In this document: piece after piece, positions 1 through 64,000 of the stretch
Layout: each line of letters begins with the position of its first letter
Numbering within the stretch: the first letter of the stretch is position 1
Virus record (IMG/VR): IMGVR_UViG_3300046820_002568
Coordinates: 1 to 64,000 of that record
Source: a virus
Direction: 5' to 3' (one strand)
Length of the DNA stretch: 64,000 nucleotides
Made by a program: the position numbers and the translations under genes
The notes under the pieces: model-generated
The model's input: only the letters and a program-made list of their open reading frames with translations
Database searches by the model: none
What the model was told of the DNA's origin: nothing

Positions 1-221
1 CCTCTTACTTCTTTGTATTTTAGAACCCTTACAATATAATCTTTCATCCTCATTTTATTCACGGTGTCAAGCTGGTTCAAATCCGCATCTTGACCAAACT
101 CAAATGAAATACCGTGAGTTCTAAGTATCCTTTGAATAACTTCAGAGGCTTCTTGTTTCACAATCGGAATTGGATTGTAAAGATAGAATTTTGTTACGTC
201 TTCTTTAATTACTTTTCTCAT
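1..221 (-). CDS. hypothetical protein, runs off the window (MRKVIKEDVTKFYLYNPIP...)
   Basis: Manually translated open frame from ATG 221 to the window edge; ATGA overlap with the stop of the upstream gene; not in ORF track. Confidence 0.75.
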   Translation of the reverse strand, partial: MRKVIKEDVTKFYLYNPIPIVKQEASEVIQRILRTHGISFEFGQDADLNQLDTVNKMRMKDYIVRVLKYKEVR

Positions 222-529
222 TTACCAATAACAATCTCATTATAATTAAGGGTTTCCATTCCCTTCATATCGTCGGTTATTTCATCATACATATATGCCT
301 TAACCACGCTAGTCAATGATTGTTCGGCTTGAGCAATCTTTGATTCCATCCAGTCATCAAGTTCCTCATTATCTTCCATAATTTCCCACATTTTTTGAGC
401 CAAAGTTGCAATGATGAAAAGTTGTTGCTTTGTCATATAATTTCCATCCTTACCTTCTTTAGTTTCAGTCTTCATTAATTCTTCTTGAATTTTTTGAATC
501 TGTGATTCCGTGAAAATATATTTTGCCAT
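218..529 (-). CDS. hypothetical protein (MAKYIFTESQ...), possible head-associated protein
   Basis: ORF 218..586; start moved to 529 because a terminator (562-589) and TATTTATA motif (542-549) lie in the longer 5' extension. Confidence 0.7.
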   Translation of the reverse strand: MAKYIFTESQIQKIQEELMKTETKEGKDGNYMTKQQLFIIATLAQKMWEIMEDNEELDDWMESKIAQAEQSLTSVVKAYMYDEITDDMKGMETLNYNEIVIGK

Positions 530-561
530 TTTTCTTTTCTTTATAAATAGATTGATAATGC

Positions 562-589
562 AAAAAATGAGACCCGAAGGTCTCATTTT
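562..589 (-). terminator. intrinsic terminator
   Basis: Minus strand AAAATGAGACC-TTCG-GGTCTCATTTTTT, C(UUCG)G loop plus U tract. Confidence 0.85.
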
Positions 590-637
590 GAGCCCAAATT
601 CACCAGAATTTGTCCACCACTTTGTTATACAAAGATT

Positions 638-895
638 TTAATATTTGATTTTAGCCAATACCTGTTCGGTGTGTGTTACCCTTTCAGCATTTGTGAAAAT
701 CAAACACTCTTTCAAAATACTTGCAGGTATCTGAATCAAAGTATCGGTCACATTGAAATGATGAAACCCTTTTTCAGAATCTATAGATACCTGAACCATA
801 CCCAAAAATAGTTTGAGTTGAACAGCATCTGTAAAGTTTTCAGATACAATTTTACCAAAGGTTGGATGTACTATATTGAGTGTTGTAACTTTCAT
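638..895 (-). CDS. hypothetical protein (MKVTTLNIVHP...)
   Basis: ORF track; ATG at 895 lies 4 nt after a TACATTTG promoter element. Confidence 0.7.
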   Translation of the reverse strand: MKVTTLNIVHPTFGKIVSENFTDAVQLKLFLGMVQVSIDSEKGFHHFNVTDTLIQIPASILKECLIFTNAERVTHTEQVLAKIKY

Positions 896-899
896 AGTA

Positions 900-931
900 C
901 AAATGTAAGTCAAAAAATCTAAACTTACAAA
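900..931 (-). promoter_or_regulatory. Bacteroidetes-type -33/-7 promoter
   Basis: TTTG-N20-TACATTTG on minus strand. Confidence 0.75.
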
Positions 932-1201
932 TTATTTTTCTACTTTGATAATAAAATCAGTCTTGCTTTTGGTAAAATCTTCTTTTTGTATTTCGTTCCA
1001 AGTTAATTCATTCAAAAAACTTTGGAAATCTTTATCTTTTATTTTTTTAAGGTACTTCAGAAGGTCCTGTTCTGTTGCATCAGGATTAACCTCCAAATAT
1101 TGTTTGATAATAGGAAACTTCTCTAAATCAATCGCTTGAAGTTCTCTAACTCCTTTGTAGTAGTGCGATTCTACTACGCCAATTTTAATTTCCATATCCA
1201 T
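932..1201 (-). CDS. hypothetical protein
   Basis: 89-aa ORF preceded by TATTTATA (1214-1221). Confidence 0.7.
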   Translation of the reverse strand: MDMEIKIGVVESHYYKGVRELQAIDLEKFPIIKQYLEVNPDATEQDLLKYLKKIKDKDFQSFLNELTWNEIQKEDFTKSKTDFIIKVEK

Positions 1202-1274
1202 ATTTTCTTACTCTATAAATATTTTAAAAATAAGATAATTGCGAACATAAAATATTAAAGTGTCGTTAATAAAT

Positions 1275-1298
1275 AAAAAAAGGTGGGTTACCCCACCT
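1275..1298 (-). terminator. intrinsic terminator after tRNA
   Basis: AGGTGGG-GTAA-CCCACCT followed by U tract on minus strand. Confidence 0.85.
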
Positions 1299-1306
1299 GT
1301 CATTTG

Positions 1307-1379
1307 TTGCGGAAACTGGAATCGAACCAGATGTCTTCAGCTTATGAGACTGACGAGGAAACCATTTCTCCCTTCCACA
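1307..1379 (-). tRNA. tRNA-Met(CAT), initiator-like, CCA not encoded
   Basis: TGTGGAA/TTCCGCA acceptor stem, TCAGT-CTCATAA-GCTGA anticodon arm, CTGG-TTCGATT-CCAG T arm. Confidence 0.9.
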
Positions 1380-1392
1380 ATATTAAATTAAA

Positions 1393-2245
1393 CGAAGCCT
1401 GAGATTACAGCTTTGATTGAGTACCTTTAGAGTTATTATTTTTTCTACTCTTATCCACAAGATTTTGTCTTGTATTACTCATTGCCAATTGGTAAGGCCA
1501 ATCAATCCTTGACGATACAACTACTCTCTTACTACTCAGCTCTCTTCGAGAATGCCTTCCCAATTAATCCTTGCGAGATTAGAGGTTTTTCGTAAAAATA
1601 TAGTTCAACTTGGGGTCTCACTATGCTCAGAACATCTCTAAGCTATGTGGGCAACTTCCGTTGTACCGTGATGGACACTTTTCCTTTAATTATTGTTCAT
1701 AATTTTAGATTGTGTCGTGGATGTGTCAGAGTAGTGGTCCACCGTAAGCTCCGTCTCCTTTTGGGCGACGAAATACTAAACTACTCCGTGAGATATCCCT
1801 ATCTCCATACTTTCAGTTTACTTCATAAAGAGACCTTGGTAGGTCATCTTTAGGGGTAGTAGCGACACCACTCGTTCTCTACCTTACCTTTCGGTTTTAA
1901 GTCCCCTTCGGTATTGGAATCCGCAATTGTGTAGTTGGAGCTACATTTCTTACTTGATTCCTATGGGTTATTCTTATTGTTCTTCCGAACTCAACTTGAC
2001 AATCCACTTTGCCAAGTCACCTGACCACTTTCCCTACAGTGTTACCCTCGGTACTAAAGGTCTTGTGATATCCCACTTGTGTACTCGAGTTCAAATTCCC
2101 TTTCGGGTTTTCAAACCGCAACCTCCTCAACACGGGGGAGGTCACTTTATCCTACTTTCGTAGTTTATTTAAGGACCATACACGGCCCATTATCGTTTAT
2201 CAGTTATCATCACCCGAGGGTTACTTTCACTGAATGGATAATCTT
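1393..2245 (-). ncRNA. large structured ncRNA (~850 nt), GOLLD-like candidate
   Basis: No credible ORF, raised GC, many minus-strand hairpins (CCC-GAAA-GGG, CC-GAAA-GG, AATCTC-GCAA-GGATT, ACCTCC..GGAGGT); lies between strong promoters and a tRNA. Ends approximate; family not confirmed. Confidence 0.7.
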
Positions 2246-2247
2246 AC

Positions 2248-2277
2248 TTTTCAAAGAACTTTTCGGTCATTTCCGAA
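2248..2277 (-). promoter_or_regulatory. rrn-like boxB hairpin plus boxA antitermination element
   Basis: TTCGG-AAATGA-CCGAA hairpin followed by AGTTCTTTGAAAA just downstream of a promoter. Confidence 0.6.
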
Positions 2278-2285
2278 TTGTTTTA

Positions 2286-2517
2286 CAAATTTAAGTCAAA
2301 ATTTTCAATCTGTCAAATTTTTCTTAAACTTTTTTTTGAGATTCGAGACTTGTATCTTAATCGTTCTCCGTCTCAAATCTTTTACAAATATACGGCTAAT
2401 TTTTCAATCTGCCAAATTTATTTGTATTTTTTTTTAGATTTAACTTTCCGAGTATCTTTCATCACCTATAGGTGTCAAATCTTTTACAAATATACAACTA
2501 TTTTCTTAAAAATCAAA
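2286..2517 (-). promoter_or_regulatory. three tandem Bacteroidetes-type promoters (~100-bp period)
   Basis: TTTG-N20-TAAATTTG (2286-2317), TTTG-N20-TATATTTG (2385-2416), TTTG-N19-TATATTTG (2487-2517). Confidence 0.8.
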
Positions 2518-2904
2518 AATTATTTTACAAATAAAATCTTTTAAACTTTTATCCATATTAAGTTTTAACATTTCTTTTTTAGTATAGTATCCACATTCTG
2601 TATGTTCAAATCCATCTTCAGCATGCGATAAATTTGGTTCAATTTCATCATTAACCTCAAACAAATAAATGTTAAGTACATTCTTTAGTTTTCCAGACTT
2701 ATATCTTTTAATCTTACCCAAATACTTTATAGGTTCAACTATTTCTAGGTTTGTCTCCTCATAAAATTCTCTATAAGCCGCATCTTTAGGGTCTTCATTT
2801 TCTTCAACTCCCCCCATTGGTATTGCCCATTTTCCGCTATCCGACCTTTGACAAAGAAGTACTCTGTCTTCAAATTTTACTATAACACCTGAACTTTCTT
2901 TCAT
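2506..2904 (-). CDS. NUDIX hydrolase
   Basis: Nudix box GGVEENEDPKDAAYREFYEETNL. Confidence 0.9.
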   Translation of the reverse strand: MKESSGVIVKFEDRVLLCQRSDSGKWAIPMGGVEENEDPKDAAYREFYEETNLEIVEPIKYLGKIKRYKSGKLKNVLNIYLFEVNDEIEPNLSHAEDGFEHTECGYYTKKEMLKLNMDKSLKDFICKIIFDF

Positions 2905-2909
2905 AATTG

Positions 2910-2923
2910 ATATTTATAAATAT
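2910..2923. promoter_or_regulatory. palindromic bidirectional putative late promoter
   Basis: ATATTTATAAATAT palindrome in the 17-bp gap between divergent ATGs at 2904 and 2922. Confidence 0.6.
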
Positions 2924-3278
2924 GTTTGTAACTATAAACGACAATGTTTTTAAAGTCAAAGTCTGTAATTCAGCAAAAGAAAAAGCCGAAGGTATGATGG
3001 GCAAAAAGTTCGAGGGCTTTGAGGGGATGTTGTTTTTTATGGGTGAGGATTATCATTGTTTTTATATGAAGAACTGTATAATCCCGTTAGATATTATTCT
3101 AATTGATAAAGATTTCTCTGTTCAGACAATTTTTGATAATTGTCTTCCTTGCGGAACAGATGATAATTGCACTCAGTACTGTGGTGAGGCAAAATATGTT
3201 TTGGAAATTGAAGGTGGTTCATGCGAGTCTCTTGGAATCTTAGAAGGAGATAAATGCATGTTTACTTTTGAATTTTAA
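2922..3278 (+). CDS. DUF192 family protein
   Basis: GMM..GMLF..FYMKNCIIPLDIILID..YVLEIEGG signature; start moved to ATG 2922. Confidence 0.85.
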   Translation: MFVTINDNVFKVKVCNSAKEKAEGMMGKKFEGFEGMLFFMGEDYHCFYMKNCIIPLDIILIDKDFSVQTIFDNCLPCGTDDNCTQYCGEAKYVLEIEGGSCESLGILEGDKCMFTFEF

Positions 3279-3302
3279 AATTTTTTACGTAACTTTGTAC
3301 TT

Positions 3303-3869
3303 ATGAAAACTAAAATTATATACTCTTTTTTATTTATTTTACTTTGTGTAAGTGTAATTGCTTTCAACGCAAAAACTGAAACCACTTGGAGCAAATATTA
3401 TGAACTTGGTAAGGATGAAGGAGCAATTCCCTCTTACAGGATGTTTTACTTAATTGAGACTTACTCAGATAGTTTTGGTGTTCCAAAGCATATTGCATAT
3501 AATGTAGCATTTAAAGAGACAACATATAGGGGTCCTTTGGATACTACATATAATCCTTATAGAACTTCAAATGCCGGAGCTGTTGGAGCGATGCAAATTA
3601 TGCCAAGATATGCATCTTACTTTGCCGGTTTTAATGTATCAAGAAAACAAGTTATGAATGATTTAGAGCTCAATGTTTGGTTATCAATGAAGATTCTTGC
3701 AAAACATTATAAAACCTATAACAACTGGGCTTTGGCTTGTGGGGCATACAATACAGGTAAACCAGTTTTGAATGGTTACGCAAAGTATTGCGGAAGTACC
3801 AAAGATTTTACTAATCAGTGGGTTGGTCCGGATTCTTTGAAGACTCAATTTTCTCTTGCAAAACTCTGA
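3303..3869 (+). CDS. lytic transglycosylase (SLT) with N-terminal signal/anchor
   Basis: Catalytic KET, SNAGAVGAMQIMP and AYNTG motifs; hydrophobic N-terminus; TTTG-N19-TAACTTTG promoter at 3267-3297. Confidence 0.85.
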   Translation: MKTKIIYSFLFILLCVSVIAFNAKTETTWSKYYELGKDEGAIPSYRMFYLIETYSDSFGVPKHIAYNVAFKETTYRGPLDTTYNPYRTSNAGAVGAMQIMPRYASYFAGFNVSRKQVMNDLELNVWLSMKILAKHYKTYNNWALACGAYNTGKPVLNGYAKYCGSTKDFTNQWVGPDSLKTQFSLAKL

Positions 3870-5250
3870 CGAATTCTGTCTGTAACATCTTCAAGAATTT
3901 AATATAAGCCGAATCCTCTTTGTTTGGGTCATACTTATATTTCCCTTTTGGTGGTCTGCTTGACCTTCCAAAGTAATTAAGCCCTGAGATATTTGTAATA
4001 CACTTATGTCCTCCACTGTTTGCTTGGATTATATCCCAAGCTGGAATCTGAATACTATCAAGTTTTTCAAAATCCTCCTCAGAAAGTTCTGAAGTTGGTT
4101 TTGCCATGAGAGCCTTTATCTCCATAAGATACTTTGCCCCATCTTTCATATCCAAAAACTTCTCTCCATAAATTGCCGTGAAATCTTTAAATGTAAAACC
4201 CACCGAACCTTCTTTAGCCGCAGTTTCAGAAATATATTTAATCGTAGAAAGTGGAACCTTTCTATCTTTGAGTTGTTTTTCCCACTTACCAAGTACCTCT
4301 TGGGCAATCTCACCAAGATTAACACCCTTTAGTTCTCTTTCTTTTTTGAATGGATTACAAGAAGCCTGAAGTAATCCTAAAGGCCAAGCAATTACTAAAA
4401 AGTCTGCCTCAGGATTGTTCTTAAATGGAGTATATCTATCATAAGAACCTGGTTTTGTCATTACTCCTCCACCATATTGAACAATAATATTACCCTTAAC
4501 TTCAGGGTATTCTTTCATCTTTTCAACATAAGCTTCTTTGTTCTTTTCAAGAGCTTCAAATCCGGCATATCCTTCATCTTCCATTATCTCCCTTATTTTA
4601 AGGAATAAATTTAAAAGAGAAGGTCTTGACTCCATAACCAGTCTTTCCAAGAAATTTGGTTTGTTTTTGAACGCCAGAAGTAATTTGTTTGTTACAAGTC
4701 CGAGCATCATTCTATTCCTTTTAGCTGAAGAATCTTTATCAAACTTATAAATGTAATTCATCACAATTTCAGGTGTGATTTCATTCTTTGCAAAATCGGC
4801 ACTGTCCACCATTGAAATTGTTGCAACATCTTCTGTTGGAAATAAATCTGACTTTGGTATAATCTGAGAAAGTGTCTCCACATTTGACCTTGACTGTCTA
4901 AATGATTTTGAACCAGTTTCTTCAGCTCCAGCCTGTCTGTCGTGGTGGTCCGTATGAATTATAAACATTGGTTTACCGTGAGCAAAGTCAACAAGGACTG
5001 GCATCACTTCACCATTTGCGTCGGCTTTTTTAACTGCAAATTCCCTGTCACCATATTGTATTACTTCAGTGTCAACAACTTCAATTCCGTTTGACTGAAG
5101 ATAATCTCTCATTGCTATTGCGGTAGTTACTCCGTCAAGCTAAAGGTCCTGGTGAAAGTAGATTTTCGCTTTTTTGTAGCGATTCGCGAGAGATTTAATA
5201 TCTCTCAATCCACTTTCTACCAGGACTATATTGTTTTTTCTGGAAGTCAT
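3811..5250 (-). CDS. DHH-family phosphoesterase interrupted by in-frame TAG (5140-5142); candidate translational bypass, 477 aa
   Basis: Frame from ATG 5250 reads ...KIYFHQDL*LDGVTTAIAMRDY; downstream VLVDFAH, HTDHHD and SGGH motifs. Confidence 0.8.
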
Positions 5251-5254
5251 TAAT

Positions 5255-6157
5255 TTATTTTTTAAATAAATACTTAGTTAATTGTATTAATTCATTTATT
5301 TCTATAGAACATTTAGTTTGTTTAGAACAATTTTCATACTCAGATATTATTTCTAAATTTTCTTTAGCCGCCAATATTTCAGGTAATATTTTGTTTTTGA
5401 ATCCTTCGTGAATACTATATTTATGGTCTATATGATAATATCCCCTACCTATTTTTAAATTTTCAGGATTTATAACTTCTTTATATTTTTTATAATTTTT
5501 GGCAGTAATCATTCTCACCTTTTTTTTGAAATTTTCATATTCTATAATTTCTTCCTCGGTTAAGTAAATTTGTATTGACTCATAAAAACATTTTTCACAT
5601 ATAAATTTTTTACCTTTTTTGTTAAAATTTACATATGTTTTATTACTAATGTGACCATTTTCACATTCTACAGTAAATTTACTATTCTTACCATTAATTT
5701 CTGAAATTGATATTAATTTAAATTTTTTTTCTCTTACTACCTTGTTTAAAAATTCTTCATTAATTATATTTTGATTTTTTTTAATTTTAACCTCTTCTCT
5801 TTTGGATGGGTTTAAATCTCCCTTCCATTTTTGGGAATATAATTTTTTTAATCTACTTACTTCATCTTCACCTAAAAAATCATCCCACTTTCTATTATCC
5901 CCATATCTTCCATTTCCTTCACCAGTACACTGACAAGGTCTACATATTTGAATATCTTTAGACATTTTGTCTTTAACTAAATGACAAGCACTAATAGAAT
6001 GTAATTTATCAGGTGTTTTACAGTTCGGATTATCACAAGACCATATAACCTTTAACGCAGAATTTCCCTTCTTTTCTTTCAGTATTTCCAAGTCAACTAA
6101 CTCATAGTAGACAGGCTTTGATTTTAAATAATAGGGCTTCCAAACAGACTTAATCAT
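5255..6157 (-). CDS. free-standing HNH homing endonuclease with Zn-finger/NUMOD-like region
   Basis: C-terminal YHIDHKYS...ENLEIISEYENCSK HNH core; CxxC clusters; very AT-rich. Confidence 0.75.
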   Translation of the reverse strand: MIKSVWKPYYLKSKPVYYELVDLEILKEKKGNSALKVIWSCDNPNCKTPDKLHSISACHLVKDKMSKDIQICRPCQCTGEGNGRYGDNRKWDDFLGEDEVSRLKKLYSQKWKGDLNPSKREEVKIKKNQNIINEEFLNKVVREKKFKLISISEINGKNSKFTVECENGHISNKTYVNFNKKGKKFICEKCFYESIQIYLTEEEIIEYENFKKKVRMITAKNYKKYKEVINPENLKIGRGYYHIDHKYSIHEGFKNKILPEILAAKENLEIISEYENCSKQTKCSIEINELIQLTKYLFKK

Positions 6158-6228
6158 ACAACTAATATATTATATAAATATATCATTGTAAGTAAAAATC
6201 AATCTAATTCTTTATGAAAATTAAAAAA

Positions 6229-6600
6229 TTATTCTAATGTAAGTAAGTACTTGAGTTTATTAAATCCATGTAACATTTCATCTCTTAAATTTAAGAGGTC
6301 TGAATCTAGTTGTGGGTCAAATACTTCAGTAAGTTCAATCAAGAAAATACAAACTCCATCTATAAAGTTTTGAACGGATATTTCAGAAATGTCCTGTCCT
6401 TGTATTGTGTATCCACCCTGATATGATGGTCTTCCGTGTTTACCCATACATGCTTCAACAAAATCATCAATTAATTCATCTAAATCACCATAAAGATTTC
6501 CGTATGCCTGATGTTTTGCGTAAGATTTTGTTTGCCAGTGTAAAAATTTTAGTTGTATTTGAGATTCAACTAATTTTTTGATTATCTCTGAATTTTCCAT
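6229..6600 (-). CDS. ferritin/Dps-like protein (DUF5856-like)
   Basis: LHWQT.SYAKHQA....Y..LDELIDDFVE and LRDEM...NKLKYLLTL. Confidence 0.75.
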   Translation of the reverse strand: MENSEIIKKLVESQIQLKFLHWQTKSYAKHQAYGNLYGDLDELIDDFVEACMGKHGRPSYQGGYTIQGQDISEISVQNFIDGVCIFLIELTEVFDPQLDSDLLNLRDEMLHGFNKLKYLLTLE

Positions 6601-6632
6601 TATAGACTTTTTTTATAAATACTACAATAAAT

Positions 6633-6655
6633 AAAAAAGGAGGTCATAGACCTCC
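6633..6655 (-). terminator. intrinsic terminator
   Basis: GGAGGTC-TAT-GACCTCC-TTTTTT. Confidence 0.75.
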
Positions 6656-7513
6656 GTTTTCAAATTCGATTTCTTGTTGTTTTTTTTGGTCAACAAATGC
6701 CTGTATTCTTTGTCTTGCAATTTCAGTGTAGTTTGGAGATAATTCAATACCTATCCACCTTCTATCTAATGTTTCAGCGGCCACACAACTGGTTCCGCTT
6801 CCATTGAAGGGGTCCAACACAATATCATTCTTATAAGACAAAATTTTAATTGCTTTGGTTGGAATATCCATTGAGAATGTTGCCTTTGTCATTGGTCTTG
6901 AGTCATTAAGATATTTCCATTGTCCAAAGACTAATTCCATAAATTCCTTTTTATCTTCTTCTTGATAAACCACCTTTGTCTTGAAAGTCCCATCTTCTTG
7001 TTCTATTTGAGTGGGGACTCCCTTCCATTGTGGTTGACCTTTAACTTTCTTGATGTGGTGTTTCTTGTAGGCAAGAATTACACATTCCTTCGGGTTATAA
7101 ATATATGGCGAGCTACAACTCATCCAACTACCCCAAGCAGTGGTTTTACTTCGATGTGGACTATCTTCTTCTAAATCAACAATTCCAAAGAATTTAAACC
7201 CAATTTGTTTCATTACCTGATAAAATTCGGAAACGAAAAAAACTCTACCTCCCCTATCTTGGACATTCACTTCCAATGGTATATTTATTGCAACCCTACC
7301 GTCATCTTTAAGAACTCTATAAACTCCTGTTAACCATTTTTCAGTCCAAATCCAATATTCTTTCATTTGGATATCGTCAATATGTGTGTCATAACTTATT
7401 CCTACATTGTAGGGTGGGCTAGTCACCACTAAATCAATTGAGTTTTCAGGAAATGTTTTGAGAACCTCTACACAATCTCCATTTATTACTTTATTTATAT
7501 AGTTTTCAATCAT
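6644..7513 (-). CDS. beta-class DNA methyltransferase (N4-C/N6-A)
   Basis: VTSPPY before VLDPFNGSGT; likely start MIENYINK because another ORF occupies 7506-7643. Confidence 0.9.
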   Translation of the reverse strand: MIENYINKVINGDCVEVLKTFPENSIDLVVTSPPYNVGISYDTHIDDIQMKEYWIWTEKWLTGVYRVLKDDGRVAINIPLEVNVQDRGGRVFFVSEFYQVMKQIGFKFFGIVDLEEDSPHRSKTTAWGSWMSCSSPYIYNPKECVILAYKKHHIKKVKGQPQWKGVPTQIEQEDGTFKTKVVYQEEDKKEFMELVFGQWKYLNDSRPMTKATFSMDIPTKAIKILSYKNDIVLDPFNGSGTSCVAAETLDRRWIGIELSPNYTEIARQRIQAFVDQKKQQEIEFENGGL

Positions 7514-7643
7514 TTTCTCTTCCAAATATATTTCTTCTCCACCACTTTCCAAATCTACTTTTTGGTTCATCAGGTATTAATCCGTCAAAGTAAAAAATAC
7601 TTAAAACAAATATAACAAAAGATAAATAAATTTTCCAAAACAT
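7506..7643 (-). CDS. small membrane protein (MFWKIYLSFVIFVLSIFYF...GKWWRRNIFGREND, 45 aa)
   Basis: Manually translated; fills the gap between flanking genes; one TM helix. Confidence 0.65.
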   Translation of the reverse strand: MFWKIYLSFVIFVLSIFYFDGLIPDEPKSRFGKWWRRNIFGREND

Positions 7644-7644
7644 T

Positions 7645-7869
7645 TTATTTCTCTAGATTTTTAATTTTTCTATCCAAATACCAAAGAGCTTTCTTTAGGT
7701 CTTGCAGTTCTTTGTCGGAGTCCTTTTTACCCGCTCTTGCAACATATTTAACTACATTAAATAGATAAGCATCCATATCAAGTCCCCAAGCCTCACATAC
7801 TTTTACGACTTCATATGGATTCGTCGCCCCGCCATAATGGTCAGGATTATTTACCATTTCTTTTGACAT
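7645..7869 (-). CDS. DUF3310 protein
   Basis: VNNPDHY...NVVKYVARAGKK...DLKKALWYL. Confidence 0.9.
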   Translation of the reverse strand: MSKEMVNNPDHYGGATNPYEVVKVCEAWGLDMDAYLFNVVKYVARAGKKDSDKELQDLKKALWYLDRKIKNLEK

Positions 7870-7943
7870 ATAATTTAAATTTTTGAAGTAACTTGGCGTG
7901 CTGTTGGATTAATTTACACCATGATATAGATTAGGCCTCCAAA

Positions 7944-8129
7944 TCACTTCTTTGTATTTACAAAATAATCTTTCCCGTACTTACTTTCTTCAACAAGACC
8001 TTGTTCAATTAACTCATTCAAGTATATTCTTGTTTGCTCCACTGTAGTTTTAGTCAAGTGTTGAGCAATATACGTTATGTGTACAGGTCTCCTAAGTTTA
8101 GAGATTAGGGTTTGTTTTAAGGAATTCAT
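7944..8129 (-). CDS. small winged-helix-like protein
   Basis: HITYIAQHL...RIYLNELIEQGLVEE; start moved to MNSLKQ. Confidence 0.55.
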   Translation of the reverse strand: MNSLKQTLISKLRRPVHITYIAQHLTKTTVEQTRIYLNELIEQGLVEESKYGKDYFVNTKK

Positions 8130-8271
8130 CTTTGAGCTGTTCAAATTCGACTTTGATTTCATCATCCACAAATATAAGAGCATCTTGACGAATAAAATAC
8201 TCAATTATTGCTGGATGAGATTTTAATTCCTCAATTGTTTCTTTTCCTACTAGTTTTTTATTTAGTCCCAT
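8098..8271 (-). CDS. hypothetical protein (MGLNKKLVGKETIEELK..., 57 aa)
   Basis: Manually translated, overlaps both neighbours in operon fashion. Confidence 0.6.
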   Translation of the reverse strand: MGLNKKLVGKETIEELKSHPAIIEYFIRQDALIFVDDEIKVEFEQLKDEFLKTNPNL

Positions 8272-9022
8272 TATTTTTTAAATTTGATATTGTATTTTTC
8301 TGTATTGTATAATTTAGAATCTTTCTTTTAAATGCAGGTATCAGTGAAGACTCCATCGGGTAATCCATTGTGGTTTGTAGTTCAAATATAGGTAATTTTT
8401 TCTGAAAGTCAAAGTATTCCATAATATTATCGTCAGTTGATTCTATTGTTTTAATTAATATTATGTTCATCTTTGAGTCTATCGTTAGTCTACCCCTATT
8501 TTCTATTTGGTATTTCCACACCATTCTTTTTCCATTTTTGTCAAAATAAAAATATCCTTGGAACTCATTGAAGTGTCTTTCGTTTTTAATAACTTTGAGA
8601 CTTATTGAATCATAAACTATTGTCCATATTGCTTTAACTATATTAAAGTAGTCTAATACTTTTTGTCCTGCAAATTTAACTATTTCTGAAAACTCATCGT
8701 ATTCTTTTTCATCTGTAATCGGTACTGGTTTGAATTTTAAATCTGAAAGAAGAATTTCGTCATCCAAATTATGTAACTTCTTTTCAAAATATAATGTTTT
8801 GAAATCACTTGAAATTGATTGGAGATTTGCAAGATGTATTGAGAGTTCTGTATAGACTGGATAAATTTCAAACTTATCTATTTTCTTGTCGCAGTATTTT
8901 AAGAAATCTAAAAGAACATATTGTTTGTGCTCAAGGTCAATCGGGTCCGAGAAAATCCAGTCTGTCGGTAATTTAAAAATTGATTTTTCCTTTCTCACTT
9001 TATATGTTGTAGCTTCCTCCAT
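8258..9022 (-). CDS. hypothetical protein
   Basis: 254-aa ORF; WIFSDPIDLEHKQYVLLDFL block. Confidence 0.8.
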   Translation of the reverse strand: MEEATTYKVRKEKSIFKLPTDWIFSDPIDLEHKQYVLLDFLKYCDKKIDKFEIYPVYTELSIHLANLQSISSDFKTLYFEKKLHNLDDEILLSDLKFKPVPITDEKEYDEFSEIVKFAGQKVLDYFNIVKAIWTIVYDSISLKVIKNERHFNEFQGYFYFDKNGKRMVWKYQIENRGRLTIDSKMNIILIKTIESTDDNIMEYFDFQKKLPIFELQTTMDYPMESSLIPAFKRKILNYTIQKNTISNLKNNGTK

Positions 9023-10356
9023 TAACTCTGTCTGATTATATAATAAGTCTCGTCATTAAATTCTAGATATTCATAGTTACTATCATAAGATGATAACGCT
9101 CCATAACCTTCATTAGATGCAAGATACTCAACTAAACTATCTTTGTCAAGATAATCTGAAATATCACTACCCATATTACTTAAATATTCATTGTAATTAT
9201 CAACATAATAATCCACAGTATCAGATATTTTGTCTTCTATAGCTTCTTCCTTATACTCTCCTTCAGGACTTTCTTTAATTTCATCAATTTCACTATCAAT
9301 TTCTTCAATTCGTCCTGTCACCTCATCATAATCATCATCTTCAGGTTCCATATTGTGAAGTCTTAATTCAAGTTCACCCTTTTCACTTTCTAATGAGTGA
9401 ATTTCATTTTCTTGACTTTCACTTAATTCCCTATCATCATCACTAAGATATGAATCGAGATTATCTCTTATATCATTTTCATAGGTATCTTCAATATCAC
9501 TTCTTAATCTATCCATATCCAAATGGTCTTCTAAAACACGTCTATAAAATCCTTCACTTCCCATTTCATCAACGTAATTATCCCAGTATTCTTTCGCGGC
9601 CTCATCCATCTCATCTCCATTACCAATACACCATTCTTCGTTTTCATGGTCTTCAATTTCTGATATAAAACAAGTAAGTCCGTAATGAGTATATCTTTGA
9701 GGTACAAGGAAATAAACATCAACTTTGTTTTCTATCTCACTAATTTCTGATTCCATATCATCTATTTCTTCTTGATATTCTTCCTTATCTTCTTCAGGTA
9801 AATCTTCCATTCTTGATTCCAACTTTTGAATTTGGTCTCTTAGTGATTGAATCTCTTCTTGGTCTTCTGGACTTTTTCCTTCAACATTATATTCTTTTAA
9901 CAGAAACTCAAAAAGGGCATTTGCTTTAATTGCCAACTCACCAGCATTTTCAGTCATTTCAAATGCTTTATCTTCTCTTCTTTGTTCAATTCCTCTTAAA
10001 ATTTCAGCTCTTCGTATAGCTTCTCTTTTTCTTGCAATAGGGGTTCCGCCATCGTGTACATACCCTTGAACTTCCACATTTGATATATCAGATATTTCCG
10101 TTCTCGATATATCTAATCCGCCGATTACTTTTATAATAGGTCCGAGTGATTTTATAGGGGTATTAGAAACATCAAGTCTGTTTGTAATGATTATTTTTTT
10201 GTCTTTAAACTTTTTAAGTTTTGACAAAATATCCATGTTATATGAGACGGTTTTTAAATATTGATTAATTTCATCATTTGTCATAGAAATGACACCTTCT
10301 TGCTCTGTCATCTCTTTTATTAATTTCTCAATACTTTTAAGTAATTTCGGACTCAT
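9022..10356 (-). CDS. acidic coiled-coil hypothetical protein
   Basis: 444-aa D/E-rich ORF; TATTTAT motif upstream. Confidence 0.8.
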   Translation of the reverse strand: MSPKLLKSIEKLIKEMTEQEGVISMTNDEINQYLKTVSYNMDILSKLKKFKDKKIIITNRLDVSNTPIKSLGPIIKVIGGLDISRTEISDISNVEVQGYVHDGGTPIARKREAIRRAEILRGIEQRREDKAFEMTENAGELAIKANALFEFLLKEYNVEGKSPEDQEEIQSLRDQIQKLESRMEDLPEEDKEEYQEEIDDMESEISEIENKVDVYFLVPQRYTHYGLTCFISEIEDHENEEWCIGNGDEMDEAAKEYWDNYVDEMGSEGFYRRVLEDHLDMDRLRSDIEDTYENDIRDNLDSYLSDDDRELSESQENEIHSLESEKGELELRLHNMEPEDDDYDEVTGRIEEIDSEIDEIKESPEGEYKEEAIEDKISDTVDYYVDNYNEYLSNMGSDISDYLDKDSLVEYLASNEGYGALSSYDSNYEYLEFNDETYYIIRQS

Positions 10357-10458
10357 ATTTTTTATTTATTAATAAATATCTTTATAAAGATACTATTTCC
10401 TTTTGTAATACAAATAGAAATATTTATATAAATAATAAACTTTTTAATTTTTATTACC

Positions 10459-10611
10459 ATGGGCTGCGGATGCAAGAACAACCAACAAGCAAAGCAACAA
10501 CAAGATGAGTTGCTTCAGCAGGCACAACAGCAACAGTTACAGAAAGAAAATGTAACAAATGCTGTGAAACAGACTATCGAAAAGTATTACCAAAAACCAA
10601 AAGGCCAATAA
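10459..10611 (+). CDS. small Cys/Gln-rich protein MGCGCKNNQQ... (50 aa)
   Basis: Manually translated; own TATTTATA (10421-10428) and terminator (10642-10668). Confidence 0.75.
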   Translation: MGCGCKNNQQAKQQQDELLQQAQQQQLQKENVTNAVKQTIEKYYQKPKGQ

Positions 10612-10641
10612 CCTTTTGTATATTTCGACTAGTCATCAATT

Positions 10642-10668
10642 AAAGGGGAATTATTTCCCCTTTTTTTT
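10642..10668 (+). terminator. intrinsic terminator
   Basis: AAAGGGGAA-TTAT-TTCCCCTTT plus T tract. Confidence 0.85.
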
Positions 10669-10707
10669 ATATTTATAGGTAATAAACCATTAACAAAAAA
10701 TAGTACT

Positions 10708-10743
10708 ATGAAAAAAGGTGGTGGTTGCGGTTGTGGAAAATAA
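10708..10743 (+). CDS. 11-aa micropeptide MKKGGGCGCGK
   Basis: Only ORF between TATTTATA (10670-10677) and terminator 10773-10798; shares GCGC motif with its neighbour. Confidence 0.55.
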   Translation: MKKGGGCGCGK

Positions 10744-10772
10744 TTTCACCCCGTACAAATTAAACTGAAATC

Positions 10773-10798
10773 AAAGGGGGAATATTTCCCCCTTTTTT
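10773..10798 (+). terminator. intrinsic terminator
   Basis: AAAGGGGGAA-TAT-TTCCCCCTTT plus T tract; near-copy of 10642-10668. Confidence 0.85.
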
Positions 10799-10811
10799 AA
10801 TATTTATTAAT

Positions 10812-12218
10812 ATGAATTTACAGACAGGTGATTATATAATCATTAGGGGCTACAATAAAGATAACTTTTTCTCTGACAAACATTTTAGAAAGTTATTAAA
10901 TAAACCAACAAGAGTTTGGGATTTTGGTAATAGAGGTGTATATATTGCTCATCCAGATTTGGACTTGATTCCATTAAGTGATGATGTTGTTTATGATAAA
11001 GTCATTGATTCTGAAGATTTACCTGGTCATAAAGAATACAAATCAAAATTTGGTGAATTCTTAAAACTCACTCGTAACGCAGATTTACCAAATGAAAAAC
11101 CTTTTTTAAAATACTTAAAAAAGAAAAAGAAAAATATAAAAGAAGAGGAAGAAAAAAAAGAATCTAAGTTAGATAGAAGTATTTTAAAAATAATTTCAGG
11201 TATACAAGAAGGTGATGTTGATGTAAGTTATATTAATAAAACATTTGGTAGTATGGAAAATTTCATATCTATCGTTTCTAAAAGAAATCTTCTTAGTCAG
11301 ATTGACCCTTTTGATAGTGTTTATTCGGATATTCAAAATGAGTTATTTCACGCATTTGTTAAGTCCGATTCATCTTTTATATGGAGAATAGTTGATGCCC
11401 TTTTATCTGATGTTACCAAAATTGGTAATGATTATTATTATGATACAGATTCAAAAGAATTAAGTGAGTATTTTTACGATGGAAGAAATGATGTGAGTCA
11501 AGATACTATCGCTTCAATACTTGATTTTGAATTTGATTACTGGAGTGATGATTTAACAGATGATGAATACAGAGATATATATGATGAACTAACTCCCGAA
11601 AATAAAAATAAAGTAAAAGATAAATTAAAACAAGAACTAAAAAATTCTGGTGAAATAGAATTTGATTATAAGTACCCTGAATTATTTGGTGAGATATCGT
11701 CTGAGCAAGGAACTGAAGAAAAATTTACAGTTGATGATAATATAATTGAAAGATTACTACAAGATGAAGATTCAATAAGATATTTAATTAACCTTCAGTT
11801 TGACGACGTTAGAAGTGAACTTTATAGTCTATATAGCATGTGTTACAGTGACACTTTAACCGATGACTGGTATGATGAAATAATGGATGAACTTGTTGGA
11901 TTCGTTATTGATGATTCGGCAGGTGAAGAGTATACATATAAGAGAGAAGGCTGGGATAAAGACGGAAAAAGAATAACCAAAACAATGTACGCCAAAAGAT
12001 ATAAAGCAACCAATGCCATTTTTAATAATGTAAAACTTTGGATTGAATCTAACTACAAATATAATGATACAATCGAATATTTTGGAAGTTATGTTGGTTT
12101 AATGAACGACATGTTAAATGATGGTGAATTAGACTATTTGAGAGTTAGATTAGATGATTATCCTGACCATAGAAAAGTTCGTCAATGTCTTAACGATAAT
12201 ATAGATAGTTATATTTAA
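10812..12218 (+). CDS. acidic hypothetical protein
   Basis: 468-aa ORF, TATTTAT 4 nt upstream of the ATG. Confidence 0.8.
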   Translation: MNLQTGDYIIIRGYNKDNFFSDKHFRKLLNKPTRVWDFGNRGVYIAHPDLDLIPLSDDVVYDKVIDSEDLPGHKEYKSKFGEFLKLTRNADLPNEKPFLKYLKKKKKNIKEEEEKKESKLDRSILKIISGIQEGDVDVSYINKTFGSMENFISIVSKRNLLSQIDPFDSVYSDIQNELFHAFVKSDSSFIWRIVDALLSDVTKIGNDYYYDTDSKELSEYFYDGRNDVSQDTIASILDFEFDYWSDDLTDDEYRDIYDELTPENKNKVKDKLKQELKNSGEIEFDYKYPELFGEISSEQGTEEKFTVDDNIIERLLQDEDSIRYLINLQFDDVRSELYSLYSMCYSDTLTDDWYDEIMDELVGFVIDDSAGEEYTYKREGWDKDGKRITKTMYAKRYKATNAIFNNVKLWIESNYKYNDTIEYFGSYVGLMNDMLNDGELDYLRVRLDDYPDHRKVRQCLNDNIDSYI

Positions 12219-12260
12219 AAATCTCTTTATAGTTATTTTTTTCTCATTTAAATTTGAATT

Positions 12261-12968
12261 ATGAGAAGATACAAACTTAATAGTCGTCAAGGTCTTTGCA
12301 ATTTCTTTGCAGAATATATTTCAAATGAAATAAGTGAAAACGGAAAATATAAAACAGCCATTTCAGTTGTCGATTGTGAAACACTTTTATTAATCAAAGG
12401 TTATACTGAAAAAGAACAAATACAAGATGTAAAAGAAATAATAAACAAATTTATTTCAACATACTGGTCTGAGTTTAGTTTCATAAACCTTGAGAAAGTT
12501 TCAACACTTGATATGATTACTTTTGGTGAGGAAAAGAAATTCAAAGATAAGACACTTAAATTTAGATTTGAAAGAGATGTTCAGATTCCAAAATTTGATG
12601 TAAACGTAGTTAACACTCCTATTGTATCCTCAAAATTTCCTTACGGATATTCAAAGAATTATTTAAAGAATCTTTATCTATATCTTGAGCATATAATTTA
12701 TAATATTCAGGACCACTTTGGATATAATTTCATAGAACTTACAGTTGAGCAAGATAATAGGGGAGATGTTGAGATAATCGAAATTCTTACTGACTCTTTT
12801 TATTCAACAACCAAACTCAAATCAATAATCTTAGATAACTTTGAGATGAATGTAGGTGAAATTAATGACCTCATTAAAGAACAAGATTTGATAAGAGAGC
12901 TCCCAAATGGAATTATGAATTCACCTTGGCTTGTGATAAAAGAAAATTCAGAATTCAGAGTTATTTAA
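12261..12968 (+). CDS. hypothetical protein, possibly degenerate MetK (SAM synthetase)-like fold
   Basis: 235-aa ORF; weak resemblance of the N-terminus to the MetK N-domain. Confidence 0.4.
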   Translation: MRRYKLNSRQGLCNFFAEYISNEISENGKYKTAISVVDCETLLLIKGYTEKEQIQDVKEIINKFISTYWSEFSFINLEKVSTLDMITFGEEKKFKDKTLKFRFERDVQIPKFDVNVVNTPIVSSKFPYGYSKNYLKNLYLYLEHIIYNIQDHFGYNFIELTVEQDNRGDVEIIEILTDSFYSTTKLKSIILDNFEMNVGEINDLIKEQDLIRELPNGIMNSPWLVIKENSEFRVI

Positions 12969-13492
12969 ACTCTCTTTGAGTGACCAATTACTTGATAAAA
13001 ATCTTTTTTTCCGAGACAATAATCTTGCATCATTATTAAAAGATTTTTAAACATGAAAGCACCAGGTGTTTGTTTTTCACAGCGAATAAAAAGTTCAATA
13101 AGTGAAGATAAAAATTCAACAGAAAAATCTCCGTATGAATTAAGTTCTCCGTACTTTTCTGAATGTGGCTGATTATAAATTAAATCGTAATTATCTCTTT
13201 GCTCAACTGAATTAAATGGTTCAAGCTCTTCGTACTTATCAATCCATTCTTTGATATAATCGCAAACAAGAGACGAGTCACTTTGACATTTAATTAATAG
13301 GTCCACAATCCAGTGAGTGTGAGATGGGGCTCTTAGTCTTTTACCTTCTTTTTTGTATTTTACAACAAAATCAAGGTCTGGTCTTGCACCTCTTGACCCC
13401 TGATAAATAACAACAATAATCCCGTCACTTAAAGTCCAATAATTGACAGGATTATGTGTTACTCCTTTTCTATTAAAAACTAAATTTTTCAA
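12965..13492 (-). CDS. hypothetical protein
   Basis: 175-aa ORF coupled to glutaredoxin. Confidence 0.75.
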   Translation of the reverse strand: MKNLVFNRKGVTHNPVNYWTLSDGIIVVIYQGSRGARPDLDFVVKYKKEGKRLRAPSHTHWIVDLLIKCQSDSSLVCDYIKEWIDKYEELEPFNSVEQRDNYDLIYNQPHSEKYGELNSYGDFSVEFLSSLIELFIRCEKQTPGAFMFKNLLIMMQDYCLGKKDFYQVIGHSKRV

Positions 13493-13758
13493 ATTCTTTC
13501 TTTGATTACTTGAATTGCTTCTTCGAGGGTTCTAAAATCCATATCGGGAGCAAACAATTCAGAACTGGTTGGGTTTTCATCATCGACGACCATAAATGCA
13601 GGTACTAAATCATTTTTAACACTTCTGAAAAGTTCATACTCTTCATTGTGTTCATTAATGTCTCGGTCCATAAATTCAAGTTGTTGTTGTTTTAGTAAAT
13701 CCTTAAATTGACCACAAAAGTGACAACCTTGCATCGTGTACAATACTAAATGTTTCAT
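13489..13758 (-). CDS. glutaredoxin-like protein
   Basis: LYTMQGCHFC, VPAF. Confidence 0.85.
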   Translation of the reverse strand: MKHLVLYTMQGCHFCGQFKDLLKQQQLEFMDRDINEHNEEYELFRSVKNDLVPAFMVVDDENPTSSELFAPDMDFRTLEEAIQVIKERI

Positions 13759-14057
13759 TATACGCTTTCTGTTATAAGTTTATTAATTTCAGGAGCACTT
13801 CTAAGTCCTACAGTTGTACTAACTACACTACCTTCTTTAAACATCTTCATAGTTGGGACCGAGCGAACCATGTATTCTCTTGAGAAGTTAACATCCTCTT
13901 CAACATCAATTTTATAGATTGGTGTTTTTGACTCAACCTTCTTTAATTCTTCTTTAAGCATTTTGCACGGACCACACCAGCTGGCACTGAAACTAACTAA
14001 CATAGTTTCCTTATTTGCAATTTTTTCTCTTAATTCACTAACTGATATTTCTTTCAT
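13758..14057 (-). CDS. trxA: thioredoxin
   Basis: SASWCGPCK, VRSVPT. Confidence 0.92.
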   Translation of the reverse strand: MKEISVSELREKIANKETMLVSFSASWCGPCKMLKEELKKVESKTPIYKIDVEEDVNFSREYMVRSVPTMKMFKEGSVVSTTVGLRSAPEINKLITESV

Positions 14058-14383
14058 TTTTTTAAACTGGTTAATAATAAATTTATTTGTTGTCGCTCTT
14101 CAAAATTATAATAAATTCTCATTTTATAATTATCAGATGATTCAGTCTTAATTGTTGAATCAAGTGACAAATATATGTAGTATAGTCCTTGAACTTTACA
14201 AATATACTCCAAAATCAATTCTTTTTTATCTTGTAATACAGAATTTTGGTAAATCCCCCATACATTCTTCTTATTCTGTAAAATTTCAGGGGTGAATCCA
14301 TGAACATCATTATATTCTAACATACTCGCATTTGGATTAGTACTATAAATAACACTTTCTTTTTCAAAATTCAATAAGTCCAT
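14054..14383 (-). CDS. hypothetical protein
   Basis: 109-aa ORF in operon. Confidence 0.6.
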   Translation of the reverse strand: MDLLNFEKESVIYSTNPNASMLEYNDVHGFTPEILQNKKNVWGIYQNSVLQDKKELILEYICKVQGLYYIYLSLDSTIKTESSDNYKMRIYYNFEERQQINLLLTSLKK

Positions 14384-16028
14384 AAATTCCCAAATTAATT
14401 GATGTTAATGACGTAATATGTCCACTCAATCCCCATATCAATTCAACAGGGGTTCTTGAATTATAATTGATAAACCACATTTTTGGAAGAGAAAAATCGC
14501 TTACAACTGACATTTTATTTTCTAAAATCTCAATCGCATCTTTCCATTCCTCCTTTGGATTTTCATTAAACCTTGCCCTTGTTTGAGCATTTCTCCAGAT
14601 AACTTTTTTACTTTCAAGTTTCTTTGGGGTAAATTGCATTGTAAGTCTTTCTCCATTTTCATTTCTGAGTGAAATAATTACTGAAGCAATGTTTGAGCAA
14701 TATGTTTTAACACAATTTGACTGGTGAGCACTTTCCTCAATGTATTGACTGTTCTTTTGGAAAAGTACTGGTGTATATCTCACTCCATTAACAATAAATG
14801 GTTTCTCAACGTGTTCAACAAAATTACTATCATATTCTCTGTCGTAGTGTCCTTGAGTGTAGAAATCATATTTCTCGGTAAAAATTACGTGTTCCTCTCT
14901 GAAACTTTTGATGTCTTTTGCATTCCATCTAACTTTTTCATGCTTGCTGATTTCAGTATAAAATCTAACGTGGTCATTAATCGAATGAAGACCAAGTTCT
15001 GATTCAAAGTGAGCAAGTACTGTAAGATAGAAGTTTAATTTTTCTTTTTTACTAAGGACTTCATAAAAATGAACGTTGTTTTTTGAGATTGAGCCAATAT
15101 AAACCCCTCCGTTATTTTGAATAAATGTTCTTATCTCACTCTCGGGTCTTTGAATTAGAAATTCAATGGAGAATAGTTTAACAAGTCCTTGTAGTTCATA
15201 AAAATCAATCTTGTTTGTTGTATGTAAAACTTTTCTAAACTTATCTCCTTTCAGTCCATAGTGTTGCATGTAGGTATCCACCAGTTTCATTCCGTTTTTC
15301 TTAAACAATCTTTGTGGTGGTTTGGTTCCACATTGTTTATATGCAAGGAAGTTGTCAGGAAATTTAATACCTCTGTCAGTCAAATACTTAAAGTAAAAGT
15401 CGGTGGATAAGTCATAATAACTCTCTCTTGGTGAAATACCGATTATACTATAAAACTTACCATAAATCTCGTGGACTTTATTAATATCAATTATCGGAGC
15501 TTGAGGGTACTCTGGATTCTCAACAGTAGTAGTTAAAGGAATTACTTGTCTGTAAATCTCATTCAAATGATTGAAGAAGTGATTACAATTTATTTTTTTA
15601 CTTTTTTTCCTTTTGTTATATCCTGTAATATGACCCGAATAGAAGTTTTTTGTATTCTTATTGAAAGTAAGAAAAAATACACTGCTCTTTCTTGTGAACC
15701 ATACAACACCAGGTTTTCTGTTTTTACTAGTAAGGAAGAGTTTTAATGAAACTTTATTTTCATCTTCTTCGAGACATAAAGTATGTCTTAAAATTTCAAT
15801 GCGGCAAAGGGGATTACCAAAGTCTTTTAATTCAGCATTAACATCTAAATAACGTCTTTTGAAAACCCATTCTGTTTGTTTATATAGAAGGAATCCATAA
15901 TTTAATATTTGGTCCGTAAAAGGGTCCTCAGCATCTTGATTAATAGTTGCCGGCTCTCTCAAAGGACAATTATCCTCATATTCGGTCACCCAAATTCTTT
16001 CATGCACAATCTTATCAATTGTTTCCAT
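14364..16028 (-). CDS. PcfJ-domain protein
   Basis: C-terminal YIEESAHQSNCVKTY...IISLR...RLTMQF...QTRARFN; promoter TTTG-N20-TATCTTTG at 16033-16064. Confidence 0.75.
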   Translation of the reverse strand: METIDKIVHERIWVTEYEDNCPLREPATINQDAEDPFTDQILNYGFLLYKQTEWVFKRRYLDVNAELKDFGNPLCRIEILRHTLCLEEDENKVSLKLFLTSKNRKPGVVWFTRKSSVFFLTFNKNTKNFYSGHITGYNKRKKSKKINCNHFFNHLNEIYRQVIPLTTTVENPEYPQAPIIDINKVHEIYGKFYSIIGISPRESYYDLSTDFYFKYLTDRGIKFPDNFLAYKQCGTKPPQRLFKKNGMKLVDTYMQHYGLKGDKFRKVLHTTNKIDFYELQGLVKLFSIEFLIQRPESEIRTFIQNNGGVYIGSISKNNVHFYEVLSKKEKLNFYLTVLAHFESELGLHSINDHVRFYTEISKHEKVRWNAKDIKSFREEHVIFTEKYDFYTQGHYDREYDSNFVEHVEKPFIVNGVRYTPVLFQKNSQYIEESAHQSNCVKTYCSNIASVIISLRNENGERLTMQFTPKKLESKKVIWRNAQTRARFNENPKEEWKDAIEILENKMSVVSDFSLPKMWFINYNSRTPVELIWGLSGHITSLTSINLGIYGLIEF

Positions 16029-16054
16029 ACAACAAAGATAGTAAAAAAATTTGA

Positions 16055-16345
16055 CTAGTTCAAAATAAATTCACCCCATTTTGTCTTATGGATGGGGACC
16101 ATAACTTCAATCTCTTTAACCTTTTCAGCACTCTTGTGAAGTTTAACTAAAATGTCAAGAAGTTGTTTTTGTGTAAGAGTAATCTCCTCACCTTTGTCAA
16201 AATTTTGATAAACACAAATTCTGACTTCCATATAGAATTTTTCTTTTTTGATTTCACCAATAAGATTTTTTAAATCTTTTGGATTTTTATCAAAGAAACC
16301 AATGAAACCCGAAATATAAATCTCGCAATCTACATTGTTTTTCAT
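16055..16345 (-). CDS. hypothetical protein
   Basis: 96-aa ORF. Confidence 0.7.
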   Translation of the reverse strand: MKNNVDCEIYISGFIGFFDKNPKDLKNLIGEIKKEKFYMEVRICVYQNFDKGEEITLTQKQLLDILVKLHKSAEKVKEIEVMVPIHKTKWGEFILN

Positions 16346-16376
16346 ATTATTTTGTTTTTTAGGTTACAAATATAAA

Positions 16377-17741
16377 CTAGTCTTCTCTGAAATACAAACC
16401 GTTTCCATAATCCGAGAACTTCTCTTTAACTGATTCAGGTAAATTTCTCTCAGGATTTGAACCGGCAAGTCCAATAAATGAAAGACCTTCCATGTTTGCA
16501 ATTGATTCAGGTAGTCTTTCAAGATTTGGATTATCAGGAAGTGATAAAAACTCAAGATTTTTAAGTTCTGAAATAGAATCCGGAATCTTTCTAACAATTT
16601 TTGATAACATTAAGTTTTCAAGATTTTGGAATCTAGATATTGTTTCAGGAATATCCAAAGATAATGCTTCATTTCCATTATTTTCAACGTGCAATAAGGT
16701 CAGATTATCTGGAATATTGTCAAAAATTTCTTCAAATCCATAAATTGCAACGAACTTACCTGCCGCGCTTCTTGGAATTGAAATAGTTAATTTATCTTCG
16801 TTACTCTTCACAAGGTTTTTGGCAAACTCAGGCTTAAAGTAATCTTTAAGTTCTTTAAGTTTTCCATTTAATAATTGAACCAAATCTTGTTGTCTATCGT
16901 GTCTATCCATAAACTGTTCGTCTTGGAAGTGGAACTGATATCTTTCAACAGGAAGACCTGATATTTGTCCAAGTTCTGATGATTCATTTGGAAGAATTAC
17001 ATAAAGAGGTCCGCGGCTTAGATAACCTTTCCAATAACTAAGACCAGGTGCCGATGTACACCATCTTGATTCACCTTTTTCAGACATTTGATTACCTCCG
17101 TAGAAACAAGCGGCGTCTCTTTGAAGTTCTCCAGTTCCTTCGATTTTAATTACAGTCCACTCGTTACCTCTGAATACTACATTAGCTCCAGGGTGTTCAT
17201 ATGTTTTCTTTGCTTCCTCTTTTTCGCTTTTTGAAGCCTTTGCCTTTTCAAGACTTAAATCTTTTGTAAGTTCAAAAAGACTAGCGGGTGTAAGTTTATT
17301 AATATCTCTCTGTTCTTGTGGAAACTGATTCTTAAATCTTTCGTATTTTTTTAAGTCCTCAGTTGTTTTATACAAATCCTCCATGAACAAACTTTGATAC
17401 TCTCCCACAACTCTTTTATATTCGGGAGTTCCTTTTTCCACATTAGCTCTCTCGTCATTAAATGTTGGAGCTACGAAATTCTTCAATAACCACTGAGTGT
17501 ATTTACCAACTTTAACATTATCCATATCTTCAACGCTCAACGTGTCAATATCTTTACCTTGCGGTACTCTTGTTGTTGGGTCAGCTAGAATAATAGCCTT
17601 TAGGGTTTCAAAGTCCATCAAACCTTTTGGTTTTCTGCCATCTCCTTCACGACCAGGTGCCGGTGCAACCATTTTGTCATAAAGGATTTTAAATCTTGAA
17701 TTTTCTAAGATAATCGATTTTAAAATGTTGGTAAATTTCAT
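16377..17741 (-). CDS. protein with C-terminal leucine-rich repeats
   Basis: IPETISRFQNLENLML / IPDSISELKNLEFLSL / LPESIANMEGLSFIGL; central RWCTSA motif. Confidence 0.8.
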   Translation of the reverse strand: MKFTNILKSIILENSRFKILYDKMVAPAPGREGDGRKPKGLMDFETLKAIILADPTTRVPQGKDIDTLSVEDMDNVKVGKYTQWLLKNFVAPTFNDERANVEKGTPEYKRVVGEYQSLFMEDLYKTTEDLKKYERFKNQFPQEQRDINKLTPASLFELTKDLSLEKAKASKSEKEEAKKTYEHPGANVVFRGNEWTVIKIEGTGELQRDAACFYGGNQMSEKGESRWCTSAPGLSYWKGYLSRGPLYVILPNESSELGQISGLPVERYQFHFQDEQFMDRHDRQQDLVQLLNGKLKELKDYFKPEFAKNLVKSNEDKLTISIPRSAAGKFVAIYGFEEIFDNIPDNLTLLHVENNGNEALSLDIPETISRFQNLENLMLSKIVRKIPDSISELKNLEFLSLPDNPNLERLPESIANMEGLSFIGLAGSNPERNLPESVKEKFSDYGNGLYFRED

Positions 17742-17766
17742 TTTTAAACTTTTTTATATAAATATA

Positions 17767-18618
17767 TCAATAATTCATAATTAACAGCTCTTCCCCCATA
17801 TTTTGGGATTTCCCTTTTTTAGCTGCGGCTGCTTTAGCAAATTCCTTCTTTTCCCATCTATATTGGTCTTCAGGAAACCACTCGTGCAAAAGTACGAAAT
17901 CGTAGTAAGATAACGAAAACTTTCCTTCAATAGTTTTCAACACATTTGCCAGTCTTTCGTGGTCATCTCGGTCAAAGTCGTGATTTGAGTAATAATCACC
18001 TTCTCCAACTACAAAATAGGGAGGGTCGTTGTAAAAATACGTTGTTGGGGAATCGTATTTTTTTATTACGTCTTCAAAGTCCATATTCTCAACAAAAGTA
18101 ATTTTTTCAAACATCTTCTGCCATTCAGGATTTTTGAGTTTATTTTTAAATGAAGTAAATTTAGAATGATATTTTCCTTTTAAATCAATGAATTTAGATT
18201 TTGCCGGATTTGCCCCTGAAAAAACTTGGGTTAATACGTATACATATTTTGCAGCAACTTCATAATTTGGCTCATCTCCAATATTAAAATTTTCAGAATA
18301 AAGTTCTTTTTGAAAATTATCAAAATTTTCTTTACATATTGGGTTGGTTGGTTGAATATCTTTTTGTTGGACGATTATCTTTTCACATTCTTTTAGTAAT
18401 CTTTGGTGATTACTAATACATCTATATAAATTATAATTTAAAGGATTGAAGTCATTGTAAACAACTGTCTTTAAATTTGGAAAATTTACTAAATTCATGC
18501 CGAAAAAAATCCAAAATTGACCACTAAAACTTTCTACGTATGTTTCAATGTCTTTAGGTATAAATGGAACTATCCAACTTTGCATGCGTTTCTTTCCCCC
18601 GATGTATGATATACACAT
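17767..18618 (-). CDS. dam: Dam-like (D12 class) DNA adenine methyltransferase
   Basis: YIGGK, YVESFSG, YNDFN, YNDPPY, ELLIMNY. Confidence 0.9.
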   Translation of the reverse strand: MCISYIGGKKRMQSWIVPFIPKDIETYVESFSGQFWIFFGMNLVNFPNLKTVVYNDFNPLNYNLYRCISNHQRLLKECEKIIVQQKDIQPTNPICKENFDNFQKELYSENFNIGDEPNYEVAAKYVYVLTQVFSGANPAKSKFIDLKGKYHSKFTSFKNKLKNPEWQKMFEKITFVENMDFEDVIKKYDSPTTYFYNDPPYFVVGEGDYYSNHDFDRDDHERLANVLKTIEGKFSLSYYDFVLLHEWFPEDQYRWEKKEFAKAAAAKKGKSQNMGEELLIMNY

Positions 18619-18630
18619 AATATTATTTAT

Positions 18631-19434
18631 TTAATTTAAATAACACTTCCACCCTTTGTTTGTTTTTCCTATTCCTCTGGATAAATTTGACATAGTGGAG
18701 TATTTAAGTTTATTATCGTCACAAAATTTACGTAAATTTTTAGTAATAATAACTAATCCATTCGGATTTATCAATCTGTAACATTTCTTATTTTTTGTTT
18801 GAGAATAATCTCTTTTGTATGAATAACTAATTTTGTTGAAAATGTCTAATTTTCTTTTTAAGAATGTTTCAGAATTATTGTAAATGTATTCTTTGAATGA
18901 CTTGATGTCTTCTATTTTAGAAGTTTTCCAAATAGAATAGTTTTTGTAATTATAAATTAAACCTTTAGAAAAAAAATTTTGTATATCATTTATAAAATTC
19001 TTATTTGAACATATACTAATCTGAAATGAATTTGGTCTGTTTTTTACTTTAGAAATACTCCCGTCACCATCAAAGTATCCCCTTATAAAGTGGTTCATCA
19101 AATCTAAAGATATGTTAGGTAATCTAATTTTCTGTGTCTTATTTTGTACACAACCTAATTCAAATAATTTTTTAACCATAATATTTGAATATACACTTAC
19201 CTGACAAAATTTAGATTTACCATCTATTCCACATTTTATAGGTTTTTCACATTCTAAGTCTTTAAGAAATTTTTCAATATGACTGATGTCAGTATCTTTT
19301 AATTTTAATTTGATTTGACCACTTTTACCGTCTTTCATTCTAACATACCCATCGGCATATAGAAAGCCTAACCAGTAAGTTGACTTTTCATTTAAAACAT
19401 CAAAAAAATTTTCATTTAGATTGTATTTTCTCAT
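18631..19434 (-). CDS. double-motif LAGLIDADG homing endonuclease
   Basis: YWLGFLYADG and FIRGYFDGDG; C-terminal NUMOD/HTH-like tail. Confidence 0.9.
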   Translation of the reverse strand: MRKYNLNENFFDVLNEKSTYWLGFLYADGYVRMKDGKSGQIKLKLKDTDISHIEKFLKDLECEKPIKCGIDGKSKFCQVSVYSNIMVKKLFELGCVQNKTQKIRLPNISLDLMNHFIRGYFDGDGSISKVKNRPNSFQISICSNKNFINDIQNFFSKGLIYNYKNYSIWKTSKIEDIKSFKEYIYNNSETFLKRKLDIFNKISYSYKRDYSQTKNKKCYRLINPNGLVIITKNLRKFCDDNKLKYSTMSNLSRGIGKTNKGWKCYLN

Positions 19435-19570
19435 AATACTCCTTTACCAAATTCTGTATGAACTTGGATACACTAACTTTTTCCAATCTCATTTTATCAA
19501 AAAGATATTTGTCAATACTAATTCCGTATTTAATTTTCTTATCCTTTTCCTCTTTTTTTGGTCTACCCAT
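19412..19570 (-). CDS. small AT-hook/ribbon-helix-helix-like DNA-binding protein (MGRPKKEEKDKKIKYGISID..., 52 aa)
   Basis: Manually translated; overlaps the endonuclease start; TATTTATA at 19575-19582. Confidence 0.7.
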   Translation of the reverse strand: MGRPKKEEKDKKIKYGISIDKYLFDKMRLEKVSVSKFIQNLVKEYYEKIQSK

Positions 19571-19626
19571 ATTATATAAATATAATTAAATATAGTAAAA
19601 GTGCGTTAAAAAATAAATAGTAAGAA

Positions 19627-19653
19627 TAAAAAAAGGACACATATGTGTCCTTT
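19627..19653 (-). terminator. intrinsic terminator
   Basis: AAAAGGACACATATGTGTCCTTTT inverted repeat with U tract. Confidence 0.75.
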
Positions 19654-19682
19654 TCTAAAATAAAAAAATTAAAAAAATCAAA

Positions 19683-20498
19683 TTAGAATAACAACAACAA
19701 CGAGGTGTTAAGAGGTCTTCCTGACACACCTGTATTCGGCTGAATTATTGTTTTATAACTTGGATTAACACTCACTGTAAGTTTTGCCTTTGCCGCAAAC
19801 TTTGATGAGAACTCAATATATCTTTTAATTGTGATTCCGACATTTGTAAATCCACCCTTACTTTGGAAGTTAACTTGTGATTCACCAGTTACATATCCCA
19901 TAAACATTTCTGTATTATAAGTTGGGTGATAGTTGAACTGAAAGAAGAATGCTCCCCTGTCATAGTTTTGATTTTGATAGAAAACCATACTTGAGAAGAA
20001 GTCTAATCTTGTATTAGCATCTCCTTTGTAATTAAATGTCGCTTCAAAGAAGTGATTTGTTCTTGATTTATCGTAAACAAAATAATCAGTATCTGAGGAA
20101 AGGATTTGATTTTCAAAATAAATGTCCTGTACTCCGAGTGATATATTATATATGTTAACTTTGGCACTTGTTACGATTTGATTTCCGAAACCTGGTCTGT
20201 ATTGGTTTGCGGCAACATAACTCTTAATTCCAAAAGTTGTCCATTTGCATGGTTCATATTCGGCATCCAAGTAAACACCAGTTTGTTTTCCGACATCAAC
20301 GCCTCTCCAAATATTAGCCGAACCAAGACCAAATTCAGCAGTGAATGGACTTTGTTTTTTCTTTGGTTTATAGAAAATTCCTTTACCTCTTGTTGTATCA
20401 ACAAAAGCCGTGTCTTTGGTTAAAAACTTAACTTGTGAGAATGTAGCCAAAGAACTTAAAAATAAAATAGTTAAAATTAAAATTTTTTTCATCTTCAT
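19683..20498 (-). CDS. outer-membrane beta-barrel protein
   Basis: Sec signal peptide, NIWRG motif, alternating amphipathic strands, C-terminal Phe. Confidence 0.7.
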   Translation of the reverse strand: MKMKKILILTILFLSSLATFSQVKFLTKDTAFVDTTRGKGIFYKPKKKQSPFTAEFGLGSANIWRGVDVGKQTGVYLDAEYEPCKWTTFGIKSYVAANQYRPGFGNQIVTSAKVNIYNISLGVQDIYFENQILSSDTDYFVYDKSRTNHFFEATFNYKGDANTRLDFFSSMVFYQNQNYDRGAFFFQFNYHPTYNTEMFMGYVTGESQVNFQSKGGFTNVGITIKRYIEFSSKFAAKAKLTVSVNPSYKTIIQPNTGVSGRPLNTSLLLLF

Positions 20499-20586
20499 TT
20501 TTTAATTGTTTATTATAATATTAAATAGTTTGAAGTATTTAATAAGTTTGAGTAATAATAACAAAAGTTAATCAAAAAAGAAAGTT

Positions 20587-20835
20587 ATGTCAGAAGAAAC
20601 ACAAGGTACTACTTGTAAGAAATGTGGTCAAGCTAAAAAAAGTTGTCCGACATGTAATCAAAAAAAACAGTTTAAAATAAATGAACCAAAGAAAGAAAAG
20701 AAACCTTGTAAATCCTGTAATAAGGCAATTAGACAACTTTTACCAGTAATAATTACAACTATAGTTTTTACTACTTTTTTTGTTTATGGTGTATATGAAT
20801 TCGTAAAACACTTAATTGGATTATTTTCCAATTAA
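20587..20835 (+). CDS. Cys-rich small membrane protein
   Basis: Three CxxC pairs and a C-terminal TM helix. Confidence 0.7.
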   Translation: MSEETQGTTCKKCGQAKKSCPTCNQKKQFKINEPKKEKKPCKSCNKAIRQLLPVIITTIVFTTFFVYGVYEFVKHLIGLFSN

Positions 20836-21285
20836 TTTCTTAATTAATTCTTCTTTAGTTATAAGATTAGAAGGTCTTTTAACTACCTTTTCTTCTTTGG
20901 CCACCGGTTTTTGAACTTTTGGCTCTTCCTTTTGTTCGACAACTTGAACCTTCATTTTTGGCGTATCTTCTTCTTGTTCGGCAATCTGAACAGTTACTTT
21001 CTTATTTGTTGCAACTGAAAAATCTGAAGACCATGGTTCAAAATATACATCATCGGCAATTACTTCAAGTCTCATATTACCAACTGTTCCTTCAGGTAAG
21101 AAATTCTTTGTCTTAGGAATTGTTACTTCACATTCCCCATTTGATTGAATGTTACCTTTAAACATGTAGCTCATTTCATCGGATTCTACCACCAGTCTTA
21201 CTTGAGACTTTGCTAGTGATGTTCCTTCAACTTCAATGTTACAGTTGAATTTGTTTGCCTTGTCAGTATATAATTTATAAGCCAT
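20821..21285 (-). CDS. hypothetical protein
   Basis: 154-aa ORF, TATTTATA at 21293-21300. Confidence 0.75.
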   Translation of the reverse strand: MAYKLYTDKANKFNCNIEVEGTSLAKSQVRLVVESDEMSYMFKGNIQSNGECEVTIPKTKNFLPEGTVGNMRLEVIADDVYFEPWSSDFSVATNKKVTVQIAEQEEDTPKMKVQVVEQKEEPKVQKPVAKEEKVVKRPSNLITKEELIKKLIGK

Positions 21286-21286
21286 A

Positions 21287-21616
21287 TCAATCTATAAATA
21301 TATTGACTTTTATATTTCTCTGCTCTTTTAAAGAAACTTCTACATCTTTTAATTTGATTTTTACTTTTGTGTTTTTGTTCTTATTTGCCCTTGTTTCAAA
21401 TTGAATCTCGTCAACATTTAACCTAACAAAAAGGCCAATTAAAACTTCTTTGTCTTTTTCAGTTAATGCATCTAATCTTTCTCTTATTTTATAAGAAGGA
21501 ACCGCACCTCCCGCATTGCCAAGAAGTTTTTCAATGACACACCCTTCAGCCCATGTAAATGGTGTATCTAACCAAGCGTAAGGAGCGTCATCCCAAGCAT
21601 AACATATAACCGCCAT
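21287..21616 (-). CDS. hypothetical protein
   Basis: 109-aa ORF with W-x6 repeats, TATTTATA at 21621-21628. Confidence 0.75.
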   Translation of the reverse strand: MAVICYAWDDAPYAWLDTPFTWAEGCVIEKLLGNAGGAVPSYKIRERLDALTEKDKEVLIGLFVRLNVDEIQFETRANKNKNTKVKIKLKDVEVSLKEQRNIKVNIFID

Positions 21617-21632
21617 TAATTATAAATAGAGA

Positions 21633-22565
21633 CTAAACGGCAACTTTTCTTTTGTGTTTAACATGAAGTTTAATATAGAAGTCACCTCTCTCATTTGAAT
21701 ACCCTTTTCCACCAACTTTAAGAGGCTTACTTGAGTCAAATATTTCAGGCATTTTAACATTCAGCTCTCCGTGAGGATGAGGAATTTTTAATTCATCCAT
21801 ATCTAGCTCGTCAATTGAAAGGTACTTTGTATATATGAGGTCACCGGCAGATTTTTCAAATCCATCTTGTGTTACAATTAAAACTTTTAAAATTAAATCA
21901 CCGAACATCCCATCATGGAAATCCCCCATTCCACCAGCCCTTACCATCTGACCATCTGAAATTCCAACAGGAAGTGTCATTGTTATTTTCTGACTTTCAT
22001 TAACCTTACCTTCACCATTGCAAATACCACAAGTAGTTTTAAAATTAAAACCTCTTCCCGAACAATGATTACATGGGCTTTGGAATATATTTTGGAAAAA
22101 CCCATTCCCAACTCTTTGAGTTATGTGTCCACTTCCTCCGCAGTGTGTACAAGATATTCTTTCTCCTCCCTTACCATCACAGCTTCCACAATTTGTTTTC
22201 CTCGTAAAATTAATATCAACCTGTTTTCCAAGGAATGAATCAACTGCCCCAATTTTAATTTCCATTACTTTATCAGGAGCTCTTCGTTGTTGCCTTCCCC
22301 CACCAAACATATTTGCAAATATGTCAAATGGATTACCTCCACCCATATCAAATCCACCAAAAGGATTATTCCTTTGGTTATCATATTGAGCCTTTTTATT
22401 GTCGTCTGAGAGTGTCGAATAGGCTTCGTTTATTTTTTTAAACTCTTCCTCATTTCCTCCCCTATCAGGATGTGATTCTTTAGACTTTGTACGAAATGCT
22501 TTTTTAATTTCATCTTGGCTTGCATCTTCAGAAACTCCAAGTACTTGATAATAATTTTCCAACAC
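21633..22565 (-). CDS. dnaJ: DnaJ chaperone
   Basis: J-domain HPD, G/F-rich region, four CxxCxGxG repeats. Confidence 0.95.
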   Translation of the reverse strand: MLENYYQVLGVSEDASQDEIKKAFRTKSKESHPDRGGNEEEFKKINEAYSTLSDDNKKAQYDNQRNNPFGGFDMGGGNPFDIFANMFGGGRQQRRAPDKVMEIKIGAVDSFLGKQVDINFTRKTNCGSCDGKGGERISCTHCGGSGHITQRVGNGFFQNIFQSPCNHCSGRGFNFKTTCGICNGEGKVNESQKITMTLPVGISDGQMVRAGGMGDFHDGMFGDLILKVLIVTQDGFEKSAGDLIYTKYLSIDELDMDELKIPHPHGELNVKMPEIFDSSKPLKVGGKGYSNERGDFYIKLHVKHKRKVAV

Positions 22566-22599
22566 TATAATTTTTAAATTTTATTATTAAATTAATAAT

Positions 22600-23241
22600 A
22601 TGAGTGAACCTAATTTTAATGTAATTTTATTCAAAAACAACAAAAAAAGAAAGATACTCAAATCTTTTGTCCGAGAACAAAAAGCTATAGAATTTTACAA
22701 AAAAAAACTTAAAGAATCAAGTGAAATTATATTTTCAGTTGAGTATGAAAGTGGAAAGCCATGTACATATAAGTTAGCACTTGTATCCAAAAATTGTGAG
22801 AATGAAAAAATATATTATATAGATTCTCTCGGAAGAAATATATCGGTGGACCCGAAAATTTCTGATAACTTATATATAAAACAATTAAATATGTTTAACA
22901 AAGAAGAAAAACTTTACGATGTTCAAGAAAACAAAAAAATTAGTTTCAATAATTTTTTAAAGAAATATCTTAGTAAGGATAAAACATTTATGCTTTCAAA
23001 ATTAAATAACAAAGTTGTTCTTCAAGAAGACGACAATTATTTACTTTTCTCTCTTAAAAACGAAGATGATTGCACAAGATTTTTAAATCTAGTTGAGTCA
23101 AAGGCTGAGAAGAAAAATTTTATAATTGTAAGAGATTACTCCTCCCCTCAAAGAAAATACCTATATGACATTTTAATTGAGAAGGGGTTTGATATTGATT
23201 TTCTTTACCGTACTAAGACTACTCATCCAAGAGAAAGATAA
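22600..23241 (+). CDS. hypothetical protein
   Basis: 213-aa ORF. Confidence 0.75.
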   Translation: MSEPNFNVILFKNNKKRKILKSFVREQKAIEFYKKKLKESSEIIFSVEYESGKPCTYKLALVSKNCENEKIYYIDSLGRNISVDPKISDNLYIKQLNMFNKEEKLYDVQENKKISFNNFLKKYLSKDKTFMLSKLNNKVVLQEDDNYLLFSLKNEDDCTRFLNLVESKAEKKNFIIVRDYSSPQRKYLYDILIEKGFDIDFLYRTKTTHPRER

Positions 23242-23440
23242 AGTCGGTTCCTGATATATCTACTTTGAATTGAGTTTTGTTTTCATCAATACTATCTTCA
23301 AACTGGAGGTAGTATTGATTAAACTCTTCCCTCTGAAGTTCAAACACGATACTGACTTTACCTTTAACAAGTTCTTGGGCTCCCTCGGTTAAAAGAGCCA
23401 GTCTATTTAGAAGTTCAAGGTTTTTTTGATTCTCTGCCAT
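23219..23440 (-). CDS. hypothetical protein
   Basis: 73-aa ORF. Confidence 0.7.
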   Translation of the reverse strand: MAENQKNLELLNRLALLTEGAQELVKGKVSIVFELQREEFNQYYLQFEDSIDENKTQFKVDISGTDFIFLLDE

Positions 23441-23586
23441 AGGGTCATTTTTGGTTTTTTTGGTAAAACATCTTCTTTAGTCAATTTACTTATCTCGTCA
23501 AGTAACTGTTTTTTGTGAAGATTAATTTCCGACTCATCACTCTTCCGTGACTTCTCCAGCCATTTTAACATTCTTTGGTTTTCCAT
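23407..23586 (-). CDS. hypothetical protein (MENQRMLKWLEK...TLWQRIKKTLNF, 59 aa)
   Basis: Manually translated; fills the gap 23441-23536. Confidence 0.65.
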   Translation of the reverse strand: MENQRMLKWLEKSRKSDESEINLHKKQLLDEISKLTKEDVLPKKPKMTLWQRIKKTLNF

Positions 23587-23977
23587 TTTTACTAATAGGA
23601 ATATCTAAAGGGTTATTTATATCAAATTTTAATGACTTCAAACTATCAAGTGATTGTTTTTCAAAAATATTTTTTAATTCATTAATTTTAGTTTCAAGTA
23701 GTGACTCTTTTTGCTCTCGTTCTAAATTATAATTAATGATTCCAATTATATTATTCTGAGTTACCGTAATCGAATCCTCGTTAGTTTCACACACAAAGGA
23801 CATTCCGATTTTATTTTCATCAACAGTTCCAAGATTAACAAATCTATCCTCAATGATAAATTTCTTTAATATTTTCCAGGTAGATGGGAAATGTATGTCT
23901 ATCACCAAATAATCCTCCACCTTTCTAATCTGATGAAGATAGTTTAATATTGGGCCGAGTTGTATATTAATGTTCAT
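23537..23977 (-). CDS. hypothetical protein
   Basis: 146-aa ORF. Confidence 0.75.
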   Translation of the reverse strand: MNINIQLGPILNYLHQIRKVEDYLVIDIHFPSTWKILKKFIIEDRFVNLGTVDENKIGMSFVCETNEDSITVTQNNIIGIINYNLEREQKESLLETKINELKNIFEKQSLDSLKSLKFDINNPLDIPISKNGKPKNVKMAGEVTEE

Positions 23978-24156
23978 GTTTGAATTAAATAAGTTACGAT
24001 ATAGGATATTGAAACCCCTAGATACAAAAGCCCCATCAAGCTTAAAATAAATCTCTCAGGCTTGATGAGGGCTCTTATAAATCTAAAAACTACATTGACA
24101 ACATATAATATGTTGAAAACAAGTAGAAAGATGAAAATACTATCGATATTAAGCAT
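23974..24156 (-). CDS. small two-TM membrane protein
   Basis: Start MLNIDSIF; two hydrophobic segments. Confidence 0.65.
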   Translation of the reverse strand: MLNIDSIFIFLLVFNILYVVNVVFRFIRALIKPERFILSLMGLLYLGVSISYIVTYLIQT

Positions 24157-24325
24157 TTTCTTTTCTTTCTTCAAGGATTTCAACTCTAAATGTTTGCAGC
24201 AAAGCCTTTAATTCTTGGGCCGTTTTACGCGCTCTTGTACCTGCACTCTTATTACCCTTATAGAATTTTTCAGCATCTACTGACAAAGCTTCAGTCAATT
24301 CTTTGATTTTTCCTACAGTTTCCAT
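24149..24325 (-). CDS. histone H1-like (Hc1 family) protein, 58 aa
   Basis: Manually translated: ...DAEKFYKGNKSAGTRARKTAQELK... Confidence 0.85.
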   Translation of the reverse strand: METVGKIKELTEALSVDAEKFYKGNKSAGTRARKTAQELKALLQTFRVEILEERKENA

Positions 24326-24377
24326 TATAACCTATATAAAAAAATGTTTATTACAATATCAAGAATAAGGATTTTTT

Positions 24378-24857
24378 TTAGTTTTGTAAATTATTATTAA
24401 TCAAATTTTTATCGAGAATCACATAAATCTGTTTAAGTAAATCCAAATCAGACATTGTATGAGGACCCTCAAGATTAAAAATCTCATTAAAAAAACGACT
24501 TAACGAATATTTTACCTCATCTATTTTTTGATTATAAAAAGTTTCGATTATAAACCCTTTAAAGAAAACATGGTGTTCTCCGTCTTTTTCAAAATATATT
24601 TCTTCCTTTTTAAAATTATCGACCACCCTACTCCAACACCAGTCAAAATGATTCTCATTATCCTCATTTTCGAGTCTAATGTTTGTGGTCTTGTAGGTGT
24701 CATCACCTAAGTAAGTATCGTACACCAAATTAACTAAAGAAGTTACAAAATCTTCAAATAGCTCAAATTTATTGAAGCAAATATCATTTGCATCAATCCA
24801 AACTTGTAAATCCTCTTTGTCAACAGGTTTTGATATGTACGAAAAAAAATTCTCCAT
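24378..24857 (-). CDS. hypothetical protein
   Basis: 159-aa ORF. Confidence 0.75.
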   Translation of the reverse strand: MENFFSYISKPVDKEDLQVWIDANDICFNKFELFEDFVTSLVNLVYDTYLGDDTYKTTNIRLENEDNENHFDWCWSRVVDNFKKEEIYFEKDGEHHVFFKGFIIETFYNQKIDEVKYSLSRFFNEIFNLEGPHTMSDLDLLKQIYVILDKNLINNNLQN

Positions 24858-24879
24858 ATGAGATGTTCATATGGAGAAT
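24842..24879 (-). terminator. terminator-like hairpin overlapping a start codon
   Basis: ATTCTCCATATGA-N5-TCATATGGAGAAT then T tract; ATG 24857 is in the stem. Confidence 0.65.
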
Positions 24880-24906
24880 ATAATTAATAATATTAATTTG
24901 TAACTA

Positions 24907-26316
24907 TTATTGTGATTTCTTGTTGTAACCAATCATTTCTTTCATTCTAACCATTTCTTCAGAAAGAATGTTTTTCTTTTCTTGTGTTTCAACATTTTCA
25001 CTTAACTTATCTAAAGCTTTTTGACCCTTAGTTTTCTTATAACTCTTAGCCCCTTTGTTTTCACCAGCAACATCTACAGGTTGAGTTTGTCTCTTGTATG
25101 ACGCATTCTTTTGTTCTGCACCATAAGCATTGTCCTTATAATTTTTAAAGAATTTTTTACCAACTTCTGTTTCTACTGCGTTTGCATATTCTGATGAATT
25201 ACCCGTTGTCGAATCACCTTCAAGATACTTTTTAATTCTTTCATCATCAGGTTTAATTTCATCAAATGTAAGATTTGTCATTCCAGGATAAGCAAAATCA
25301 GCAACATATTCTTCAACAGCTTCAGATGGAACATATGCCTTTTTATCCATTTTAGCAAGTTCTCCGTTACCCTTTGGGAAATGTTTTGCGTTTTCTTCAA
25401 AACTACCTTTTGAACCAGCTTTAACATAATCCCTCATTTTCTTGAAGGACTCTTTATTCGCCTTTTGGTTAATATCTTCATCCTTCTTGTGAACTCTATC
25501 ATACTCCACAGTTCCTTTTGCTTTTGCCTTTTGTTCAACTACCAATTCTTCAATCATTGAAATCAACTCTTCTTCGGTAAGTTTTAGTGTATCTTTACCA
25601 AAAGAAATTGAATATGAATAGGATTCTTCTAAATCAGAAGTGTCTGTATATGTTTTGTTACCTAACTTAAACTTTTCTCCTTTTTTGGTTTGTTTAAGTT
25701 TTTCAGTAAAAGCATTTCCTTCTTCCATTTCTTCATCGGTTTCTTTCTTCATACTTCTAAGCTTCTCAAAATCAGCCTTTGTAATCTTACCCTTTGGTGG
25801 CGCAACATCTATTTTCTTTTGATTTCCGTGAAGTTCTTCTTCCATTTCACCATCTTCATCTTCGATTCCTAATTCGCTTTTGAGGTGCTCATCATCTGGA
25901 AAAAGATTATAAAGTTGTTTTAAAACTCCTCTTCGATTTTTTGACATGTATTCTTCTCCTTCACCTCGAGCCATTGACTCTTCCATTTCACCGCAATCAC
26001 CTTCCATACATTCTTTTTCTTGTACATAATCAAACTCTCCTGACATCACATCAGTCATCCCTTCTTCCTCCTCCAATTCAACATCAGACAACTTTTCATC
26101 ATCCTCATAACCTTTTTTGCGTCTTGCTTTTTTTAGCATTGCCAAGAATTTCTTGTGAGATGTTACATCATCTTCTTCATAATCATCGTCCATATCTCCC
26201 CATTCTTCTTTCACTTCCTCCCCCATCTTTGAATGGATTTTATTTGCAATTTCATCCGCCTTTTCGTTCAAAGACTCAGAAACAAGTTTTTTTACAAGTT
26301 TATCAATATATTTCAT
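24907..26316 (-). CDS. acidic hypothetical protein, probable head-associated
   Basis: 469 aa; repeated EMEE motifs; TATTTATA at 26333-26340. Confidence 0.75.
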   Translation of the reverse strand: MKYIDKLVKKLVSESLNEKADEIANKIHSKMGEEVKEEWGDMDDDYEEDDVTSHKKFLAMLKKARRKKGYEDDEKLSDVELEEEEGMTDVMSGEFDYVQEKECMEGDCGEMEESMARGEGEEYMSKNRRGVLKQLYNLFPDDEHLKSELGIEDEDGEMEEELHGNQKKIDVAPPKGKITKADFEKLRSMKKETDEEMEEGNAFTEKLKQTKKGEKFKLGNKTYTDTSDLEESYSYSISFGKDTLKLTEEELISMIEELVVEQKAKAKGTVEYDRVHKKDEDINQKANKESFKKMRDYVKAGSKGSFEENAKHFPKGNGELAKMDKKAYVPSEAVEEYVADFAYPGMTNLTFDEIKPDDERIKKYLEGDSTTGNSSEYANAVETEVGKKFFKNYKDNAYGAEQKNASYKRQTQPVDVAGENKGAKSYKKTKGQKALDKLSENVETQEKKNILSEEMVRMKEMIGYNKKSQ

Positions 26317-27212
26317 TTTGAATTTGTTTTTTTATAAATATCTTCTAAAACCAGTTTTATAATTAATTCTTCACTAACTCCATATTGTTCTGAAAGTTTC
26401 TTAGCTTTTTTCTTAACTATAGGATTTCTTGTTAATTCAACTGCATTTATGTCTCCCTGATTACAATAAGGGAATGTTTTACACTTCTTCTTAACTTGGA
26501 CGAAAGCTCCACCAGGTATTTGAGTTTTTGACCTTCCTCTCCAATGTTTTGGACTCATAGATTTTGCCCCAAATGCTGGTCCTGAATATTGTCCTGAAGA
26601 GGAGGTACTAGTCGCTTCTTTTGTTTCGGTTTTCTTTGGATTTTCTACCTTTTCTAAATCATCGTAGTAATATGGATTTTCTTTGAGGTGGTCTAAAGCA
26701 ATTTCTTTTGCTTTTTTTAAACCCATTTCATGTTCCATTTCTACTTTCATTCCCTTTTTTAGTTGTCTTTGAAGGGTCACAAACATTTTCTCAATTTTGT
26801 CTTTTTCAGCCTGTTTTTCTGACTTTTCCTTAGCAAACTTTCTTGCCAAATCTTTCAATTGAGCAAGTTCTGTTCTAACCGCCTCATTAATACTTTCTTT
26901 TAATTTTTTCTTTCTTCCTTGGCAATGAGCTCTTTGACTAAATCCTCTTGGATTATTACAATCTATACTTTTCTTATATTTTTCAGACCACTTCTCTTCC
27001 ATCTCTCCTGATAATGCCGGCACAAAACCACCTGCCGACCCTGAAGCAGTTGCTTCTTTAGTTTCAGTATTTATGATATTATCAGTATTAACCATTTTAT
27101 TCTTTATCTCTGATTTATAGTCACCCATGGTTTTCATACTTTCAGGGTCAGATAATCCAGCACTATTAAATTGGGTGGATACCGCATTCATTATTTTTTT
27201 CTTTAAATCCAT
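26313..27212 (-). CDS. multi-motif hypothetical protein (DUF5661-like segment)
   Basis: KGMKVEMEH...IALDHLKENPYYY and WSEKYKKSIDCNNPRGFSQRAHC modules; duplicated ETKEAT. Confidence 0.7.
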   Translation of the reverse strand: MDLKKKIMNAVSTQFNSAGLSDPESMKTMGDYKSEIKNKMVNTDNIINTETKEATASGSAGGFVPALSGEMEEKWSEKYKKSIDCNNPRGFSQRAHCQGRKKKLKESINEAVRTELAQLKDLARKFAKEKSEKQAEKDKIEKMFVTLQRQLKKGMKVEMEHEMGLKKAKEIALDHLKENPYYYDDLEKVENPKKTETKEATSTSSSGQYSGPAFGAKSMSPKHWRGRSKTQIPGGAFVQVKKKCKTFPYCNQGDINAVELTRNPIVKKKAKKLSEQYGVSEELIIKLVLEDIYKKTNSK

Positions 27213-27213
27213 C

Positions 27214-27462
27214 TTACCTTACATTTTTAATTCTTGGTTCCCAATAACTTCTTTGTACCCACATGAATTGGTAAAACTCACTGAACATCTTGGCTACCAA
27301 ATCTTTAGTTTCAGTTCCAAGTTTTCCTCTTTTAAGTTCCTTAATTACCATATCCATCATCTTATCCTCAAATTGACGCATGGTATTGGACCCAAGAAAG
27401 TCTTTTATTTCTTTCCTCACCAAAATTTCTATTTCTTTTTTCTCAGTTGCTGTAAGTGCCAT
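27214..27462 (-). CDS. hypothetical protein
   Basis: 82-aa ORF. Confidence 0.7.
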   Translation of the reverse strand: MALTATEKKEIEILVRKEIKDFLGSNTMRQFEDKMMDMVIKELKRGKLGTETKDLVAKMFSEFYQFMWVQRSYWEPRIKNVR

Positions 27463-28082
27463 TACTGTTCAATTTGTGAGGTTTTCTTTCTAGCAGCTAA
27501 AACTTTAGCCCACTTTGATTTAAACTTTTCATAATATGTCTGAAGCTTTGTAATCATATCCAAAAGGTTTTCATCAAGTTTCATCATTTCTCCTGAGATA
27601 TAAATTCCGTTGCTTTCACCTATTGTATAATAAAATTCAACATCATAATCCACAACAACGCCAGACCATTCAACATTGTTTTTATAAACATTCAATTGAC
27701 CAAAATTTGCAAGGTCAGAAACCTCATTAACAAATTCATCCATAGTCTCTTGAAATGCCGCCTTGTCCTCGGTTGTGAGTTCTACTTCTTTTGAGGTATC
27801 TCCATGAATTACCAAAACACCGCCAGATATTCTATATCCCTGACTCATATCATCTGGTACACCCTCGTTATCCTCAATTTCTTCCTCTGTTGATTTTGTC
27901 ACATTGTACCTTTGGGTATCTCTTGGGCTGTCCTCTTCCTTGATAAGGTATTTTTCCTTAATATCTTTTACGTGTTCTGAAACGATAGGATTTGAGTTTT
28001 GAGCAAGGTCCCTTATCGCTTTAATTTGGTTTTTTATAATTTCAATTTCATTCATCTTCGATTCTATTTTTGAACTCCTCAA
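27462..28082 (-). CDS. hypothetical protein
   Basis: ORF track; true start probably MNEIEII. Confidence 0.7.
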   Translation of the reverse strand: MRSSKIESKMNEIEIIKNQIKAIRDLAQNSNPIVSEHVKDIKEKYLIKEEDSPRDTQRYNVTKSTEEEIEDNEGVPDDMSQGYRISGGVLVIHGDTSKEVELTTEDKAAFQETMDEFVNEVSDLANFGQLNVYKNNVEWSGVVVDYDVEFYYTIGESNGIYISGEMMKLDENLLDMITKLQTYYEKFKSKWAKVLAARKKTSQIEQ

Positions 28083-28644
28083 AGTTAAAAGACGGACTTG
28101 GGTCCGTGTATTTATTACTATAGTTGCTACGACACACTATACCATTAAATATCTTGATACCATCAACTTTTGTGTTGTGACCAATAAAACTTTTACTAAT
28201 TGAGAATTTTTTTGTAAGTTTCTTACAAAGTTCAGTCAATGAATCTAATTGCTCGTCTGTATATTTTTGCCAATATATCTTTTCTCTCCATTTTCTTTCT
28301 AATACTTCGCCTGAATTTTTCTCATTAATCCAATTATAATGGTCCTCAGAAAGTGGGACTTTTTTAAGCCACCCGAGATTTTCAAGTGAAATAATTATAG
28401 AATTTTTATTGACTTCATAATCCGGAAAAAAGTTAGAGTAACAGTCATCAGGCATAAGTCCAATTATCTCACCGCTTCTTGCAATGAAATAATTTGGAAC
28501 TTTTTTATAATTTTCGTTGTTTCTATATTTCAGAGAATTTAAATACTGATTGTGTCCCCTGAAAGAATTACAAAGAATTATTTGTTTTTTGTTCTTGTTT
28601 TTTTCAAAATTATTGAAATTACCAAACTTGGTAATGTTAGTCAT
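28048..28644 (-). CDS. N-acetylmuramoyl-L-alanine amidase-like (Amidase_2 fold), atypical Zn ligands
   Basis: NYFIARSGEI, NSIIISLENLG, YTDEQLDSL, TDPSP. Confidence 0.75.
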   Translation of the reverse strand: MTNITKFGNFNNFEKNKNKKQIILCNSFRGHNQYLNSLKYRNNENYKKVPNYFIARSGEIIGLMPDDCYSNFFPDYEVNKNSIIISLENLGWLKKVPLSEDHYNWINEKNSGEVLERKWREKIYWQKYTDEQLDSLTELCKKLTKKFSISKSFIGHNTKVDGIKIFNGIVCRSNYSNKYTDPSPSFNFEEFKNRIEDE

Positions 28645-29650
28645 TACGTTTAAAATAATTTAATATTTTAGTAGATGGTCCCATCTCAATTGGTTCAGGT
28701 TTTACTTCCTCAATAATTTCTTGTGGAATTTCTTCGGCAATCTCTTCTTTGGTTTCATCACCTGAATATAAATTTTCAGTTTCCTCTGGTTCAAAGAATA
28801 CTTTTCCTATTTCTTCCTCAATTTGAGTTTCAACAACTGGTTTTTCTTCCTCAACGACAGGTTCTTCTTTAATTTCAACCACCTCAGGTTTTCCATATTG
28901 GTTTAATATCTTTTCAATGTTTTCTAATTCCTTTTCATATGGGGTGAACTTTTCGACTTCGTTTTCAGTGAACTTTGGTCCTTCGTATTGAATGTCCTTT
29001 AGAAATTTTTCAAACTTTTCGATGTCACTCATGGTTGGTTTGTACTTCAAGTCCCTTTCTTCCATAAGTTTCTTCTCAATAAATTTTTGTTTCATCTCAT
29101 CATATTCTTCTTCACTCATTTGTTGGGATAGGTCCTCATTCTTTTTAGTAGCATCTTCTTTTACCTTTGTTTCTTCAATTACTTTATTCTGTTCAGAGAA
29201 CTTAACGAGCATGTGAGCGAAAGTTAAAGAAATTATCGGAAGAAGTCCTCCTGTTAAAAATGAAAGAATATTTTTGTGAAAATTAATATCAGTTTTATCC
29301 ACACCCATATTCTCAAAAAGTCCTCCTACCATAGAAATCCAATCTTTAAATGACTCAGAGTTTTCATCAATATAAGAAAATGAAAAGAATATGTTACCAA
29401 CCATTTGAATTATGGTAACAATAATGAATGGGAAATATATAAAATTTCCCATCCTTACTGATACCGCCGCAAGTGCTGAAAGTGCTGCAACTTCAATACC
29501 TACTGAAAGGTAAATTGCCCATGAAATCGGATTAGAAAGACCATAAAAAGAAGTAACATGTGAGATAGACACAAATGCAACCAACAAGATTGGGATAACA
29601 AATGCCGTCGCTATGATATTTCTAAGGTTTCTTTGAATCCACTTTTTCAT
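28637..29650 (-). CDS. multi-TM membrane protein with acidic tail
   Basis: Four hydrophobic helices then E-rich region. Confidence 0.75.
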   Translation of the reverse strand: MKKWIQRNLRNIIATAFVIPILLVAFVSISHVTSFYGLSNPISWAIYLSVGIEVAALSALAAVSVRMGNFIYFPFIIVTIIQMVGNIFFSFSYIDENSESFKDWISMVGGLFENMGVDKTDINFHKNILSFLTGGLLPIISLTFAHMLVKFSEQNKVIEETKVKEDATKKNEDLSQQMSEEEYDEMKQKFIEKKLMEERDLKYKPTMSDIEKFEKFLKDIQYEGPKFTENEVEKFTPYEKELENIEKILNQYGKPEVVEIKEEPVVEEEKPVVETQIEEEIGKVFFEPEETENLYSGDETKEEIAEEIPQEIIEEVKPEPIEMGPSTKILNYFKRND

Positions 29651-29925
29651 TTTCTAGATTCACTCTTATAATGATTTATTGGCATTTTGTTCTTGTCAGA
29701 TAACTCTTCTATTTCCAAAGTCTGCCATAGTGTTGTAGTTTCAAGAATGTTTTTCATTTCTTGTTCTGTCAAAACTATATTAGTTAACGAATCTACTTTA
29801 ACTTTTAATTCAGTGTTTTGTTCCTTAATTGTCTTCAACTGAGTTGTAGTACCACAGCTTTTAATAAAAAGGATGAAAACAAGTGCCAGTGTCACTGGTA
29901 ATAAAAATTTTTGAATCTTTTCCAT
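29647..29925 (-). CDS. membrane-anchored coiled-coil / lipoprotein-like protein
   Basis: Hydrophobic stretch ending FIKSCG, then coiled coil. Confidence 0.6.
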   Translation of the reverse strand: MEKIQKFLLPVTLALVFILFIKSCGTTTQLKTIKEQNTELKVKVDSLTNIVLTEQEMKNILETTTLWQTLEIEELSDKNKMPINHYKSESRK

Positions 29926-29970
29926 TTTAAAGTTTTTCTAAAAATATATTATATTATAATAAATACTAAA

Positions 29971-30789
29971 TTAAAGATAATCAAACAAATTTGATGACTC
30001 ATTTCTCAATTTTCTTAGTCCTCTCTCTTTAATTTGTCGTACTCTTTCCTTTGTAAGGTTGAAGTCCTCCCCGATATCTTCGAGTGTTCTTGGCGTTCCT
30101 GACAATCCATAATAGTCCATAATAATCTGTCTTTCACGACTATCAAGTACATCCAAAATCGCCATAAGACCTTCTTTAACTTGTTTGTCACTATTAAAGG
30201 AATGGTCGGGTCTTAGTGAATCCTTATTCTCAATAAGGTCAATCAAAGTATCTCCATCCTCATTAATCTGTGATTCCAAATTAATTACATTTGGTAGGTT
30301 TGCAAATTTACCATCCATAGCATCACCAGTCTTTTCAACACGCTTTCTTTCTTTATGAAGGTCCTGTACAACATTGACTGGAAGTCGAATGGTACGAGAA
30401 TTCTCATTCAAAGACTGAAGAATTGATTGACGAATCCACCACACTGCGTAAGAGATAAATCTCAAATTCTTTGTCCAATCAAAGCTATTTATAGCCCTCA
30501 TAAGTCCAATATTACCCTCTGCAATCAAGTCGGATAAGTCAAGACCTTGGTTTTGGTATTGTTTTGCAATTGTAATTACAAATCGCAAATTACCTTCCAA
30601 TAATTCTCGGTTAATCTCCTCCTTTTCAAAATTGGAAATTTCTCCACTTTGAATTTTCTTTGAGAGTTCCTTTTCCCTTTCAGGTGTCATCACCTTAATA
30701 CGACGAAGTTCTTTCAGATAATACTGAATCTCATCTTGATTAATTGGTGAAGAATTTTTCTCTTGTTTCTCATCCTTTTGAATACTCAT
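29971..30789 (-). CDS. RNA polymerase sigma-70 factor (RpoD/RpoS-like, no region 1.1)
   Basis: NLRFVITIAKQY, DLIAEGNIGL, RFISYAVWWIRQSI, TLEDIG..LTKERVRQI. Confidence 0.95.
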   Translation of the reverse strand: MSIQKDEKQEKNSSPINQDEIQYYLKELRRIKVMTPEREKELSKKIQSGEISNFEKEEINRELLEGNLRFVITIAKQYQNQGLDLSDLIAEGNIGLMRAINSFDWTKNLRFISYAVWWIRQSILQSLNENSRTIRLPVNVVQDLHKERKRVEKTGDAMDGKFANLPNVINLESQINEDGDTLIDLIENKDSLRPDHSFNSDKQVKEGLMAILDVLDSRERQIIMDYYGLSGTPRTLEDIGEDFNLTKERVRQIKERGLRKLRNESSNLFDYL

Positions 30790-31324
30790 CTAATATAATT
30801 TTTTCGGTTACTGTTAATGATTCAATTCCATTTTCGTTTATTTTGTCCAAAATCTCATCAAGAGTCGGAACATCCTCGCAATTTTCCTCTTCATTCATAA
30901 ATCGTGATAGGTCAACTCCAAGAAATTCTGACAGTCCGTTGATGAATTCATCACTTTCAACACTTATAATGTCATTTTGGATATCATCCAAATTATAATC
31001 CACTTTAATACTATCTGACAAATTGTCAGTATTTACTGTCTCATTGAACAGGTGATTTTGGATTTTCTTGTCATCAATATAGAAATTAACATTTCTATTA
31101 AACGGAACCATAAAATACATTGCGGTCAATTGTTGTAATGGTTCAGCAATTTTCTTCTTAATCTCACCGGTCTTCATAAGTGAAGAAAAGTGATAAATTG
31201 CCCCTGAGTCTCCAAATTGATATTTAACATCCACTGAGGATACTTCGCTTAACAATTTTGCTATGTTTTTGAGAATAAATGGGTGTTCATTGTAATTACC
31301 GTAAACAAAAAGTAGATACTTCAT
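30770..31324 (-). CDS. hypothetical protein with DUF6576-like C-terminus
   Basis: LDEILDKINENGIESLT; promoter TTTG-N20-TATTTTTG at 31338-31369. Confidence 0.65.
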   Translation of the reverse strand: MKYLLFVYGNYNEHPFILKNIAKLLSEVSSVDVKYQFGDSGAIYHFSSLMKTGEIKKKIAEPLQQLTAMYFMVPFNRNVNFYIDDKKIQNHLFNETVNTDNLSDSIKVDYNLDDIQNDIISVESDEFINGLSEFLGVDLSRFMNEEENCEDVPTLDEILDKINENGIESLTVTEKIILDEYSKG

Positions 31325-31373
31325 AATTAATTTTTTACAAAAATACGACTGATTTATTTATCTGCCAAATCTT

Positions 31374-33743
31374 TTAATTAACAATTTTACTAATGTTGTC
31401 AACCTTCTTCACTTTGATTGTGTTATCAGCCCACTGCGAAATTAGTGGATTGTGGGTAATAACCAAAATATTTTCAAAATATTCTTTAATCTTAATAAAG
31501 AACTCATAAACCATTTCAAGATTGTCATTTGATATCTTACCAAATACCTCATCAAATACAACTATGTTTGGTTTAGGTAGCGAACAAACTTTAGAAAGGA
31601 CCGCTCTCAAAGCAAGTGATGCGATTGTCTTTTCATATCCCGAACCAGAGACCATAAGTTTTTCAATCTGGGTATTGTTATCAATCATCCAAAACTCAAC
31701 CTCATTCTTTTCAGATATTCTAACCTCAAGTCTAAAGTAACAAGAGTCTTGAAGTAGTCTTTGTAGCTCGGAGTTGATAAGTGGCATCATATTCTTCATA
31801 ATCTTTTTGGCAATACCATTCTTACCATAAAGTTCCAAATAGACCTTATACTTACCTTCTTTGGTTTGTTCTTCTTTAATCTTATCAATCAGGTCAAGGT
31901 TTTTAATCACCTTTTCGTTGTTCTTTGATATTTCAAAATTTGAATTAGATATTGCTCTTTCAACCGTAGATAGTTCAGTTTTAAGTTCATTCAGTCTTAA
32001 ATCAGCTTTAACAATCAAACTATCGGTGTTGTTATTCTTTTGAATAATGTCTTGAACTTCATCATACCTTTTTAACTTATCTTCCAAACTTTGCTTCTTT
32101 GTTTCAAGATTTTCTATTGTTGCTTGATACTTTTCAAATATAAGTTTGTTCTTCTCATACTCATCAAAGTCTTTTTTAAGTTGGACGAAACCCTGTTCTT
32201 TGCTGGAAAGTTCCATCATTACCCCTTCAATCTTGGTTTTTTGCTCGGAAAATCCATCAAGTTCAGCAATTTTTGACTGAGTAATTGCAGCATTCATAAG
32301 TTCAATTCCACAGTGTTCGCACTTTATTCCCCCACTAACTGAACTTTTAAGTCGTTCAATTTCTTTAATTTTACTCTCAACTTCAACCTTTTCTCGGAAC
32401 TGTTTGTTGTATTCATCTTTGATTTTGTCGTGCTGGTCCTCGTGATAATATTCCTTTGGCTCAACGACTTTAACATTGTCTCGGTCGGTTGTGTTTTTGT
32501 TAATCTGAAATTCATATTGCTTAATTTCATTTTGAGTATTCTCAGGGTTCAAAAGTGATATTTCTCTGTCAACTGAAACTTTTGATTTAAGGAGGTTATC
32601 CCTATAATCTTGACCTTTCTTTAGTCTATCATTAATGTCAGTAAGCTTTCCTTCACTCTCGGTAATTAAATTTTGGAGTTCCTTATTCTTCTCTTGAATG
32701 GTTTCATTCTCTTGTTTCAAACTCTCTGTATTATAGATGTTTGAAATCATAGACTTTGAGAACTCCGAGTAGATTTGTTTACCGGTCTCTTCCTTTCTTT
32801 TAAGAAAGTCTAGTCCCAAAAATCTTGATATAACTTGTCCTCTTGCCGTTGGCTTCGACTCAAGTAAATCTTCAAGGTTTGTTCCAGTTGTTAGAATTGT
32901 CATTAAAAAGTCATCGTAATTACCAATAGATTGTTTAATGAAATTTTCTGTCTCTCTTCTCTGTTCTCCTGTAAATTTAACTAGTGAACCATCAGGATAC
33001 TTTTTGAAGAAGTCCAGTTCAGTTTTAACATTCCATTCACCTGATTTTGCTTTCTTTCTTTCAAGTTCCCTTACAATAATGTAGTCTTCACCATCAATTT
33101 CAATCTCACCTTTAACAATAACTTTATTGCTGTCTGAATATCTGTTGAAGATTTCTTCAGCCTTATTTGTTTTTGTTGTGGTATTGAAGAAAAGGAACAT
33201 TAGAAGGTCAACGGACAATACTGTCTTTCCTCCAAAGTTTGGTGGGTCCGATTCAATTACGGTAATCCCACCAAGCTTTTGAAAGTTTAATTTTTGATTT
33301 TCACCATAAGATAAGAAGTTTGAAAATTCAATTGTCTTGATGTACCACTTCTTAAATGCGGGAGTTTCCTCTTGTTCTGATAACATTTTGTTTTCAACTG
33401 CGTTGTCAATCTTTATAATTTCTTCATAAAGGTCTCCCTGATTCTTGGATTCTAAAATACCTTTCAAAAGTTCATGCTGATAGTTTTTGTCCATAATATT
33501 AAGGGACACATCAACATTGTCTTCAACATCTTCAGTCTTCTTTAGTTTTGTAACCAGATTAACTGAAGTTGTATTGTATTTCTTTTGAAAGTATTGCTTT
33601 ACACTCTTTAATTTTTCTTGTGTAAAGTTTTCAGGATAGTCTTCCCATACCACTTGGATTGGGGGATTATCCAATATTTCTAAATCCAAATCTTTTAGCA
33701 TTCTTTTTGGTGTTAAATCTATGTAATTACTGAACAGGTCCAC
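31374..33743 (-). CDS. SbcC/Rad50/gp46-like recombination ATPase
   Basis: NFLSYG, GGKT, CEHC zinc hook, SGYE signature, VVFDEVFG, VITH. Confidence 0.92.
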   Translation of the reverse strand: MDLFSNYIDLTPKRMLKDLDLEILDNPPIQVVWEDYPENFTQEKLKSVKQYFQKKYNTTSVNLVTKLKKTEDVEDNVDVSLNIMDKNYQHELLKGILESKNQGDLYEEIIKIDNAVENKMLSEQEETPAFKKWYIKTIEFSNFLSYGENQKLNFQKLGGITVIESDPPNFGGKTVLSVDLLMFLFFNTTTKTNKAEEIFNRYSDSNKVIVKGEIEIDGEDYIIVRELERKKAKSGEWNVKTELDFFKKYPDGSLVKFTGEQRRETENFIKQSIGNYDDFLMTILTTGTNLEDLLESKPTARGQVISRFLGLDFLKRKEETGKQIYSEFSKSMISNIYNTESLKQENETIQEKNKELQNLITESEGKLTDINDRLKKGQDYRDNLLKSKVSVDREISLLNPENTQNEIKQYEFQINKNTTDRDNVKVVEPKEYYHEDQHDKIKDEYNKQFREKVEVESKIKEIERLKSSVSGGIKCEHCGIELMNAAITQSKIAELDGFSEQKTKIEGVMMELSSKEQGFVQLKKDFDEYEKNKLIFEKYQATIENLETKKQSLEDKLKRYDEVQDIIQKNNNTDSLIVKADLRLNELKTELSTVERAISNSNFEISKNNEKVIKNLDLIDKIKEEQTKEGKYKVYLELYGKNGIAKKIMKNMMPLINSELQRLLQDSCYFRLEVRISEKNEVEFWMIDNNTQIEKLMVSGSGYEKTIASLALRAVLSKVCSLPKPNIVVFDEVFGKISNDNLEMVYEFFIKIKEYFENILVITHNPLISQWADNTIKVKKVDNISKIVN

Positions 33744-33909
33744 TTAATTCTTCGGCTGATTGATTCTCGGTCATTCCACTTAGTTTATCGAGATACTTTT
33801 GCATTTCTTCATTCATTAATTTAGAATAAAGTTTTTTTGCGGCTTCAACTTTTTTGTGTCTAGATTGAACTTTCGCTTTGTGGTTTTTGCGTTGTCTTGA
33901 TTTTGGCAT
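33727..33909 (-). CDS. small basic protein
   Basis: 60-aa ORF MPKSRQRKNHK... Confidence 0.7.
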   Translation of the reverse strand: MPKSRQRKNHKAKVQSRHKKVEAAKKLYSKLMNEEMQKYLDKLSGMTENQSAEELSGPVQ

Positions 33910-33920
33910 AATATATTAAA

Positions 33921-34280
33921 TTAATTGTTATTCTGAGATGGTCGGTTTTGTTCAAACCATTCGATTATTGCGTTTATTGCCCACACGGCTCCTGAGGACA
34001 TAATTCCATCGAAAAACCAGCTTATCCATATTGGTGACCCAAACAGTTCTAAACTAGGTGAGAAGACAAATAAAGACAAGAAAAATCCACCCCAAGTTGA
34101 GAAACACATAGGACAAGATAGTATTCCTGAAATGAACTCTCCGAGAGGTCTAAATGGTGAATATGGATTATCTCCCCAATTCGAGAAAAAATCTCTAAAT
34201 CTTTTAAAGATTGAGCCGTAAACCATAATGTTCATTAGTCCATAGCTCAAAAGAAACCAACCTAATACTTTAATTAACAT
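33921..34280 (-). CDS. DUF1360-like membrane protein
   Basis: LSCPMCFSTW between TM helices. Confidence 0.7.
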   Translation of the reverse strand: MLIKVLGWFLLSYGLMNIMVYGSIFKRFRDFFSNWGDNPYSPFRPLGEFISGILSCPMCFSTWGGFFLSLFVFSPSLELFGSPIWISWFFDGIMSSGAVWAINAIIEWFEQNRPSQNNN

Positions 34281-34300
34281 ATTTTCTATTTTTTTATTGT

Positions 34301-34753
34301 TTATAATCTATCTTTTAAATTTGAATTCTTCAGGTAGAAAGCATAAGAACTTTTTGTCAAACCTTCAAGGTCATTAACCTTTGAAATCAATTCTTTTATT
34401 GTTTTATTTTTATCTCCAAGTTGTCGGTTAAGCTCAAGTAAGGTTTCTTGTAGTTTTCCACATTCTAATTCTTTTTGGTCTTGGAGTTTGACCTTTAAAC
34501 TTTCTATTTCACTTTGTAACTCTTCAATCTTTGATTTGTCTTCAACCAAAACTTCTTTCTCGAACTCCCTTTCTATAATATCAGGTAATTTACCTTGATT
34601 TAAAAGTCCGTATTTTTCAATTATCAGTCCTTTTCGGAAACATAACATAACAAAACCATCAATATCTGTAATCTCATTTAATTCACAAAACGAAATTAAA
34701 TCTTTATGGTCTTGTTTACTAATATCAATAGTTAACAAATTTTTCTGTTCCAT
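34301..34753 (-). CDS. coiled-coil hypothetical protein
   Basis: 150-aa ORF. Confidence 0.7.
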   Translation of the reverse strand: MEQKNLLTIDISKQDHKDLISFCELNEITDIDGFVMLCFRKGLIIEKYGLLNQGKLPDIIEREFEKEVLVEDKSKIEELQSEIESLKVKLQDQKELECGKLQETLLELNRQLGDKNKTIKELISKVNDLEGLTKSSYAFYLKNSNLKDRL

Positions 34754-35504
34754 TTTCTATATCTTCATATGAGTTTATTCTAAATGAAAGGAATGGTTTT
34801 GGGTTATGGAGGTCAACAGTTACGTATTCATCTTTCTCAACATCATAAATTCCATATCCATGTTTGGTCACTGTTTCACCGTAATTTTGGCAAATTGTTG
34901 AGCCAATCATGTAAGCCTTCTTTCCACCAGGTATGTCAAATATTTGACGCTTATGTATATCACCACAAAGAACCAAATCACATCCTGCAAACTTAGAGCT
35001 TTCAAATCCATCTTCAAACTTAAATCCAAGATTTGTTGTTAGTCCTTGGACTGGTCCGTGAAATAACCCAATCTTAACTCTATCATTTTTCTCTATATCA
35101 GGTGGAATATTATGGTCCATAAGTGAATAAACACACCAGTCAATATTATCATCCTGATAAACACCTCTGTTTTTATAGTAAACAACCATTTCATTTTGGA
35201 GTGAATCAACAACAGGTGTAAGAGCATCTAACCTTTCCATATTGGTTTCCAAGAAGTCGTGGTTTCCAGGAATCAATACTGTCTTTGCAATCTTAGAACA
35301 TTCGGTTAAGACCCAAGCTATAAACTCGACTAGCTCAGGGGTCATTTGGTTTTTTGAATGTACTAGGTCACCTGTAAACACAATGCGGTCAGGAGCAATA
35401 TCTCTCCACTGTTTGAAAGCATCTTCCAAGATACTCTTATAAAGGGCATGGTCCTTATACAACCTTACGTGAAGGTCACTAAAGTGAACGATTTTTTTAA
35501 TCAT
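34725..35504 (-). CDS. SbcD/Mre11/gp47-like metallophosphoesterase nuclease
   Basis: SDLH, GDLVH, GNHD, FHG, GDIH motifs. Confidence 0.92.
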   Translation of the reverse strand: MIKKIVHFSDLHVRLYKDHALYKSILEDAFKQWRDIAPDRIVFTGDLVHSKNQMTPELVEFIAWVLTECSKIAKTVLIPGNHDFLETNMERLDALTPVVDSLQNEMVVYYKNRGVYQDDNIDWCVYSLMDHNIPPDIEKNDRVKIGLFHGPVQGLTTNLGFKFEDGFESSKFAGCDLVLCGDIHKRQIFDIPGGKKAYMIGSTICQNYGETVTKHGYGIYDVEKDEYVTVDLHNPKPFLSFRINSYEDIENGTEKFVNY

Positions 35505-35740
35505 TAAAGTTCGATTTTTGGGGTGTCTTCAAAAAATGGATTAAGTTCATCATTAACATGCCCGCAGTCTTTGCAAGCATATGTTGGGAATGGAACAATC
35601 GTATCTTGAGGTGAGCCAGTCATAAGGGCTGGAACCTTCTTAAGCATTGATACTTCTTCAAACAATTTACATCCACATTTTTCACATTGAATTTGGTCCA
35701 TCTGACTTAGTTCAATCTTTGGTCTAATAATTTCGCTCAT
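35504..35740 (-). CDS. zinc-ribbon protein
   Basis: CEKC...CKDC. Confidence 0.75.
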   Translation of the reverse strand: MSEIIRPKIELSQMDQIQCEKCGCKLFEEVSMLKKVPALMTGSPQDTIVPFPTYACKDCGHVNDELNPFFEDTPKIEL

Positions 35741-35777
35741 ATTTTTTTATAAAATTTAGTAATAATTTATTGTAAAA

Positions 35778-36635
35778 TCAACTCAAGTAATTTTTCATAT
35801 CCATTTCTAAAATTGTATCAATTACTTTTTGTGGAACTCTAAATTCCTCAAACTCAGAATCTTCTCTAAGTAATGTGACAATACAACCATATAATTTTAA
35901 ATTTTCATACTTGGTTCCTTCAAGCATTTTAAGAATTAATTTACCATAAAGAGGTAGTTGGAGGTAATAGTGACCAAGTGCAGTATCATCTATTTCACCG
36001 AATGGGTATTTCATTTTTTTGGTAAATTGATTTGGCATGAAATTCTTTGGTTTGTTAGTCTTATAATCCGTTATAATAAGTCCAAATCCCGTCTTTTGTT
36101 TGTTTTCAACTATCCAAACTTTATCAGGTTGTCCTGTATACCCAATTTCTGAATGCCCTAAAACCATTTCAGTATCTAATAAAACACAATTTCTTTCTTT
36201 CATAATTTTGAGGAATTTATTTCCAGCACTTATCATACTATCCCCCTTTAATATCTGTTCAAAGTCACAATTAAAATCTGGTTTTCTAACTTCTTTAATA
36301 ATATTAAAAATTTCATGTGATTTTTTTTCAAGCATATAGTGAACTCTGCTTCCCATATTGGTTGAATAATCTCCAGCGGCTTTCCATTCCGCAAGTAATC
36401 TTTGTTGTTCTACAAGGTCACCCTTAGCCTTATTATATGATATTGTTTCAGAATCAAATTCAGTGTAAAATTTTTTTAATACTTTACTAACTGAAGGCCA
36501 ATTACTATGTAAAGTACCATCAGTATCTAACATAGTGTATTTGTGAGTAGACTCCTCAAAAGTTAATTGTAACTCTTTTTGTTTTTCAGATATTATATTT
36601 AAAATATCTTCTCTTATTTTATATAAATCCATCAT
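35778..36635 (-). CDS. PD-(D/E)XK exonuclease
   Basis: SVSKV, GSRVH, GQPD, TDYKT, YYLQLPLY. Confidence 0.85.
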   Translation of the reverse strand: MMDLYKIREDILNIISEKQKELQLTFEESTHKYTMLDTDGTLHSNWPSVSKVLKKFYTEFDSETISYNKAKGDLVEQQRLLAEWKAAGDYSTNMGSRVHYMLEKKSHEIFNIIKEVRKPDFNCDFEQILKGDSMISAGNKFLKIMKERNCVLLDTEMVLGHSEIGYTGQPDKVWIVENKQKTGFGLIITDYKTNKPKNFMPNQFTKKMKYPFGEIDDTALGHYYLQLPLYGKLILKMLEGTKYENLKLYGCIVTLLREDSEFEEFRVPQKVIDTILEMDMKNYLS

Positions 36636-37531
36636 TAATAGTTCATTTTATAATAGTAGTCATCAATCTTACCCCTCAAATCACAAACATCTTTATCCTG
36701 AGGTAATTTTAATATTTTTATTCTTCCGTGTAGTTTTCCTCCATTTAACTGCTGATATATTTTTTTTGCGTTTTCAAAAGCGTCTCCATCCAAACAAATT
36801 GTTATGTCTCCTTTGGCCCTTTCATATAATTCACCAAATAATAACTCAGGAAGATGTTTTCCAAGAAGAGGTATTGAGTTTTCCAAAAAGAATGAATCAA
36901 ACACTCCCTCACACAAATATATAGGTTTTCCCCAGTCAATCAAACTTTCGTTGAAAATAATAAGTTCTTTTGGAGCTTGGGGGTTCTTGTATTTGCTCTT
37001 TGTTTTAAACCAAGCCCTTGATACAAAGAAGTTTAACTCTCCTTCTTTATCGTAAGATGGAACAATTATTCTTCCAGCATATTCACCCTCACTTGCAAAA
37101 CCAATTCCATACTTTTCTATAATTTCATCAGTTATTCCCCTATCTCTTAAATAATTTCTCGCCTGTTTATGTGGAACATGGAGGGGATTGTAATCTTTAA
37201 ATGATGTAAATTCCTTTGGTAATCTTAAATAAGCTCTTTTTCTTTCTTCTTTTTCTATCTCAGCTGGTTTGAAAATGGAATATAGTTTCTTTTGTTTTTT
37301 GTTTCCGACAAAATCAACAAGTTTTCCTAGAGCCCCTTGGGTTCCATTTATTTCACAACAAGACCAGCATTTATAAACATGGTGATGAATATTGACTTCA
37401 AGATTTCCTTTATTTCTTCCTTCATCACATACATAACAATTGAATGCAATTTGTCCTTTGCTTGGGTAATATTGTTTTTCTTTCCCAAGCATGTCCCTTA
37501 ATAAATCCACTAAAACTTCTTCGTCTTCCAT
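36635..37531 (-). CDS. DNA primase
   Basis: CYVC/CWSC Zn domain, YLRDRGI, CEGVFD and LDGDA TOPRIM motifs. Confidence 0.9.
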   Translation of the reverse strand: MEDEEVLVDLLRDMLGKEKQYYPSKGQIAFNCYVCDEGRNKGNLEVNIHHHVYKCWSCCEINGTQGALGKLVDFVGNKKQKKLYSIFKPAEIEKEERKRAYLRLPKEFTSFKDYNPLHVPHKQARNYLRDRGITDEIIEKYGIGFASEGEYAGRIIVPSYDKEGELNFFVSRAWFKTKSKYKNPQAPKELIIFNESLIDWGKPIYLCEGVFDSFFLENSIPLLGKHLPELLFGELYERAKGDITICLDGDAFENAKKIYQQLNGGKLHGRIKILKLPQDKDVCDLRGKIDDYYYKMNY

Positions 37532-37605
37532 TTGCCCAAAAATATAATAAAAAACTTTGATTAAATCAACTTCACAAAGTTTTGCTACTTTCTATATTTA
37601 TGAAT

Positions 37606-37833
37606 ATGCCGACTTCAGTGACATTATCATACACTAACTCAACTGCTGAACCATTTGAGGTTTATTTATGTCTTTCAGGTGGTAGCCCATGTTACTACAT
37701 TGATTACATTAATACTGTGGATGTGCCCTATACATTCAGCGCACCAATACCAATTCAAAATGAACCAGGGTATTGTTTAAAGGTCATTGACTCGGTCAAT
37801 TGTGAAATAACAAATTGTTTTACCATAAGTTAA
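37606..37833 (+). CDS. small Cys-rich virion-type protein, paralog of the 53410..53787 N-domain
   Basis: PFEVYLC...CYYI...LKVIDSVNC; TATTTAT 4 nt upstream of ATG 37606. Confidence 0.7.
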   Translation: MPTSVTLSYTNSTAEPFEVYLCLSGGSPCYYIDYINTVDVPYTFSAPIPIQNEPGYCLKVIDSVNCEITNCFTIS

Positions 37834-37834
37834 A

Positions 37835-40800
37835 GTGAGCGCAATAGTTTGGTATAAATTTTCAGGTTGTTGTAATGGAGAAATATTCCAAACACAAGCA
37901 ACTACCCCACCCGCAGGATTTTCAATTAATGGGGTATATTATCTACAAACAGATACATACATAGGCTGCGCATCATTATTATCAACAGGATTCACAACAA
38001 GTGTTAATGTTTATAATTTAGTTAATTATGATTCAACAGATTATGGTGACTCATCTACTTGCCAAGCATATTATCCTTGTATAGATTACCCAACAATAAC
38101 CCCTACTGATACTCCAGCACCAACACCTACACAAACCGCCACAGTAACTAGAACCACAACACCGGCAATAACTCCCGGTCCAAGTAATTCTCAAAGTGCG
38201 ACCGCAACCCCAACAAAAACTCCAACAAGAACTCCTCAATCAACAGTTACCCCAACTCCAACAAGAACTCCATCAAATTGTCCAGATGTTGGGTTGGATA
38301 TTACCTTAATTTCTGGTAATACTTATGTTAGACTAACAAACCTAACAAACGAATTAATTTATATTTTCGATGCCGATAATTTACCTTATTTATATTTTTT
38401 AATACCTTCAGGTACTACAGATATTATATTATCTCGATTCACAACTGGTGTTATCGGTACCAGTCTTTCAAGTACACTATCTAATTGTATAATTTGTAGA
38501 AGTGCCTATACATCGGAAATTTGCGATTGCTCAGAAATAGTAAATGCCAGCCCTGTACCTACATTAACACCAACAAAAACTCCAACACCTACAAATACAC
38601 CAACTAATACTATAACCCCAACAAATTCAATTACGCCAACTATAACCCCAACAAATTCAATTACGCCAACAAAAACAGTTACACCATCTATAACACCAAC
38701 AAAAACAGTTACACCATCTATAACACCAACAAACACCCCAACAACAACCCCACCATTAACACCATTACCAGCAATTTCACCATCTAACAGTTCAACAAAC
38801 ACCCCAACACCAACAAACACCCAAACACCTAGTTCAACTTATTATCAATATTGCCCAACTAGTAGTTTTTGTATTTTTACAAATAATTCAAACTATTCGC
38901 AATACGACGGAACATACTATAACTATACTTCAACAACCTACAACGATAAGGCTGTTTTTTATTGTGCCAGTTGTTCGTCTCCTTCATTTATTTATTATAA
39001 TTCAGGAGACACTAAATGGATATTATCTGATACAATAGGAGGTGGGGCAATTATATTTGGTCCATCAAATAGTTCTAGTTTATGTCCTGATTTTAACTCA
39101 GGATTCTTTAACACTATTTGTCCAACGCCAACTCCAAGTTATAGTGCAGTTTGTCAAACCTTTGATTTTTCAGCAGATTTTAGTTGTTTTATTACAGGTA
39201 CAACTTCAACTCCAACAATCACGCCAACTTCAACTACAACCCCAACACCTAGTATTACTAATGACCAATGTCCATCTAAATTTATTGTAGTATATGGGAC
39301 AACTTTTAACTACAACCCAATAACTCCAACACCATCAATAACCCCTCCAATAACTTATCAAAATTGTATTATCGATGCTAGTACAACATATGATATATTC
39401 CAAGCAAGTTTTGTTAGTAGTTTTAGTAGAATTCTAAGAAATTGTGCGAGTTCTGTTGAATATGTTGTAAATTATCCGATACCTTTTAATACTGGGGCAA
39501 CATTTAACGCAATTATAAATGGATTAGGTGTATGTGTGACTTATATAGGTGACACATTTAGTCCAGGTATTGACTATTTATCATCTCTTCAAAGTGGAAA
39601 CTTATTTAATTGTAGTTTTTGTTCTCCATTAGTTACACCTAGCGCGAGTTTAACTCCATCTATAACTCCAACTATAACTCCTACAATTTCTCTAACACCT
39701 AGTTTAACATCTTGTTTAAATGTTGGTGTCGACTATTCGTTTTTAACAAGTACCGGATTTGATTCTGTGACATATATGCACAGAATTAAAAAACTTTCAG
39801 GTGGAACATATTTAGTTGCTGGAGATTTTACTTCATACAATTCTTTCCCAGCAAAAGGTTTAGTAAAAATATCTTCATCAGGATTCCCAGTTACAAGTTT
39901 CAATACTTCTAATGGATTTTCTTCATCACCATTACAAACATTTTCACCTTCAGATTTTATAGAACAACCAGATGGTAGAATAGTTTGTTGTGGATATTTC
40001 ACAGAATATAGTGGAGTACCACTAAATTATATTTGTAGATTAAATTCTGACGCAACTATTGACTCTACATTTAGTGCTGGTACAGGATTCAGTGGTTTTG
40101 CTTATACTTTAGGTATTCAATCCGATGGTAAAATAATAGTCGGAGGAGGATTTACTTCATATAATGGTATTAACTGTAACAACATTTGTAGACTTAATAC
40201 TGATGGTACATTTGACTATACTTTTAACTCAGGTGGTACAGGTTTTAATAATTTCGTTAGAGGAGTACACATACTTGAAGATGATTCAATTATTGTTGCG
40301 GGTGGTTTTACAGCCTACAATGAAACCACTTGGTATAGATTAATTAAATTAGATTCAGAAGGTAATATAGATATTACTTTTGGTCAACCTTTAGGTTACA
40401 ACGGTAACATAATGGAATTGTTAGTTTCAAGTATCGGAGAGATTTATGTTTCAGGATACTTTACAGAATATAATGGTACCGCAATTCCTTCATACATATC
40501 AAAATTAGATACTTTTGGGGGAATAGATGTTACATTTTTCTCGAACATTGGCTCAGGATTATCAATTGCTTATAGTAATTCAATAGTTGAGGATGTTAAT
40601 GGGGATATTTTATTATTCCCAACTTTAGGTTCTACTTTTAATGGTGTTAACTATAATGGTATTTTGAAAATATCTTCAAGTGGAATTGTTAATGGTCAAA
40701 TTAATGCATATCCTGGTTTTAATGGGAATGTGTCGGATGCTATAATTACAAATGAAAATAAAATAATTTGTATTGGTAATTTTACATCATATAATACTCA

Positions 40801-43800
40801 ATCAAGAAATGGAATTACTGGATTATATCCATGTCAGTCAAATGTTACAACATCGACTCCAACACCATCTCCAACTCAATTGTGCCCATTCGTAACTAAT
40901 ACAATACAATTATCAGGACAACCAAGCTCAATTGTTTTTGACACATTAAATGAATTTATTTATGTTGCATATGATAGTGGAAATTATGTATCAGTTTTAA
41001 ATAAAAATTTTGTAAGTTTATTTAATATAACCACAACTAGTTTTGTAGAGTCAATGTCTTTTGATTCTAATAACAACAAAATTTATATACCAGAATTTTA
41101 CACTGGTATTGTAAATATTTTTAATACATCTACTTTGTCTTTAGAGGCCCCAATTACGACTTATGTAGGGGGTTATCCTACATCGTCAGTGCATGATTCT
41201 AATAATTCATTAGTATGTGTAGTATATTCTGATAATAGTACAATATCATTTATTAATACTTTTTCTCAAACTGTAATTGATACTTTAGTTATACCAAATA
41301 CCAATAGAGGAAAAATTACATTAGACCCAAATAACAATGAGTTATACATAACTAATAGAGGTGGGTCAGCATATACTAATGTGTATGTTGTAAATACTGT
41401 AAATAAAACTTTAGATTATACAATATCTGCAGGTACCGGGAATAATTTAGATATACTATATAATAGTAATAATTCATATGTTTATGTTTTAGATGGTGAC
41501 TCAGGTAAAATCTGGTATATTGATACCTCAACTAAAACAGTACTAGGTTCGGTAAATTTATCATATTCAGGTTCTTTATTCTCTATGATATATGATGTAA
41601 ACAAAAATTACATTTATATCTCATCAAATGATGGTAAAGATATGATTTCTGTTGATTGCTCAACTAATACTCAAGTGGGTACTTTATATAATGCGGCTGA
41701 AGGCGGATATGTTAGTGCTGGAATGGCATATAAACAATCGAATGGTGAAATTTTTTATGGGTCAACATTAAATTCGAACATTAATGTTATGTGTACTAAT
41801 TTTACACCAATACCATCCTCAACTCCAACATCCACACCAACACCAACTCTGACTCAAACACCTTCAATTACACCTTCATCGTCTACACAAATATTATCTT
41901 GTCCATATTTAATCACTTCATTTATTGAATCTCAAAATATTAGGACAATAACCTCTGACTTATATAATAATTATATTTGGATAATCGATAATCAAGGTAA
42001 TCAGATATATTATAACAATTCTTATAACTTGGTTGGTTATGGTTCATTCTCTATTTCAACGGGTGTTACTTCATCCGTTTTTGATAGTCTAAACAATAAG
42101 GTATTTATTGGTGGATATAACAAGATAACAAGTTTCAATGTAACATCTTACCCATTTGGTGTTGGTTCAATAATTAGTTTACCCTCATCTAATATAGTAG
42201 ATTTAGCAGTAAACCAAAACTACTTAGTTGCTGTTGATGATTTATTATCAGGGGTAACAATATTTGACGCATATAGTGAAACACAGATAGGAAGTATAGT
42301 TTTAAATAACATAACTTCTGATAGTAAAGTAGTTTTCGACACTAATTTAAATTCGGCATACATTTGTAATTCAAGTACGGCGGAAATTTTTGTAGTTGCT
42401 CCAAATACTTACACCTTAACCAATACTATTATAATTGGTACATCATTTAATTTAGATTTAGTTTATGTTCCGATATTGGGTTACATTTATGTATTAGAAC
42501 AAAATTACGGATTATGGTATTTTGATTGTTCATCTTTATTAGTATTAGGTAGTATACCTTTGACTTTTACATCATCATTAGATTCTATATCTTACGACCC
42601 TAATAATTATTTGATTTATGTTTCAAGTAATGGTGGCTCTGACTTAATAGTAGTTGATGTTGTTACTAATTCTCAATTAACAACTAAATCTAACATAGGT
42701 TCTTTTACTGGTGGTACAGTAATAAATCATTTTGATACAATTAATAATTCAATATACATTTCAGAATGGAGTAGTTCGACTATTTCAGTTTTATGTACTG
42801 ACACTACAATAATATACCCAACCGTAACTCCGACAACAACTCCAACAACAACTCCAACAACAACTCCAACATCTAGTCAAACTCCAACACCTACTGTTAG
42901 TCAAACTCCAACTATAACACCAACAAAAACAACCACTCCAACTATAACGCCAACAACTTCAATTACTCCAACTATAACCCCCAGTCCAATATGTCCTTTT
43001 GAAGTTGGTTCAATTAATTTATCAGTATTTTCAGGGTTATGTGCAACCACAGGAGCATTAACAGTTTTTGCCGACCAATCAAGTTATGTATACATAACAT
43101 CATTAGATTGTGGTTTGTTTGTTTATAATTCAGGTCAAACACTTGTTTATTCGGCACAATCAGCAAATTATCAAGGAATTAATTCAATATCATATAATTC
43201 ATTAAGTGCTAATACATATTTAGTTAATCAGAGTCAGTCAATAATTGAGGTTTTAGATGTATCATCGTTTAGTTCAGTTACAACTATTTCAACTTCAATA
43301 ACTAATCCTTTTAAATCTTCTTTTGATTCATATAATAATATATTGGTAGTTATTGATGGTATAAATAATGAGATTGAATTCATAGATGATATTTCATACT
43401 CATCTTTAGGGACATCATCCGCTTCTACTTACTATCAAGGTGCTATTGCTTACGATTCTGTAAATTATTTACATTATGTTGTTGGTAGAACAAATGATAC
43501 AATTTCAATTATTAATTCTAATTTACAAGCTGAAGAATATACAATTACAAGTGTTGGTGAAACGGGTCGAAATGTTGACATTTTATACAACCCTGTTAAT
43601 TCAAAAATGTATGTTTTAACTAATGGTAGAAGTGTGAGTGTAATAGATACTACATCTCAATCCGTTAGTACTGTAATATCAATTAGTAGTTACAATGGTG
43701 TTAATCTTTCTATGACATATGATTCAATTCAAGACTACATTTATGTTTCTAATAGAAGTTCTACGGGTAGCTATGGATTCATAACAATAGATTGTTTAAC

Positions 43801-45877
43801 TAATAGTGTAATAGGATTTGACGAAGGATTTTATAATGGTTCAGTTAATTCAATAATAGAATTCGATTCAATTTCAAATAAGATATACTATTTGTATAAT
43901 GGTGTAAGTTCTATAGATATTATTTGTCCTTTCTTTATACCACCTAGTCCGACTCCAACTCCAACAAATACACCAACACCTTCAGTAACTGCAACAATTA
44001 CCCCAACAATGAGTCAAACACCTACTAACACACCAACACCTTCAGTTACCCCATCGATTACTGCAAGTATAACTCCAACTATGACAATGACTCCAAGTCC
44101 ATCTCCTTACGCAGTTTCAGCATTTGTAAGTGTTTGGTCAGGTTCGTCAATAACACTTCCATATATCGCATCTGGAACATATAGTGGAACAATTGATTGG
44201 GGTGATGGTTCAACTTCGGCTAACACATATGCTAATAGAACTAAGACCTACTCAACTAGCGGAATATATACTGTAATAATTAATGGAACCGTTACAGGAT
44301 TCAATTTTGGTACTGTTACAACAAGTAGATTAAATATAAGAGAGATTAAACAATGGGGTAATGTAAGAGGCGCTTCGACAAGTAATTCTACTATGTTCTT
44401 TAATTGTACTAACCTTGTTTTGACTGGGGTTACTGATACTATAAATCTATCAGGTATTACAATGCTCACCTCAATGTTTAGACAATGTTCTTCAATTACT
44501 ACCATAAATAACATTAACAGTTGGAATACTTCAGGTGTTACAAATATGGCATCAATGTTTTACTTGGCAACAGGATTCAATGATAATATTAGCAATTGGG
44601 ATGTTTCAAATGTGACTAATTTTGGAGATACTTTTAGACAGGCAACATCTTTCAATCAACCAATTGGTTCTTGGGATACTTCATCAGCAACCTCATTATT
44701 GAGGACTTTTTATAACGCAACATCATTTAATCAATCTCTTAGTGGATGGAATACTTCAAATGTTACAAATTTACAACAAGCTTTCGCCGGTGCAACTAGT
44801 TTCAATCAACCTATAGGAAATTGGGACACTTCGAGTGTAACCAATATGGATAGTACTTTCTATGTCGCATCCTCATTCAATCAACCATTGAGTGGATGGA
44901 ATACTTCAAATGTTACAGATATTTCTTTCATGTTCTCTCAAAGTAATTTCAATCAAAATATCAACAACTGGGATGTATCAAATGTTACTAATTTCCAATC
45001 GACTTTTAGCTCTAGTCCGTTTAATCAACCTTTAAGTGGGTGGAACACATCTGCAGCAACAAGCTTATATGCAATGTTCTCCGGAACAATTAATTTCAAC
45101 CAACCTATTGGAAACTGGGATACTTCAAATGTTACAAATATGGGTTGGGTGTTCCACACACTAGCATCTAACCACACATTTAATCAGCCTCTTAGCGGAT
45201 GGAACACTTCAAAGGTAACATCATTATATAGAACATTTAAGGGTGTATCAGGATTCAATCAAAATATTGGAAATTGGGATACTTCAAAAGTGACTAATTT
45301 CCAAGAAACATTTACTAATACATCATTTAATAATGGTGGTAGTTCATCTATAAGTGGATGGACAACTTCCGCAGCCACTACAATGTATGGAATGTTCTTA
45401 AATTCAGATTTCAATCAACCTATTGGAAACTGGAATGTTTCAAATGTTACAAATATGAATGGTGTGTTCCAACAAACTCCATTTAATCAATCAATTAGTG
45501 GGTGGGATGTATCTAATGTTACAAACATGGATGCAATATTTGCACTTTCATCGTTCAACCAAAACATTAACAATTGGGATGTTTCAAATGTTACATCTAT
45601 GAATAGTATGTTTGAGGACGCTAACTCATTCAACCAACCGTTAAGTGGATGGAATGTATCTAATGTTACCGATATGACTCAAATGTTGGAAAATACATCA
45701 GTTAGTACAATTAATTATGACAACTTATTAATATCTTGGTCAGGTTTAACATTAACATCAGGCGTTACTTTTGGTGTTAATGGTTTAACATACACCTTGT
45801 CAGGTCAAGGAGGAGCAGCAAGAAGTTACATACAATCGGCATATACTTGGACATTTGTAGGAGATACTGGTATTTAA
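37835..45877 (+). CDS. giant multidomain adhesin-like protein (PT linkers, delta-60 propeller, YVTN-like propellers, PKD-like, DUF285/BspA repeats), 2680 aa
   Basis: T/P repeats; QSDGKIIVGGGFTSYNG; IDWGDG; FNQPIGNWDTSNVTNM repeats. Confidence 0.85.
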   Translation: MSAIVWYKFSGCCNGEIFQTQATTPPAGFSINGVYYLQTDTYIGCASLLSTGFTTSVNVYNLVNYDSTDYGDSSTCQAYYPCIDYPTITPTDTPAPTPTQTATVTRTTTPAITPGPSNSQSATATPTKTPTRTPQSTVTPTPTRTPSNCPDVGLDITLISGNTYVRLTNLTNELIYIFDADNLPYLYFLIPSGTTDIILSRFTTGVIGTSLSSTLSNCIICRSAYTSEICDCSEIVNASPVPTLTPTKTPTPTNTPTNTITPTNSITPTITPTNSITPTKTVTPSITPTKTVTPSITPTNTPTTTPPLTPLPAISPSNSSTNTPTPTNTQTPSSTYYQYCPTSSFCIFTNNSNYSQYDGTYYNYTSTTYNDKAVFYCASCSSPSFIYYNSGDTKWILSDTIGGGAIIFGPSNSSSLCPDFNSGFFNTICPTPTPSYSAVCQTFDFSADFSCFITGTTSTPTITPTSTTTPTPSITNDQCPSKFIVVYGTTFNYNPITPTPSITPPITYQNCIIDASTTYDIFQASFVSSFSRILRNCASSVEYVVNYPIPFNTGATFNAIINGLGVCVTYIGDTFSPGIDYLSSLQSGNLFNCSFCSPLVTPSASLTPSITPTITPTISLTPSLTSCLNVGVDYSFLTSTGFDSVTYMHRIKKLSGGTYLVAGDFTSYNSFPAKGLVKISSSGFPVTSFNTSNGFSSSPLQTFSPSDFIEQPDGRIVCCGYFTEYSGVPLNYICRLNSDATIDSTFSAGTGFSGFAYTLGIQSDGKIIVGGGFTSYNGINCNNICRLNTDGTFDYTFNSGGTGFNNFVRGVHILEDDSIIVAGGFTAYNETTWYRLIKLDSEGNIDITFGQPLGYNGNIMELLVSSIGEIYVSGYFTEYNGTAIPSYISKLDTFGGIDVTFFSNIGSGLSIAYSNSIVEDVNGDILLFPTLGSTFNGVNYNGILKISSSGIVNGQINAYPGFNGNVSDAIITNENKIICIGNFTSYNTQSRNGITGLYPCQSNVTTSTPTPSPTQLCPFVTNTIQLSGQPSSIVFDTLNEFIYVAYDSGNYVSVLNKNFVSLFNITTTSFVESMSFDSNNNKIYIPEFYTGIVNIFNTSTLSLEAPITTYVGGYPTSSVHDSNNSLVCVVYSDNSTISFINTFSQTVIDTLVIPNTNRGKITLDPNNNELYITNRGGSAYTNVYVVNTVNKTLDYTISAGTGNNLDILYNSNNSYVYVLDGDSGKIWYIDTSTKTVLGSVNLSYSGSLFSMIYDVNKNYIYISSNDGKDMISVDCSTNTQVGTLYNAAEGGYVSAGMAYKQSNGEIFYGSTLNSNINVMCTNFTPIPSSTPTSTPTPTLTQTPSITPSSSTQILSCPYLITSFIESQNIRTITSDLYNNYIWIIDNQGNQIYYNNSYNLVGYGSFSISTGVTSSVFDSLNNKVFIGGYNKITSFNVTSYPFGVGSIISLPSSNIVDLAVNQNYLVAVDDLLSGVTIFDAYSETQIGSIVLNNITSDSKVVFDTNLNSAYICNSSTAEIFVVAPNTYTLTNTIIIGTSFNLDLVYVPILGYIYVLEQNYGLWYFDCSSLLVLGSIPLTFTSSLDSISYDPNNYLIYVSSNGGSDLIVVDVVTNSQLTTKSNIGSFTGGTVINHFDTINNSIYISEWSSSTISVLCTDTTIIYPTVTPTTTPTTTPTTTPTSSQTPTPTVSQTPTITPTKTTTPTITPTTSITPTITPSPICPFEVGSINLSVFSGLCATTGALTVFADQSSYVYITSLDCGLFVYNSGQTLVYSAQSANYQGINSISYNSLSANTYLVNQSQSIIEVLDVSSFSSVTTISTSITNPFKSSFDSYNNILVVIDGINNEIEFIDDISYSSLGTSSASTYYQGAIAYDSVNYLHYVVGRTNDTISIINSNLQAEEYTITSVGETGRNVDILYNPVNSKMYVLTNGRSVSVIDTTSQSVSTVISISSYNGVNLSMTYDSIQDYIYVSNRSSTGSYGFITIDCLTNSVIGFDEGFYNGSVNSIIEFDSISNKIYYLYNGVSSIDIICPFFIPPSPTPTPTNTPTPSVTATITPTMSQTPTNTPTPSVTPSITASITPTMTMTPSPSPYAVSAFVSVWSGSSITLPYIASGTYSGTIDWGDGSTSANTYANRTKTYSTSGIYTVIINGTVTGFNFGTVTTSRLNIREIKQWGNVRGASTSNSTMFFNCTNLVLTGVTDTINLSGITMLTSMFRQCSSITTINNINSWNTSGVTNMASMFYLATGFNDNISNWDVSNVTNFGDTFRQATSFNQPIGSWDTSSATSLLRTFYNATSFNQSLSGWNTSNVTNLQQAFAGATSFNQPIGNWDTSSVTNMDSTFYVASSFNQPLSGWNTSNVTDISFMFSQSNFNQNINNWDVSNVTNFQSTFSSSPFNQPLSGWNTSAATSLYAMFSGTINFNQPIGNWDTSNVTNMGWVFHTLASNHTFNQPLSGWNTSKVTSLYRTFKGVSGFNQNIGNWDTSKVTNFQETFTNTSFNNGGSSSISGWTTSAATTMYGMFLNSDFNQPIGNWNVSNVTNMNGVFQQTPFNQSISGWDVSNVTNMDAIFALSSFNQNINNWDVSNVTSMNSMFEDANSFNQPLSGWNVSNVTDMTQMLENTSVSTINYDNLLISWSGLTLTSGVTFGVNGLTYTLSGQGGAARSYIQSAYTWTFVGDTGI
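38609..38732 (+). repeat. two pairs of 30-bp tandem duplications encoding PT linker
   Basis: ACTATAACCCCAACAAATTCAATTACGCCA x2 then ACAAAAACAGTTACACCATCTATAACACCA x2. Confidence 0.8.
44500..45700 (+). repeat. ~16 DUF285-type 24-27 aa coding repeats
   Basis: Recurring FNQ(P/N)(I/L)xxW(D/N)(T/V)SNVT. Confidence 0.85.
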
Positions 45878-45905
45878 TAAAAAACCCCGTTAAAAAACGG
45901 GGTTA
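45878..45905. terminator. terminator between convergent genes
   Basis: AACCCCGTT-AAAA-AACGGGGTT with U tract on the minus strand. Confidence 0.75.
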
Positions 45906-45925
45906 AAATAAAAAAACTAACTGAT

Positions 45926-46516
45926 TTATTTTGAATTTAAGTAGCTCAATACAACAGTATAAGAGTCTGACATATCAAAATTTTCCTTCTTTAAAGTATT
46001 GTTTCTAGTGTACATCCACTGAATTTGTGGTTCTCTTTTTGCAACAAGTTCCCAAACTATTTGTTTCTTATCGCAGTCTTTTGGGTAACCTCCAAACAAT
46101 ACAAATTTACCCTTTTCATTCTTTTGCACAAGCTCTGGGAAAGCTTTCTTTCTTGATTCATATGTTGACACATATTCAGGAACAATCCCAAGTACATCAT
46201 AAACTTCTTTACTAATAAGTGTGTTATATCTCAAAAGAGTTCCAATTGTATATGCGTTATTTGAATTAAGGAGAGGTTCCTCAATAATACATTTAACGAT
46301 TCCAAGACTTTTATATTCTTCAAGCTTCTTTCTAAATAAAGAAGATTTAAGTAACATCTCTTCCAACTTGTTGTCAGGAACAGGTTTTGGTCTTGGGGAT
46401 ATGTGTGTTAATTCAAGAAGGTCCCTTGAGGACATATCAAATAATGCCCATCCTATTGTTTTGGTGGACACATCTAAACCCAAAATCTTGGGCGAATTTT
46501 TAATGCTTTTTGCCAT
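45926..46516 (-). CDS. RuvC-like Holliday junction resolvase
   Basis: ILGLDVSTKTIGWA, IIEEP, DMSDS. Confidence 0.8.
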   Translation of the reverse strand: MAKSIKNSPKILGLDVSTKTIGWALFDMSSRDLLELTHISPRPKPVPDNKLEEMLLKSSLFRKKLEEYKSLGIVKCIIEEPLLNSNNAYTIGTLLRYNTLISKEVYDVLGIVPEYVSTYESRKKAFPELVQKNEKGKFVLFGGYPKDCDKKQIVWELVAKREPQIQWMYTRNNTLKKENFDMSDSYTVVLSYLNSK

Positions 46517-46555
46517 AAGTTAGAAAAAAGTTAATAAAATAATTAACTTTGTAAA

Positions 46556-48736
46556 TTAAAAATCTAACTTCACTGCAACTTGTTGGATTCCTTCTCTTAT
46601 TTGTGGAGACTGAAATTTTGAGAGTACCATAAGATTTTTATCTGAATCGTATAAACCAATTTCTGTCATATACGCATCATAATCTGTTGTCCAAGTCGGG
46701 TTTGAAGAATTGACAAATTGATTATTTGGAAGATTAATTAAATATCTCATTTCATATATAGTTGCCTCGATGTCTGTTTGAATCTCACCATAAAAATAAA
46801 ACTCATCTCCAAAATTAAATTCATTATCGTTTTCTGACACTGGAAGAAACAGGTAATCATTTATGTTATATAAAGGAGCCGAATCATAATTATTATTACT
46901 AATAGTAAAATTAAGTGACTGCATTCCTGTTGGGTCTATAAATCCATTTCCATCAATAAAATTTGCATCTGACAATACGGATGTAAGGTCAATTAATCTC
47001 CACTCGGCAGGATTTGGTCTAGTTCCAGTCACAACTCTTTGAGCTAAAACATAAAATTCTTGAGCACTATATCCAAAAAAGTTACCTTGTGTCATACAAT
47101 CATTACCTGCAAAATCACCTCCAAATGTAACTGTTACATTCATAGAAACTGGAGTATCTCCTGACATACCTGTAATTTTTTGATAATAATTACAATGCAT
47201 TCCTTGCCATGGGCTTCCAAATATATATGTTACCCACAATTGTTCAGTGTCATTGTCTAAAACACCATCAACTCCACCACCACAACTGCCAGGAACAACA
47301 AGTCCTACTCTTGGCGCTGGAAGTGTATAGTTCCTATTTGTAGCATAACTCATAGCCGCAACTATTTCTTCGTCATCAAAAACAATAATTCTATCATCAG
47401 GAAATACTTTACCTACTCTGTTTGGTCTTCCATTAATTGGATTTGGATTCGTATCATATAAATGATAGTATCTTATACCAGGATTATTCATATCTTGGTT
47501 TCTTGTAGATTGTATATAGTGAGGTGTTAATAAATCAAATCCATCAAATCCTGGTGGGTCAATGTAAAAACTTGTTTGGTCACGACAATCAGAATTTTTA
47601 TGCCAAAAAAGTGTGGGTAATGTTATTCTGAAATTTCTTGCCTGTCCTGTCGCACCAGAATTATCAGGGTCATAAGCTTCAGTGGCGAACTTTTCACCAA
47701 AGAAATTTATTATAGTATTATTGGTATAATGTACAATAGCAATGGCCTTTTGGTCCTCAGGGGCAACAATTACTTCCTCACCAAATGAATTATAGTAAGA
47801 AGTCCCTGAAGTATCTGTTTGACCGATGGAAGATTGGTAACCATAATATTCTTTTGTTCCAATATAATTTCTTGAGCCAAATTCAGTATAAGGTAAATTT
47901 TGAGCTGCAAATCCTGCTGGGTCTTCAGTCCAAGGAATATTCATATTCCAAATTTCAACATAACCACTTTCAGGATAACAAACCGATTCAAAATTAATAA
48001 CACTATTTGCCCAATAATTTTCAGGTGTAGGTAAATCAAATCCAATCATATCACCATAATAAAAGTAATATCTAGCCTGATTTTCGTAACCTAAAGAACT
48101 CAAATCAGGGAAAGGTCTATCGACTGTTAAACTTGTACCAGCAAAACTAACTACTCGATATGTTAATATAGGGTGGAATGGGTCATACGCATCACACATA
48201 TCTGTACCATCACCAATCATATATACGGCAACATAAGTTCCGGCTTGGGGTGTGTCAGTTGCGGAGCCATCACATGGACTGCTTATTAAAGTTACACTAG
48301 AACTACTTCCATTAAATGAAGACAAATTAGATACATATTCTGAGTTATAAGTATACTGTCCTGTTTTTCTTGTAATATATTGTGTATCTCCTGTATTAAA
48401 AAATCCAGATAAAGTTGCCGTATTATAAACTTCAGCAACAGATGAGGCTTGATATGGAATTCCATAAGTAACCCCTGAGGTACCTTGTAAATAATAAGGA
48501 TATTTTACATTATTTTTTGTTGATTGTGGAATACCGACATTATTTTGAGCATTATAGGCCGGTTCAAGTACCATAGCCTCTGCTTGGTCATAATCAGTTA
48601 TTGCACTGTAATTAATTTCACTATCCCCTACTTGAAAGTAGCTAATATTAAAATTTCCTTGTGAAATTTTTCTTCTCCCTACATCAGTTAGTCTTGTTAT
48701 TACTAACCCTTGTGTGTCTTTAATAATGTATCCCAT
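46556..48736 (-). CDS. virion structural protein (tail/baseplate-associated)
   Basis: N-terminal LTDVGRRKI...FQVGDSEI and C-terminal TEIGLYD...SK; TATTTATA at 48743-48750. Confidence 0.65.
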   Translation of the reverse strand: MGYIIKDTQGLVITRLTDVGRRKISQGNFNISYFQVGDSEINYSAITDYDQAEAMVLEPAYNAQNNVGIPQSTKNNVKYPYYLQGTSGVTYGIPYQASSVAEVYNTATLSGFFNTGDTQYITRKTGQYTYNSEYVSNLSSFNGSSSSVTLISSPCDGSATDTPQAGTYVAVYMIGDGTDMCDAYDPFHPILTYRVVSFAGTSLTVDRPFPDLSSLGYENQARYYFYYGDMIGFDLPTPENYWANSVINFESVCYPESGYVEIWNMNIPWTEDPAGFAAQNLPYTEFGSRNYIGTKEYYGYQSSIGQTDTSGTSYYNSFGEEVIVAPEDQKAIAIVHYTNNTIINFFGEKFATEAYDPDNSGATGQARNFRITLPTLFWHKNSDCRDQTSFYIDPPGFDGFDLLTPHYIQSTRNQDMNNPGIRYYHLYDTNPNPINGRPNRVGKVFPDDRIIVFDDEEIVAAMSYATNRNYTLPAPRVGLVVPGSCGGGVDGVLDNDTEQLWVTYIFGSPWQGMHCNYYQKITGMSGDTPVSMNVTVTFGGDFAGNDCMTQGNFFGYSAQEFYVLAQRVVTGTRPNPAEWRLIDLTSVLSDANFIDGNGFIDPTGMQSLNFTISNNNYDSAPLYNINDYLFLPVSENDNEFNFGDEFYFYGEIQTDIEATIYEMRYLINLPNNQFVNSSNPTWTTDYDAYMTEIGLYDSDKNLMVLSKFQSPQIREGIQQVAVKLDF

Positions 48737-48765
48737 GTGTTATATAAATACTCAATTTTTAAATA

Positions 48766-50934
48766 TTAGCAAGCTGGTGTTGGTTTTCCTCCAGTTGTCC
48801 AACTTGCACTTCCATCACTAGTTGTTCTGAAATTATATGTATATATTTGATAATTATTTTGAGATAGTATCACATTTCCTGATACTACCGATAAATTAAT
48901 TAATTCAATTTTTAATGAAATATCAATATACCCTGAACAAGTACCGTTAGATGAACATCCTATTAATTGATATCTTGACCAAGGTATAAAATTTTCAATA
49001 ATTGTCTGTATCTGTGTATTAATACTAGTGTTATTCTTTATTGTAATTTCGTTGCTAATCCACACTAATTGTTTTTTATATCCAACTCCTTCGGTTGAAG
49101 GGTCATTGCAACAACTATTTCCATTTGTATCTTTATACCAACTTCCGTTTAAAAACAAAGGATAAGTTGTTGGAATTGAGCAAACTCCTTCCATAAAATT
49201 AAATGGAATTCCATCAGTTACTGATTGTAAACTTATAGAATTTAAATCAATACTTGCAACGACATCTGGATTAGTAAACCCACTTGGTCCTACAACAACA
49301 TAAGCATCTAATGTAATTTTTATTCTCCCTTTCATAATTGAGTTGTCAGGTAAAAAATTAAAATTAAAAGTAGAAGTGCTATTAATTGTACTTAATAATG
49401 ATTCACCATCTTCAATTCTTGTGGAAGAACCTCCTGGTAATTGTGTTACCCATTCATTTGTGTAATTAGTAATTACACAAGGGTTAAAATTTGAAATAAA
49501 ATCAACCGGGTCAACTGTATTAATTACAAAAGATACTTCATTACTGTTACTACCGTTAGCATCTATAGCCTTTGCCTTATAATTACCAGGTTTTAAATTT
49601 TCAACCACCGGAGTATTTGTTTGATAAATAAAATCATTTTCCCCTGTTAACAAATAACTAACTGGTGAAATTCCGCCGACTGATTGTAATAAAGCCTTTC
49701 CTGATTGTTCATTAGTAACAGGAGTAAAATCTTCCTTAGCAATTAATTGTAAAGATAAACCACAAGGTCCTGAGGTTAAAGTAGCATTTGCGTTTAAATC
49801 TCCAAAAATTTTCCAATCTCCGTCTGGTTGGTCTGAGCGTGGGTTAACATTTTTAGCCGCCGAAAAAGTAAAATTAACTAAAGCACAAGCATTTGGAACG
49901 CTTAACGAAATTGGGAATATTATTGGTTGAGACTCTATAAACCACCCTCCAGGAAGAGCATCCTCAAATCTTAAAACTAATCTTTCACAACCTACTTGTT
50001 CAGGATTATCACAAAGATACCACGCCCTATAATCTATTTTTCTCGGATTTGTTTGTTTTGTAAAACTTAGTCTAAAACTAGTAGAACAATAATCAAAAGT
50101 CATACATAAATTGTCCGGCCAAATAACTTCAGGAGGTCCACCTACTGTACACTGAATATATTGAACATAATATTGGTCTTCATATCTAATGTTATATGTT
50201 CCTTGTCTAATTAAAGTTGGGATTGGTATTTGAAATTGTGAATTACCAAAGTAATATCTGTACGGTGGGGTTCCTGCAGATAATACAATAAAATCTAAAA
50301 TTCCATCAGGTTTGTCGTAAAAAGTATTATCTTGAGTATTACAACCAAATACTGGTAATGGTGGTGGTGCTGTCACAAGACAGGAAATTGGTATTCCAAA
50401 ATCACTAGTAAAATCAGTCACAAAAAAATTATAGGTACCGGCTGATATATTTCTTTTTACCCCATAAAAATCATCTACTTTTGATGCATTAATCACTTGC
50501 CCTGTTATATAATCTCTAATAATGTAGGGAGGCGTACCATTATTAATAAATAAATCAAGGCTACCATCTAAAGAATTTTCATATGTAGGACTAGTTGGAA
50601 AACACTGAACTTGCATCTGTCTTATTGTCGTGACATTACAGTCTGAGGTGGTAACAACTGAACCCTCTCCAAACTGAGAGTGGAATATTGTTTCAGTTGT
50701 TGGGCAAGGATTTGAGGTTAAGCATGTTTCACAATCTGTCTGCTGTGTTAACGAAATTGCATTATATGTGGGTGGAGCATAATTAAGTGCGGGAAGATTA
50801 ACATAAATTGCACAAAATACCGCCCCCTCTTGTGTTTGAATATTATAAACTTCAAACTCTGAAACCGTAGCAGGGACACTATTAATTAAGAAAAAGTTAA
50901 GACCGTTACAACAATCCTGAAATCCAAGAGCCAT
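48766..50934 (-). CDS. SprB-like repeat virion protein, paralog A
   Basis: DG.I......GGTPPY repeats; FQDCC N-terminus shared with 50977..53406. Confidence 0.65.
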   Translation of the reverse strand: MALGFQDCCNGLNFFLINSVPATVSEFEVYNIQTQEGAVFCAIYVNLPALNYAPPTYNAISLTQQTDCETCLTSNPCPTTETIFHSQFGEGSVVTTSDCNVTTIRQMQVQCFPTSPTYENSLDGSLDLFINNGTPPYIIRDYITGQVINASKVDDFYGVKRNISAGTYNFFVTDFTSDFGIPISCLVTAPPPLPVFGCNTQDNTFYDKPDGILDFIVLSAGTPPYRYYFGNSQFQIPIPTLIRQGTYNIRYEDQYYVQYIQCTVGGPPEVIWPDNLCMTFDYCSTSFRLSFTKQTNPRKIDYRAWYLCDNPEQVGCERLVLRFEDALPGGWFIESQPIIFPISLSVPNACALVNFTFSAAKNVNPRSDQPDGDWKIFGDLNANATLTSGPCGLSLQLIAKEDFTPVTNEQSGKALLQSVGGISPVSYLLTGENDFIYQTNTPVVENLKPGNYKAKAIDANGSNSNEVSFVINTVDPVDFISNFNPCVITNYTNEWVTQLPGGSSTRIEDGESLLSTINSTSTFNFNFLPDNSIMKGRIKITLDAYVVVGPSGFTNPDVVASIDLNSISLQSVTDGIPFNFMEGVCSIPTTYPLFLNGSWYKDTNGNSCCNDPSTEGVGYKKQLVWISNEITIKNNTSINTQIQTIIENFIPWSRYQLIGCSSNGTCSGYIDISLKIELINLSVVSGNVILSQNNYQIYTYNFRTTSDGSASWTTGGKPTPAC

Positions 50935-50976
50935 TACCTATAAATAACCTTTTTTTTGTTTTTGTGAAGATTAAAA

Positions 50977-53406
50977 TTAAGGAGCCCAAGAAGGTATTGA
51001 TGTCGTATTTTGCGATACAAAAACCGCAAGTTTTTGAGTTTCTGTAAGTAAACTAGGACTACCGGATTGATTGACTCCGTATCTGCTATCTAAACCAAAT
51101 CTAAATTTAGTCGTGACAACATTACCTCCAGGAGTTGCACTATTTAAATTATTAGCAGTACTATCTATTTGAACGCATGGTTGGGTTGGCGGAGTCACTA
51201 TATTTCTTGAAAACCAAGATAATGAGATTGAGAATTGATTTGCAGATATTTCTCTAAAATTATTAGTGTTAGGTACATTTAATTTAGCGCATCCTATGGG
51301 TGTGTAACACTGTGGTTGTATTGTGGTACTATCAGTTTCGCGTAAAATAGTTGGTATAAACTCCGGCATATTATTTCTAAGTTTAACTGTATATTTTATA
51401 TAAATTTTAGTATTTGTATTAATTAAAATTGATTCACTATCAAAATAAGTTTGATTTCCAAAATTTTTAGCTCTAGTGTCTCCCTCAATAAAACTACTAA
51501 AACTCCAAGGATTATCACAACTAACCCAATAATTTGGTGAAGTTCTTAAAGTGCCCTGACATAAATCTGGATTATTTCTAATATCCCAAAAACCTAAATT
51601 ATCTTGTCCATAGGTAAAATTTCCTTGATACGGACTAGTGTCAGGTGAAAATCTTAATTCAGGATTTGCATAGAAACTTTGTGGTCCACTACCATTATCC
51701 ACCCAAGCCTCACTAATTTGTAAATTTAGTATTTGAGCAGTTGTCGGTGTATTGTACCCATAATCACCAGTAGTAACTTGATTGTTAAGTGTGGTTCTCA
51801 ATCTTATAGTAAATGAAGCACCTTCTGGAAAATTTGAAAATTCATAATAATTTTCAACTACAGTATTAAATTCTTTATATTGACCTTCTTGTATTGGTCC
51901 ATCTATAGCCGTTCCAGTTATTGTTGCACTTGCAACATTTGAGTAAAAATTCACACTTGATGAACCAACAACTTGATTCGAGGATGATATTGTAAAACTA
52001 ATCACAGAACTTTCAGTTCCAATACTATCTTTAACTTTGATTGAATAGGTTCCAGCAATTAAAGAAAGTTGAGTTGCACTTGTCTGTTGATATGTTATCC
52101 CGTTCGAACTGTAGAAGTAAGTATATGGGGGTCCAAATCCTCCGACCGCTTGGTAAATTACTTGTCCTAATTTAACCGGGGGACCGGCACAGTAATTATC
52201 TGTACTTAAAACTCTTACAGAAGGAGGACATCCCCCAACAGTTATGGGTACTATAGTGCTAATAATTATACCGAGTCCTAAAAAACTACCTTGTGGTAAT
52301 GCAAGAGGTCCCAAACCTGTTCTTTGTAATCTAAATGTATTATTTGTTAAATTACAATTTCCTGGAGGTGTGTCAAATTGTATATCTTCAACTTGTACCA
52401 ATTCATTTGTTGTTACCCATCCAGCACCTCCTCCAAAATTTAACTCATATCTCAACTTTAATTCAGTCATACCAAAGACCGATGGATTTATACAATTGTA
52501 TACAGGTCTATAATTATAAAATTCTGATGTTAATTGGAATGACATTCTGAACTCGGTTCCGCAAAATGTAAAAGTCGCACAAAGATTAGTAGGGTAATTA
52601 GGGTAATCTGGCTGTGTTACAACAGCTTCGACCTCAATTAGATATTCTTCCGAATCTATAACCTGAAAATAATAAGTTCCAGCAAGTAATCCAGTTAATG
52701 GTAATTCAATTGTCTCACCTTCGTAAATTACAGTATAAGGACCTATTCCACCTGTAATATTTAAATCAATTGACCCGTCAGGAGCATTAAAGAAAGATGC
52801 TGGCGTCACAATTGGAACTGCAATTGGTATCGGTGGTGGTCCTGATAATACACAATTTCTTGTTATTGAGAAATCGCCTGTACTGTCAATTGTGGTTATT
52901 GAGTATGTTCCAGCGCTTACATTTTGATATAAAAGATAGATGTCCTCGGTCTGAATAACACTAAGTATGTCTTGAGTTCCAGCACTTATAAAAGTATACG
53001 GAGGAGTACCTCCAACCACAAAAAGTGCAACACTTCCATCAGGTGTATTTGAAAATGTAGGGTTAACTGATTGACATTGTGCAATCATTGGTTGTAATGT
53101 GTTAACCTGACAATCTGTGTCAATTTGAACTGAACCTGCGGTAAATTGATTAACTAAAATAATATCTTCAGCAGGGCATGGGTATAATTCAATGCAGGTA
53201 TTACAGTCTATTTGTTGTGTTAATTCAAGTAAAATATAATTTGGTGCTTGATAATTCAGCGTAGGTATTTGAACATATGTCGAACAAAAGTTTAACCCTT
53301 CAAGAGTTCTAATATAATACACTTCAAATTCAGAAACACTTGCGGGTATCCCTGTTACTGTAAAGTAACTAAATTCATTACAACATTCTCTAAATCCAAA
53401 AGCCAT
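50977..53406 (-). CDS. SprB-like repeat virion protein, paralog B
   Basis: DGSIDLNITGGIGPYT...TGLLAGTY; FRECC N-terminus. Confidence 0.7.
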   Translation of the reverse strand: MAFGFRECCNEFSYFTVTGIPASVSEFEVYYIRTLEGLNFCSTYVQIPTLNYQAPNYILLELTQQIDCNTCIELYPCPAEDIILVNQFTAGSVQIDTDCQVNTLQPMIAQCQSVNPTFSNTPDGSVALFVVGGTPPYTFISAGTQDILSVIQTEDIYLLYQNVSAGTYSITTIDSTGDFSITRNCVLSGPPPIPIAVPIVTPASFFNAPDGSIDLNITGGIGPYTVIYEGETIELPLTGLLAGTYYFQVIDSEEYLIEVEAVVTQPDYPNYPTNLCATFTFCGTEFRMSFQLTSEFYNYRPVYNCINPSVFGMTELKLRYELNFGGGAGWVTTNELVQVEDIQFDTPPGNCNLTNNTFRLQRTGLGPLALPQGSFLGLGIIISTIVPITVGGCPPSVRVLSTDNYCAGPPVKLGQVIYQAVGGFGPPYTYFYSSNGITYQQTSATQLSLIAGTYSIKVKDSIGTESSVISFTISSSNQVVGSSSVNFYSNVASATITGTAIDGPIQEGQYKEFNTVVENYYEFSNFPEGASFTIRLRTTLNNQVTTGDYGYNTPTTAQILNLQISEAWVDNGSGPQSFYANPELRFSPDTSPYQGNFTYGQDNLGFWDIRNNPDLCQGTLRTSPNYWVSCDNPWSFSSFIEGDTRAKNFGNQTYFDSESILINTNTKIYIKYTVKLRNNMPEFIPTILRETDSTTIQPQCYTPIGCAKLNVPNTNNFREISANQFSISLSWFSRNIVTPPTQPCVQIDSTANNLNSATPGGNVVTTKFRFGLDSRYGVNQSGSPSLLTETQKLAVFVSQNTTSIPSWAP

Positions 53407-53409
53407 ATT

Positions 53410-53787
53410 TTATAAACAAATATTATTAATATTATTTGATTTTGTAGGTGTTTGTGTTGGGGTTGGAGTCATTGATAATCCTATTGTAGGTGTAATTGAT
53501 GGGGTTGGGGTAATTGTTGGTGTTGGTGTATTGGTCGGAGTAATCGATGGTGTTGGTGTTGGTGATGGTTGGGTATAAGGTTGAAATAATTGACATCCAT
53601 TTGCATCAATTATTTTTATTATAAATGAAGTTGCTCCTTCTAATGTTGTTGGATATGTTATTATTATCGGATAAGTAGGTGAGGTAACCGTTTCAATAAA
53701 AACACATTCAACCATTCCTATGTCACACATGTATATATCAAAAGGTGAGGTTCCTGATATTGAATTTATTTGTATTTGACAAGCCAT
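53410..53787 (-). CDS. Cys-rich domain plus PT-repeat protein
   Basis: PFDIYMC...IKIIDANGC then (PT)n. Confidence 0.7.
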   Translation of the reverse strand: MACQIQINSISGTSPFDIYMCDIGMVECVFIETVTSPTYPIIITYPTTLEGATSFIIKIIDANGCQLFQPYTQPSPTPTPSITPTNTPTPTITPTPSITPTIGLSMTPTPTQTPTKSNNINNICL

Positions 53788-53799
53788 ATTGTATAAGTA

Positions 53800-54678
53800 T
53801 TACCAACATATGATTACAACTAATCCATTTCCTCCAGCACCTCCTCGTCCTCCTGTAACTCCAGCACCTCCTCCTCCACCTCCTGAGGCGATTGCACCAT
53901 CACCACCCTTTCCTCCTGTACCTGTTCCAAATGAACCTCCTCCTCCGCCTCCTGTAGATAAGAATGGTTGGTAAGATAAGTATCCTCCAGTTCCATTACC
54001 ACCATCTACAATACCGCCACCGACTAAAGGTGTTAATGTCGATGCAACTATTGACCCACCTATAAAACCTATATTATTTGTTCCTACACCAGCACCACCC
54101 GCACCTCCGCTATGTAATACTGCATAACTACCAGAAGTTGGGATTGGAGATAATTGAAATGTTATGCTAGTTCCAGCAGCAGCTCCACTTCCTCCGTTAC
54201 CTCCTCCTTGATTTCCAATAAAAGATGTTACTCCAAGCCCAGCCATTATTGTATTAGTAATCGAATTTGTACCCTGTGAAGCACCTCCTGTGGCGCCAAC
54301 TCCTGTAGCACCTCCTGAAGCAGTAATAAGTCTTGTAGCATTTGAGGTAGAACCTCTTGATAATGTTACAACTGAAGCACCCCCTCCATTACCAGCACTA
54401 GCCGGTGCCCCTCCATTACCACCTATACCTACTGTTATTTCCAAACTATCACTTATGACTGCGGCAGGTACGCAAATTTTAGACATGTTTCCACTTGCGC
54501 CTCCTCCTCCCCCAGCCCTTGAGGTTCCGGCTGCTCCTGAACCTCCACCACTTCCACCACCTCCGGCTCCATATACTTGAATATAAACCATGGAAATTCC
54601 TCTTGGTTTATACCAAACACCAGATGTGTAAAAAAATTGTACTTTCTGACTTGAGTCAGGTAAATTATATAAGTCCAT
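53800..54678 (-). CDS. glycine-rich adhesin-like protein, paralog 3
   Basis: W.KP.G...GAGGGG...GGNGLVVIICW. Confidence 0.75.
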   Translation of the reverse strand: MDLYNLPDSSQKVQFFYTSGVWYKPRGISMVYIQVYGAGGGGSGGGSGAAGTSRAGGGGGASGNMSKICVPAAVISDSLEITVGIGGNGGAPASAGNGGGASVVTLSRGSTSNATRLITASGGATGVGATGGASQGTNSITNTIMAGLGVTSFIGNQGGGNGGSGAAAGTSITFQLSPIPTSGSYAVLHSGGAGGAGVGTNNIGFIGGSIVASTLTPLVGGGIVDGGNGTGGYLSYQPFLSTGGGGGGSFGTGTGGKGGDGAIASGGGGGGAGVTGGRGGAGGNGLVVIICW

Positions 54679-54679
54679 A

Positions 54680-55543
54680 TTACCAACAAGTTATTATTAC
54701 TATTCCATCTCCTCCCTTTCCTCCGGGTCCATTATTAGAAACTGTGCCTCCGTTACCTCCTCCTCCACCTCCACATCCATATCCTCCATCACCTCCGGCC
54801 CCTCCACCAGCTAAAGAGGTATTATACGCACCTCCACCAGAGCCCCCTATCGAGTAAAATGGTGAAAAATTTGTGTAACCATTAACACCTCGGTTATTTG
54901 AGTCCCCGTTTGGTCCTCCTGGAATTGTTTGTATTATATCATTTATTCCTACCACACTTCCTCCACTAAGTCCAACACCTCCAGACCTTCCTCCACCGGC
55001 TGCGGCGGCGTATAAAACATGGGTTGCTGCCGATATTACTGAATTAGTACCACTACCTGAAAGTACTCCGGCAGTTCCTGCTTGTCCAGCAACTGTATTT
55101 ACAATACCCAATGGTCCAAGTCTATAGTTAGTGGTGGTCGCAATTATAGCCGCGGTGCCACCTGCTCCACCACCAGTTCCTCTAGTACCTCCTCCACCAC
55201 CACTTGCGGTAATGACAGTTGTGTCCCCATTCGATGTACTGAAATATACTGAAGATGTTCCTCCTGCGGCGCCATTTGAGTTAACGGTACCTACTCCTCC
55301 CTTTCCCACAACTATTGTTAATGTGTCGGGTAAAAGAACAGCGGGAATTAATATTCTACTAACCCCTCCACTACCTCCAGCACCTCCACCTGTATATTGA
55401 GCATCTCCACTACCTCCAGAACCTCCGCCACCTCCTGCACCAATACAAAGTATTTGAACCATAACAATCCCATCAGGTTTTTTCCATGAACCATTTTCAA
55501 CAAAAATTTGATTTCTATATGAACTATAAGGTAAATTATACAT
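54680..55543 (-). CDS. glycine-rich adhesin-like protein, paralog 2
   Basis: WKKPDG...CIGAGGGG...GGDGIVIITCW. Confidence 0.75.
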   Translation of the reverse strand: MYNLPYSSYRNQIFVENGSWKKPDGIVMVQILCIGAGGGGGSGGSGDAQYTGGGAGGSGGVSRILIPAVLLPDTLTIVVGKGGVGTVNSNGAAGGTSSVYFSTSNGDTTVITASGGGGGTRGTGGGAGGTAAIIATTTNYRLGPLGIVNTVAGQAGTAGVLSGSGTNSVISAATHVLYAAAAGGGRSGGVGLSGGSVVGINDIIQTIPGGPNGDSNNRGVNGYTNFSPFYSIGGSGGGAYNTSLAGGGAGGDGGYGCGGGGGGNGGTVSNNGPGGKGGDGIVIITCW

Positions 55544-55544
55544 A

Positions 55545-56444
55545 TTAATATGAAACTATTATTACTAAACCATTTCCGCCATTTCCACCAGCAGCCCCAA
55601 TTCCTGGAGATGTTCCGGCACCTCCTCCTCCACCTCCTGAACCAATATTTCCATCTCCACCTCTTCCACCATTACCAGAATTAACCGCAGTGGTAGGATT
55701 ACCCCCACCTCCACTACCTCCAACTGATAAAAATCCTTGGTTAAATATTCTAAACATACCTGTTGTTCCGCTAACTCCAGTATTTGCTCCACCTGAGTTA
55801 GTCGCAACAAAAGAAGTAATTCCGACAACATTACCTCCTTGTGAAGCAAGGTTAGTATTAGTAGCTCCTCCTCCTCCGTTTCCTCCTGAGGTTGGGGGAG
55901 TATTTCCTCCAGCCGCAAATGTTATTGTAGGTGTATTTGCCAATCCTCCTCCTCCACCTGATTGTCCGGCACTTGTTGTAAATAAACTTATATTCGTTAA
56001 TTTTTGGTTTGCAATTGCCGAAACTGCATTAGTTCCTCCAGCACCTATAGCTGTAGAACCAGAAGTTCCACCACCTCCACCTGTCGCTCTTGCGATAACA
56101 AAATTAGCCCCTCCATTATAAAATGCCTCAACATAACTATTACCTCCAGTACCTCCAGAAAACGATGAACCAGTTGCTCCATTACCACCGACTCCGACTG
56201 TAACATATAATTCATCGGGTAATAAAGAAGCTTGTAATATTGTATTATAAATAGAACCAGCGGCGCCACCTCCACCTCCAGCTCTGTTAACTCCTGAAGT
56301 TCCATTAAATCCTCCTCCACCTCCACCTCCAGCACCTATACAAGTAATGAAAACCATAGAAATTCCTTTTGGCTTTCTCCAAACACCCGTATTATAAAAA
56401 ATTTGGGTTCTATAATCAGTATTTGCTAAATCAAATAAATCCAT
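55545..56444 (-). CDS. glycine-rich adhesin-like protein, paralog 1
   Basis: WRKPKG...CIGAGGGG...GGNGLVIIVSY. Confidence 0.75.
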   Translation of the reverse strand: MDLFDLANTDYRTQIFYNTGVWRKPKGISMVFITCIGAGGGGGGGFNGTSGVNRAGGGGGAAGSIYNTILQASLLPDELYVTVGVGGNGATGSSFSGGTGGNSYVEAFYNGGANFVIARATGGGGGTSGSTAIGAGGTNAVSAIANQKLTNISLFTTSAGQSGGGGGLANTPTITFAAGGNTPPTSGGNGGGGATNTNLASQGGNVVGITSFVATNSGGANTGVSGTTGMFRIFNQGFLSVGGSGGGGNPTTAVNSGNGGRGGDGNIGSGGGGGGAGTSPGIGAAGGNGGNGLVIIVSY

Positions 56445-56446
56445 AA

Positions 56447-56635
56447 TTAATGCTCACCCCAAGATGGAAATGGTGGATTTTCATCTATTGTATAACCACC
56501 ATAAGCCCCATCAAATGTTAATGTATTTCCTGATAAATCAGTATATCTTGTTAATTGTGTAAATCGATTATCATATTCAGCATAACCCGTACTAACAGGT
56601 GAACCATATTCAAAATAAATTAAATGATAAATCAT
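56447..56635 (-). CDS. hypothetical tail-region protein
   Basis: 62-aa ORF tightly coupled in operon. Confidence 0.65.
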   Translation of the reverse strand: MIYHLIYFEYGSPVSTGYAEYDNRFTQLTRYTDLSGNTLTFDGAYGGYTIDENPPFPSWGEH

Positions 56636-57048
56636 TAGTAATCTCCTCCAATAACTGTCGCAATTATACCACCAGTTGTACTCGTACCAAATGTACAGTA
56701 AATCCTATACCCAGCAGGTAGTGCAAATCCAAGTGGTAATTCGTAGTTTATTGATGCGGCATTTTGTACCAAAGTGTTTGCGGCAACAGTTATTTCATCC
56801 CATAAAGTATTGTTGGTCGCAGTTGTTGTGGCACCACCATTATTAATGAAAACTCTAACTACAGTTGCCGAGTTAGTTCCTTGATGACGAAATCTTATTT
56901 TTTGGACATAACTTCCATTTGTACCTCCAGTAAAAACTGGATATATTGTACCTGAAGTTAAATCAGTTGTGGTGTTAAAAGCTATCATTGACACACTCCA
57001 TTGAGCTTCTCCTGCTATCGAAAATATCGGTTGAGTATTTGCTGGCAC
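56635..57048 (-). CDS. tail-fibre-associated protein
   Basis: 137-aa beta-rich ORF ending GGDY. Confidence 0.65.
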   Translation of the reverse strand: MPANTQPIFSIAGEAQWSVSMIAFNTTTDLTSGTIYPVFTGGTNGSYVQKIRFRHQGTNSATVVRVFINNGGATTTATNNTLWDEITVAANTLVQNAASINYELPLGFALPAGYRIYCTFGTSTTGGIIATVIGGDY

Positions 57049-57077
57049 TTGATTATTGTTTTATTAGTTTATTTTTT

Positions 57078-60000
57078 TTATAAAAAGTTAAAATTATTTG
57101 CTGTAGTGTAAACAGTTCCGAGAGACGACCCTCCTCCTGTTGAATTTATTGTTACGCTTCCTGTACCTCCTGTTGGTGAAATTGTTATATTTGTTCCCGC
57201 AACTATTTGGGTAACTCCTCCTCCACCTCCTGTTCCGGCACTAAATACAAGTGTATTTGTCGCAGCTGAAGTGATGGTTATGTTAATACCACTAAAGTTT
57301 AGGTTTGCAGTATTTGACTCCGCACTAAACTGAGTATTATTGTCAATTTGTATGTTTTTGAATATATTTTGAGACGAACCCCCATCACTATTTGCTATTG
57401 TGAAGTTTGGATAAGTTCCTCCTGTTGTTATACCTGTTCCTCCTGATATTGTAACGGTTTGGTCAGGAGCACTATTTGTTATTGTGAAGTTTGGATAAGT
57501 TCCTCCTGTTGTTATACCTGTTCCTCCTGATATTGTAACAGGTGTAATCCAACTATCTAATTTTCCACTAACATCAGCATATGGTATAGCATTTGCAGTT
57601 GGTGTGGTAGTGCCTACCGCATCTGCACCTCCAAATTTGTGTCTATCGGCATGTGTCTGAATAGTTACACTATTAATTGTACCGGCGCTAGTAATATTAT
57701 TACCACCCATATCAAGATTACCTGACATAGCTCTACCGCCATCCACTAAAAGATATTGTAAGTGGTCATCCGAGGTTAATCCTAACAAATTTCCGTGAAC
57801 TGATGACGCATTAACCCCACCAGCTCTAAATCCAACCGTAGGTCTGATGTCCTCAATTTGGATAATATTGGAATCGCCTTGTCTAATATATATTGAAGCA
57901 ACTTGCGCAACCGAATCTATAAAATATGATGGTGGGGTCGGTAGTAGTGCGTTTTCAGCTTCAACTAAAGTTGTATATTCATCTTGACCTAACACCAACA
58001 TAAATTGTTCGTCCACACCATCCCCCACAACATATAATGTATGTTTAGTATACGCAGATGATGTTAGACCTGTTAATGTACCGTTATTATCATACTGAGT
58101 GTTATTAACTAAAGTTGTTGCAGATGTAATCCAAGTTGACCCTGTCCCGTTTCTATAATATTGTGTAAATGTGATTCCAGTACCTCCACTAGGTGTAAAT
58201 TCATTCGTTGCGTAATAGTATTCACCCTGTGTAACATCTAAAGTAAATAGAGTTGACCCTTCAGTAGTAATTGACCCAAAAGCATAAATAGGCCCTAAAG
58301 CCTCTCTAAATAAACTTCCGTATCTATTTGAAGTGTGTGAAGCATTAAATGGTGATTGGTCAATTATTAATATAGATGACGCATCTGTAACAACTCTACC
58401 AAGTAAAATATTATATGAAGAATCAGGTCTTGTACCCGATGAACTTAATATTTCATTTTCATTATAATATATGTATAAATCAGAGTTTACTGATAGTGAT
58501 AAAGTGCTGGTTGACCAATCAATTCTTTTAACAGTTCCATCATTAATAGATTTTTCTAAATATCCAAATCCTGCGGCCACACTTACGGTAGTTCCTCCTC
58601 CGTCAGATAAAGTCCCACCGCTTATAACTCCCATAGAACCACCCTCAAAAATCAAAGTTGTAAAATCGGTATGTGTTCCATCGGCAAATGTTACAGATGC
58701 CTTTCTAGTTATATCAAATTCACCATCATTAATATCTAAAATGGACCAATACACATCACTACTTAAAGTAAATAATTTTTGGTGATTTGAACTACCGGCA
58801 AGAGTACCAAAAGTATTTACACTTTCAATGTATAAATCCCATTCTCCATTTACAAAACTTGCATTATCAACGTCAAATCTAACTGAACCTCCAACATTTG
58901 GATTTATAATACCATAAGTAAACCCATCACAAGTTATTGTAGATGCGTTTAATTCAGCATTGTCTTGTATGTAATAGGCAGTTGTCCCTGAAACACCATT
59001 ACTCACATTATCCCCAAGAAAAACTGATATGGTAGCGCCACTTCCTGTCGCATAATTACAATATGTTACACCAGTACCCGTTGGGAAATTATAGTAGTTT
59101 TCCATATTAGCAATTGCTAAGTATCCATTATTAGCAACTACTTTTGTTCCGTAGGTGTACTCTCCGTTAAAATCTAAATACTCACCAAAAAACTTGGTGT
59201 CCTGATTATCCACCTCAACCCAAATATTCGTATCACAATCATAAAAAGCCACTTTGTGAGCCTGAGCATAATCCCCAATGTCGTAACAGTATATACCTGC
59301 ATAACCTGAAGGAGCCCCACTAAGTGTTAAAAATGAGACTTCATTATTAACACCAATACTAATTATGTGTTGAGTATTTCCTGATGGTTTAATTAATGTT
59401 GTTTGAATATTGCTACCGACAATACTAACATAAGGTGTAGTCGTTAAATCAATTTCACCTTCTGTAAATTCACCGGGTCCAACAGAAATAATATATCTAT
59501 TAGAACTTGATGTATTTCCTGATAATTTTAAGTAATCGACCGCACTTTTTATAGATGTAAAATCCCCACCTTTTTTACTAACCGTAATTTCTTTTGGGTC
59601 TTGATTAACCTCATAAAGAGGAGAGTCTTGATTGATAATTGTCTTTAAGAAATTATCAGTTCCTTGTATTTTACCTGTCGCCCCTGAATGAGCAATATTT
59701 ACATCAATTGTATTGTTTTCAAAATTTAAAGCAATTGCATCTATACTTGGAGCCGAACCTATTTGAGGGGCATCAATTCCGACAGCCCATCTTTGGAAGT
59801 TAACTGCGGTTAGTCTTAAAAATCCTCCGTTTTCTACATAGAATCCCGTTCCAGCTGCGGCGCCAACCGCCTTAGTTAATAGACATCCATTAACAATGAA
59901 TCCACAACTTGCGGCATCCGCCTTTGCAAAAATAAGACCTGTTGTTGTCACAATTCCACCATTAGTTGATGTAACATTTCTCAACTGCATTCTACCAATA

Positions 60001-63000
60001 CCACTACCACTATTTGTTGCGTAAAATCCTATTGTGAACGGGTAACCACCATACTTAACATTTGAACATTGCATGATGATATTTGCCCCACCATATGCAA
60101 CAACTTTTGCGTGAGTGTAGTTTGTTCCAAATCTAACATTTTCAACATAAGAAATTGCCGAAGATTGTGGTGTTGTTGACGAAGAATATAATACCGCAGA
60201 AACTCCTGTATCGGTACATCCTTGTATTTGACAATCAAAAATTGCCGATTGGTCACTCAAATTAATTAATGTCTGAGATGAATCGTTGGCATTAATAACA
60301 GTTGATATGGAGCTTTCTCCAACAACTGAAACCCAAGAAGGTATTGTAAATGGGTCTTCATTATAAAGACCTCCAGCGACTTTAACTGTATAAGTATTTG
60401 CCGATGTTGCACCTGTAATACTGTTTACAGCGTCTTTTATTGTATTAAAGTCAACATTAGTTGTTGAGCTACCTGTTAAGGCAACTGTTACAGTATTATT
60501 TATAACTACTTGTGGTAGGTTATAATATGTTGTTGCACTCAATGTACCATCTATTCTTGTATTTCCACTAACATCTAAAGCGGCGATTGGTGTTATTGTA
60601 TTTATACCAACTCTTCCATTATTAAATTCACCATAAATTAATGTTGTAGTTGAGTTGTTTGCAATATATAATCTATTGTCTTGAGTTGTTAGTCCTTGAC
60701 CGGCTTGATATCCTAAAACAACATTATAACTTCCAGATGTGACATTACTACCGGCATCTTTACCAATAACAACATTTCCTTGTCCGGCTTGGTTTAAATG
60801 TAAAGTATTTCCACCTATTCCGATGTTATTTAATCCTGTTGTATTGGCAGATAAAGAATTGTACCCTATTGCAATATTATGACTTCCAGTACTTAAAGAA
60901 AGTGGACCACCATTACCAATTGCAATTTCATTCCCACTAGTTCCCCAACCACTCAAATTAGTATCGGTAATCCCTATACTATTACCTGTATAGATAAATT
61001 GTAGACCATTGTTTTCAATAGTTCCTCCAATCACATCATATGTTGTTGCAGATATTGTTGTTGCGGTTATAGTTGTTGTAGATATTGTTGTTGCGGATAT
61101 TGTTGTCGCAAATACTGATGTCCCTGAAAATACACCATCAGCCCTAATAAATGATGTTACAGTTCCTCCTGAATTAAGACCTTGTAATAAACTTGTAACA
61201 TTATCGGCATTACCTGTTCCATTCTTAATAGATAAACCATCTAATGTTGAGTTAATTATAATTTCAGGTTCTGTAGAATTATCGTACGCTTGTTGTAGAG
61301 TTGTTGTTGAGAGTCCGGCAGAACCTCCAATGGCTTCACCAAATTTTGATACATTTGTAAAAATTGCATCATTTATGTTTGTTAAATCGCTAGCGCCATC
61401 TTTAACCGTTAATAAACCAATTAAAATTCCATTTGAAAGATTATTTGGATATGCGACATATTGTTCACTTGGGAGGGCAGCAATTGCTTTTGCAAGTGTT
61501 GGGTAATATTCTTGTCCATATTGAATTCTAACAATCCCTGTTGGAAATAAATAAATTCTTTGGGTAGTGTAGCTACCATTCCCTGGTATATTTGTGACAA
61601 TCCCATTAACATCATAATTAGTGGTGTCAATTGTTGTTGTATTACTAAATGTTCCTCCTGTTTGAGTTCTATATTGGAATGTTGTTGGAGAAGTTCCTGA
61701 TAATACCACATTATTTGGTGATAATTGGTTACTTGACCAGTTAATACCATTTCCCCATAATATACCTGATGATGTATTAATATTTAAATTTGCCCCGTTT
61801 GGTGTTACAATAACACCTTCATTAATTAAATTAAATGATTCCCATAAATCACGAAGAGCGGACATCGGTGATACATCATAATCAACTGTATTGTTAACGT
61901 TTTGTATTGTTGTTCTGTTTGGGTGAACTACTTTACCTATAAAAATATTCTCTCTTCTTTGTTGCGGTGTTGGGTATGTCCCTTGTTGGAAAACGGTTCC
62001 TCCGCTATTAACTAATATATATGTTGAGTCTGAACTTGAAATTCCTGTTATTGGGTATGATGAAGTTCCAGAATATATAACATTTATAACATCAGGTAAT
62101 ATTGCATATTGATAAGTATTCTGAACAATCCATCCCTTCATGGGTGAAATAATAATACTTGTTCCTCCTGTATATGTTAATCCAGTAAAGTCATAAGTAC
62201 CAGTTGATATTACATTACCCTCTAATATATTTCTTTCAATGTCGGTTAATGTTAGGTTTGTATCCTCATTTCTAATACTAACATAAATTTCTCCTGTTGT
62301 AGTCCCTGTCGCTGTGACATAACCAATCTGGTGACTTCTTGAACTAAATTGTAAAGAAGTTGTTCCTGATACATATCCACCAGGGACTGTATCTGATAAA
62401 TAAAGAATTGTACCAATTGGGTAACTAACATTAACCCCCAATAAAATACCCTGATTAATTGCAAGTCCTATTGAACCATTAGGAATATCATTAGCGGCCA
62501 AACCAATAACTTGGTTATTTGTGTTACCCGAAGAAGTTAAAAGAGACGCATTTGGAATCCCGTTTGTTGCACTTTGAATAGCAATTGCCGAGCCTTTTGG
62601 TATTAATGAACCTGTAAAGTTGTTTACTCGAGCATATAATTGTTTACCAATTTTAATTTTAACATTTGGGTCAACAAATGAATAAAATGCAACATCGTTT
62701 GTTAAATTATCATAAAAAAATCTACCTCCAACATTTGATGGATTTGTACTACCTGTATTAAATTGTAAATAATTTCCAATAAATTGAGTCGTTGCCGATA
62801 CCGTATTTGCCGTTAATCCACTTTGGAATATTGTCGCACCTGTTACGGTTCCTCCACTTAATGGTAAGTAATCACCTGTCGTTCCTCCACTTGATGCTGG
62901 TAGATTCAAATAAGTTCCACCTGATACTGTATTAATAACAAATGTTCCACCACTTGTAAGTGTCGCCCAAGTCGTGTTGTTTGTTGTAAAATTTAAAGTA

Positions 63001-63035
63001 TTACCCGAACTATAATATATTCCGTTATTTGCCAT
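57078..63035 (-). CDS. large tail fibre/spike protein, 1985 aa
   Basis: GDYLPLSGGT, NIAIG repeats, two DF.(T/S)IK.AV beta-helix-type starts, AGTNITIS repeat. Confidence 0.75.
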   Translation of the reverse strand: MANNGIYYSSGNTLNFTTNNTTWATLTSGGTFVINTVSGGTYLNLPASSGGTTGDYLPLSGGTVTGATIFQSGLTANTVSATTQFIGNYLQFNTGSTNPSNVGGRFFYDNLTNDVAFYSFVDPNVKIKIGKQLYARVNNFTGSLIPKGSAIAIQSATNGIPNASLLTSSGNTNNQVIGLAANDIPNGSIGLAINQGILLGVNVSYPIGTILYLSDTVPGGYVSGTTSLQFSSRSHQIGYVTATGTTTGEIYVSIRNEDTNLTLTDIERNILEGNVISTGTYDFTGLTYTGGTSIIISPMKGWIVQNTYQYAILPDVINVIYSGTSSYPITGISSSDSTYILVNSGGTVFQQGTYPTPQQRRENIFIGKVVHPNRTTIQNVNNTVDYDVSPMSALRDLWESFNLINEGVIVTPNGANLNINTSSGILWGNGINWSSNQLSPNNVVLSGTSPTTFQYRTQTGGTFSNTTTIDTTNYDVNGIVTNIPGNGSYTTQRIYLFPTGIVRIQYGQEYYPTLAKAIAALPSEQYVAYPNNLSNGILIGLLTVKDGASDLTNINDAIFTNVSKFGEAIGGSAGLSTTTLQQAYDNSTEPEIIINSTLDGLSIKNGTGNADNVTSLLQGLNSGGTVTSFIRADGVFSGTSVFATTISATTISTTTITATTISATTYDVIGGTIENNGLQFIYTGNSIGITDTNLSGWGTSGNEIAIGNGGPLSLSTGSHNIAIGYNSLSANTTGLNNIGIGGNTLHLNQAGQGNVVIGKDAGSNVTSGSYNVVLGYQAGQGLTTQDNRLYIANNSTTTLIYGEFNNGRVGINTITPIAALDVSGNTRIDGTLSATTYYNLPQVVINNTVTVALTGSSTTNVDFNTIKDAVNSITGATSANTYTVKVAGGLYNEDPFTIPSWVSVVGESSISTVINANDSSQTLINLSDQSAIFDCQIQGCTDTGVSAVLYSSSTTPQSSAISYVENVRFGTNYTHAKVVAYGGANIIMQCSNVKYGGYPFTIGFYATNSGSGIGRMQLRNVTSTNGGIVTTTGLIFAKADAASCGFIVNGCLLTKAVGAAAGTGFYVENGGFLRLTAVNFQRWAVGIDAPQIGSAPSIDAIALNFENNTIDVNIAHSGATGKIQGTDNFLKTIINQDSPLYEVNQDPKEITVSKKGGDFTSIKSAVDYLKLSGNTSSSNRYIISVGPGEFTEGEIDLTTTPYVSIVGSNIQTTLIKPSGNTQHIISIGVNNEVSFLTLSGAPSGYAGIYCYDIGDYAQAHKVAFYDCDTNIWVEVDNQDTKFFGEYLDFNGEYTYGTKVVANNGYLAIANMENYYNFPTGTGVTYCNYATGSGATISVFLGDNVSNGVSGTTAYYIQDNAELNASTITCDGFTYGIINPNVGGSVRFDVDNASFVNGEWDLYIESVNTFGTLAGSSNHQKLFTLSSDVYWSILDINDGEFDITRKASVTFADGTHTDFTTLIFEGGSMGVISGGTLSDGGGTTVSVAAGFGYLEKSINDGTVKRIDWSTSTLSLSVNSDLYIYYNENEILSSSGTRPDSSYNILLGRVVTDASSILIIDQSPFNASHTSNRYGSLFREALGPIYAFGSITTEGSTLFTLDVTQGEYYYATNEFTPSGGTGITFTQYYRNGTGSTWITSATTLVNNTQYDNNGTLTGLTSSAYTKHTLYVVGDGVDEQFMLVLGQDEYTTLVEAENALLPTPPSYFIDSVAQVASIYIRQGDSNIIQIEDIRPTVGFRAGGVNASSVHGNLLGLTSDDHLQYLLVDGGRAMSGNLDMGGNNITSAGTINSVTIQTHADRHKFGGADAVGTTTPTANAIPYADVSGKLDSWITPVTISGGTGITTGGTYPNFTITNSAPDQTVTISGGTGITTGGTYPNFTIANSDGGSSQNIFKNIQIDNNTQFSAESNTANLNFSGINITITSAATNTLVFSAGTGGGGGVTQIVAGTNITISPTGGTGSVTINSTGGGSSLGTVYTTANNFNFL
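57396..57539 (-). repeat. perfect 60-bp direct repeat
   Basis: 57396-57455 equals 57480-57539 (VTISGGTGITTGGTYPNFTI). Confidence 0.9.
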
Positions 63036-63038
63036 TTC

Positions 63039-63671
63039 TTAAATTATTTGAACCCATCCACTTGTTTTATAAATATACAAACCTTCATTATCGTCAGTTA
63101 CAAAAAGAATAAGTCCAATAGGCGGAGTTGATATTGCGTCCCTTTGTACCTTTGTCATTCTTGGAAATAAAACACCTTGAGTTGTTGATGCAATTTCTAT
63201 AATTGCTGCGGCATTTGGATTTGATGTTCCAATACCAATTTGACCTGAAGAATAAAATGTATTTGCGGTTAACCCACTTTGGAATATTGTTACTCCTGTT
63301 ACAGTTCCCCCACTTAATGGAAGGTAGTCTCCTGAAGTACCAGTCGATGCGGTTAATACTATGGTAACCGCTCCTGTTGTTGAATTTGCAGATAATCCAT
63401 CACCAACTGTAATACTTGTAACCCCTGAAGATGGAGTTGCTCCTGATACAGGACCCCAATAAGCATAACCCGTTCCATCAGTTAAAAGAGCATAACCATT
63501 TTGTTCAGTTCCATTTGAATATGTAAAACCACTATTAACCGTAAGTCCTGATTGAAAAATAGGATTGACAGGAATTGAACCACCAATTCTATATACTACA
63601 CCAGTAGATAAATCGGATTGTAATACATAATTGTAACTATCCTTTATTAACTGGTTTGAAATATCTGACAT
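63039..63671 (-). CDS. tail-fibre-like protein
   Basis: GDYLPLSGGT module; IGIGT.NP...STTQGVLFPRMT..QRDAI. Confidence 0.7.
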   Translation of the reverse strand: MSDISNQLIKDSYNYVLQSDLSTGVVYRIGGSIPVNPIFQSGLTVNSGFTYSNGTEQNGYALLTDGTGYAYWGPVSGATPSSGVTSITVGDGLSANSTTGAVTIVLTASTGTSGDYLPLSGGTVTGVTIFQSGLTANTFYSSGQIGIGTSNPNAAAIIEIASTTQGVLFPRMTKVQRDAISTPPIGLILFVTDDNEGLYIYKTSGWVQII

Positions 63672-63673
63672 TT

Positions 63674-64000
63674 TGAACTACCCACGAACTAAAGATTCGT
63701 GGGATTCTGAATTATAAATATTCAGAATTTTAGAAGTTTCATCGATTGTGCCGGCTAAAGCTGGTCTTATTTTATCTCCACTTCTGTAATCGTCAGTTCC
63801 TGACGATATAAGTTTATACCCTTCTTTAAGGATGTTTTTACTAGCGTTTAAATCTCTATCTAGTTTTGTATTACAAGATGGACAAGACCATTCACGAATA
63901 CTTAAATCAAGATTTTGATTAATATAACCACAGCAATTGCAAGTTTTACTGGAAGGAAAAAATCTATCAATTTTAACAATTTTTTTGTCATTCCATTCCG
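63674..64000 (-). mobile_element. tnpB: IS200/IS605-family TnpB (3' part) and right end / omegaRNA region
   Basis: Manually translated: ...IDRFFPSSKTCNCCG...REWSCPSC...DRDLNASKNI..., stop at 63678-63680; terminal hairpin CCCACGAA-N7-TTCGTGGG then TAGTTCA. Confidence 0.9.

What the first reader, a model, noticed from the sequence alone, without database searches (positions are those of the whole stretch)
1393..2245. ~850-nt structured non-coding RNA co-transcribed with a tRNA
Seen: the longest non-coding stretch in the window, GC-enriched and full of minus-strand hairpins with GNRA loops, nested stems (CCATT-CAGT...ACTG...AATGG) and repeated AGUA motifs. It is followed by tRNA-Met and a terminator. 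Known: GOLLD RNAs are about this size, phage-associated, tRNA-adjacent and of unknown function. It could be a GOLLD variant or a new class.
Basis: partly seen in the sequence, partly recalled or inferred. Interest (0 to 1): 0.7.

Follow-up and report, generated by a model that had tools for sequence, protein, structure and literature searches.

The report
GOLLD RNA gene in a large phage
The stretch encodes a full-length GOLLD RNA, a known giant phage RNA that in solved examples builds protein-free nanocages; it is an ordinary member of that family, made slightly more interesting by an rRNA-like control region and by two halves with different ancestries.

Summary
Window 1396-2242 (minus strand) is a canonical GOLLD RNA. 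Rfam RF02032 matches end to end at 294.9 bits (cut-off 150). The 5' half, which Rfam does not model, is homologous block by block to the cap domain of the cryo-EM GOLLD env-38. Of 195 predicted pairs, 87 show compensatory changes across 23 relatives. No ORF is conserved. A tRNA(CAU) lies 16 nt downstream, then a terminator.

Additional results:
- Three tandem promoters of Bacteroidota type, a small hairpin and an 11-mer, GTTCTTTGAAA, precede the RNA. The 11-mer resembles rrn boxA. In related phage loci it lies almost only in front of GOLLD, tRNA and tmRNA-like genes. Nus-type antitermination is therefore plausible but untested.
- The RNA is a mosaic. The 5' domain is 96% identical to one set of phages and the 3' core 99.7% identical to another.
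- Host signals point to Bacteroidota.

The function of GOLLD remains unknown and no expression data could be obtained. Verdict: a new member of a known kind, of modest interest.

The parts
2487..2517 (-). Distal promoter-like site P3 (TTTG-N19-TATATTTG), inside the third ~100-nt tandem repeat
   Evidence: Pattern scan. Repeat family D1. Sigma-70-type scan also hits here.
2385..2416 (-). Middle promoter-like site P2 (TTTG-N20-TATATTTG), inside the second tandem repeat
2286..2317 (-). Proximal promoter-like site P1 (TTTG-N20-TAAATTTG; also TTGACA-N17-TAAATT). Predicted start near 2280.
   Evidence: The same promoter is conserved in relatives' leaders.
2262..2277 (-). Small leader hairpin (TTCGG-AAATGA-CCGAA) at the predicted 5' end of the transcript; boxB-like in position
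   Evidence: Stem variants in relatives are compensatory: TTCGG/CCGAA, ATCGG/CCGAT, TGAGG/CCTCA, TTAGG/CCTAA, TAAGG/CCTTA.
2249..2259 (-). boxA-like 11-mer GTTCTTTGAAA in the transcribed leader
   Evidence: Only exact copy in the 139,882-bp record. Present at the same place in 63 of 74 GOLLD loci with enough upstream sequence. 10/11 match to the gamma-proteobacterial boxA consensus GYTCTTTAANA and to the GAUCUUUGAAA part of the B. subtilis rrn boxA.
1789..2242 (-). GOLLD 5' (cap) domain. Includes a 5' extension (2187-2242: stem CCATT/AATGG with an inserted hairpin) that lies upstream of where the env-38 cryo-EM construct starts.
   Evidence: Block-wise homology to the env-38 construct. Helices 2-20 carry compensatory changes. 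96% identity to L032/L005.
1396..1788 (-). GOLLD 3' domain: first hairpin about 1727-1788, linker about 1691-1726, 3' core 1396-1690
   Evidence: Rfam RF02032 positions 1-416/416, 294.9 bits, E 5.5e-85. Helices 21-33 covary. The core is 99.7% identical to L062/L074/L084/L115.
1380..1395 (-). 16-nt spacer between GOLLD and the tRNA; no terminator predicted in it
1306..1379 (-). tRNA with anticodon CAU. Position 1:72 is a U-A pair and there is no GGG/CCC run in the anticodon stem, so it is not initiator-like. Elongator Met and Ile2 cannot be told apart here.
   Evidence: ARAGORN. Rfam tRNA 44.2 bits. Stems read.
1274..1298 (-). Intrinsic terminator (7-bp G+C-rich hairpin plus T run) ending the unit

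Best explanation
Window 1396-2242 (minus strand) encodes a full-length, two-domain GOLLD RNA of about 850 nt. It sits on a 139,882-base fragment (CheckV completeness estimate 48%) of a large uncultivated phage that most likely infects Bacteroidota.

Shown here: family membership, the two-domain architecture, covariation in both domains, absence of coding potential, and the gene layout.

Inferred: (1) The unit is transcribed from three tandem promoters. (2) The nascent leader forms a small hairpin followed by a boxA-like GTTCTTTGAAA, which recruits host NusB/S10-type antitermination factors as in rRNA operons. That would protect this long untranslated transcript from Rho and help it fold. (3) RNase P cleavage at the tRNA(CAU) 16 nt downstream separates the two RNAs, and the terminator at 1298-1274 ends the unit. 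(4) By homology to env-38 GOLLD, the RNA assembles without protein into a closed multimeric nanocage, with 5' domains forming the caps and 3' domains the rings. (5) My best guess at the biological role, about one in three, is a cage or scaffold of the lytic cycle tied to the tRNA and translation machinery. The basis is the recurrent linkage to tRNA(CAU), tRNA arrays and tmRNA genes.
For: Identity:
- RF02032 matches its full length at 294.9 bits against a cut-off of 150.
- The 5' domain aligns block by block with the env-38 construct of Kretsch et al.. This includes the invariant hairpin with a GAAA loop (ACCGAAAGGT at about 1892-1883), which I read as the counterpart of env-38 L11a.

Structure:
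- On 23 relatives, 98.8% of cells are paired, against 38-44% when partners are slid.
- 87 of 195 pairs have changes on both sides, against 9-16 when slid and 35+-3 when shuffled (0/500).
- The loop I take to be L21a reads CGCAA here and GUCGA in four relatives. This is the GC/CG switch reported for bridge B8.

Not coding: the longest open frames differ in frame and length between relatives.

Layout. In most relatives the terminator directly follows GOLLD, and in 11 of 53 a tRNA(CAU) is inserted there.

Leader:
- The motif TTTG-N18-21-TAnnTTTG occurs 15 times in the window against 3.7+-1.9 expected, three of them here.
- The box lies at the same place in 63 of 74 loci and is kept where the flanks have diverged.
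- Of 54 unique occurrences in 2.29 Mb of phage loci, 39 lie within 30 nt of a GOLLD start, and two more (L006, L123) are GOLLD leaders with longer spacing. Four precede tRNAs, one a tmRNA-like 5' end, and four an unidentified element.
- It occurs once in this record.
- The B. subtilis rrn leader has the same arrangement, a small 5' hairpin followed by a boxA.

Host:
- No Shine-Dalgarno signal: 6.9% of ORFs against 8.9+-3.2% at random positions.
- A related GOLLD with the same box lies in the 634,780-bp phage LR745206.1. [quoted passage not shown]

Cage: env-38 is a D7 14-mer and Streptococcus agalactiae GOLLD a 12-mer.
Against:
- The boxA reading rests on sequence resemblance, position and distribution only. 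The boxA of Bacteroidota rrn operons could not be looked up here.
- The cultured Acinetobacter phage Herod has a GOLLD (225 bits) with no boxA-like motif within 6 kb. The leader element is therefore specific to this clade and not a general GOLLD property.
- The number of subunits per cage varies within the family (10, 12, 14) and cannot be predicted from sequence here.
- The hairpin I read as P11a is shorter than in env-38.
- The biological role of GOLLD is unknown in the literature read.
Confidence: 0.9

Rival explanations
1. The conserved GTTCTTTGAAA box is not a Nus-factor site. It could be a phage-specific element, such as the binding site of a phage regulator, a processing site, or a promoter-proximal element shared by the stable-RNA genes of this phage group.
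For: No binding or host rrn data. GOLLD in Acinetobacter phage Herod lacks any boxA-like motif. The common variant GTTCTTAGAAA changes a U in the conserved U-run. The box could be a module shared among these phages' RNA genes for reasons other than antitermination.
Against: - 10/11 identity to two independent boxA consensus sequences.
- Position about 20 nt into the transcript, directly after a small hairpin, as in the B. subtilis rrn leader.
- Found almost only in front of untranslated structured RNAs.
- One MAG locus labelled Woeseiaceae (L120) carries TGCTCTTTAACAA, which contains the E. coli rrn boxA consensus, ahead of a tRNA array that holds the first-hairpin motif of the GOLLD 3' domain. 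Rfam does not call a GOLLD there.
Confidence: 0.4
2. The cage is an anti-defence decoy or sponge. It would soak up a host RNA-binding or RNA-cutting defence protein during infection, and would not act on tRNA or translation.
For: Phage-borne; reported to rise during lytic growth. Very abundant expression is implied by three promoters. The RNA is better conserved (96% nt) than the neighbouring NUDIX protein (70.5% aa) in the closest relative.
Against: No defence or anti-defence gene was identified next to it. No partner is known. The repeated linkage to tRNA(CAU), tRNA arrays and tmRNA points rather to translation.
Confidence: 0.2
3. The region is a new RNA class unrelated to GOLLD, or only its 3' half is GOLLD and the 5' half is something else.
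For: Rfam models only the 3' domain, so the 5' half has no database hit.
Against: The 5' half lines up along its whole length with the env-38 5' domain. It is contiguous and co-conserved with the 3' domain in dozens of loci.
Confidence: 0.02
4. The stretch encodes a protein on one of the two strands.
For: Open frames of 76-106 codons exist in the window, and of 144 codons on the antisense strand in four close relatives.
Against: No frame stays open across relatives (31-144 codons, in differing frames). Substitutions are compensatory in stems. Indels in the alignment are not confined to multiples of three.
Confidence: 0.01

Closest known systems
GOLLD RNA env-38 (marine metagenome; cryo-EM 14-mer nanocage, PDB 9MEE; Kretsch et al., Nature 2025, PMC12286853)
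   Same: Two-domain architecture and similar length (833 nt against about 850 nt). Homologous 5' cap and 3' ring domains. A hairpin with a GAAA loop in the same place as L11a. Two hairpins that I take to be L21a and L21b, each with a GC palindrome in the loop. Next to a tRNA(CAU)/tRNA-Met.
   Different: Here the tRNA lies downstream; in env-38 the GOLLD is downstream of tRNA-Met. The window RNA has an extra 5' stem with an inserted hairpin (2187-2242) upstream of where the cryo-EM construct starts. The hairpin I read as P11a is shorter. The linker is about 35-50 nt. Assembly was not tested.
Streptococcus agalactiae GOLLD (700 nt, 12-mer, PDB 9L0R; reviewed in PMC12990946)
   Same: Same family and the same conserved 3' domain.
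   Different: The S. agalactiae RNA lacks P9, P11a-c and P21b. The window RNA has counterparts of these regions by alignment with env-38, so it resembles the larger env-38 type.
ROOL RNA (phage and prophage nanocage RNA)
   Same: Large phage-associated RNA near tRNA genes that forms protein-free cages.
   Different: Unrelated sequence and fold. No ROOL match in cmscan at E<=1.
rRNA operon leaders (E. coli boxB-boxA-boxC; B. subtilis 5' hairpin plus boxA, PMC13753749) and lambda nut sites
   Same: Tandem promoters; a small hairpin followed at once by a U-rich boxA-like sequence early in a long untranslated transcript that also carries a tRNA.
   Different: A phage RNA gene and not an rRNA. No boxC was recognised. 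Binding of Nus factors was not tested. The host's own boxA is unknown here.

Membership tests
GOLLD RNA (Rfam RF02032) | Covariance-model score above the curated gathering threshold over the conserved 3' domain | tested here: met
   294.9 bits against 150; model positions 1-416 of 416; E 5.5e-85.
GOLLD RNA (Rfam RF02032) | A 5' domain of the canonical (env-38 type) architecture joined to the 3' domain by a variable linker | tested here: met
   Comparison by eye, block by block, of the window RNA with the published env-38 construct. Conserved blocks run along the whole 5' domain.
GOLLD RNA (Rfam RF02032) | Helices supported by covariation in both domains | tested here: met
   87 of 195 pairs have changes on both sides. 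98.8% of cells are paired, against about 40% when partners are slid. 0 of 500 shuffles reach the observed values. Helices 2-20 (5' domain) and 21-33 (3' domain) both contribute.
GOLLD RNA (Rfam RF02032) | Phage or prophage location next to tRNA genes | tested here: met
   IMG/VR virus record. tRNA(CAU) 16 nt downstream.
GOLLD RNA (Rfam RF02032) | Loops that make the intermolecular bridges of the cage (GC/CG dinucleotide in L21a, L21b, GAAA in L11a) | tested here: inconclusive
   A hairpin with a GAAA loop is invariant. The loop taken as L21a shows the GC to CG switch in 4 of 23 relatives, and the next hairpin keeps a GC in its loop. Helix names were assigned by position without a structural alignment. 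My attempt to map the L20-J13/15 kissing loop was ambiguous.
GOLLD RNA (Rfam RF02032) | Self-assembly into a closed homo-oligomeric nanocage | not testable with these tools
   Needs in vitro transcription with mass photometry or cryo-EM.
GOLLD RNA (Rfam RF02032) | Expression, rising during lytic growth | not testable with these tools
rrn-type boxA antitermination leader | Sequence match to the boxA consensus | tested here: met
   GTTCTTTGAAA against GYTCTTTAANA: 10/11. Against the GAUCUUUGAAA part of the B. subtilis consensus: 10/11.
rrn-type boxA antitermination leader | Position in the transcribed leader, after a promoter and a small hairpin, ahead of an untranslated RNA | tested here: met
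   26-27 nt after the end of the -7 promoter box and 2-4 nt after the hairpin, in 31 unique leaders. The same box lies ahead of tRNA and tmRNA-like genes.
rrn-type boxA antitermination leader | Same motif in the host's own rRNA leaders | not testable with these tools
   The host is unknown. No Bacteroidota genome handle could be obtained.
rrn-type boxA antitermination leader | Binding of NusB:S10 and resistance to Rho | not testable with these tools
   Needs biochemistry or a reporter assay.

The most novel reading that the evidence does not exclude
In a widespread clade of large phages of Bacteroidota, GOLLD and the phages' tRNA and tmRNA genes are transcribed as rRNA-like units: tandem promoters, a 5' hairpin and a boxA. 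The host's Nus antitermination and chaperone machinery is thereby recruited to make and fold a cage-forming RNA. In addition, the cap (5') and ring (3') modules of the cage are exchanged between phages as separate cassettes while staying compatible.
Probability: 0.45. Interest if true: 0.55.

Novelty: new member of a known kind. Interest (0 to 1): 0.33.

Why it matters
GOLLD is among the largest bacterial or phage RNAs without a known function, and recent structures show that it forms protein-free nanocages. This copy adds no new class, but the comparison gives three usable leads.

- A conserved rRNA-like leader suggests how such a long untranslated RNA is made and folded in the cell. It also gives a simple handle (box mutants) for testing this.
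- The clean swap of the 3' core between otherwise near-identical RNAs is natural evidence that the two cage modules evolve independently.
- Unannotated GOLLD genes in cultured Acinetobacter phages offer a genetic system for the open question of function.

Tried and rejected
- Relatives: the genome search 'relatives' is not available for a virus record. I therefore could not inspect rRNA leaders of Bacteroidota genomes.
- Genome scan: the single genome-contig scan found only two MAG contigs (labelled Woeseiaceae and Pseudomonadota). Both are tRNA arrays carrying the first-hairpin motif of the GOLLD 3' domain, with no Rfam GOLLD call above threshold. It gave no information on the host.
- Phage protein families: PHROGs on neighbouring and large ORFs gave a NUDIX hydrolase upstream, a lysozyme-like protein, a DNA methyltransferase and an SbcC-like ATPase. 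Most other proteins had no family match. None explains GOLLD.
- Kissing loop: I tried to map the published L20-J13/15 intermolecular kissing loop onto alignment A1 by eye. The window fits (GAUGU with ACAUC) but relatives do not fit cleanly, so I dropped it.
- Generality of the box: I looked for the boxA-like motif in an independent GOLLD lineage with a known host, Acinetobacter phage Herod. None was found, so the leader element is not a general GOLLD feature.
- Literature: searches found no paper linking GOLLD to boxA or Nus factors, and none giving a Bacteroidota boxA.
- Other Rfam families: none matched in 1200-2600 at E<=1 apart from GOLLD, tRNA and a chance-level RalA hit.

Full report
**What is there.** The window is the first 64 kb of an IMG/VR virus record of 139,882 bases. 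G+C is 0.327 and CheckV's completeness estimate is 48%, so the complete genome is probably close to 300 kb.

On the minus strand, cmscan finds a complete match to Rfam GOLLD (RF02032) at 1396-1788. It scores 294.9 bits against a gathering score of 150, covers model positions 1-416 of 416, and has E 5.5e-85. A tRNA with anticodon CAU lies at 1306-1379. A G+C-rich hairpin with a T run at 1298-1274 follows it.

A permissive scan of 1200-2600 against all 4227 Rfam families returned nothing else except a chance-level RalA hit. ROOL, introns, RNase P and tmRNA are therefore excluded.

- This is the longest non-coding stretch of the window.
- G+C is 0.42-0.43 against 0.24-0.33 in the flanks.
- Hairpins with GNRA-type tetraloops number 9 against 2.0+-1.4 in shuffles.
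- AGUA occurs 14 times against 7.2+-2.4.
- The nested stem CCATT/CAGT...ACTG/AATGG is at 2237-2187.

**The 5' half.** Rfam models only the conserved 3' domain, so I collected relatives.
- Two short conserved motifs retrieved 54 and 72 stretches of IMG/VR contigs.
- The 5' half (window 2250-1691) is 73-96% identical to dozens of them.
- The supplementary table of Kretsch et al. (Nature 2025, PMC12286853) gives the GOLLD env-38 construct used for cryo-EM.
- Read side by side with the window RNA, conserved blocks run along the entire env-38 5' domain (its residues 1-420, the cap of the nanocage). Examples are the ...TACGAAAGTAGGATAAAGTG... block, the ...GTTGAGTTCGGAAGA.CAATAAGAATAAC.CATAG... block, a hairpin with a GAAA loop, and the ...GAAGTAA...TATGG.G.TAGGGATA... 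block that leads into the first hairpin of the 3' domain.
- The window RNA has an additional 5' stem with an inserted hairpin (2187-2242) upstream of the point where the cryo-EM construct starts. The hairpin with the GAAA loop is shorter here.

The RNA is thus a two-domain GOLLD of the env-38 type, about 850 nt long (1396-2242).

**Structure and coding potential.** I aligned 23 distinct relatives (A1).
- RNAalifold predicts 195 pairs.
- 98.8% of sequence-by-pair cells form standard pairs, against 38-44% when the 3' partners are slid by 1-3 columns.
- 87 pairs show changes on both sides, against 9-16 when slid and 35.4+-3.1 when shuffled. None of 500 shuffles reaches the observed values.
- Both domains contribute: helices 2-20 in the 5' domain and 21-33 in the 3' domain.
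- No open frame is conserved. The longest frames vary from 31 to 144 codons and sit in different frames in different relatives.
- The loop I take to be L21a reads CGCAA here and GUCGA in four relatives. This is the GC/CG palindrome switch that Kretsch et al. used as evidence for an intermolecular kissing loop.

**Transcription unit.** Upstream lie three copies of a repeat of about 100 nt. Each carries TTTG-N19/20-TAnnTTTG (2317-2286, 2416-2385, 2517-2487). This motif occurs 15 times in the window against 3.7+-1.9 expected. From my own knowledge it is the promoter consensus of Bacteroidota.

Two other observations fit a Bacteroidota host.
- ORFs of the record show no Shine-Dalgarno signal: 6.9% against 8.9+-3.2% at random positions.
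- A related GOLLD lies in the 634,780-bp uncultured phage LR745206.1. [quoted passage not shown] That this record is one of them is my inference from its length.

Freshwater phages of up to 331 kb that infect Flavobacteriia and relatives have been described (PMC9723584). Whether this phage belongs to them was not tested.

**The leader.** After the proximal promoter come a small hairpin (2277-2262) and the 11-mer GTTCTTTGAAA (2259-2249).
- With at most one mismatch, the 11-mer sits at the same position in 63 of 74 GOLLD loci that have enough upstream sequence.
- It is kept in leaders whose flanks are otherwise unrelated, and the hairpin stem changes in a compensatory way.
- In 2.29 Mb of phage loci, the three common variants occur in 54 distinct contexts. 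Thirty-nine lie within 30 nt of a GOLLD start, and two more (L006, L123) are GOLLD leaders with longer spacing. Four are 11-72 nt upstream of a tRNA, one is in front of a tmRNA-like 5' end, and four are in front of an unidentified G-rich element.
- In this record the exact 11-mer occurs once, here.
- The motif matches the gamma-proteobacterial boxA consensus GYTCTTTAANA at 10 of 11 positions (PMC5725501).
- It also matches the B. subtilis rrn boxA (AUGAUCUUUGAAA) at 10 of 11 of the overlapping positions. In B. subtilis the boxA likewise follows a small 5'-terminal hairpin and was shown to bind NusB (PMC13753749).

I therefore think it likely, at about one in two, that these phages use the host's Nus antitermination complex for their stable RNAs. 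That complex resists Rho and has been proposed to chaperone rRNA folding (PMC10250234).

Limits of this reading:
- There is no binding evidence.
- The host's own boxA could not be checked.
- The cultured Acinetobacter phage Herod has a GOLLD (225 bits) inside a tRNA array with no boxA-like motif in 6 kb. The element is therefore not general to the family.
- One MAG contig labelled Woeseiaceae (L120) carries TGCTCTTTAACAA, which contains the E. coli rrn boxA consensus, ahead of a tRNA array holding the first-hairpin motif of the GOLLD 3' domain. This is a single case, and Rfam does not call a GOLLD there.

**Mosaic ancestry.**
- From 2290 to about 1700, the window RNA is 93-100% identical to L032 and L005 in all but one 60-nt bin. 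That bin (about 2110-2051, 75%) holds a stem-loop that these relatives lack. Beyond about 1700, identity to them falls to 60-83%.
- From about 1690 to 1396, it is 99.7% identical to L062, L074, L084 and L115. Their 5' domain is only 91% identical, they lack the 5' extension, and they end with a terminator in place of a tRNA.
- The exchanged piece is almost exactly the 3' core, with one breakpoint at the end of the internal linker and the other at the 3' end of the RNA.
- This agrees with the published finding that the two domains fold and pack separately. It shows cap and ring modules being reshuffled in nature.
- The RNA's 5' domain (96% nt identity to L032) is better conserved than the adjacent NUDIX protein (70.5% aa identity to L032). 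Gene order around it is kept in relatives.

**The tRNA.**
- In 11 of 53 relatives with enough downstream sequence, a tRNA follows GOLLD within 60 nt. It always has anticodon CAU, although its sequence differs between relatives. The other 42 have none, and in many of these a terminator follows at once.
- In the window the gap is 16 nt and no terminator is predicted in it, so co-transcription is the simplest reading.
- Position 1:72 is a U-A pair and the anticodon stem lacks the three G-C pairs of initiators. The tRNA is therefore elongator Met or Ile2, and I cannot say which.

**Function.** The papers I read state that the function of GOLLD is unknown. They report the following:
- protein-free cages (14-mer for env-38, 12-mer for the Streptococcus agalactiae RNA);
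- a rise in expression during phage lysis;
- binding of ribosomes in pull-downs;
- tRNAs embedded in the linker of some members.

By homology I expect this RNA to form a cage of the env-38 type. My preferred role, with low confidence, is a scaffold or cage of the lytic cycle linked to tRNA and translation. The grounds are the repeated linkage to tRNA(CAU), tRNA arrays and tmRNA seen here.

**Verdict.** The leader element and the domain swap are modest additions that can be tested.

Noticed in passing
L122 (MW316732.1, Acinetobacter phage Herod) 2808-3176; also hits H3-H8: Cultured Acinetobacter baumannii phages (Herod, Bestia, AM24, YMC13/03/R2096, P577, Ab15) carry a GOLLD RNA inside their tRNA array. 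Herod scores 225 bits in Rfam. The stretch has no annotated feature in most of these records; in Ab15 it is called a hypothetical protein. These phages could serve as a genetic system for GOLLD.
   Followed up: partly
L123 (LR745206.1, 634,780-bp uncultured phage) 2441-2846, 1931-1941, 1372-1382: This huge phage genome has a GOLLD (287 bits). The same GTTCTTTGAAA box lies ahead of its GOLLD 5' domain, and a second copy lies 19 nt upstream of a tRNA.
   Followed up: partly
L056:4039, L012, L014, L022, about 270-390 nt upstream of the GOLLD leader box: In four loci the boxA-like 11-mer is followed, after a run of about 12 A/T-rich bases, by a conserved element CAGCAGGCGGGGGGCATGG. ARAGORN does not call it a tRNA. 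It may be another small structured RNA.
   Followed up: no
L041 11396-11471 and 8287-8713; L097 5052-5448: In some GOLLD loci a Pistol ribozyme (69 bits) lies about 360 nt from GOLLD. Phage-encoded tmRNA genes (75 bits) lie 2-3 kb away.
   Followed up: no
L089:5105 (exact 11-mer); L062, L065 and L077 (one-mismatch variants): The box, or a one-mismatch variant, directly precedes sequences that look like a tmRNA 5' end (GGGGGTAACTTGGAATTGACTGGC and similar). ARAGORN did not call tmRNA genes there.
   Followed up: no
window 2506-2904 (minus strand): A NUDIX hydrolase gene lies immediately upstream of the GOLLD promoters. tblastn finds it in 31 of the related loci, and in the loci checked it lies next to GOLLD (50-70% aa identity).
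   Followed up: partly
G000 139823-139882 (end of the record, outside the window): The last 60 bases of the record hold a direct repeat of about 27 nt (TAATTGAAGGAGTAACTGTTTTTGTTGG, twice). It may be an assembly end artefact or a tandem repeat.
   Followed up: no
L120 and L121 (MAG contigs labelled Woeseiaceae and Pseudomonadota): These contigs hold dense tRNA arrays with the first-hairpin motif of the GOLLD 3' domain sitting between tRNAs. No Rfam GOLLD call passes threshold, which fits GOLLD variants interrupted by tRNAs in the linker. L120 has TGCTCTTTAACAA about 1.1 kb upstream.
   Followed up: partly

Follow-up and report, generated by a model that had tools for sequence, protein, structure and literature searches.

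To our knowledge, programmed translational bypassing is well established in very few systems, namely gene 60 of phage T4 and its relatives, the byps of yeast mitochondria and probably phage Hau3. The byps of Magnusiomyces are mitochondrial, occur in many genes, comprise longer inserts than the locus described here and involve unassigned codons instead of stops. What they share with this locus is that mobile inserts are neutralised by a matched-codon bypass (PMC5009743; PMC11194080). The terminase bypass of Streptomyces phage Hau3 also resembles it in the shortness of its gap within a conserved motif (10 nt, or 7 nt in the case of a prophage), its slow A-site codon and a proposed 5′ stem, but is triggered by a hungry UUA sense codon, takes off from Gly, is out of frame and has a proposed regulatory role; no endonuclease is reported in the part of that paper available to us (PMC10732093). 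The MobA homing-endonuclease element harbours the bypass of T4 gene 60 (Bonocora 2011, as cited in PMC5009743); its insert gives protection from nicking, and its endonuclease has frequently been lost (PMC5009743; bioRxiv 2022.08.31.505936; PMC11194080). Synthetic stop-hops in E. coli have a codon-stop-codon arrangement in which nine nucleotides give one amino acid (Weiss, Dunn, Atkins, Gesteland 1987, as described in PMC5009743 and bioRxiv 2024.12.09.627546); they are low-level, unstimulated and artificial. Natural in-frame stop hopping was not known as of 2016 (PMC5009743), and our literature search, which did not cover subscription journals, found no later report of it.

The window analyzed here is a 64,000-nt stretch of viral DNA (positions 1 to 64,000 of IMG/VR record IMGVR_UViG_3300046820_002568). 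On its minus strand, positions 5148-5131 read GAC CTT TAG CTT GAC GGA within motif I of a DHH phosphoesterase gene. The original prediction was that CUU-UAG-CUU in this catalytic motif, in the frame opening at ATG 5250, is a stop-hop, and both codons and coordinates were confirmed. From this ATG, 36 open codons are followed by the TAG stop and then by 442 codons up to a TAG at 3813-3811. The predicted 6-nt skip indeed restores HQDLDG with one Leu when translated, giving a protein of 35 + 1 + 441 = 477 amino acids. We consider it likely that this arrangement is a programmed short translational bypass (stop-hop) carried by a mobile homing cassette, with the hop and the homing steps inferred in the absence of read, proteomic or reporter data. 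The prediction had overlooked the RNA three-way junction on the 5′ side, the HNH-like endonuclease gene upstream and the mobility of the cassette. The features are compiled in the following table.

Features of the interrupted DHH locus in the window
Feature	Position	Strand	Remarks
Take-off codon CUU	5143..5145	minus	CTT, CTG or CTC in 50/50 alleles
A-site stop UAG, next base C	5140..5142	minus	stop in 50/50 alleles, never a sense codon
Landing codon CUU	5137..5139	minus	CTT, CTG or CTA in 50/50 alleles, directly before GAY GG at every gap length
Codons flanking CTT-TAG-CTT	GAC 5148-5146 (before), GAC 5136-5134 (after)	minus	
5′ part of the DHH gene contributed by the cassette (36 codons; last residues ...IYFHQDL)	5143..5250	minus	N-terminal helix, strand β1, first motif I Asp
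Body of the DHH/DHHA1-fold phosphoesterase (DG of motif I, DFAH, DHH, DSA, SGGH)	3811..5136	minus	only copy in the 140-kb contig
Coding RNA three-way junction (predicted)	5146..5226	minus	closing point is the Asp codon directly preceding take-off; z -6.2
Long stem P1, 19 bp	5226-5207 with 5164-5146	minus	predicted fold
Inner hairpins P2 and P3	5206-5188 (P2), 5182-5166 (P3)	minus	predicted; looser than P1
HNH-like endonuclease gene, free-standing, 300 aa	5255..6157	minus	upstream of the DHH gene; Cys-rich N-terminus, C-terminal HIDH...NL...N
TATTTAT promoter-like motif	5266..5272	minus	within the endonuclease gene, near its end and before the leader ATG; function inferred
Second TATTTAT motif	6174..6180	minus	ahead of the endonuclease gene

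Compared with T4 gene 60 and MobA (PMC5009743; bioRxiv 2022.08.31.505936; PMC11194080), the cassette would work alike, including insert protection and frequent loss of the endonuclease, but is no member of the MobA element. It resides in a DHH phosphoesterase gene instead of the gene for the large subunit of a type II topoisomerase, which is split in T4, whereas the cassette sits at the 5′ end of a gene that is not split in two. The gap is 6 nt (8, 9 or 11 in other alleles) and mostly in frame, compared with ~50 nt in gene 60, and the codons are CUN, read by Leu tRNA, instead of the GGA Gly codons used there for take-off and landing. One large three-way junction ending at the take-off codon is the candidate stimulator and, unlike in gene 60, no take-off (A-site) hairpin is predicted. 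In contrast to the synthetic E. coli stop-hops, with which it would share the conversion of nine nucleotides into one amino acid, the cassette is natural, conserved and coupled to RNA structure.

Several other explanations were rejected. An assembly error is ruled out by the presence of the insert in independent samples. An alternative genetic code is not supported: the ORFs of the contig end in TAA (74), TGA (18) and TAG (10), and all three stops are used at the site. A prfB-like +1 frameshift at CUU-UGA-C was dismissed as well, because the +1 frame of the window closes within a few codons and, in alleles with a longer gap, such a shift leaves motif I unrestored. The contig contains no second intact copy of the DHH gene and no further stop-hop; by appearance, three other matched joints are ordinary gene junctions or spurious frames.

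A homologue search recovered more than 4000 relatives of the encoded protein. All 111 of the top 120 homologues that include motif I carry one residue between its two Asp residues, and the contiguous H[QM]DLDG expected from the original prediction is found in each. Pfam recognizes DHH in homologues with E values of 7e-6 to 1e-3, under the gathering score. The structure model of an intact homologue (P0001, 94% identical; pLDDT 76), in which residues 22-27 form β1, overwhelmingly matches the DHH family in Foldseek, with PggH, RecJ, RecJ-Cdc45, GdpP and NrnA on top (best E 3e-4). As judged from this model, the protein has a DHH fold. It shares fold and motifs with the DHH/DHHA1 phosphoesterases PggH, RecJ, NrnA and GdpP, but represents a divergent phage clade with 10-13% identity to solved structures; PDB sequence searches returned nothing meaningful for this protein or for the endonuclease. 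The motifs DxD, D, DHH, D and a C-terminal GGH form invariant alignment columns. While DHH, DSA and SGGH are present in all 35 cassette bodies, motif I is complete only after the hop: the segment before the stop supplies β1 and the first Asp, so that motif I is missing from the annotated 433-aa ORF by itself. The genes that closely follow the DHH gene in the window are a Nudix-like, a DUF192 and an SLT transglycosylase gene (2506-3278 and 3303-3869).

The original prediction anticipated other alleles with matched codons around a stop, and these exist. At the motif I site, CUN-stop-(0-5 nt)-CUN was found at 93 loci, representing 50 distinct alleles. The gap is 6 nt in 43 alleles (80 loci from metagenomes and viral contigs), 8 nt in two, 9 nt in two and 11 nt in three, in addition to the divergent allele L220 (11 nt). 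The six-nt class comprises CTT-TGA-CTT (20 alleles), CTT-TAG-CTT (11), CTT-TGA-CTG (7), CTT-TAA-CTT (3) and CTG-TGA-CTT (2). The nine bases of the window recur at locus L018, one of the 80 viral loci first compared, with a body only 68% identical, and at L103 from an independent sample, with a body 97% identical. These counts do not presuppose a stop: one pattern scan left nine bases between D and DG unconstrained, and 35 of its 40 matches in metagenomes were family members, all of them Leu-stop-Leu; viral contigs gave 39 family matches. A second scan without fixed gap length retrieved the 8-nt (CTT TGA CG CTA/CTG), 9-nt (CTC TGA/TAA GGG CTT) and 11-nt (CTT TGA GGGAA CTT; CTT TGA CGGGT CTT) gaps; in every case the sequence continues as an uninterrupted ORF of 435-764 codons. 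The cassette was not found in the collection of prokaryote genomes.

Among the 50 alleles, the stop is TGA in 35, TAG in 11, TAA in 4 and a sense codon in none. On the cassette tree, which is weakly resolved, it changes about seven times, always to another stop, while the take-off codon changes three times and the landing codon five times, all within CUN. The pairs observed are CUU/CUU, CUU/CUG, CUG/CUU, CUU/CUA and CUC/CUU. By established wobble rules, each of them could plausibly be read by one tRNA-Leu. The predicted matching of codons holds in the sense that any CUN pair may share a tRNA, but not in the sense that the two codons are always identical. The classic synthetic example in E. coli is reportedly also Leu-stop-Leu. 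Uninterrupted alleles, by comparison, use TTA or TTG for the motif I Leu in 39 of 49 cases. What stays constant over all four gap lengths, namely Leu codons on both sides of a stop with the second directly before DG, is the signature expected of peptidyl-tRNA take-off and landing. The alleles are, however, related by descent, so that independent events are far fewer than 50, and single synonymous changes of CTT give only CTN, which means that conservation of Leu alone could yield the codon pattern.

A few loci are unusual. The divergent allele (L220:2990-3160) reads HID, CTT TGA CGATG CTT, DG, with the ATG of the gap in the body frame; its P1 is recoded with two compensatory pairs, pairing runs through the gap, and it adjoins a distant endonuclease type. 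In L207 (275-340), which has an endonuclease and a leader, an in-frame deletion has removed motif I together with the 3′ arm of the stem and leaves a 442-aa ORF open, so that motif I may be dispensable at least briefly; this is a single contig and an artefact is possible. L053 (1532-1752) and L054 have an uninterrupted motif and an insertion of ~200 nt after body residue ~40, seen as two tblastn segments.

Upstream of the take-off codon, the coding sequence is predicted to fold into a three-way junction. In 35 cassette variants, the 84 nt before take-off have a mean predicted folding energy of -34.1 kcal/mol, compared with -8.8 kcal/mol in 49 uninterrupted genes. P1 positions are paired to 97.5-97.8% in cassette alleles and to 54% in uninterrupted genes. 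Synonymous variation is suppressed in P1 codons (pS 0.14 vs 0.74). G-C/A-U swaps occur at pairs 13/81 and 7/87, one in 11-13 sequences and the other in three, with two more in the divergent allele. Covariation support in this alignment is real but modest, with one well-populated compensatory pair, because most P1 pairs are invariant. No covariance model for structured RNAs or group I introns in Rfam matched at E<=1. On the 3′ side no strong take-off hairpin is predicted: the fold of this part of the window's allele (-9.0 kcal/mol; mean across alleles -6.4 kcal/mol) leaves take-off codon and stop unpaired.

The stem is absent from uninterrupted genes and was found in all alleles but one, a recombinant-looking, stemless Leu-stop-Leu allele present at L107, L138, L146, L155, L163 and L164. 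In five of these six loci a TAA follows 84 codons downstream of Leu-stop-Leu, and the allele is probably a pseudogene. Loss of the stem together with a second stop is a single event, but one that would be expected if the allele cannot do without the stem. Pairing beyond the Asp codon is predicted to extend over 1.9, 3.1, 2.9 and 7.0 nt for gaps of 6, 8, 9 and 11 nt, respectively. Such longer pairing at longer gaps, predicted for few lineages, fits an mRNA zipper that pushes the ribosome. A zipper of this kind has been proposed for T4 (bioRxiv 2024.12.09.627546). On the strength of these predictions, the three-way junction is a candidate for a conserved cis-acting stimulator, its stimulatory role being inferred.

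The original prediction also stated that the rest of the gene shows no decay. Between the window and L103, body dN/dS is 0.039. In clades consisting only of cassette alleles it amounts to 0.03-0.15 with dS up to 1.8, an estimate that assumes the cassette to be ancestral in those clades, and in pairs of uninterrupted genes to 0.02-0.09. The insertion is therefore not a singleton with relaxed selection downstream, which would have refuted the stop-hop: the alleles recur and the body is under purifying selection. Together with the contiguous HQDLDG of the homologues and the recurrent matched-codon alleles, this supports the stop-hop, an inference made without peptide or reporter data. All 43 six-nt alleles have an open leader. 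With regard to a nascent-peptide signal such as that of T4 gene 60, the leader has a K/R-rich N-terminal extension of 4-5 residues relative to most intact alleles. The codons right after the landing site are conserved even in alleles lacking the first downstream Met (L018, L084, L134/L154).

Directly upstream of the leader lies the gene for a 300-aa protein, whose motif H-x-D-H...N-L...N is invariant among its homologues. Residues ~200-283 match the HNH nicking endonucleases 4h9d (Z 5.1) and 5h0o (Z 4.6) weakly to moderately, whereas searches against Pfam and with Foldseek gave no match, so the HNH assignment, which relies on these structural comparisons, remains weak. The C-terminus is 42% identical to the product of a free-standing Klebsiella phage gene annotated as homing endonuclease. 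No MobA-named entry was among the PHROG and phage matches listed, and no direct alignment to MobA was made. All 21 close homologues of the endonuclease precede an interrupted allele, and 19 of the 43 six-nt alleles retain it. It is probably the mobiliser of the cassette, its nuclease activity and target being inferred. A TATTTAT motif precedes the leader in 40 of 43 six-nt alleles, and in L103 the endonuclease has been lost between the two TATTTAT motifs.

The distribution of the cassette is scattered. Mapping the interruption onto a tree built from 90 bodies takes 12 changes of state, of which well-supported branches force at least seven, and the window and L103 are sister to the uninterrupted L001. 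The body of the window gene is 96% identical to an uninterrupted allele. Between the window and L001, the leaders are 64% and the bodies 84-93% identical, whereas L018 and L081 have leaders 83-90% identical to that of the window and bodies only 68% and 50% identical (mostly 67-84% in another comparison). In L001, nothing separates the upstream DUF5856 gene from the start of the DHH gene, whereas the window has ~1.1 kb, made up of the 300-aa gene and the new leader, between the two. From comparison of these sequences, the cassette is sporadic at a fixed site and is co-inherited with a target-altering flank.

At the same site, uninterrupted DHH genes are preceded by a sister endonuclease subfamily (L021, L068, L208, L210, L211, L213, L218, L219, L227, L228), ~250 aa long where measured and ~30% identical to the product of 5255-6157. 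In several of these DHH genes the N-terminal segment is strongly changed (VIVTHQDLDGVVS is an example), which points to divergence of the target as another homing strategy and to an endonuclease hot spot. The presence of this subfamily before uninterrupted genes also counts against the preferred reading. An unrelated second homing endonuclease gene (phrog_3339/559) lies directly downstream of the DHH gene in L018 (4105-5613).

Four other readings of the locus have to be weighed against the stop-hop. Ribosomes could terminate, release the 36-aa leader and restart beside the stop, the two chains then assembling as a split enzyme comparable to T4 gp39/gp60 or split NrdA. Split phage enzymes adjoining homing endonucleases are known (bioRxiv 2022.08.31.505936), and in five of five 8- and 11-nt alleles a body-frame TTG overlaps the stop, and L220 has an ATG in its gap, so that re-initiation is possible in these alleles. 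Yet ATG, GTG or TTG stands in frame before DG in none of the 42 six-nt and none of the two nine-nt alleles tested; the restart codon would have to be CUU without ever drifting to a canonical start, the split would separate the two metal-binding Asps, and the Leu codon before the stop would have no need to remain CUN. We regard this reading as improbable. Still less probable is that the allele is dead, or that an N-truncated or non-catalytic protein is made from the first downstream Met, with the insert being a selfish knock-out spread by homing. The open ORF of L207 without motif I and the persistence of the L107 pseudogene in six loci speak for this reading, but purifying selection in cassette-only clades equals that on intact genes, amino-acid constraint acts on the leader and on the codons from the landing site to the first Met, and that Met is absent in L018, L084 and L134/L154. 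Moreover, stop identity, Leu flanks and an open leader would have no reason to persist.

Removal of the extra bases at the RNA level, by a micro-intron cut and ligated beside the stem or by polymerase skipping, would give a normal mRNA. A short excision would mend every allele, and the conserved, precisely placed stem ends at the junction; RNA read data are lacking. However, excision would not require the piece to hold a leader-frame stop or the three stop codons to be interchangeable, the gaps have no motif in common beyond CUN-stop, and the Rfam search was negative, so that we give this possibility even less credence. The least credible of the alternatives is readthrough to HQDL-X-LDG. It is compatible with the in-frame allele of the window, and a stop followed by C is a leaky context. 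The 8- and 11-nt gaps are out of frame and exclude readthrough as the general mechanism; in addition, the stop never gives way to a sense codon, intact homologues invariably have one residue between the Asps (111/111), TAG is a normal stop in the genome of the window, and a scan of tRNA clusters from three near-complete cassette genomes revealed no suppressor tRNA.

The preferred reading, a stop-hop on a homing cassette, could proceed as follows. A ribosome would read the 36-codon leader, melting the coding stem, and would stall, holding peptidyl-tRNA-Leu on CUU while the stop occupies the A site. Such a context, in which Asp occupies –2 and C follows the stop, favours termination only weakly. 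In T4, D45 has a role relevant to termination context (bioRxiv 2022.08.31.505936). The stem would re-form on the mRNA leaving the ribosome and draw it forward; the tRNA would release, slide by 6 nt and re-pair at the second CUU, and decoding would restart at GAC. The product would be the 477-aa enzyme with one Leu between the metal-binding Asps, while part of the ribosomes would terminate and yield a 36-aa peptide; the efficiency of the hop is inferred only. At the DNA level, the HNH-like enzyme may cut uninterrupted alleles of co-infecting phages near the conserved motif-I DNA, and repair would copy endonuclease, recoded leader and insert into the cut allele. The insert would then shield the target and leave the protein unchanged, with the endonuclease often lost afterwards.

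The source contig, from a large uncultured phage, is 139,882 nt long, represents a virus record of 48% completeness and uses the standard code. TATTTAT occurs within 45 nt upstream of 28 of its 102 ORFs, often 11-12 nt before the ATG, and SD-like motifs precede only six of 102. Three related phages of 257-318 kb (G001, G002 and G004, the genomes behind L142, L168 and L006) encode ribosomal protein bS21, which was present in three of four related near-complete genomes and was not found in the 48%-complete contig of the window. Few SD-like sites together with bS21 in relatives hint at Bacteroidota-type hosts (PMC9723584). Near-complete cassette-bearing genomes carry tRNA-Leu genes that read CUN (L288:9783-9857, L288:2332-2418, L289:13143-13219 and L291:9630-9716), namely a short (75-77 nt) tRNA-Leu(UAG) without long variable arm and a tRNA-Leu(AAG), both unusual for bacteria. 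It is possible that these are the hopping tRNAs, a function that is inferred.

On balance, and less firmly than the bypass itself, we favour the view that this is a natural and efficient in-frame stop-hop in which a single upstream RNA zipper sets a distance of 6-11 nt, that it is independent of T4 gene 60, and that it provides a second way for a homing endonuclease to hide a protective insert in a catalytic motif. If true, the cassette would be an independent minimal bypass of ~100 nt whose natural alleles differ in stop and codon pair as well as in the lengths of gap and stem. Such variants would make the debated re-pairing of mRNA behind the ribosome directly testable, as a minimal natural allelic series for the model that pairing of exiting mRNA pushes the ribosome. 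The cassette may also be a switch over a phage nucleotide-degrading enzyme. It would further suggest that combining a homing endonuclease with an insert invisible to the ribosome is a recurring strategy, and that gene callers overlook such genes because they cut them down to a catalytically dead ORF.

Follow-up and report, generated by a model that had tools for sequence, protein, structure and literature searches.

The stretch of phage DNA analysed here (64,000 nucleotides, referred to as the window) is part of a 140-kb contig, a genome fragment of about 48% completeness which uses the standard genetic code. On its minus strand lies a gene predicted to encode a DHH/DHHA1 phosphoesterase, whose reading frame is interrupted early by a stop codon placed between two CUU leucine codons, and which is preceded by a gene for an HNH-like protein ending 4 nt ahead of the DHH start (Table 1). 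Codons 9 to 35 of the DHH gene coincide with a region in which the mRNA is predicted to form a long helix. The motif TATTTAT, found before both genes, precedes 19 of the 80 genes of the contig and, judging from this count, is a possible phage promoter. Motifs resembling a Shine-Dalgarno (SD) sequence stand before just 4 of the 80 genes, a scarcity that only hints at a Bacteroidota-like host. The sole tRNA gene of the contig is a tRNA-Met (CAT) at positions 1306-1379 of the window (minus strand), and a search of the contig for a gene encoding ribosomal protein bS21 found none.

Table 1. Features of the interrupted DHH locus, in coordinates of the window
Feature	Position	Strand	Basis
Approximate extent of the mobile cassette (HNH gene, new DHH 5' end, stem and stop)	5113..6228	-	Comparison with intact locus L001
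HNH-like endonuclease gene, 300 aa, H-x-D-H...N...N at residues 242-276	5255..6157	-	Motif and weak fold matches
TATTTAT motif before the DHH start (second copy at 6173-6180, before the HNH gene)	5266..5272	-	Motif count
First 36 codons of the DHH gene (ATG at 5250-5248), cassette-borne N terminus	5143..5250	-	Reading frame, comparison with intact alleles
Outer mRNA helix with two variable hairpins, proposed bypass stimulator	5146..5226	-	Fold, controls, homologues
Proposed take-off codon CUU (Leu36)	5143..5145	-	CUN in 37/37 interrupted alleles
In-frame UAG stop (UAG, UGA or UAA in relatives)	5140..5142	-	Reading frame
Proposed landing codon CUU (CUU, CUG or CUA in relatives, 6-11 nt past take-off)	5137..5139	-	Allele comparison
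Rest of the DHH/DHHA1 phosphoesterase gene, 441 codons and stop, under purifying selection	3811..5136	-	Reading frame, dN/dS

Searches of Pfam, PHROGs names and PDB sequences gave a name to neither the DHH nor the HNH-like protein, and the assignment of the former rests on its motifs and on structural modelling. With the AlphaFold model of an intact relative (L001, 96% identical), Foldseek returned PggH (E 8e-4) and then, more weakly, PAP phosphatase, RecJ, GdpP and NrnA, while residues 10 to 81 matched a RecJ model weakly and far under the cut-off (E 5e-4). Invariant residues are D32, D81, D94-H95-H96 and G406-G407-H408, which correspond to the D-x-D-G, D, DHH and C-terminal GGH motifs. In the window, CUU-UAG-CUU splits the H-Q-D-L-D-G metal motif, placing six extra bases between the codons of its two Asp residues; among homologues retrieved by protein search, the H-x-D-[L/T]-D-G motif is unbroken in 79 of 80. 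In DHH enzymes the Asp residues of this motif bind metal, so that neither a product carrying a two-residue readthrough insert nor one restarted at the next AUG should be an active enzyme. After the proposed landing, decoding would restart at GAC (Asp, 5136-5134).

By means of DNA pattern scans we retrieved 70 interrupted loci, some of them from the same contig, which comprise 37 distinct alleles; since the site recurs in so many loci and in many samples, an assembly error was ruled out. Two further hits, L131 (Enterococcus-like DNA by eye) and L153 (Lactococcus), were set aside as chance pattern matches; no allele was found in cellular genomes, and no second hop site of comparable quality in the contig. 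In all 37 alleles the interruption has the form CUN-stop...CUN, with UGA, UAG or UAA directly after the take-off codon and a gap of 6 nt in 30 alleles, 8 nt in 2, 9 nt in 2 and 11 nt in 3. The third bases of the take-off and landing codons differ in 12 of 36 (CUU/CUG, CUG/CUU, CUC/CUU and CUU/CUA). Patterns that permitted UUR leucine codons retrieved no UUR interrupted allele, and UUA or UUG is present in 40 of 50 intact ones. The CUN/CUN pairs with their wobble differences, the use of all three stops and the gaps that change frame suggest that one peptidyl-tRNA-Leu leaves the message and re-pairs with it.

The sequence downstream of the stop is full length in 37 interrupted gene bodies and truncated in 2, and dN/dS is 0.04 between the window and L095, both interrupted, and 0.04 to 0.22 across interrupted pairs. 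The first-pass annotation had argued that the stop is not a random lesion, and this is borne out by the use of three different stops, by the four lengths of the gap and by the purifying selection acting on the downstream body. In the stem-bearing allele L100 the body is truncated, apparently by deletion: around positions 2600-2660 it merges into a tail like the C terminus of a 502-aa gene which follows the DHH gene in L019 (4105-5613) and L084 and resembles a second endonuclease.

The predicted outer helix comprises 19 bp, in which positions 5226-5219 and 5217-5207 pair with 5164-5146, leaving a bulged A at 5218 and including one G-U pair; the coordinates and pairing described in the first-pass annotation were thereby reproduced. 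Within it lie two hairpins, one of 7 bp (5206-5200/5194-5188) and one of 5 bp (5182-5178/5170-5166), the latter corresponding to the GCG/CGC pairings of the first-pass annotation, and its closing nucleotide at 5146 is immediately followed by the take-off, stop and landing codons. The minimum free energy of the stem is -40.8 kcal/mol (z -9.5), a stability reached by 0 of 200 dinucleotide shuffles and, in the codon-level control that had been proposed, by 0 of 1000 synonymous recodings of the stem peptide (z -9.7 with genome codon usage, -6.2 with uniform usage). When the 140-kb contig was scanned on both strands in 9-nt steps, considering 90-nt segments with at least 33% GC, the stem was the most stable segment sampled. 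The next most stable folds lie at about 24000-24106 of the window (minus strand, -37.8 kcal/mol per 90 nt) and at about 99020-99180 of genome C1 (-37.3 kcal/mol per 90 nt). The GC-rich codons that had been called atypical are indeed rare genome-wide, CTG accounting for 45 of 2689 Leu codons and CGC for 16 of 1140 Arg codons. A search with Rfam covariance models gave only a chance miRNA match (E 5) and no intron, ribozyme, SECIS or PYLIS, and no Rho-independent terminator, sought as a short GC hairpin with a U run, was found within 4900-6400.

The occurrence of the stem follows that of the stop: it is present in 36 of the 37 distinct interrupted alleles, retrieved with patterns that did not require the 5' arm, and in 0 of 49 intact ones, counts which do not represent independent origins, as all interrupted alleles probably descend from one cassette. 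Furthermore, every one of the 41 loci retrieved with a stem-only pattern is interrupted, and the first gaps of 9 and 8 nt were among them. Folding energies of the intact alleles range from -2.6 to -15.5 kcal/mol, and 30 of the 31 interrupted alleles in the synonymous-control set lie between -30 and -42 kcal/mol (z -4.7 to -12.5). The comparison with uninterrupted homologues had been put forward as a check on the proposal that the stem stimulates bypassing, and its outcome supports that proposal. The stemless exception is L111 with near-identical contigs, where the stop is present together with a native, non-pairing 5' half and a second nonsense codon follows 84 codons on in all four contigs reaching that far. 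This recombinant allele (L111:1256-1345, minus strand; also L119, L128, L136 and L137), in which the hop site lacks a 5' arm and a TAA interrupts the DHH body further on, is likely a pseudogene and provides a single natural negative control.

The outer helix is 97.7% paired across 30 alleles, and its pairing of 95 to 98% compares with 71 to 78% in the inner branches. Since the inner hairpins fold differently from allele to allele, the conserved element is the long closing helix; the multi-branched fold of the first-pass annotation, with its short GCG/CGC pairings, exists in the window but its inner part is poorly conserved. Covariation, which had also been suggested as a check, was found in part: at two outer-helix positions G-C and A-U are swapped on both sides (in 12 and 3 of 33 alleles), whereas 10 of the 19-20 outer pairs are invariant. 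Cells that depart from Watson-Crick pairing comprise 51 G-U, of which 33 belong to one invariant pair, versus 4 A-C, an excess that favours the mRNA strand. In interrupted alleles, third-position diversity is as low as 0.12 in the arms, compared with 0.46 between them and about 0.5 to 0.7 downstream; at the arm positions of intact alleles it is 0.45, so that the conservation of the stem exceeds what recent descent alone would give. The 3' arm is also constrained by the protein motif. Judging from these comparisons, the outer helix is under selection. Its 3' end falls at -1 relative to take-off in 18 alleles, at +1 in 13 and at +2 or +4 in 5, which means that the helix abuts or overlaps the take-off codon and has no exact end there; the claim that it stops precisely at that codon therefore describes the window and the 18 alleles at -1, but not the other 18.

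The stem and the stop are borne by a mobile cassette. Identity between the window and the intact locus L001 breaks at about 6228 and returns at about 5113, so that the nuclease gene, the stem, the stop and a replaced 5' end of the DHH gene arrive together on an element of about 1.1 kb. The N terminus thus supplied has 34-36 codons versus mostly 30-32 in intact alleles (about 4-5 longer). In L001 the DHH start overlaps the DUF5856 stop, and the cassette swaps this translational coupling for a start region of its own. For the HNH-like protein, neither Pfam nor Foldseek with its model gave a match; the best structural matches of its C-terminal part were two HNH nucleases, both weak (Z 4.9 and 4.1), and HNH clusters were among the Atlas leads. 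Close relatives of this protein (52-62%) are encoded upstream in 34 of 64 interrupted versus 0 of 79 intact loci, which makes it, on comparative grounds, the probable homing driver of the cassette, and the insert probably renders the allele immune to it. The stem and stop persist in about 30 loci without the HNH gene, as in L095. On a FastTree tree of the DHH bodies rooted at the midpoint, where gain and loss are indistinguishable, the interrupted state needs 11 changes, 6 of them forced by strong branches, and intact and interrupted alleles occur as sisters (L001/L095/window and L023/L096).

Considering these elements together, we infer that the stem likely acts in cis as the RNA signal for a short programmed translational bypass, or stop-hop, which pushes the ribosome from behind. 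The ribosome would unwind the stem while translating codons 9 to 35 and would pause with peptidyl-tRNA-Leu on CUU and the stop codon in the A site. At this point the 3' arm would be partly buried in the ribosomal mRNA channel and only the inner part of the helix could pair; zipping of the remaining GC-rich pairs would pull the mRNA out, favouring a forward slip and blocking a backward one. The tRNA would then re-pair at the next CUN, 6 nt on, and decoding would resume at Asp, restoring the D-x-D-G motif. Such a pull would be harmless in elongation, and at a stop with a waiting A site it could dislodge the tRNA and prevent its return. Stem, stop and replacement N terminus would travel between phages together with the HNH gene.

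About 9-12 nt upstream of the P-site codon are assumed to lie inside the ribosome. In folds of the truncated RNA, hiding 12, 9, 6, 3 or 0 nt before take-off gave -17.8, -21.4, -25.4, -32.2 and -40.0 kcal/mol, respectively; about 22 kcal/mol would thus be released only over some 12 nt of forward movement, near the 6-11 nt of the proposed hops. In these models, refolding behind the ribosome fits the geometry of the stem. No conserved hairpin was found at or after the stop, the 60 nt downstream giving -6.9 in interrupted versus -8.1 in intact alleles, and a take-off/A-site tetraloop hairpin containing the stop was represented only by weak, inconsistent folds of -3 to -10 kcal/mol. The sequence AGGA lies 7 nt before landing in the 6-nt alleles, but it is part of the 3' arm of the stem, and this phage rarely uses SD motifs. 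Interrupted alleles have a basic N-terminal extension and an RYKK-like stretch, of which the latter is also found in intact ones. It is possible to go one step further and propose a minimal class of bypassing, in which the long helix abutting take-off would be the sole dedicated stimulator and a zipper stroke of about 12 nt would set the hop length, a proposal on which we are evenly divided.

A real hop for which the stem is needed in another capacity (spacing or slowing of ribosomes, exclusion of a trailing ribosome, blocking of release factors or of backward slips only, factor binding or stabilisation of the mRNA following the pause) seems unlikely to us, even if the association and the selection data would fit it equally well. 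The 5' arm begins 18-24 nt after the AUG, and this, with the longer N terminus, suggests a link to initiation or spacing; on the other hand, the 3' end of the helix is kept at -1 to +4 of take-off in 36 of 36 alleles, and most of the energy resides in the last 12 nt, as a zipper would require. Removal of the gap from the RNA by cleavage and ligation or by micro-splicing, with the stem as recognition structure, is in our judgement very unlikely. It would account for gaps in any frame, and several outer-helix pairs are indeed invariant in sequence; yet it requires neither an in-frame stop in three forms nor codons of the same tRNA differing at the wobble base, and the Rfam search found no intron or ribozyme. 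To our knowledge, gaps of 6-11 nt are also far smaller than any bacterial intron.

We regard as highly improbable that the gene is dead, or yields an N-terminally truncated product from a downstream AUG, with the stem as a DNA-level hitch-hiker of the cassette. Transfer has spread the cassette alleles across the tree, and recent inactivation could hide in some pairs, but the low dN/dS between the window and L095, the maintenance of stem and stop after HNH loss and the G-U bias all speak against it; moreover, some alleles have Ile or Val in place of the downstream Met, and a product begun at that position would be missing the second Asp. That the stop is read through, recoded or decoded by a suppressor tRNA, and that the stem stimulates readthrough, is scarcely credible: the gap of the window is in frame and C follows the stop in 32 of 34 alleles, a weak termination context, but UAG, UGA and UAA all occur, the 8- and 11-nt gaps shift the frame so that readthrough cannot restore it, two residues would be added between both motif Asp in the region aligned to the N-terminal part of RecJ, and in this contig (about 48% complete) there is no suppressor tRNA and TAG closes 8 of 77 long ORFs. 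An alternative genetic code was likewise rejected.

The site most frequent among the alleles is CUU-UGA-C, the same slip-prone context as the +1 frameshift site of prfB (RF2). Different from prfB, a +1 slip here would lead into a dead frame, take-off codons CUG and CUC cannot slip by +1, and the product needs a hop of 6-11 nt.

The established natural cases of programmed bypassing are T4 gene 60 and the yeast mitochondrial byps. The closest parallel to the stop-hop proposed here is gene 60 and its MobA HNH homing cassette (Manning and Atkins, bioRxiv 10.1101/2022.08.31.505936; Wills et al., bioRxiv 10.1101/2024.12.09.627546), with which it shares matched take-off and landing codons with wobble latitude, a stop right after take-off and a stem 5' of take-off, as well as an element of about 1.1 kb that comprises an HNH gene and a replacement target region and often loses the nuclease while retaining the gap. 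Different from MobA, the target is an unsplit DHH phosphoesterase rather than a topoisomerase large subunit split with CTE and NTE; compared with gene 60, the codons are Leu rather than Gly/Asp, the gap is 6-11 rather than 20-50 nt, and no conserved take-off/A-site hairpin or downstream barrier is present. The T4 5' stem-loop, to which the stem had been likened and for which a role in propelling bypassing has been proposed (bioRxiv 10.1101/2022.08.31.505936), has its end 9 nt upstream of take-off and shows no conservation beyond the clade of T4, whereas the stem described here is longer, abutting and conserved, so that it can be retained as an analogue but not as a homologue. By analogy, the DHH cassette would work like gene 60 bypassing, but, given the differences in target, codons, gaps and structures, it falls outside the MobA element family.

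The layout equals that of the synthetic in-frame stop-hops in Escherichia coli (Weiss et al. 1987, reviewed in PMC5009743), where unstimulated hops occur at a low level in constructs without stimulators; here it occurs in nature, is conserved and goes together with an RNA stem. The Magnusiomyces mitochondrial byps and the candidate terminase bypass of Streptomyces phage Hau3 are alike in that mobile inserts are made harmless by matched-codon bypassing (PMC5009743), but byps span 27-55 nt, involve an unassigned sense codon and depend on features of the host mitochondrion, and the Hau3 case depends on a rare UUA codon. A 2016 review knew of no natural in-frame stop-hop (PMC5009743), and our literature search, of incomplete coverage, found no published description of this DHH cassette.

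Across the 37 natural alleles one conserved helix is combined with different stops, wobble bases and hop lengths, and a decayed stemless allele accompanies them; the long-debated model in which mRNA refolding pushes the ribosome thus becomes testable in a 120-nt reporter, without the other signals of gene 60. If the minimal class is real, it would include the first natural in-frame stop-hop and would represent a general route by which homing endonucleases render a catalytic motif immune, with no need of an intron or intein. It would also follow that gene callers cut such genes short and that hops underlie some of the apparent pseudogenes and readthrough cases in phages.

A few uninterrupted or divergent DHH alleles deserve mention. 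In L053 and L054 about 70 residues are inserted in frame after the QYGD motif of the DHH protein, and distant, stemless intact homologues (40-45%) occur in phage genomes of 634 and 642 kb (L151, LR745206, and L152, LR756502). Intact DHH genes in L021 (2127-2879), L022 and L057 (2132-2881) lie behind a distant 250-aa relative of the HNH gene (29-32%); their motif region is rewritten as VVIVTH..D-L-D-G without interruption, which is perhaps another way of escaping a nuclease.

Follow-up and report, generated by a model that had tools for sequence, protein, structure and literature searches.

We analysed a 64,000-nt stretch of viral DNA (hereafter the window), which constitutes the first 64 kb of a 139,882-bp contig of 33% GC. 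Its relatives are freshwater viral contigs of up to 380 kb, and the metagenomes that hold source-like sequence are from freshwater and plankton. The locus of interest comprises a nuclease gene and, directly behind it, a gene for a DHH-family phosphoesterase whose reading frame meets a stop codon flanked by two matched leucine codons. The following features are distinguished.

6173-6180, minus strand: TATTTATA, putative phage promoter motif ahead of the nuclease gene
5255-6157, minus strand: nuclease gene, 300 aa, with its TAA stop at 5257-5255
5330-5428, minus strand: nuclease core, D244-H245...N267...N276
5266-5272, minus strand: TATTTAT, promoter-like, within the last nuclease codons and ahead of the DHH start
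5140-5250, minus strand: DHH 5' segment carried by the cassette, 36 codons plus TAG, an N-terminal extension
5146-5226, minus strand: conserved mRNA structure, a 19-bp stem closing a three-way junction (5226-5207 pairs with 5164-5146)
5143-5145, minus strand: predicted take-off codon CTT (Leu36), CTN in 30/30 distinct carriers
5140-5142, minus strand: in-frame stop TAG right after take-off (TGA 21, TAG 6, TAA 3 among 30 carriers)
5137-5139, minus strand: predicted landing codon CTT, CTN in 30/30 carriers
3811-5139, minus strand: body of the DHH-family phosphoesterase; predicted hop product 477 aa
5113-6230, minus strand: presumed mobile cassette of about 1.1 kb, from the stop of a Dps-like gene to about 27 nt beyond the landing codon

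The layout described in the initial annotation holds: the nuclease gene ends four bases ahead of the DHH start (TAA at 5257-5255, ATG at 5250), 110 nt separate its end from the gap, TATTTATA lies at 6173-6180, and TATTTAT recurs at 5272-5266 in the last nuclease codons. From ATG 5250 the DHH frame consists of 36 codons, the CTT-TAG-CTT junction (5145-5137) and then 442 open codons. A sequencing run resembling the source spans the gap with zero differences (X5 record 21, 5004-5668, depth 4; X3 records 12 and 13 were excluded, as they overlap one side by fewer than 31 bases, and contig joints at 85% likeness were set aside), and the same or variant gaps occur in dozens of independent contigs; as such, the stop is not an assembly error.

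The promoter-like motif is enriched, with 28 copies seen against 11.2 expected (0 of 100 shuffles), and it is oriented, 17 of 45 genome copies preceding an ORF start versus 3 of 45 for the reverse complement. TATTTAT lies within 50 nt of the start in 13 of 17 gap-associated nucleases, and stands ahead of the DHH start in 26 of 30 carriers as compared with 24 of 52 gap-less alleles. At the gap-less locus L001 the DHH start overlaps the upstream gene (ATGA), and in carriers the TATTTAT supplies the DHH gene with a promoter-like motif. SD-like sites are found at 6 of the genome's 77 long ORFs, a rarity which suggests that the host is probably one not using SD, such as a member of the Bacteroidota; a gap-pattern scan of GTDB for the host gave chance matches only, the pattern being too loose. 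Elsewhere in the window, a GOLLD RNA (Rfam RF02032, 295 bits) adjoins a tRNA-Met (1396-1788 and 1306-1379, minus strand), and a Dps-like DUF5856 gene at 6229-6600 forms the left boundary of the cassette. The DHH gene (5250-5215) and several neighbours (e.g. 529-490) begin with a similar short leader ending in Glu-Ser, which carriers retain inside the 5' arm of the RNA stem.

The DHH gene displays the motifs of DHH phosphoesterases (D-x-D, DF, DHH, a downstream Asp and a C-terminal GGH), of which H-x-D-x-D-G, DHH and the downstream Asp are invariant among DHH relatives. In gap-less relatives the first motif reads H-Q-D-L-D-G, and neither Asp varies among 34 diverse members. Pfam DHH recognizes the intact allele with an E value of 6e-4, below the gathering score, and 32 of the 34 relatives match weakly; the match covers exactly the motif region and is lost for the downstream ORF alone. 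The gap therefore interrupts the first metal-binding motif. Searches of the PDB with the DHH protein, by sequence and by profile, returned no matches. Long C-terminal extensions are present on the DHH bodies of L432/L527, L094 and L102, one with a weak glycoside hydrolase 19 match, and one gap-less member has a LysM match; gap-less relatives are also carried by the huge phages L302 and L303 (LR756502.1 and LR745206.1; 635-642 kb).

The upstream nuclease and its association with the gap

For the 300-aa upstream protein 106 relatives were found. Invariant Cys pairs occupy the N-terminal two-thirds and the nuclease domain is C-terminal; in this last third D244, H245 and N267 are invariant, and a second Asn, N276, is at least 90% conserved among 56 relatives. 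A structural model (pLDDT 88.8, confident domain by domain) places strands at 241-245 and 268-272 followed by a helix at 273-279, a beta-beta-alpha arrangement, and in structure comparison (VIA) residues 197-295 match HNH nucleases best, with low Z scores (5h0o, Z 4.2, rmsd 4.3, 78 aligned; 4h9d, Z 3.8). A single-sequence fold of the C-terminal domain was left out for its low confidence. This domain is 42% identical over 91 aa to an annotated homing endonuclease of a Klebsiella T4-like phage, whose gene sits between tail sheath and tube, and both of the T4-like phage matches examined are tail-region genes. A Pfam search of the upstream protein gave no HNH match, and Foldseek against the PDB gave no significant match; Atlas features of the nuclease fall in HNH clusters at 0.87, which serves as a lead only. 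With moderate confidence, we consider the protein a putative nuclease of the HNH fold (HNN) on the basis of its motif and model. The earlier label of HNH stands to that extent, as the reading towards which the conserved motif and the structural matches point weakly (Z about 4, no Pfam match) but consistently.

The window's nuclease belongs to a fully supported clade of 25 proteins, and 25 of 25 with a readable neighbour precede a gapped gene; four more basal nucleases are likewise found ahead of gaps. The 30 distinct gapped alleles are accompanied by this clade in 16 cases, by another nuclease in 4 and by no nuclease in 10, and the 52 distinct gap-less alleles by this clade in none, by another nuclease in 13 and by neither in 39; the clade was collected by nuclease-first searches, and as the gap-alone class came out of a gap-pattern search, these proportions do not represent population frequencies. 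In an unbiased, DHH-first search of 80 loci, 76 had neither gap nor nuclease, 3 had a distant nuclease and no gap, and the single gapped locus was also the single locus with the window's nuclease clade. The proposed co-occurrence of nuclease and insertion is therefore confirmed in the one-way form that homing predicts, the clade being found always with the gap and the gap being found in 10 of 30 alleles without a nuclease. For MobA the pattern is alike: no phage with the endonuclease lacks the bypass, and several have lost the endonuclease but not the bypass (10.1101/2022.08.31.505936).

A sister clade of nucleases (29-33% identical) stands in tandem ahead of gap-less DHH genes, most of them with recoded 5' ends and some near-normal, and it is evident from this arrangement that the nuclease family can persist without the gap. 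Among the sister-clade loci (L021, L068, L153, L156, L164, L169, L182, L236, L242 and L285; nucleases 29-38% identical), heavy 5' recoding of the DHH genes reaches about 150 nt beyond the motif, which makes them candidates for intronless homing at the same target. Related nucleases also lie head-to-head with distant gap-less DHH genes (L138-L148, L424, L425). At L157 (3001-3560) gap and stem are intact and the upstream nuclease is of the sister clade, an apparent nuclease swap. L231 (about 275-450) has part of a nuclease of the window's clade and, behind it, a DHH gene from which about 22 codons have been deleted in frame, and with them half of the stem, the gap and the catalytic motif; only here is the gap parted from the window's clade, and by deletion of the whole target. 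Given that all nuclease clades of the family adjoin DHH starts, the family appears tied to the DHH target.

Gap, matched codons and RNA stem

Across carriers the gap measures 6, 8, 9 or 11 nt, and every gap opens with CTN followed by a stop. Take-off and landing codons are both CUN in every one of the 30 distinct alleles and in 5 of 6 further loci; a single lineage has ATA at landing. The landing-equivalent site is CTN in at most 12 of the 52 gap-less alleles and TTA or TTG in 37, and Leu codons in the phage's genes of this kind are 77% TTR. The invariance is thus at the level of the codon rather than of the sequence, which indicates tRNA re-pairing. Readthrough of the stop, or a reassigned genetic code, would be compatible with the 6- and 9-nt gaps, which are in frame; however, the 8- and 11-nt gaps are out of frame, which effectively excludes readthrough, all three stops are used, and two extra residues would fall within D-x-D. 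Furthermore, sense-codon versions of the insert gave 14 pattern matches, none of them in DHH genes, and TAG and TGA are ordinary gene-ending stops in the window's genome. We give this reading next to no credence. A recoded genetic code was rejected in its own right: coding density barely differed under tables 15 or 4, and the code is the standard one. Likewise rejected was a prfB-like +1 shift at CUU-stop-C, which would meet a stop in about 5 codons in the 6-nt class and would leave the body out of frame in all classes.

The lineage with ATA at landing comprises 10 loci from several studies, with the stem intact and the bodies open. A hop there would need two-out-of-three re-pairing, and landing of this kind has been reported for some byps in yeast, according to a 2016 review (PMC5009743). 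An SD-like AGGA ahead of take-off was considered as a landing aid and dropped, since the stem accounts for the AGGA and the genome seldom uses SD. With respect to a 3' slippage-barrier structure, carriers (-7.1 kcal/mol) and gap-less alleles (-7.8 kcal/mol) showed no difference. The gaps of L143, L131 and the window resemble degenerate tandem duplications of landing-side bases, with 5, 7 or 11 nt copied and one T making the stop; an origin of the gap by repair at a staggered cut is suggested.

Wholly 5' of the take-off codon lies a strong stem, which in the window has a minimum free energy of -40 kcal/mol (z -12). Folding energies average -33 kcal/mol in carriers versus -8.6 kcal/mol in gap-less alleles, which have no such stem and never fall below -15.5 kcal/mol, and 0 of 400 synonymous shuffles match the energy of the stem. 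The 19-bp main helix ends one base ahead of the take-off codon, and 95% of its cells are paired, falling to 38-50% in slid controls. Covariation between G-C and A-U (18:9, with the swap in 9 of 30 rows) is accompanied by several G-U substitutions; these counts are inflated by relatedness, yet the G-C/A-U swap couples a Val/Ile change with a silent His change. At synonymous positions that vary freely in gap-less alleles, carriers have fixed codons, and the fixed codons form the stem, which would have been built by synonymous and compensatory recoding of the first 36 codons of the host gene. The ATG precedes the stem by 24 nt in the window and by 18-33 nt in carriers, and in most gap-less alleles it precedes the equivalent position by 6-12 nt; the earlier ATG of carriers would keep initiation clear of the stem.

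The sole carrier lineage with a decayed stem (five contigs: L093, L101, L112, L123 and L124) lacks TATTTAT and carries a further nonsense codon in place of a conserved Ser. By its sequence it is clearly a pseudogene, and it is a natural negative control. The alternative that gapped genes are pseudogenes or yield only fragments, the nuclease having destroyed a dispensable gene, is favoured by this lineage, by L231 with its deleted motif, and by the annotation of only the downstream ORF by gene callers. However, all other carriers readable to the end have open bodies of at least 427 codons, and the bodies are under purifying selection (dN/dS 0.04-0.2, including pairs in which both lack the nuclease, although this signal may partly be older than the invasion). 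The covarying stem and an intact 5' peptide are also retained, and reinitiation at 5112 would drop the second catalytic Asp. We therefore judge general decay to be very improbable.

A further alternative is that the gap is removed from the mRNA by stem-guided cleavage and ligation rather than skipped by the ribosome. A stem that stops precisely at the gap's 5' boundary would suit such a process, as would the ATA-landing lineage, for which excision would yield a normal D-I-D motif. It would nonetheless leave unexplained the retention of a stop that switches among three codons and the CUN on both flanks, given the TTR-rich Leu usage, and the gaps vary in length, share no common 3' signal and have no Rfam ribozyme or intron match; this alternative is decidedly unlikely. 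The proposal that hopping rescues the protein, which had been advanced before the stem was recognized, is strongly supported by the out-of-frame gaps, the stop switching and the conserved stem, and a hop over the stop is the most likely reading of the window's DHH gene. In this strongly supported hop, the ribosome would stall with peptidyl-tRNA-Leu on CUN and the stop in the A site; the 19-bp stem would zip as the mRNA exits, pushing the ribosome forward by 6-11 nt; and the tRNA would re-pair at the next CUN, whereby 9 nt specify a single Leu and an intact D-x-D metal site results. At take-off, the ribosome would still cover the stem's 3' arm; as exiting mRNA re-pairs, the ribosome would be pulled ahead over a distance close to that of the protected stretch, which fits the gap lengths of 6-11 nt. 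Pairing of exiting mRNA has been proposed as the driver for gene 60 (10.1101/2024.12.09.627546). The stem may also position the ribosome with such precision that an unmatched landing codon is tolerated.

Mobility of the cassette and its presumed target

The DHH body of the window shares 96% of its amino acids and 90% of its nucleotides with that of the gap-less L001, and its first 36 DHH codons resemble those of other carriers whose bodies are only 50-73% identical. Homology to the gap-less L001, L005 and L006 stops at 6231 and resumes at 5178, and excess mismatches to L001 continue as far as 27 nt beyond the landing codon (7 of 27 versus a 9% background, P=0.009); a parallel pair, L136/L020, has excess mismatches past the landing codon (P=7e-5), and the right-hand tracts terminate between +24 and +27. 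Sister pairs of one gapped and one gap-less allele have bodies that are 90-93% identical in nucleotides, and on the DHH body tree, obtained by a quick tree search, the gap needs 13 changes, at least 8 of them forced by strong branches. Between L527 and L528 no mismatch occurs in any sampled 30-nt block over the cassette of about 1.1 kb, and 2 occur in the 120 nt past the landing codon; their upstream DNA is unrelated and their bodies are 89% identical in amino acids. These mosaic boundaries bear out the initial annotation in that a cassette moves as a unit, but the unit is larger than the nuclease plus 6 nt, as it also takes in the promoter-like motif and the fully recoded DHH 5' end. One gap-less allele, L051, has a carrier-like N-terminal extension and is a possible revertant.

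Directly left of the cassette, L527 and L432 preserve the orphan start of the invaded gene, 18 codons that are close to the gap-less L024 and break off about 9 codons before the His. Between them, this left stub and the ends of the right-hand tracts indirectly confine the presumed initiating cut to a stretch of roughly 70 nt in which the H-Q-D-L-D-G codons lie, and the gap sits in the most conserved coding stretch, inside this bracket. This bracketing supports, short of proof, the suggestion that the DNA encoding H-Q-D-L-D-G is the nuclease's target.

We regard the locus as an independently evolved homing cassette of the MobA/gene 60 type, with a probability of about two in three, and from the sequence comparisons we infer both cleavage by the nuclease and immunity conferred by the gap. 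In a mixed infection, the HNN nuclease would nick or cut a gap-less DHH gene in or near the DNA encoding H-Q-D-L-D-G-V-T. Repair copies in about 1.1 kb comprising the promoter motif, the nuclease, the second promoter motif and the recoded, gapped DHH 5' end, as the sequence mosaics show, and the gap would destroy a recognition site otherwise kept intact by amino-acid constraint. The nuclease is often lost later, and the gap and stem are retained under selection, as the nuclease-free carriers show. Homing by a group I intron or intein was rejected, the gap being 6 nt and without an Rfam match.

It is conceivable that the cassette and the hop are real and that immunity derives from the recoded flanks, as in intronless homing, the gap merely hitch-hiking or restricting the amount or timing of DHH output. 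In its favour, numerous synonymous sites to either side of the gap distinguish carriers from naive alleles, 5' ends that are recoded yet gap-less accompany the sister nuclease clade, and gap and stem persist in the 10 nuclease-free alleles; the last of these is, however, expected anyway, as precise deletion of the gap is rare. Against this explanation stand the absence of the window's clade from all 52 gap-less alleles, with L231 and its wholly deleted target as a partial exception, and the T4 precedent, in which the bypass insert blocked MobA and polymorphisms in the flanks by themselves failed to do so (10.1101/2022.08.31.505936). Immunity from the 6 nt and from the flanks is indistinguishable at the sequence level, as both differ in carriers; on balance we consider the flank-based explanation unlikely.

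Comparison with known recoding and homing systems

To our knowledge, T4 gene 60 and its homologues are essentially the only established cases of programmed bypassing in bacteria, and a limited literature search found no published report of the window's locus. We lean towards the view that the locus represents a second, independently evolved homing-nuclease/bypass element and a minimal natural stop-hop, in which a single stem acts as the spring over 6-11 nt. If this is true, hopping would be a repeatedly invented third route to immunity for homing nucleases, beside introns and inteins. The hop element has three parts (5' stem, stop and matched Leu codons), and nature offers variants that differ in the length of the gap, the identity of the stop and the match at landing, and others that have lost the stem or the nuclease; with so few parts and so many variants, the exiting-mRNA driver model (10.1101/2024.12.09.627546) would be testable in a 120-nt reporter. 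These observations further suggest that homing nucleases may gain self-immunity via a recoding event, and that gene callers truncate such gapped genes and so miss the catalytic motif.

The synthetic stop-hops of Weiss (1987) in E. coli are described, in the 2016 review (PMC5009743), as low-level, unstimulated and artificial, and the same review states that no natural in-frame stop hop was known. They share with the window the matched codons around a stop and the use of 9 nt to specify one residue; unlike them, the predicted hop of the window is natural and conserved and has a dedicated RNA element. According to that review (PMC5009743), the byps of Magnusiomyces mitochondria measure 27-55 nt, involve an unassigned codon and relaxed mitoribosomes and are called context independent, and the candidate bypass of Streptomyces phage Hau3 hinges on a rare UUA codon. 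Both resemble the window in that short inserts are skipped in translation, and imperfect landing matches occur in byps; no nuclease partner is mentioned for either in the text consulted (PMC5009743).

The intronless homing of the T4 seg and mob genes is similar in its free-standing nuclease beside the target gene, its flank co-conversion and the promoter of the downstream gene embedded in the nuclease ORF (PMC2988022). There, immunity arises without a recoding event, whereas the allele of the window carries a gap that needs a translational skip.

The closest counterpart is the T4 MobA element, which pairs the HNH nickase mobA with the 50-nt translational bypass of gene 60 (10.1101/2022.08.31.505936, citing Bonocora 2011). 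The two are alike (10.1101/2022.08.31.505936; PMC2988022) in their size of about 1.1 kb and in the free-standing state of the HNH gene. In both, the element brings its own N-terminus, in which the target region that was deleted returns as a recoded copy, and the gap has a stop behind the take-off codon and a landing codon that matches it. Close relatives have been invaded repeatedly, the nuclease has been lost with the bypass kept, and the insertion lies at a metal-binding motif. The target differs, being an unsplit DHH phosphoesterase rather than a topoisomerase large subunit split in two. The gaps are 6-11 nt as opposed to 20-50, the codons are Leu rather than Gly or Asp, and there is no codon-containing take-off hairpin, no need for a mini-SD and no detected 3' barrier. 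In T4 the 5' stem-loop is not conserved across clades, whereas here a single 19-bp stem, which is strongly conserved, is situated entirely on the 5' side of take-off. Finally, the nuclease domain is N-terminal in Mob proteins and C-terminal in the window's protein. The initial comparison with MobA/gene 60 thus holds as one of functional analogy, not of established homology; with a different target, gap, codons, RNA element and nuclease layout, the element is not a member of that family, and it works like a MobA/gene 60 cassette.
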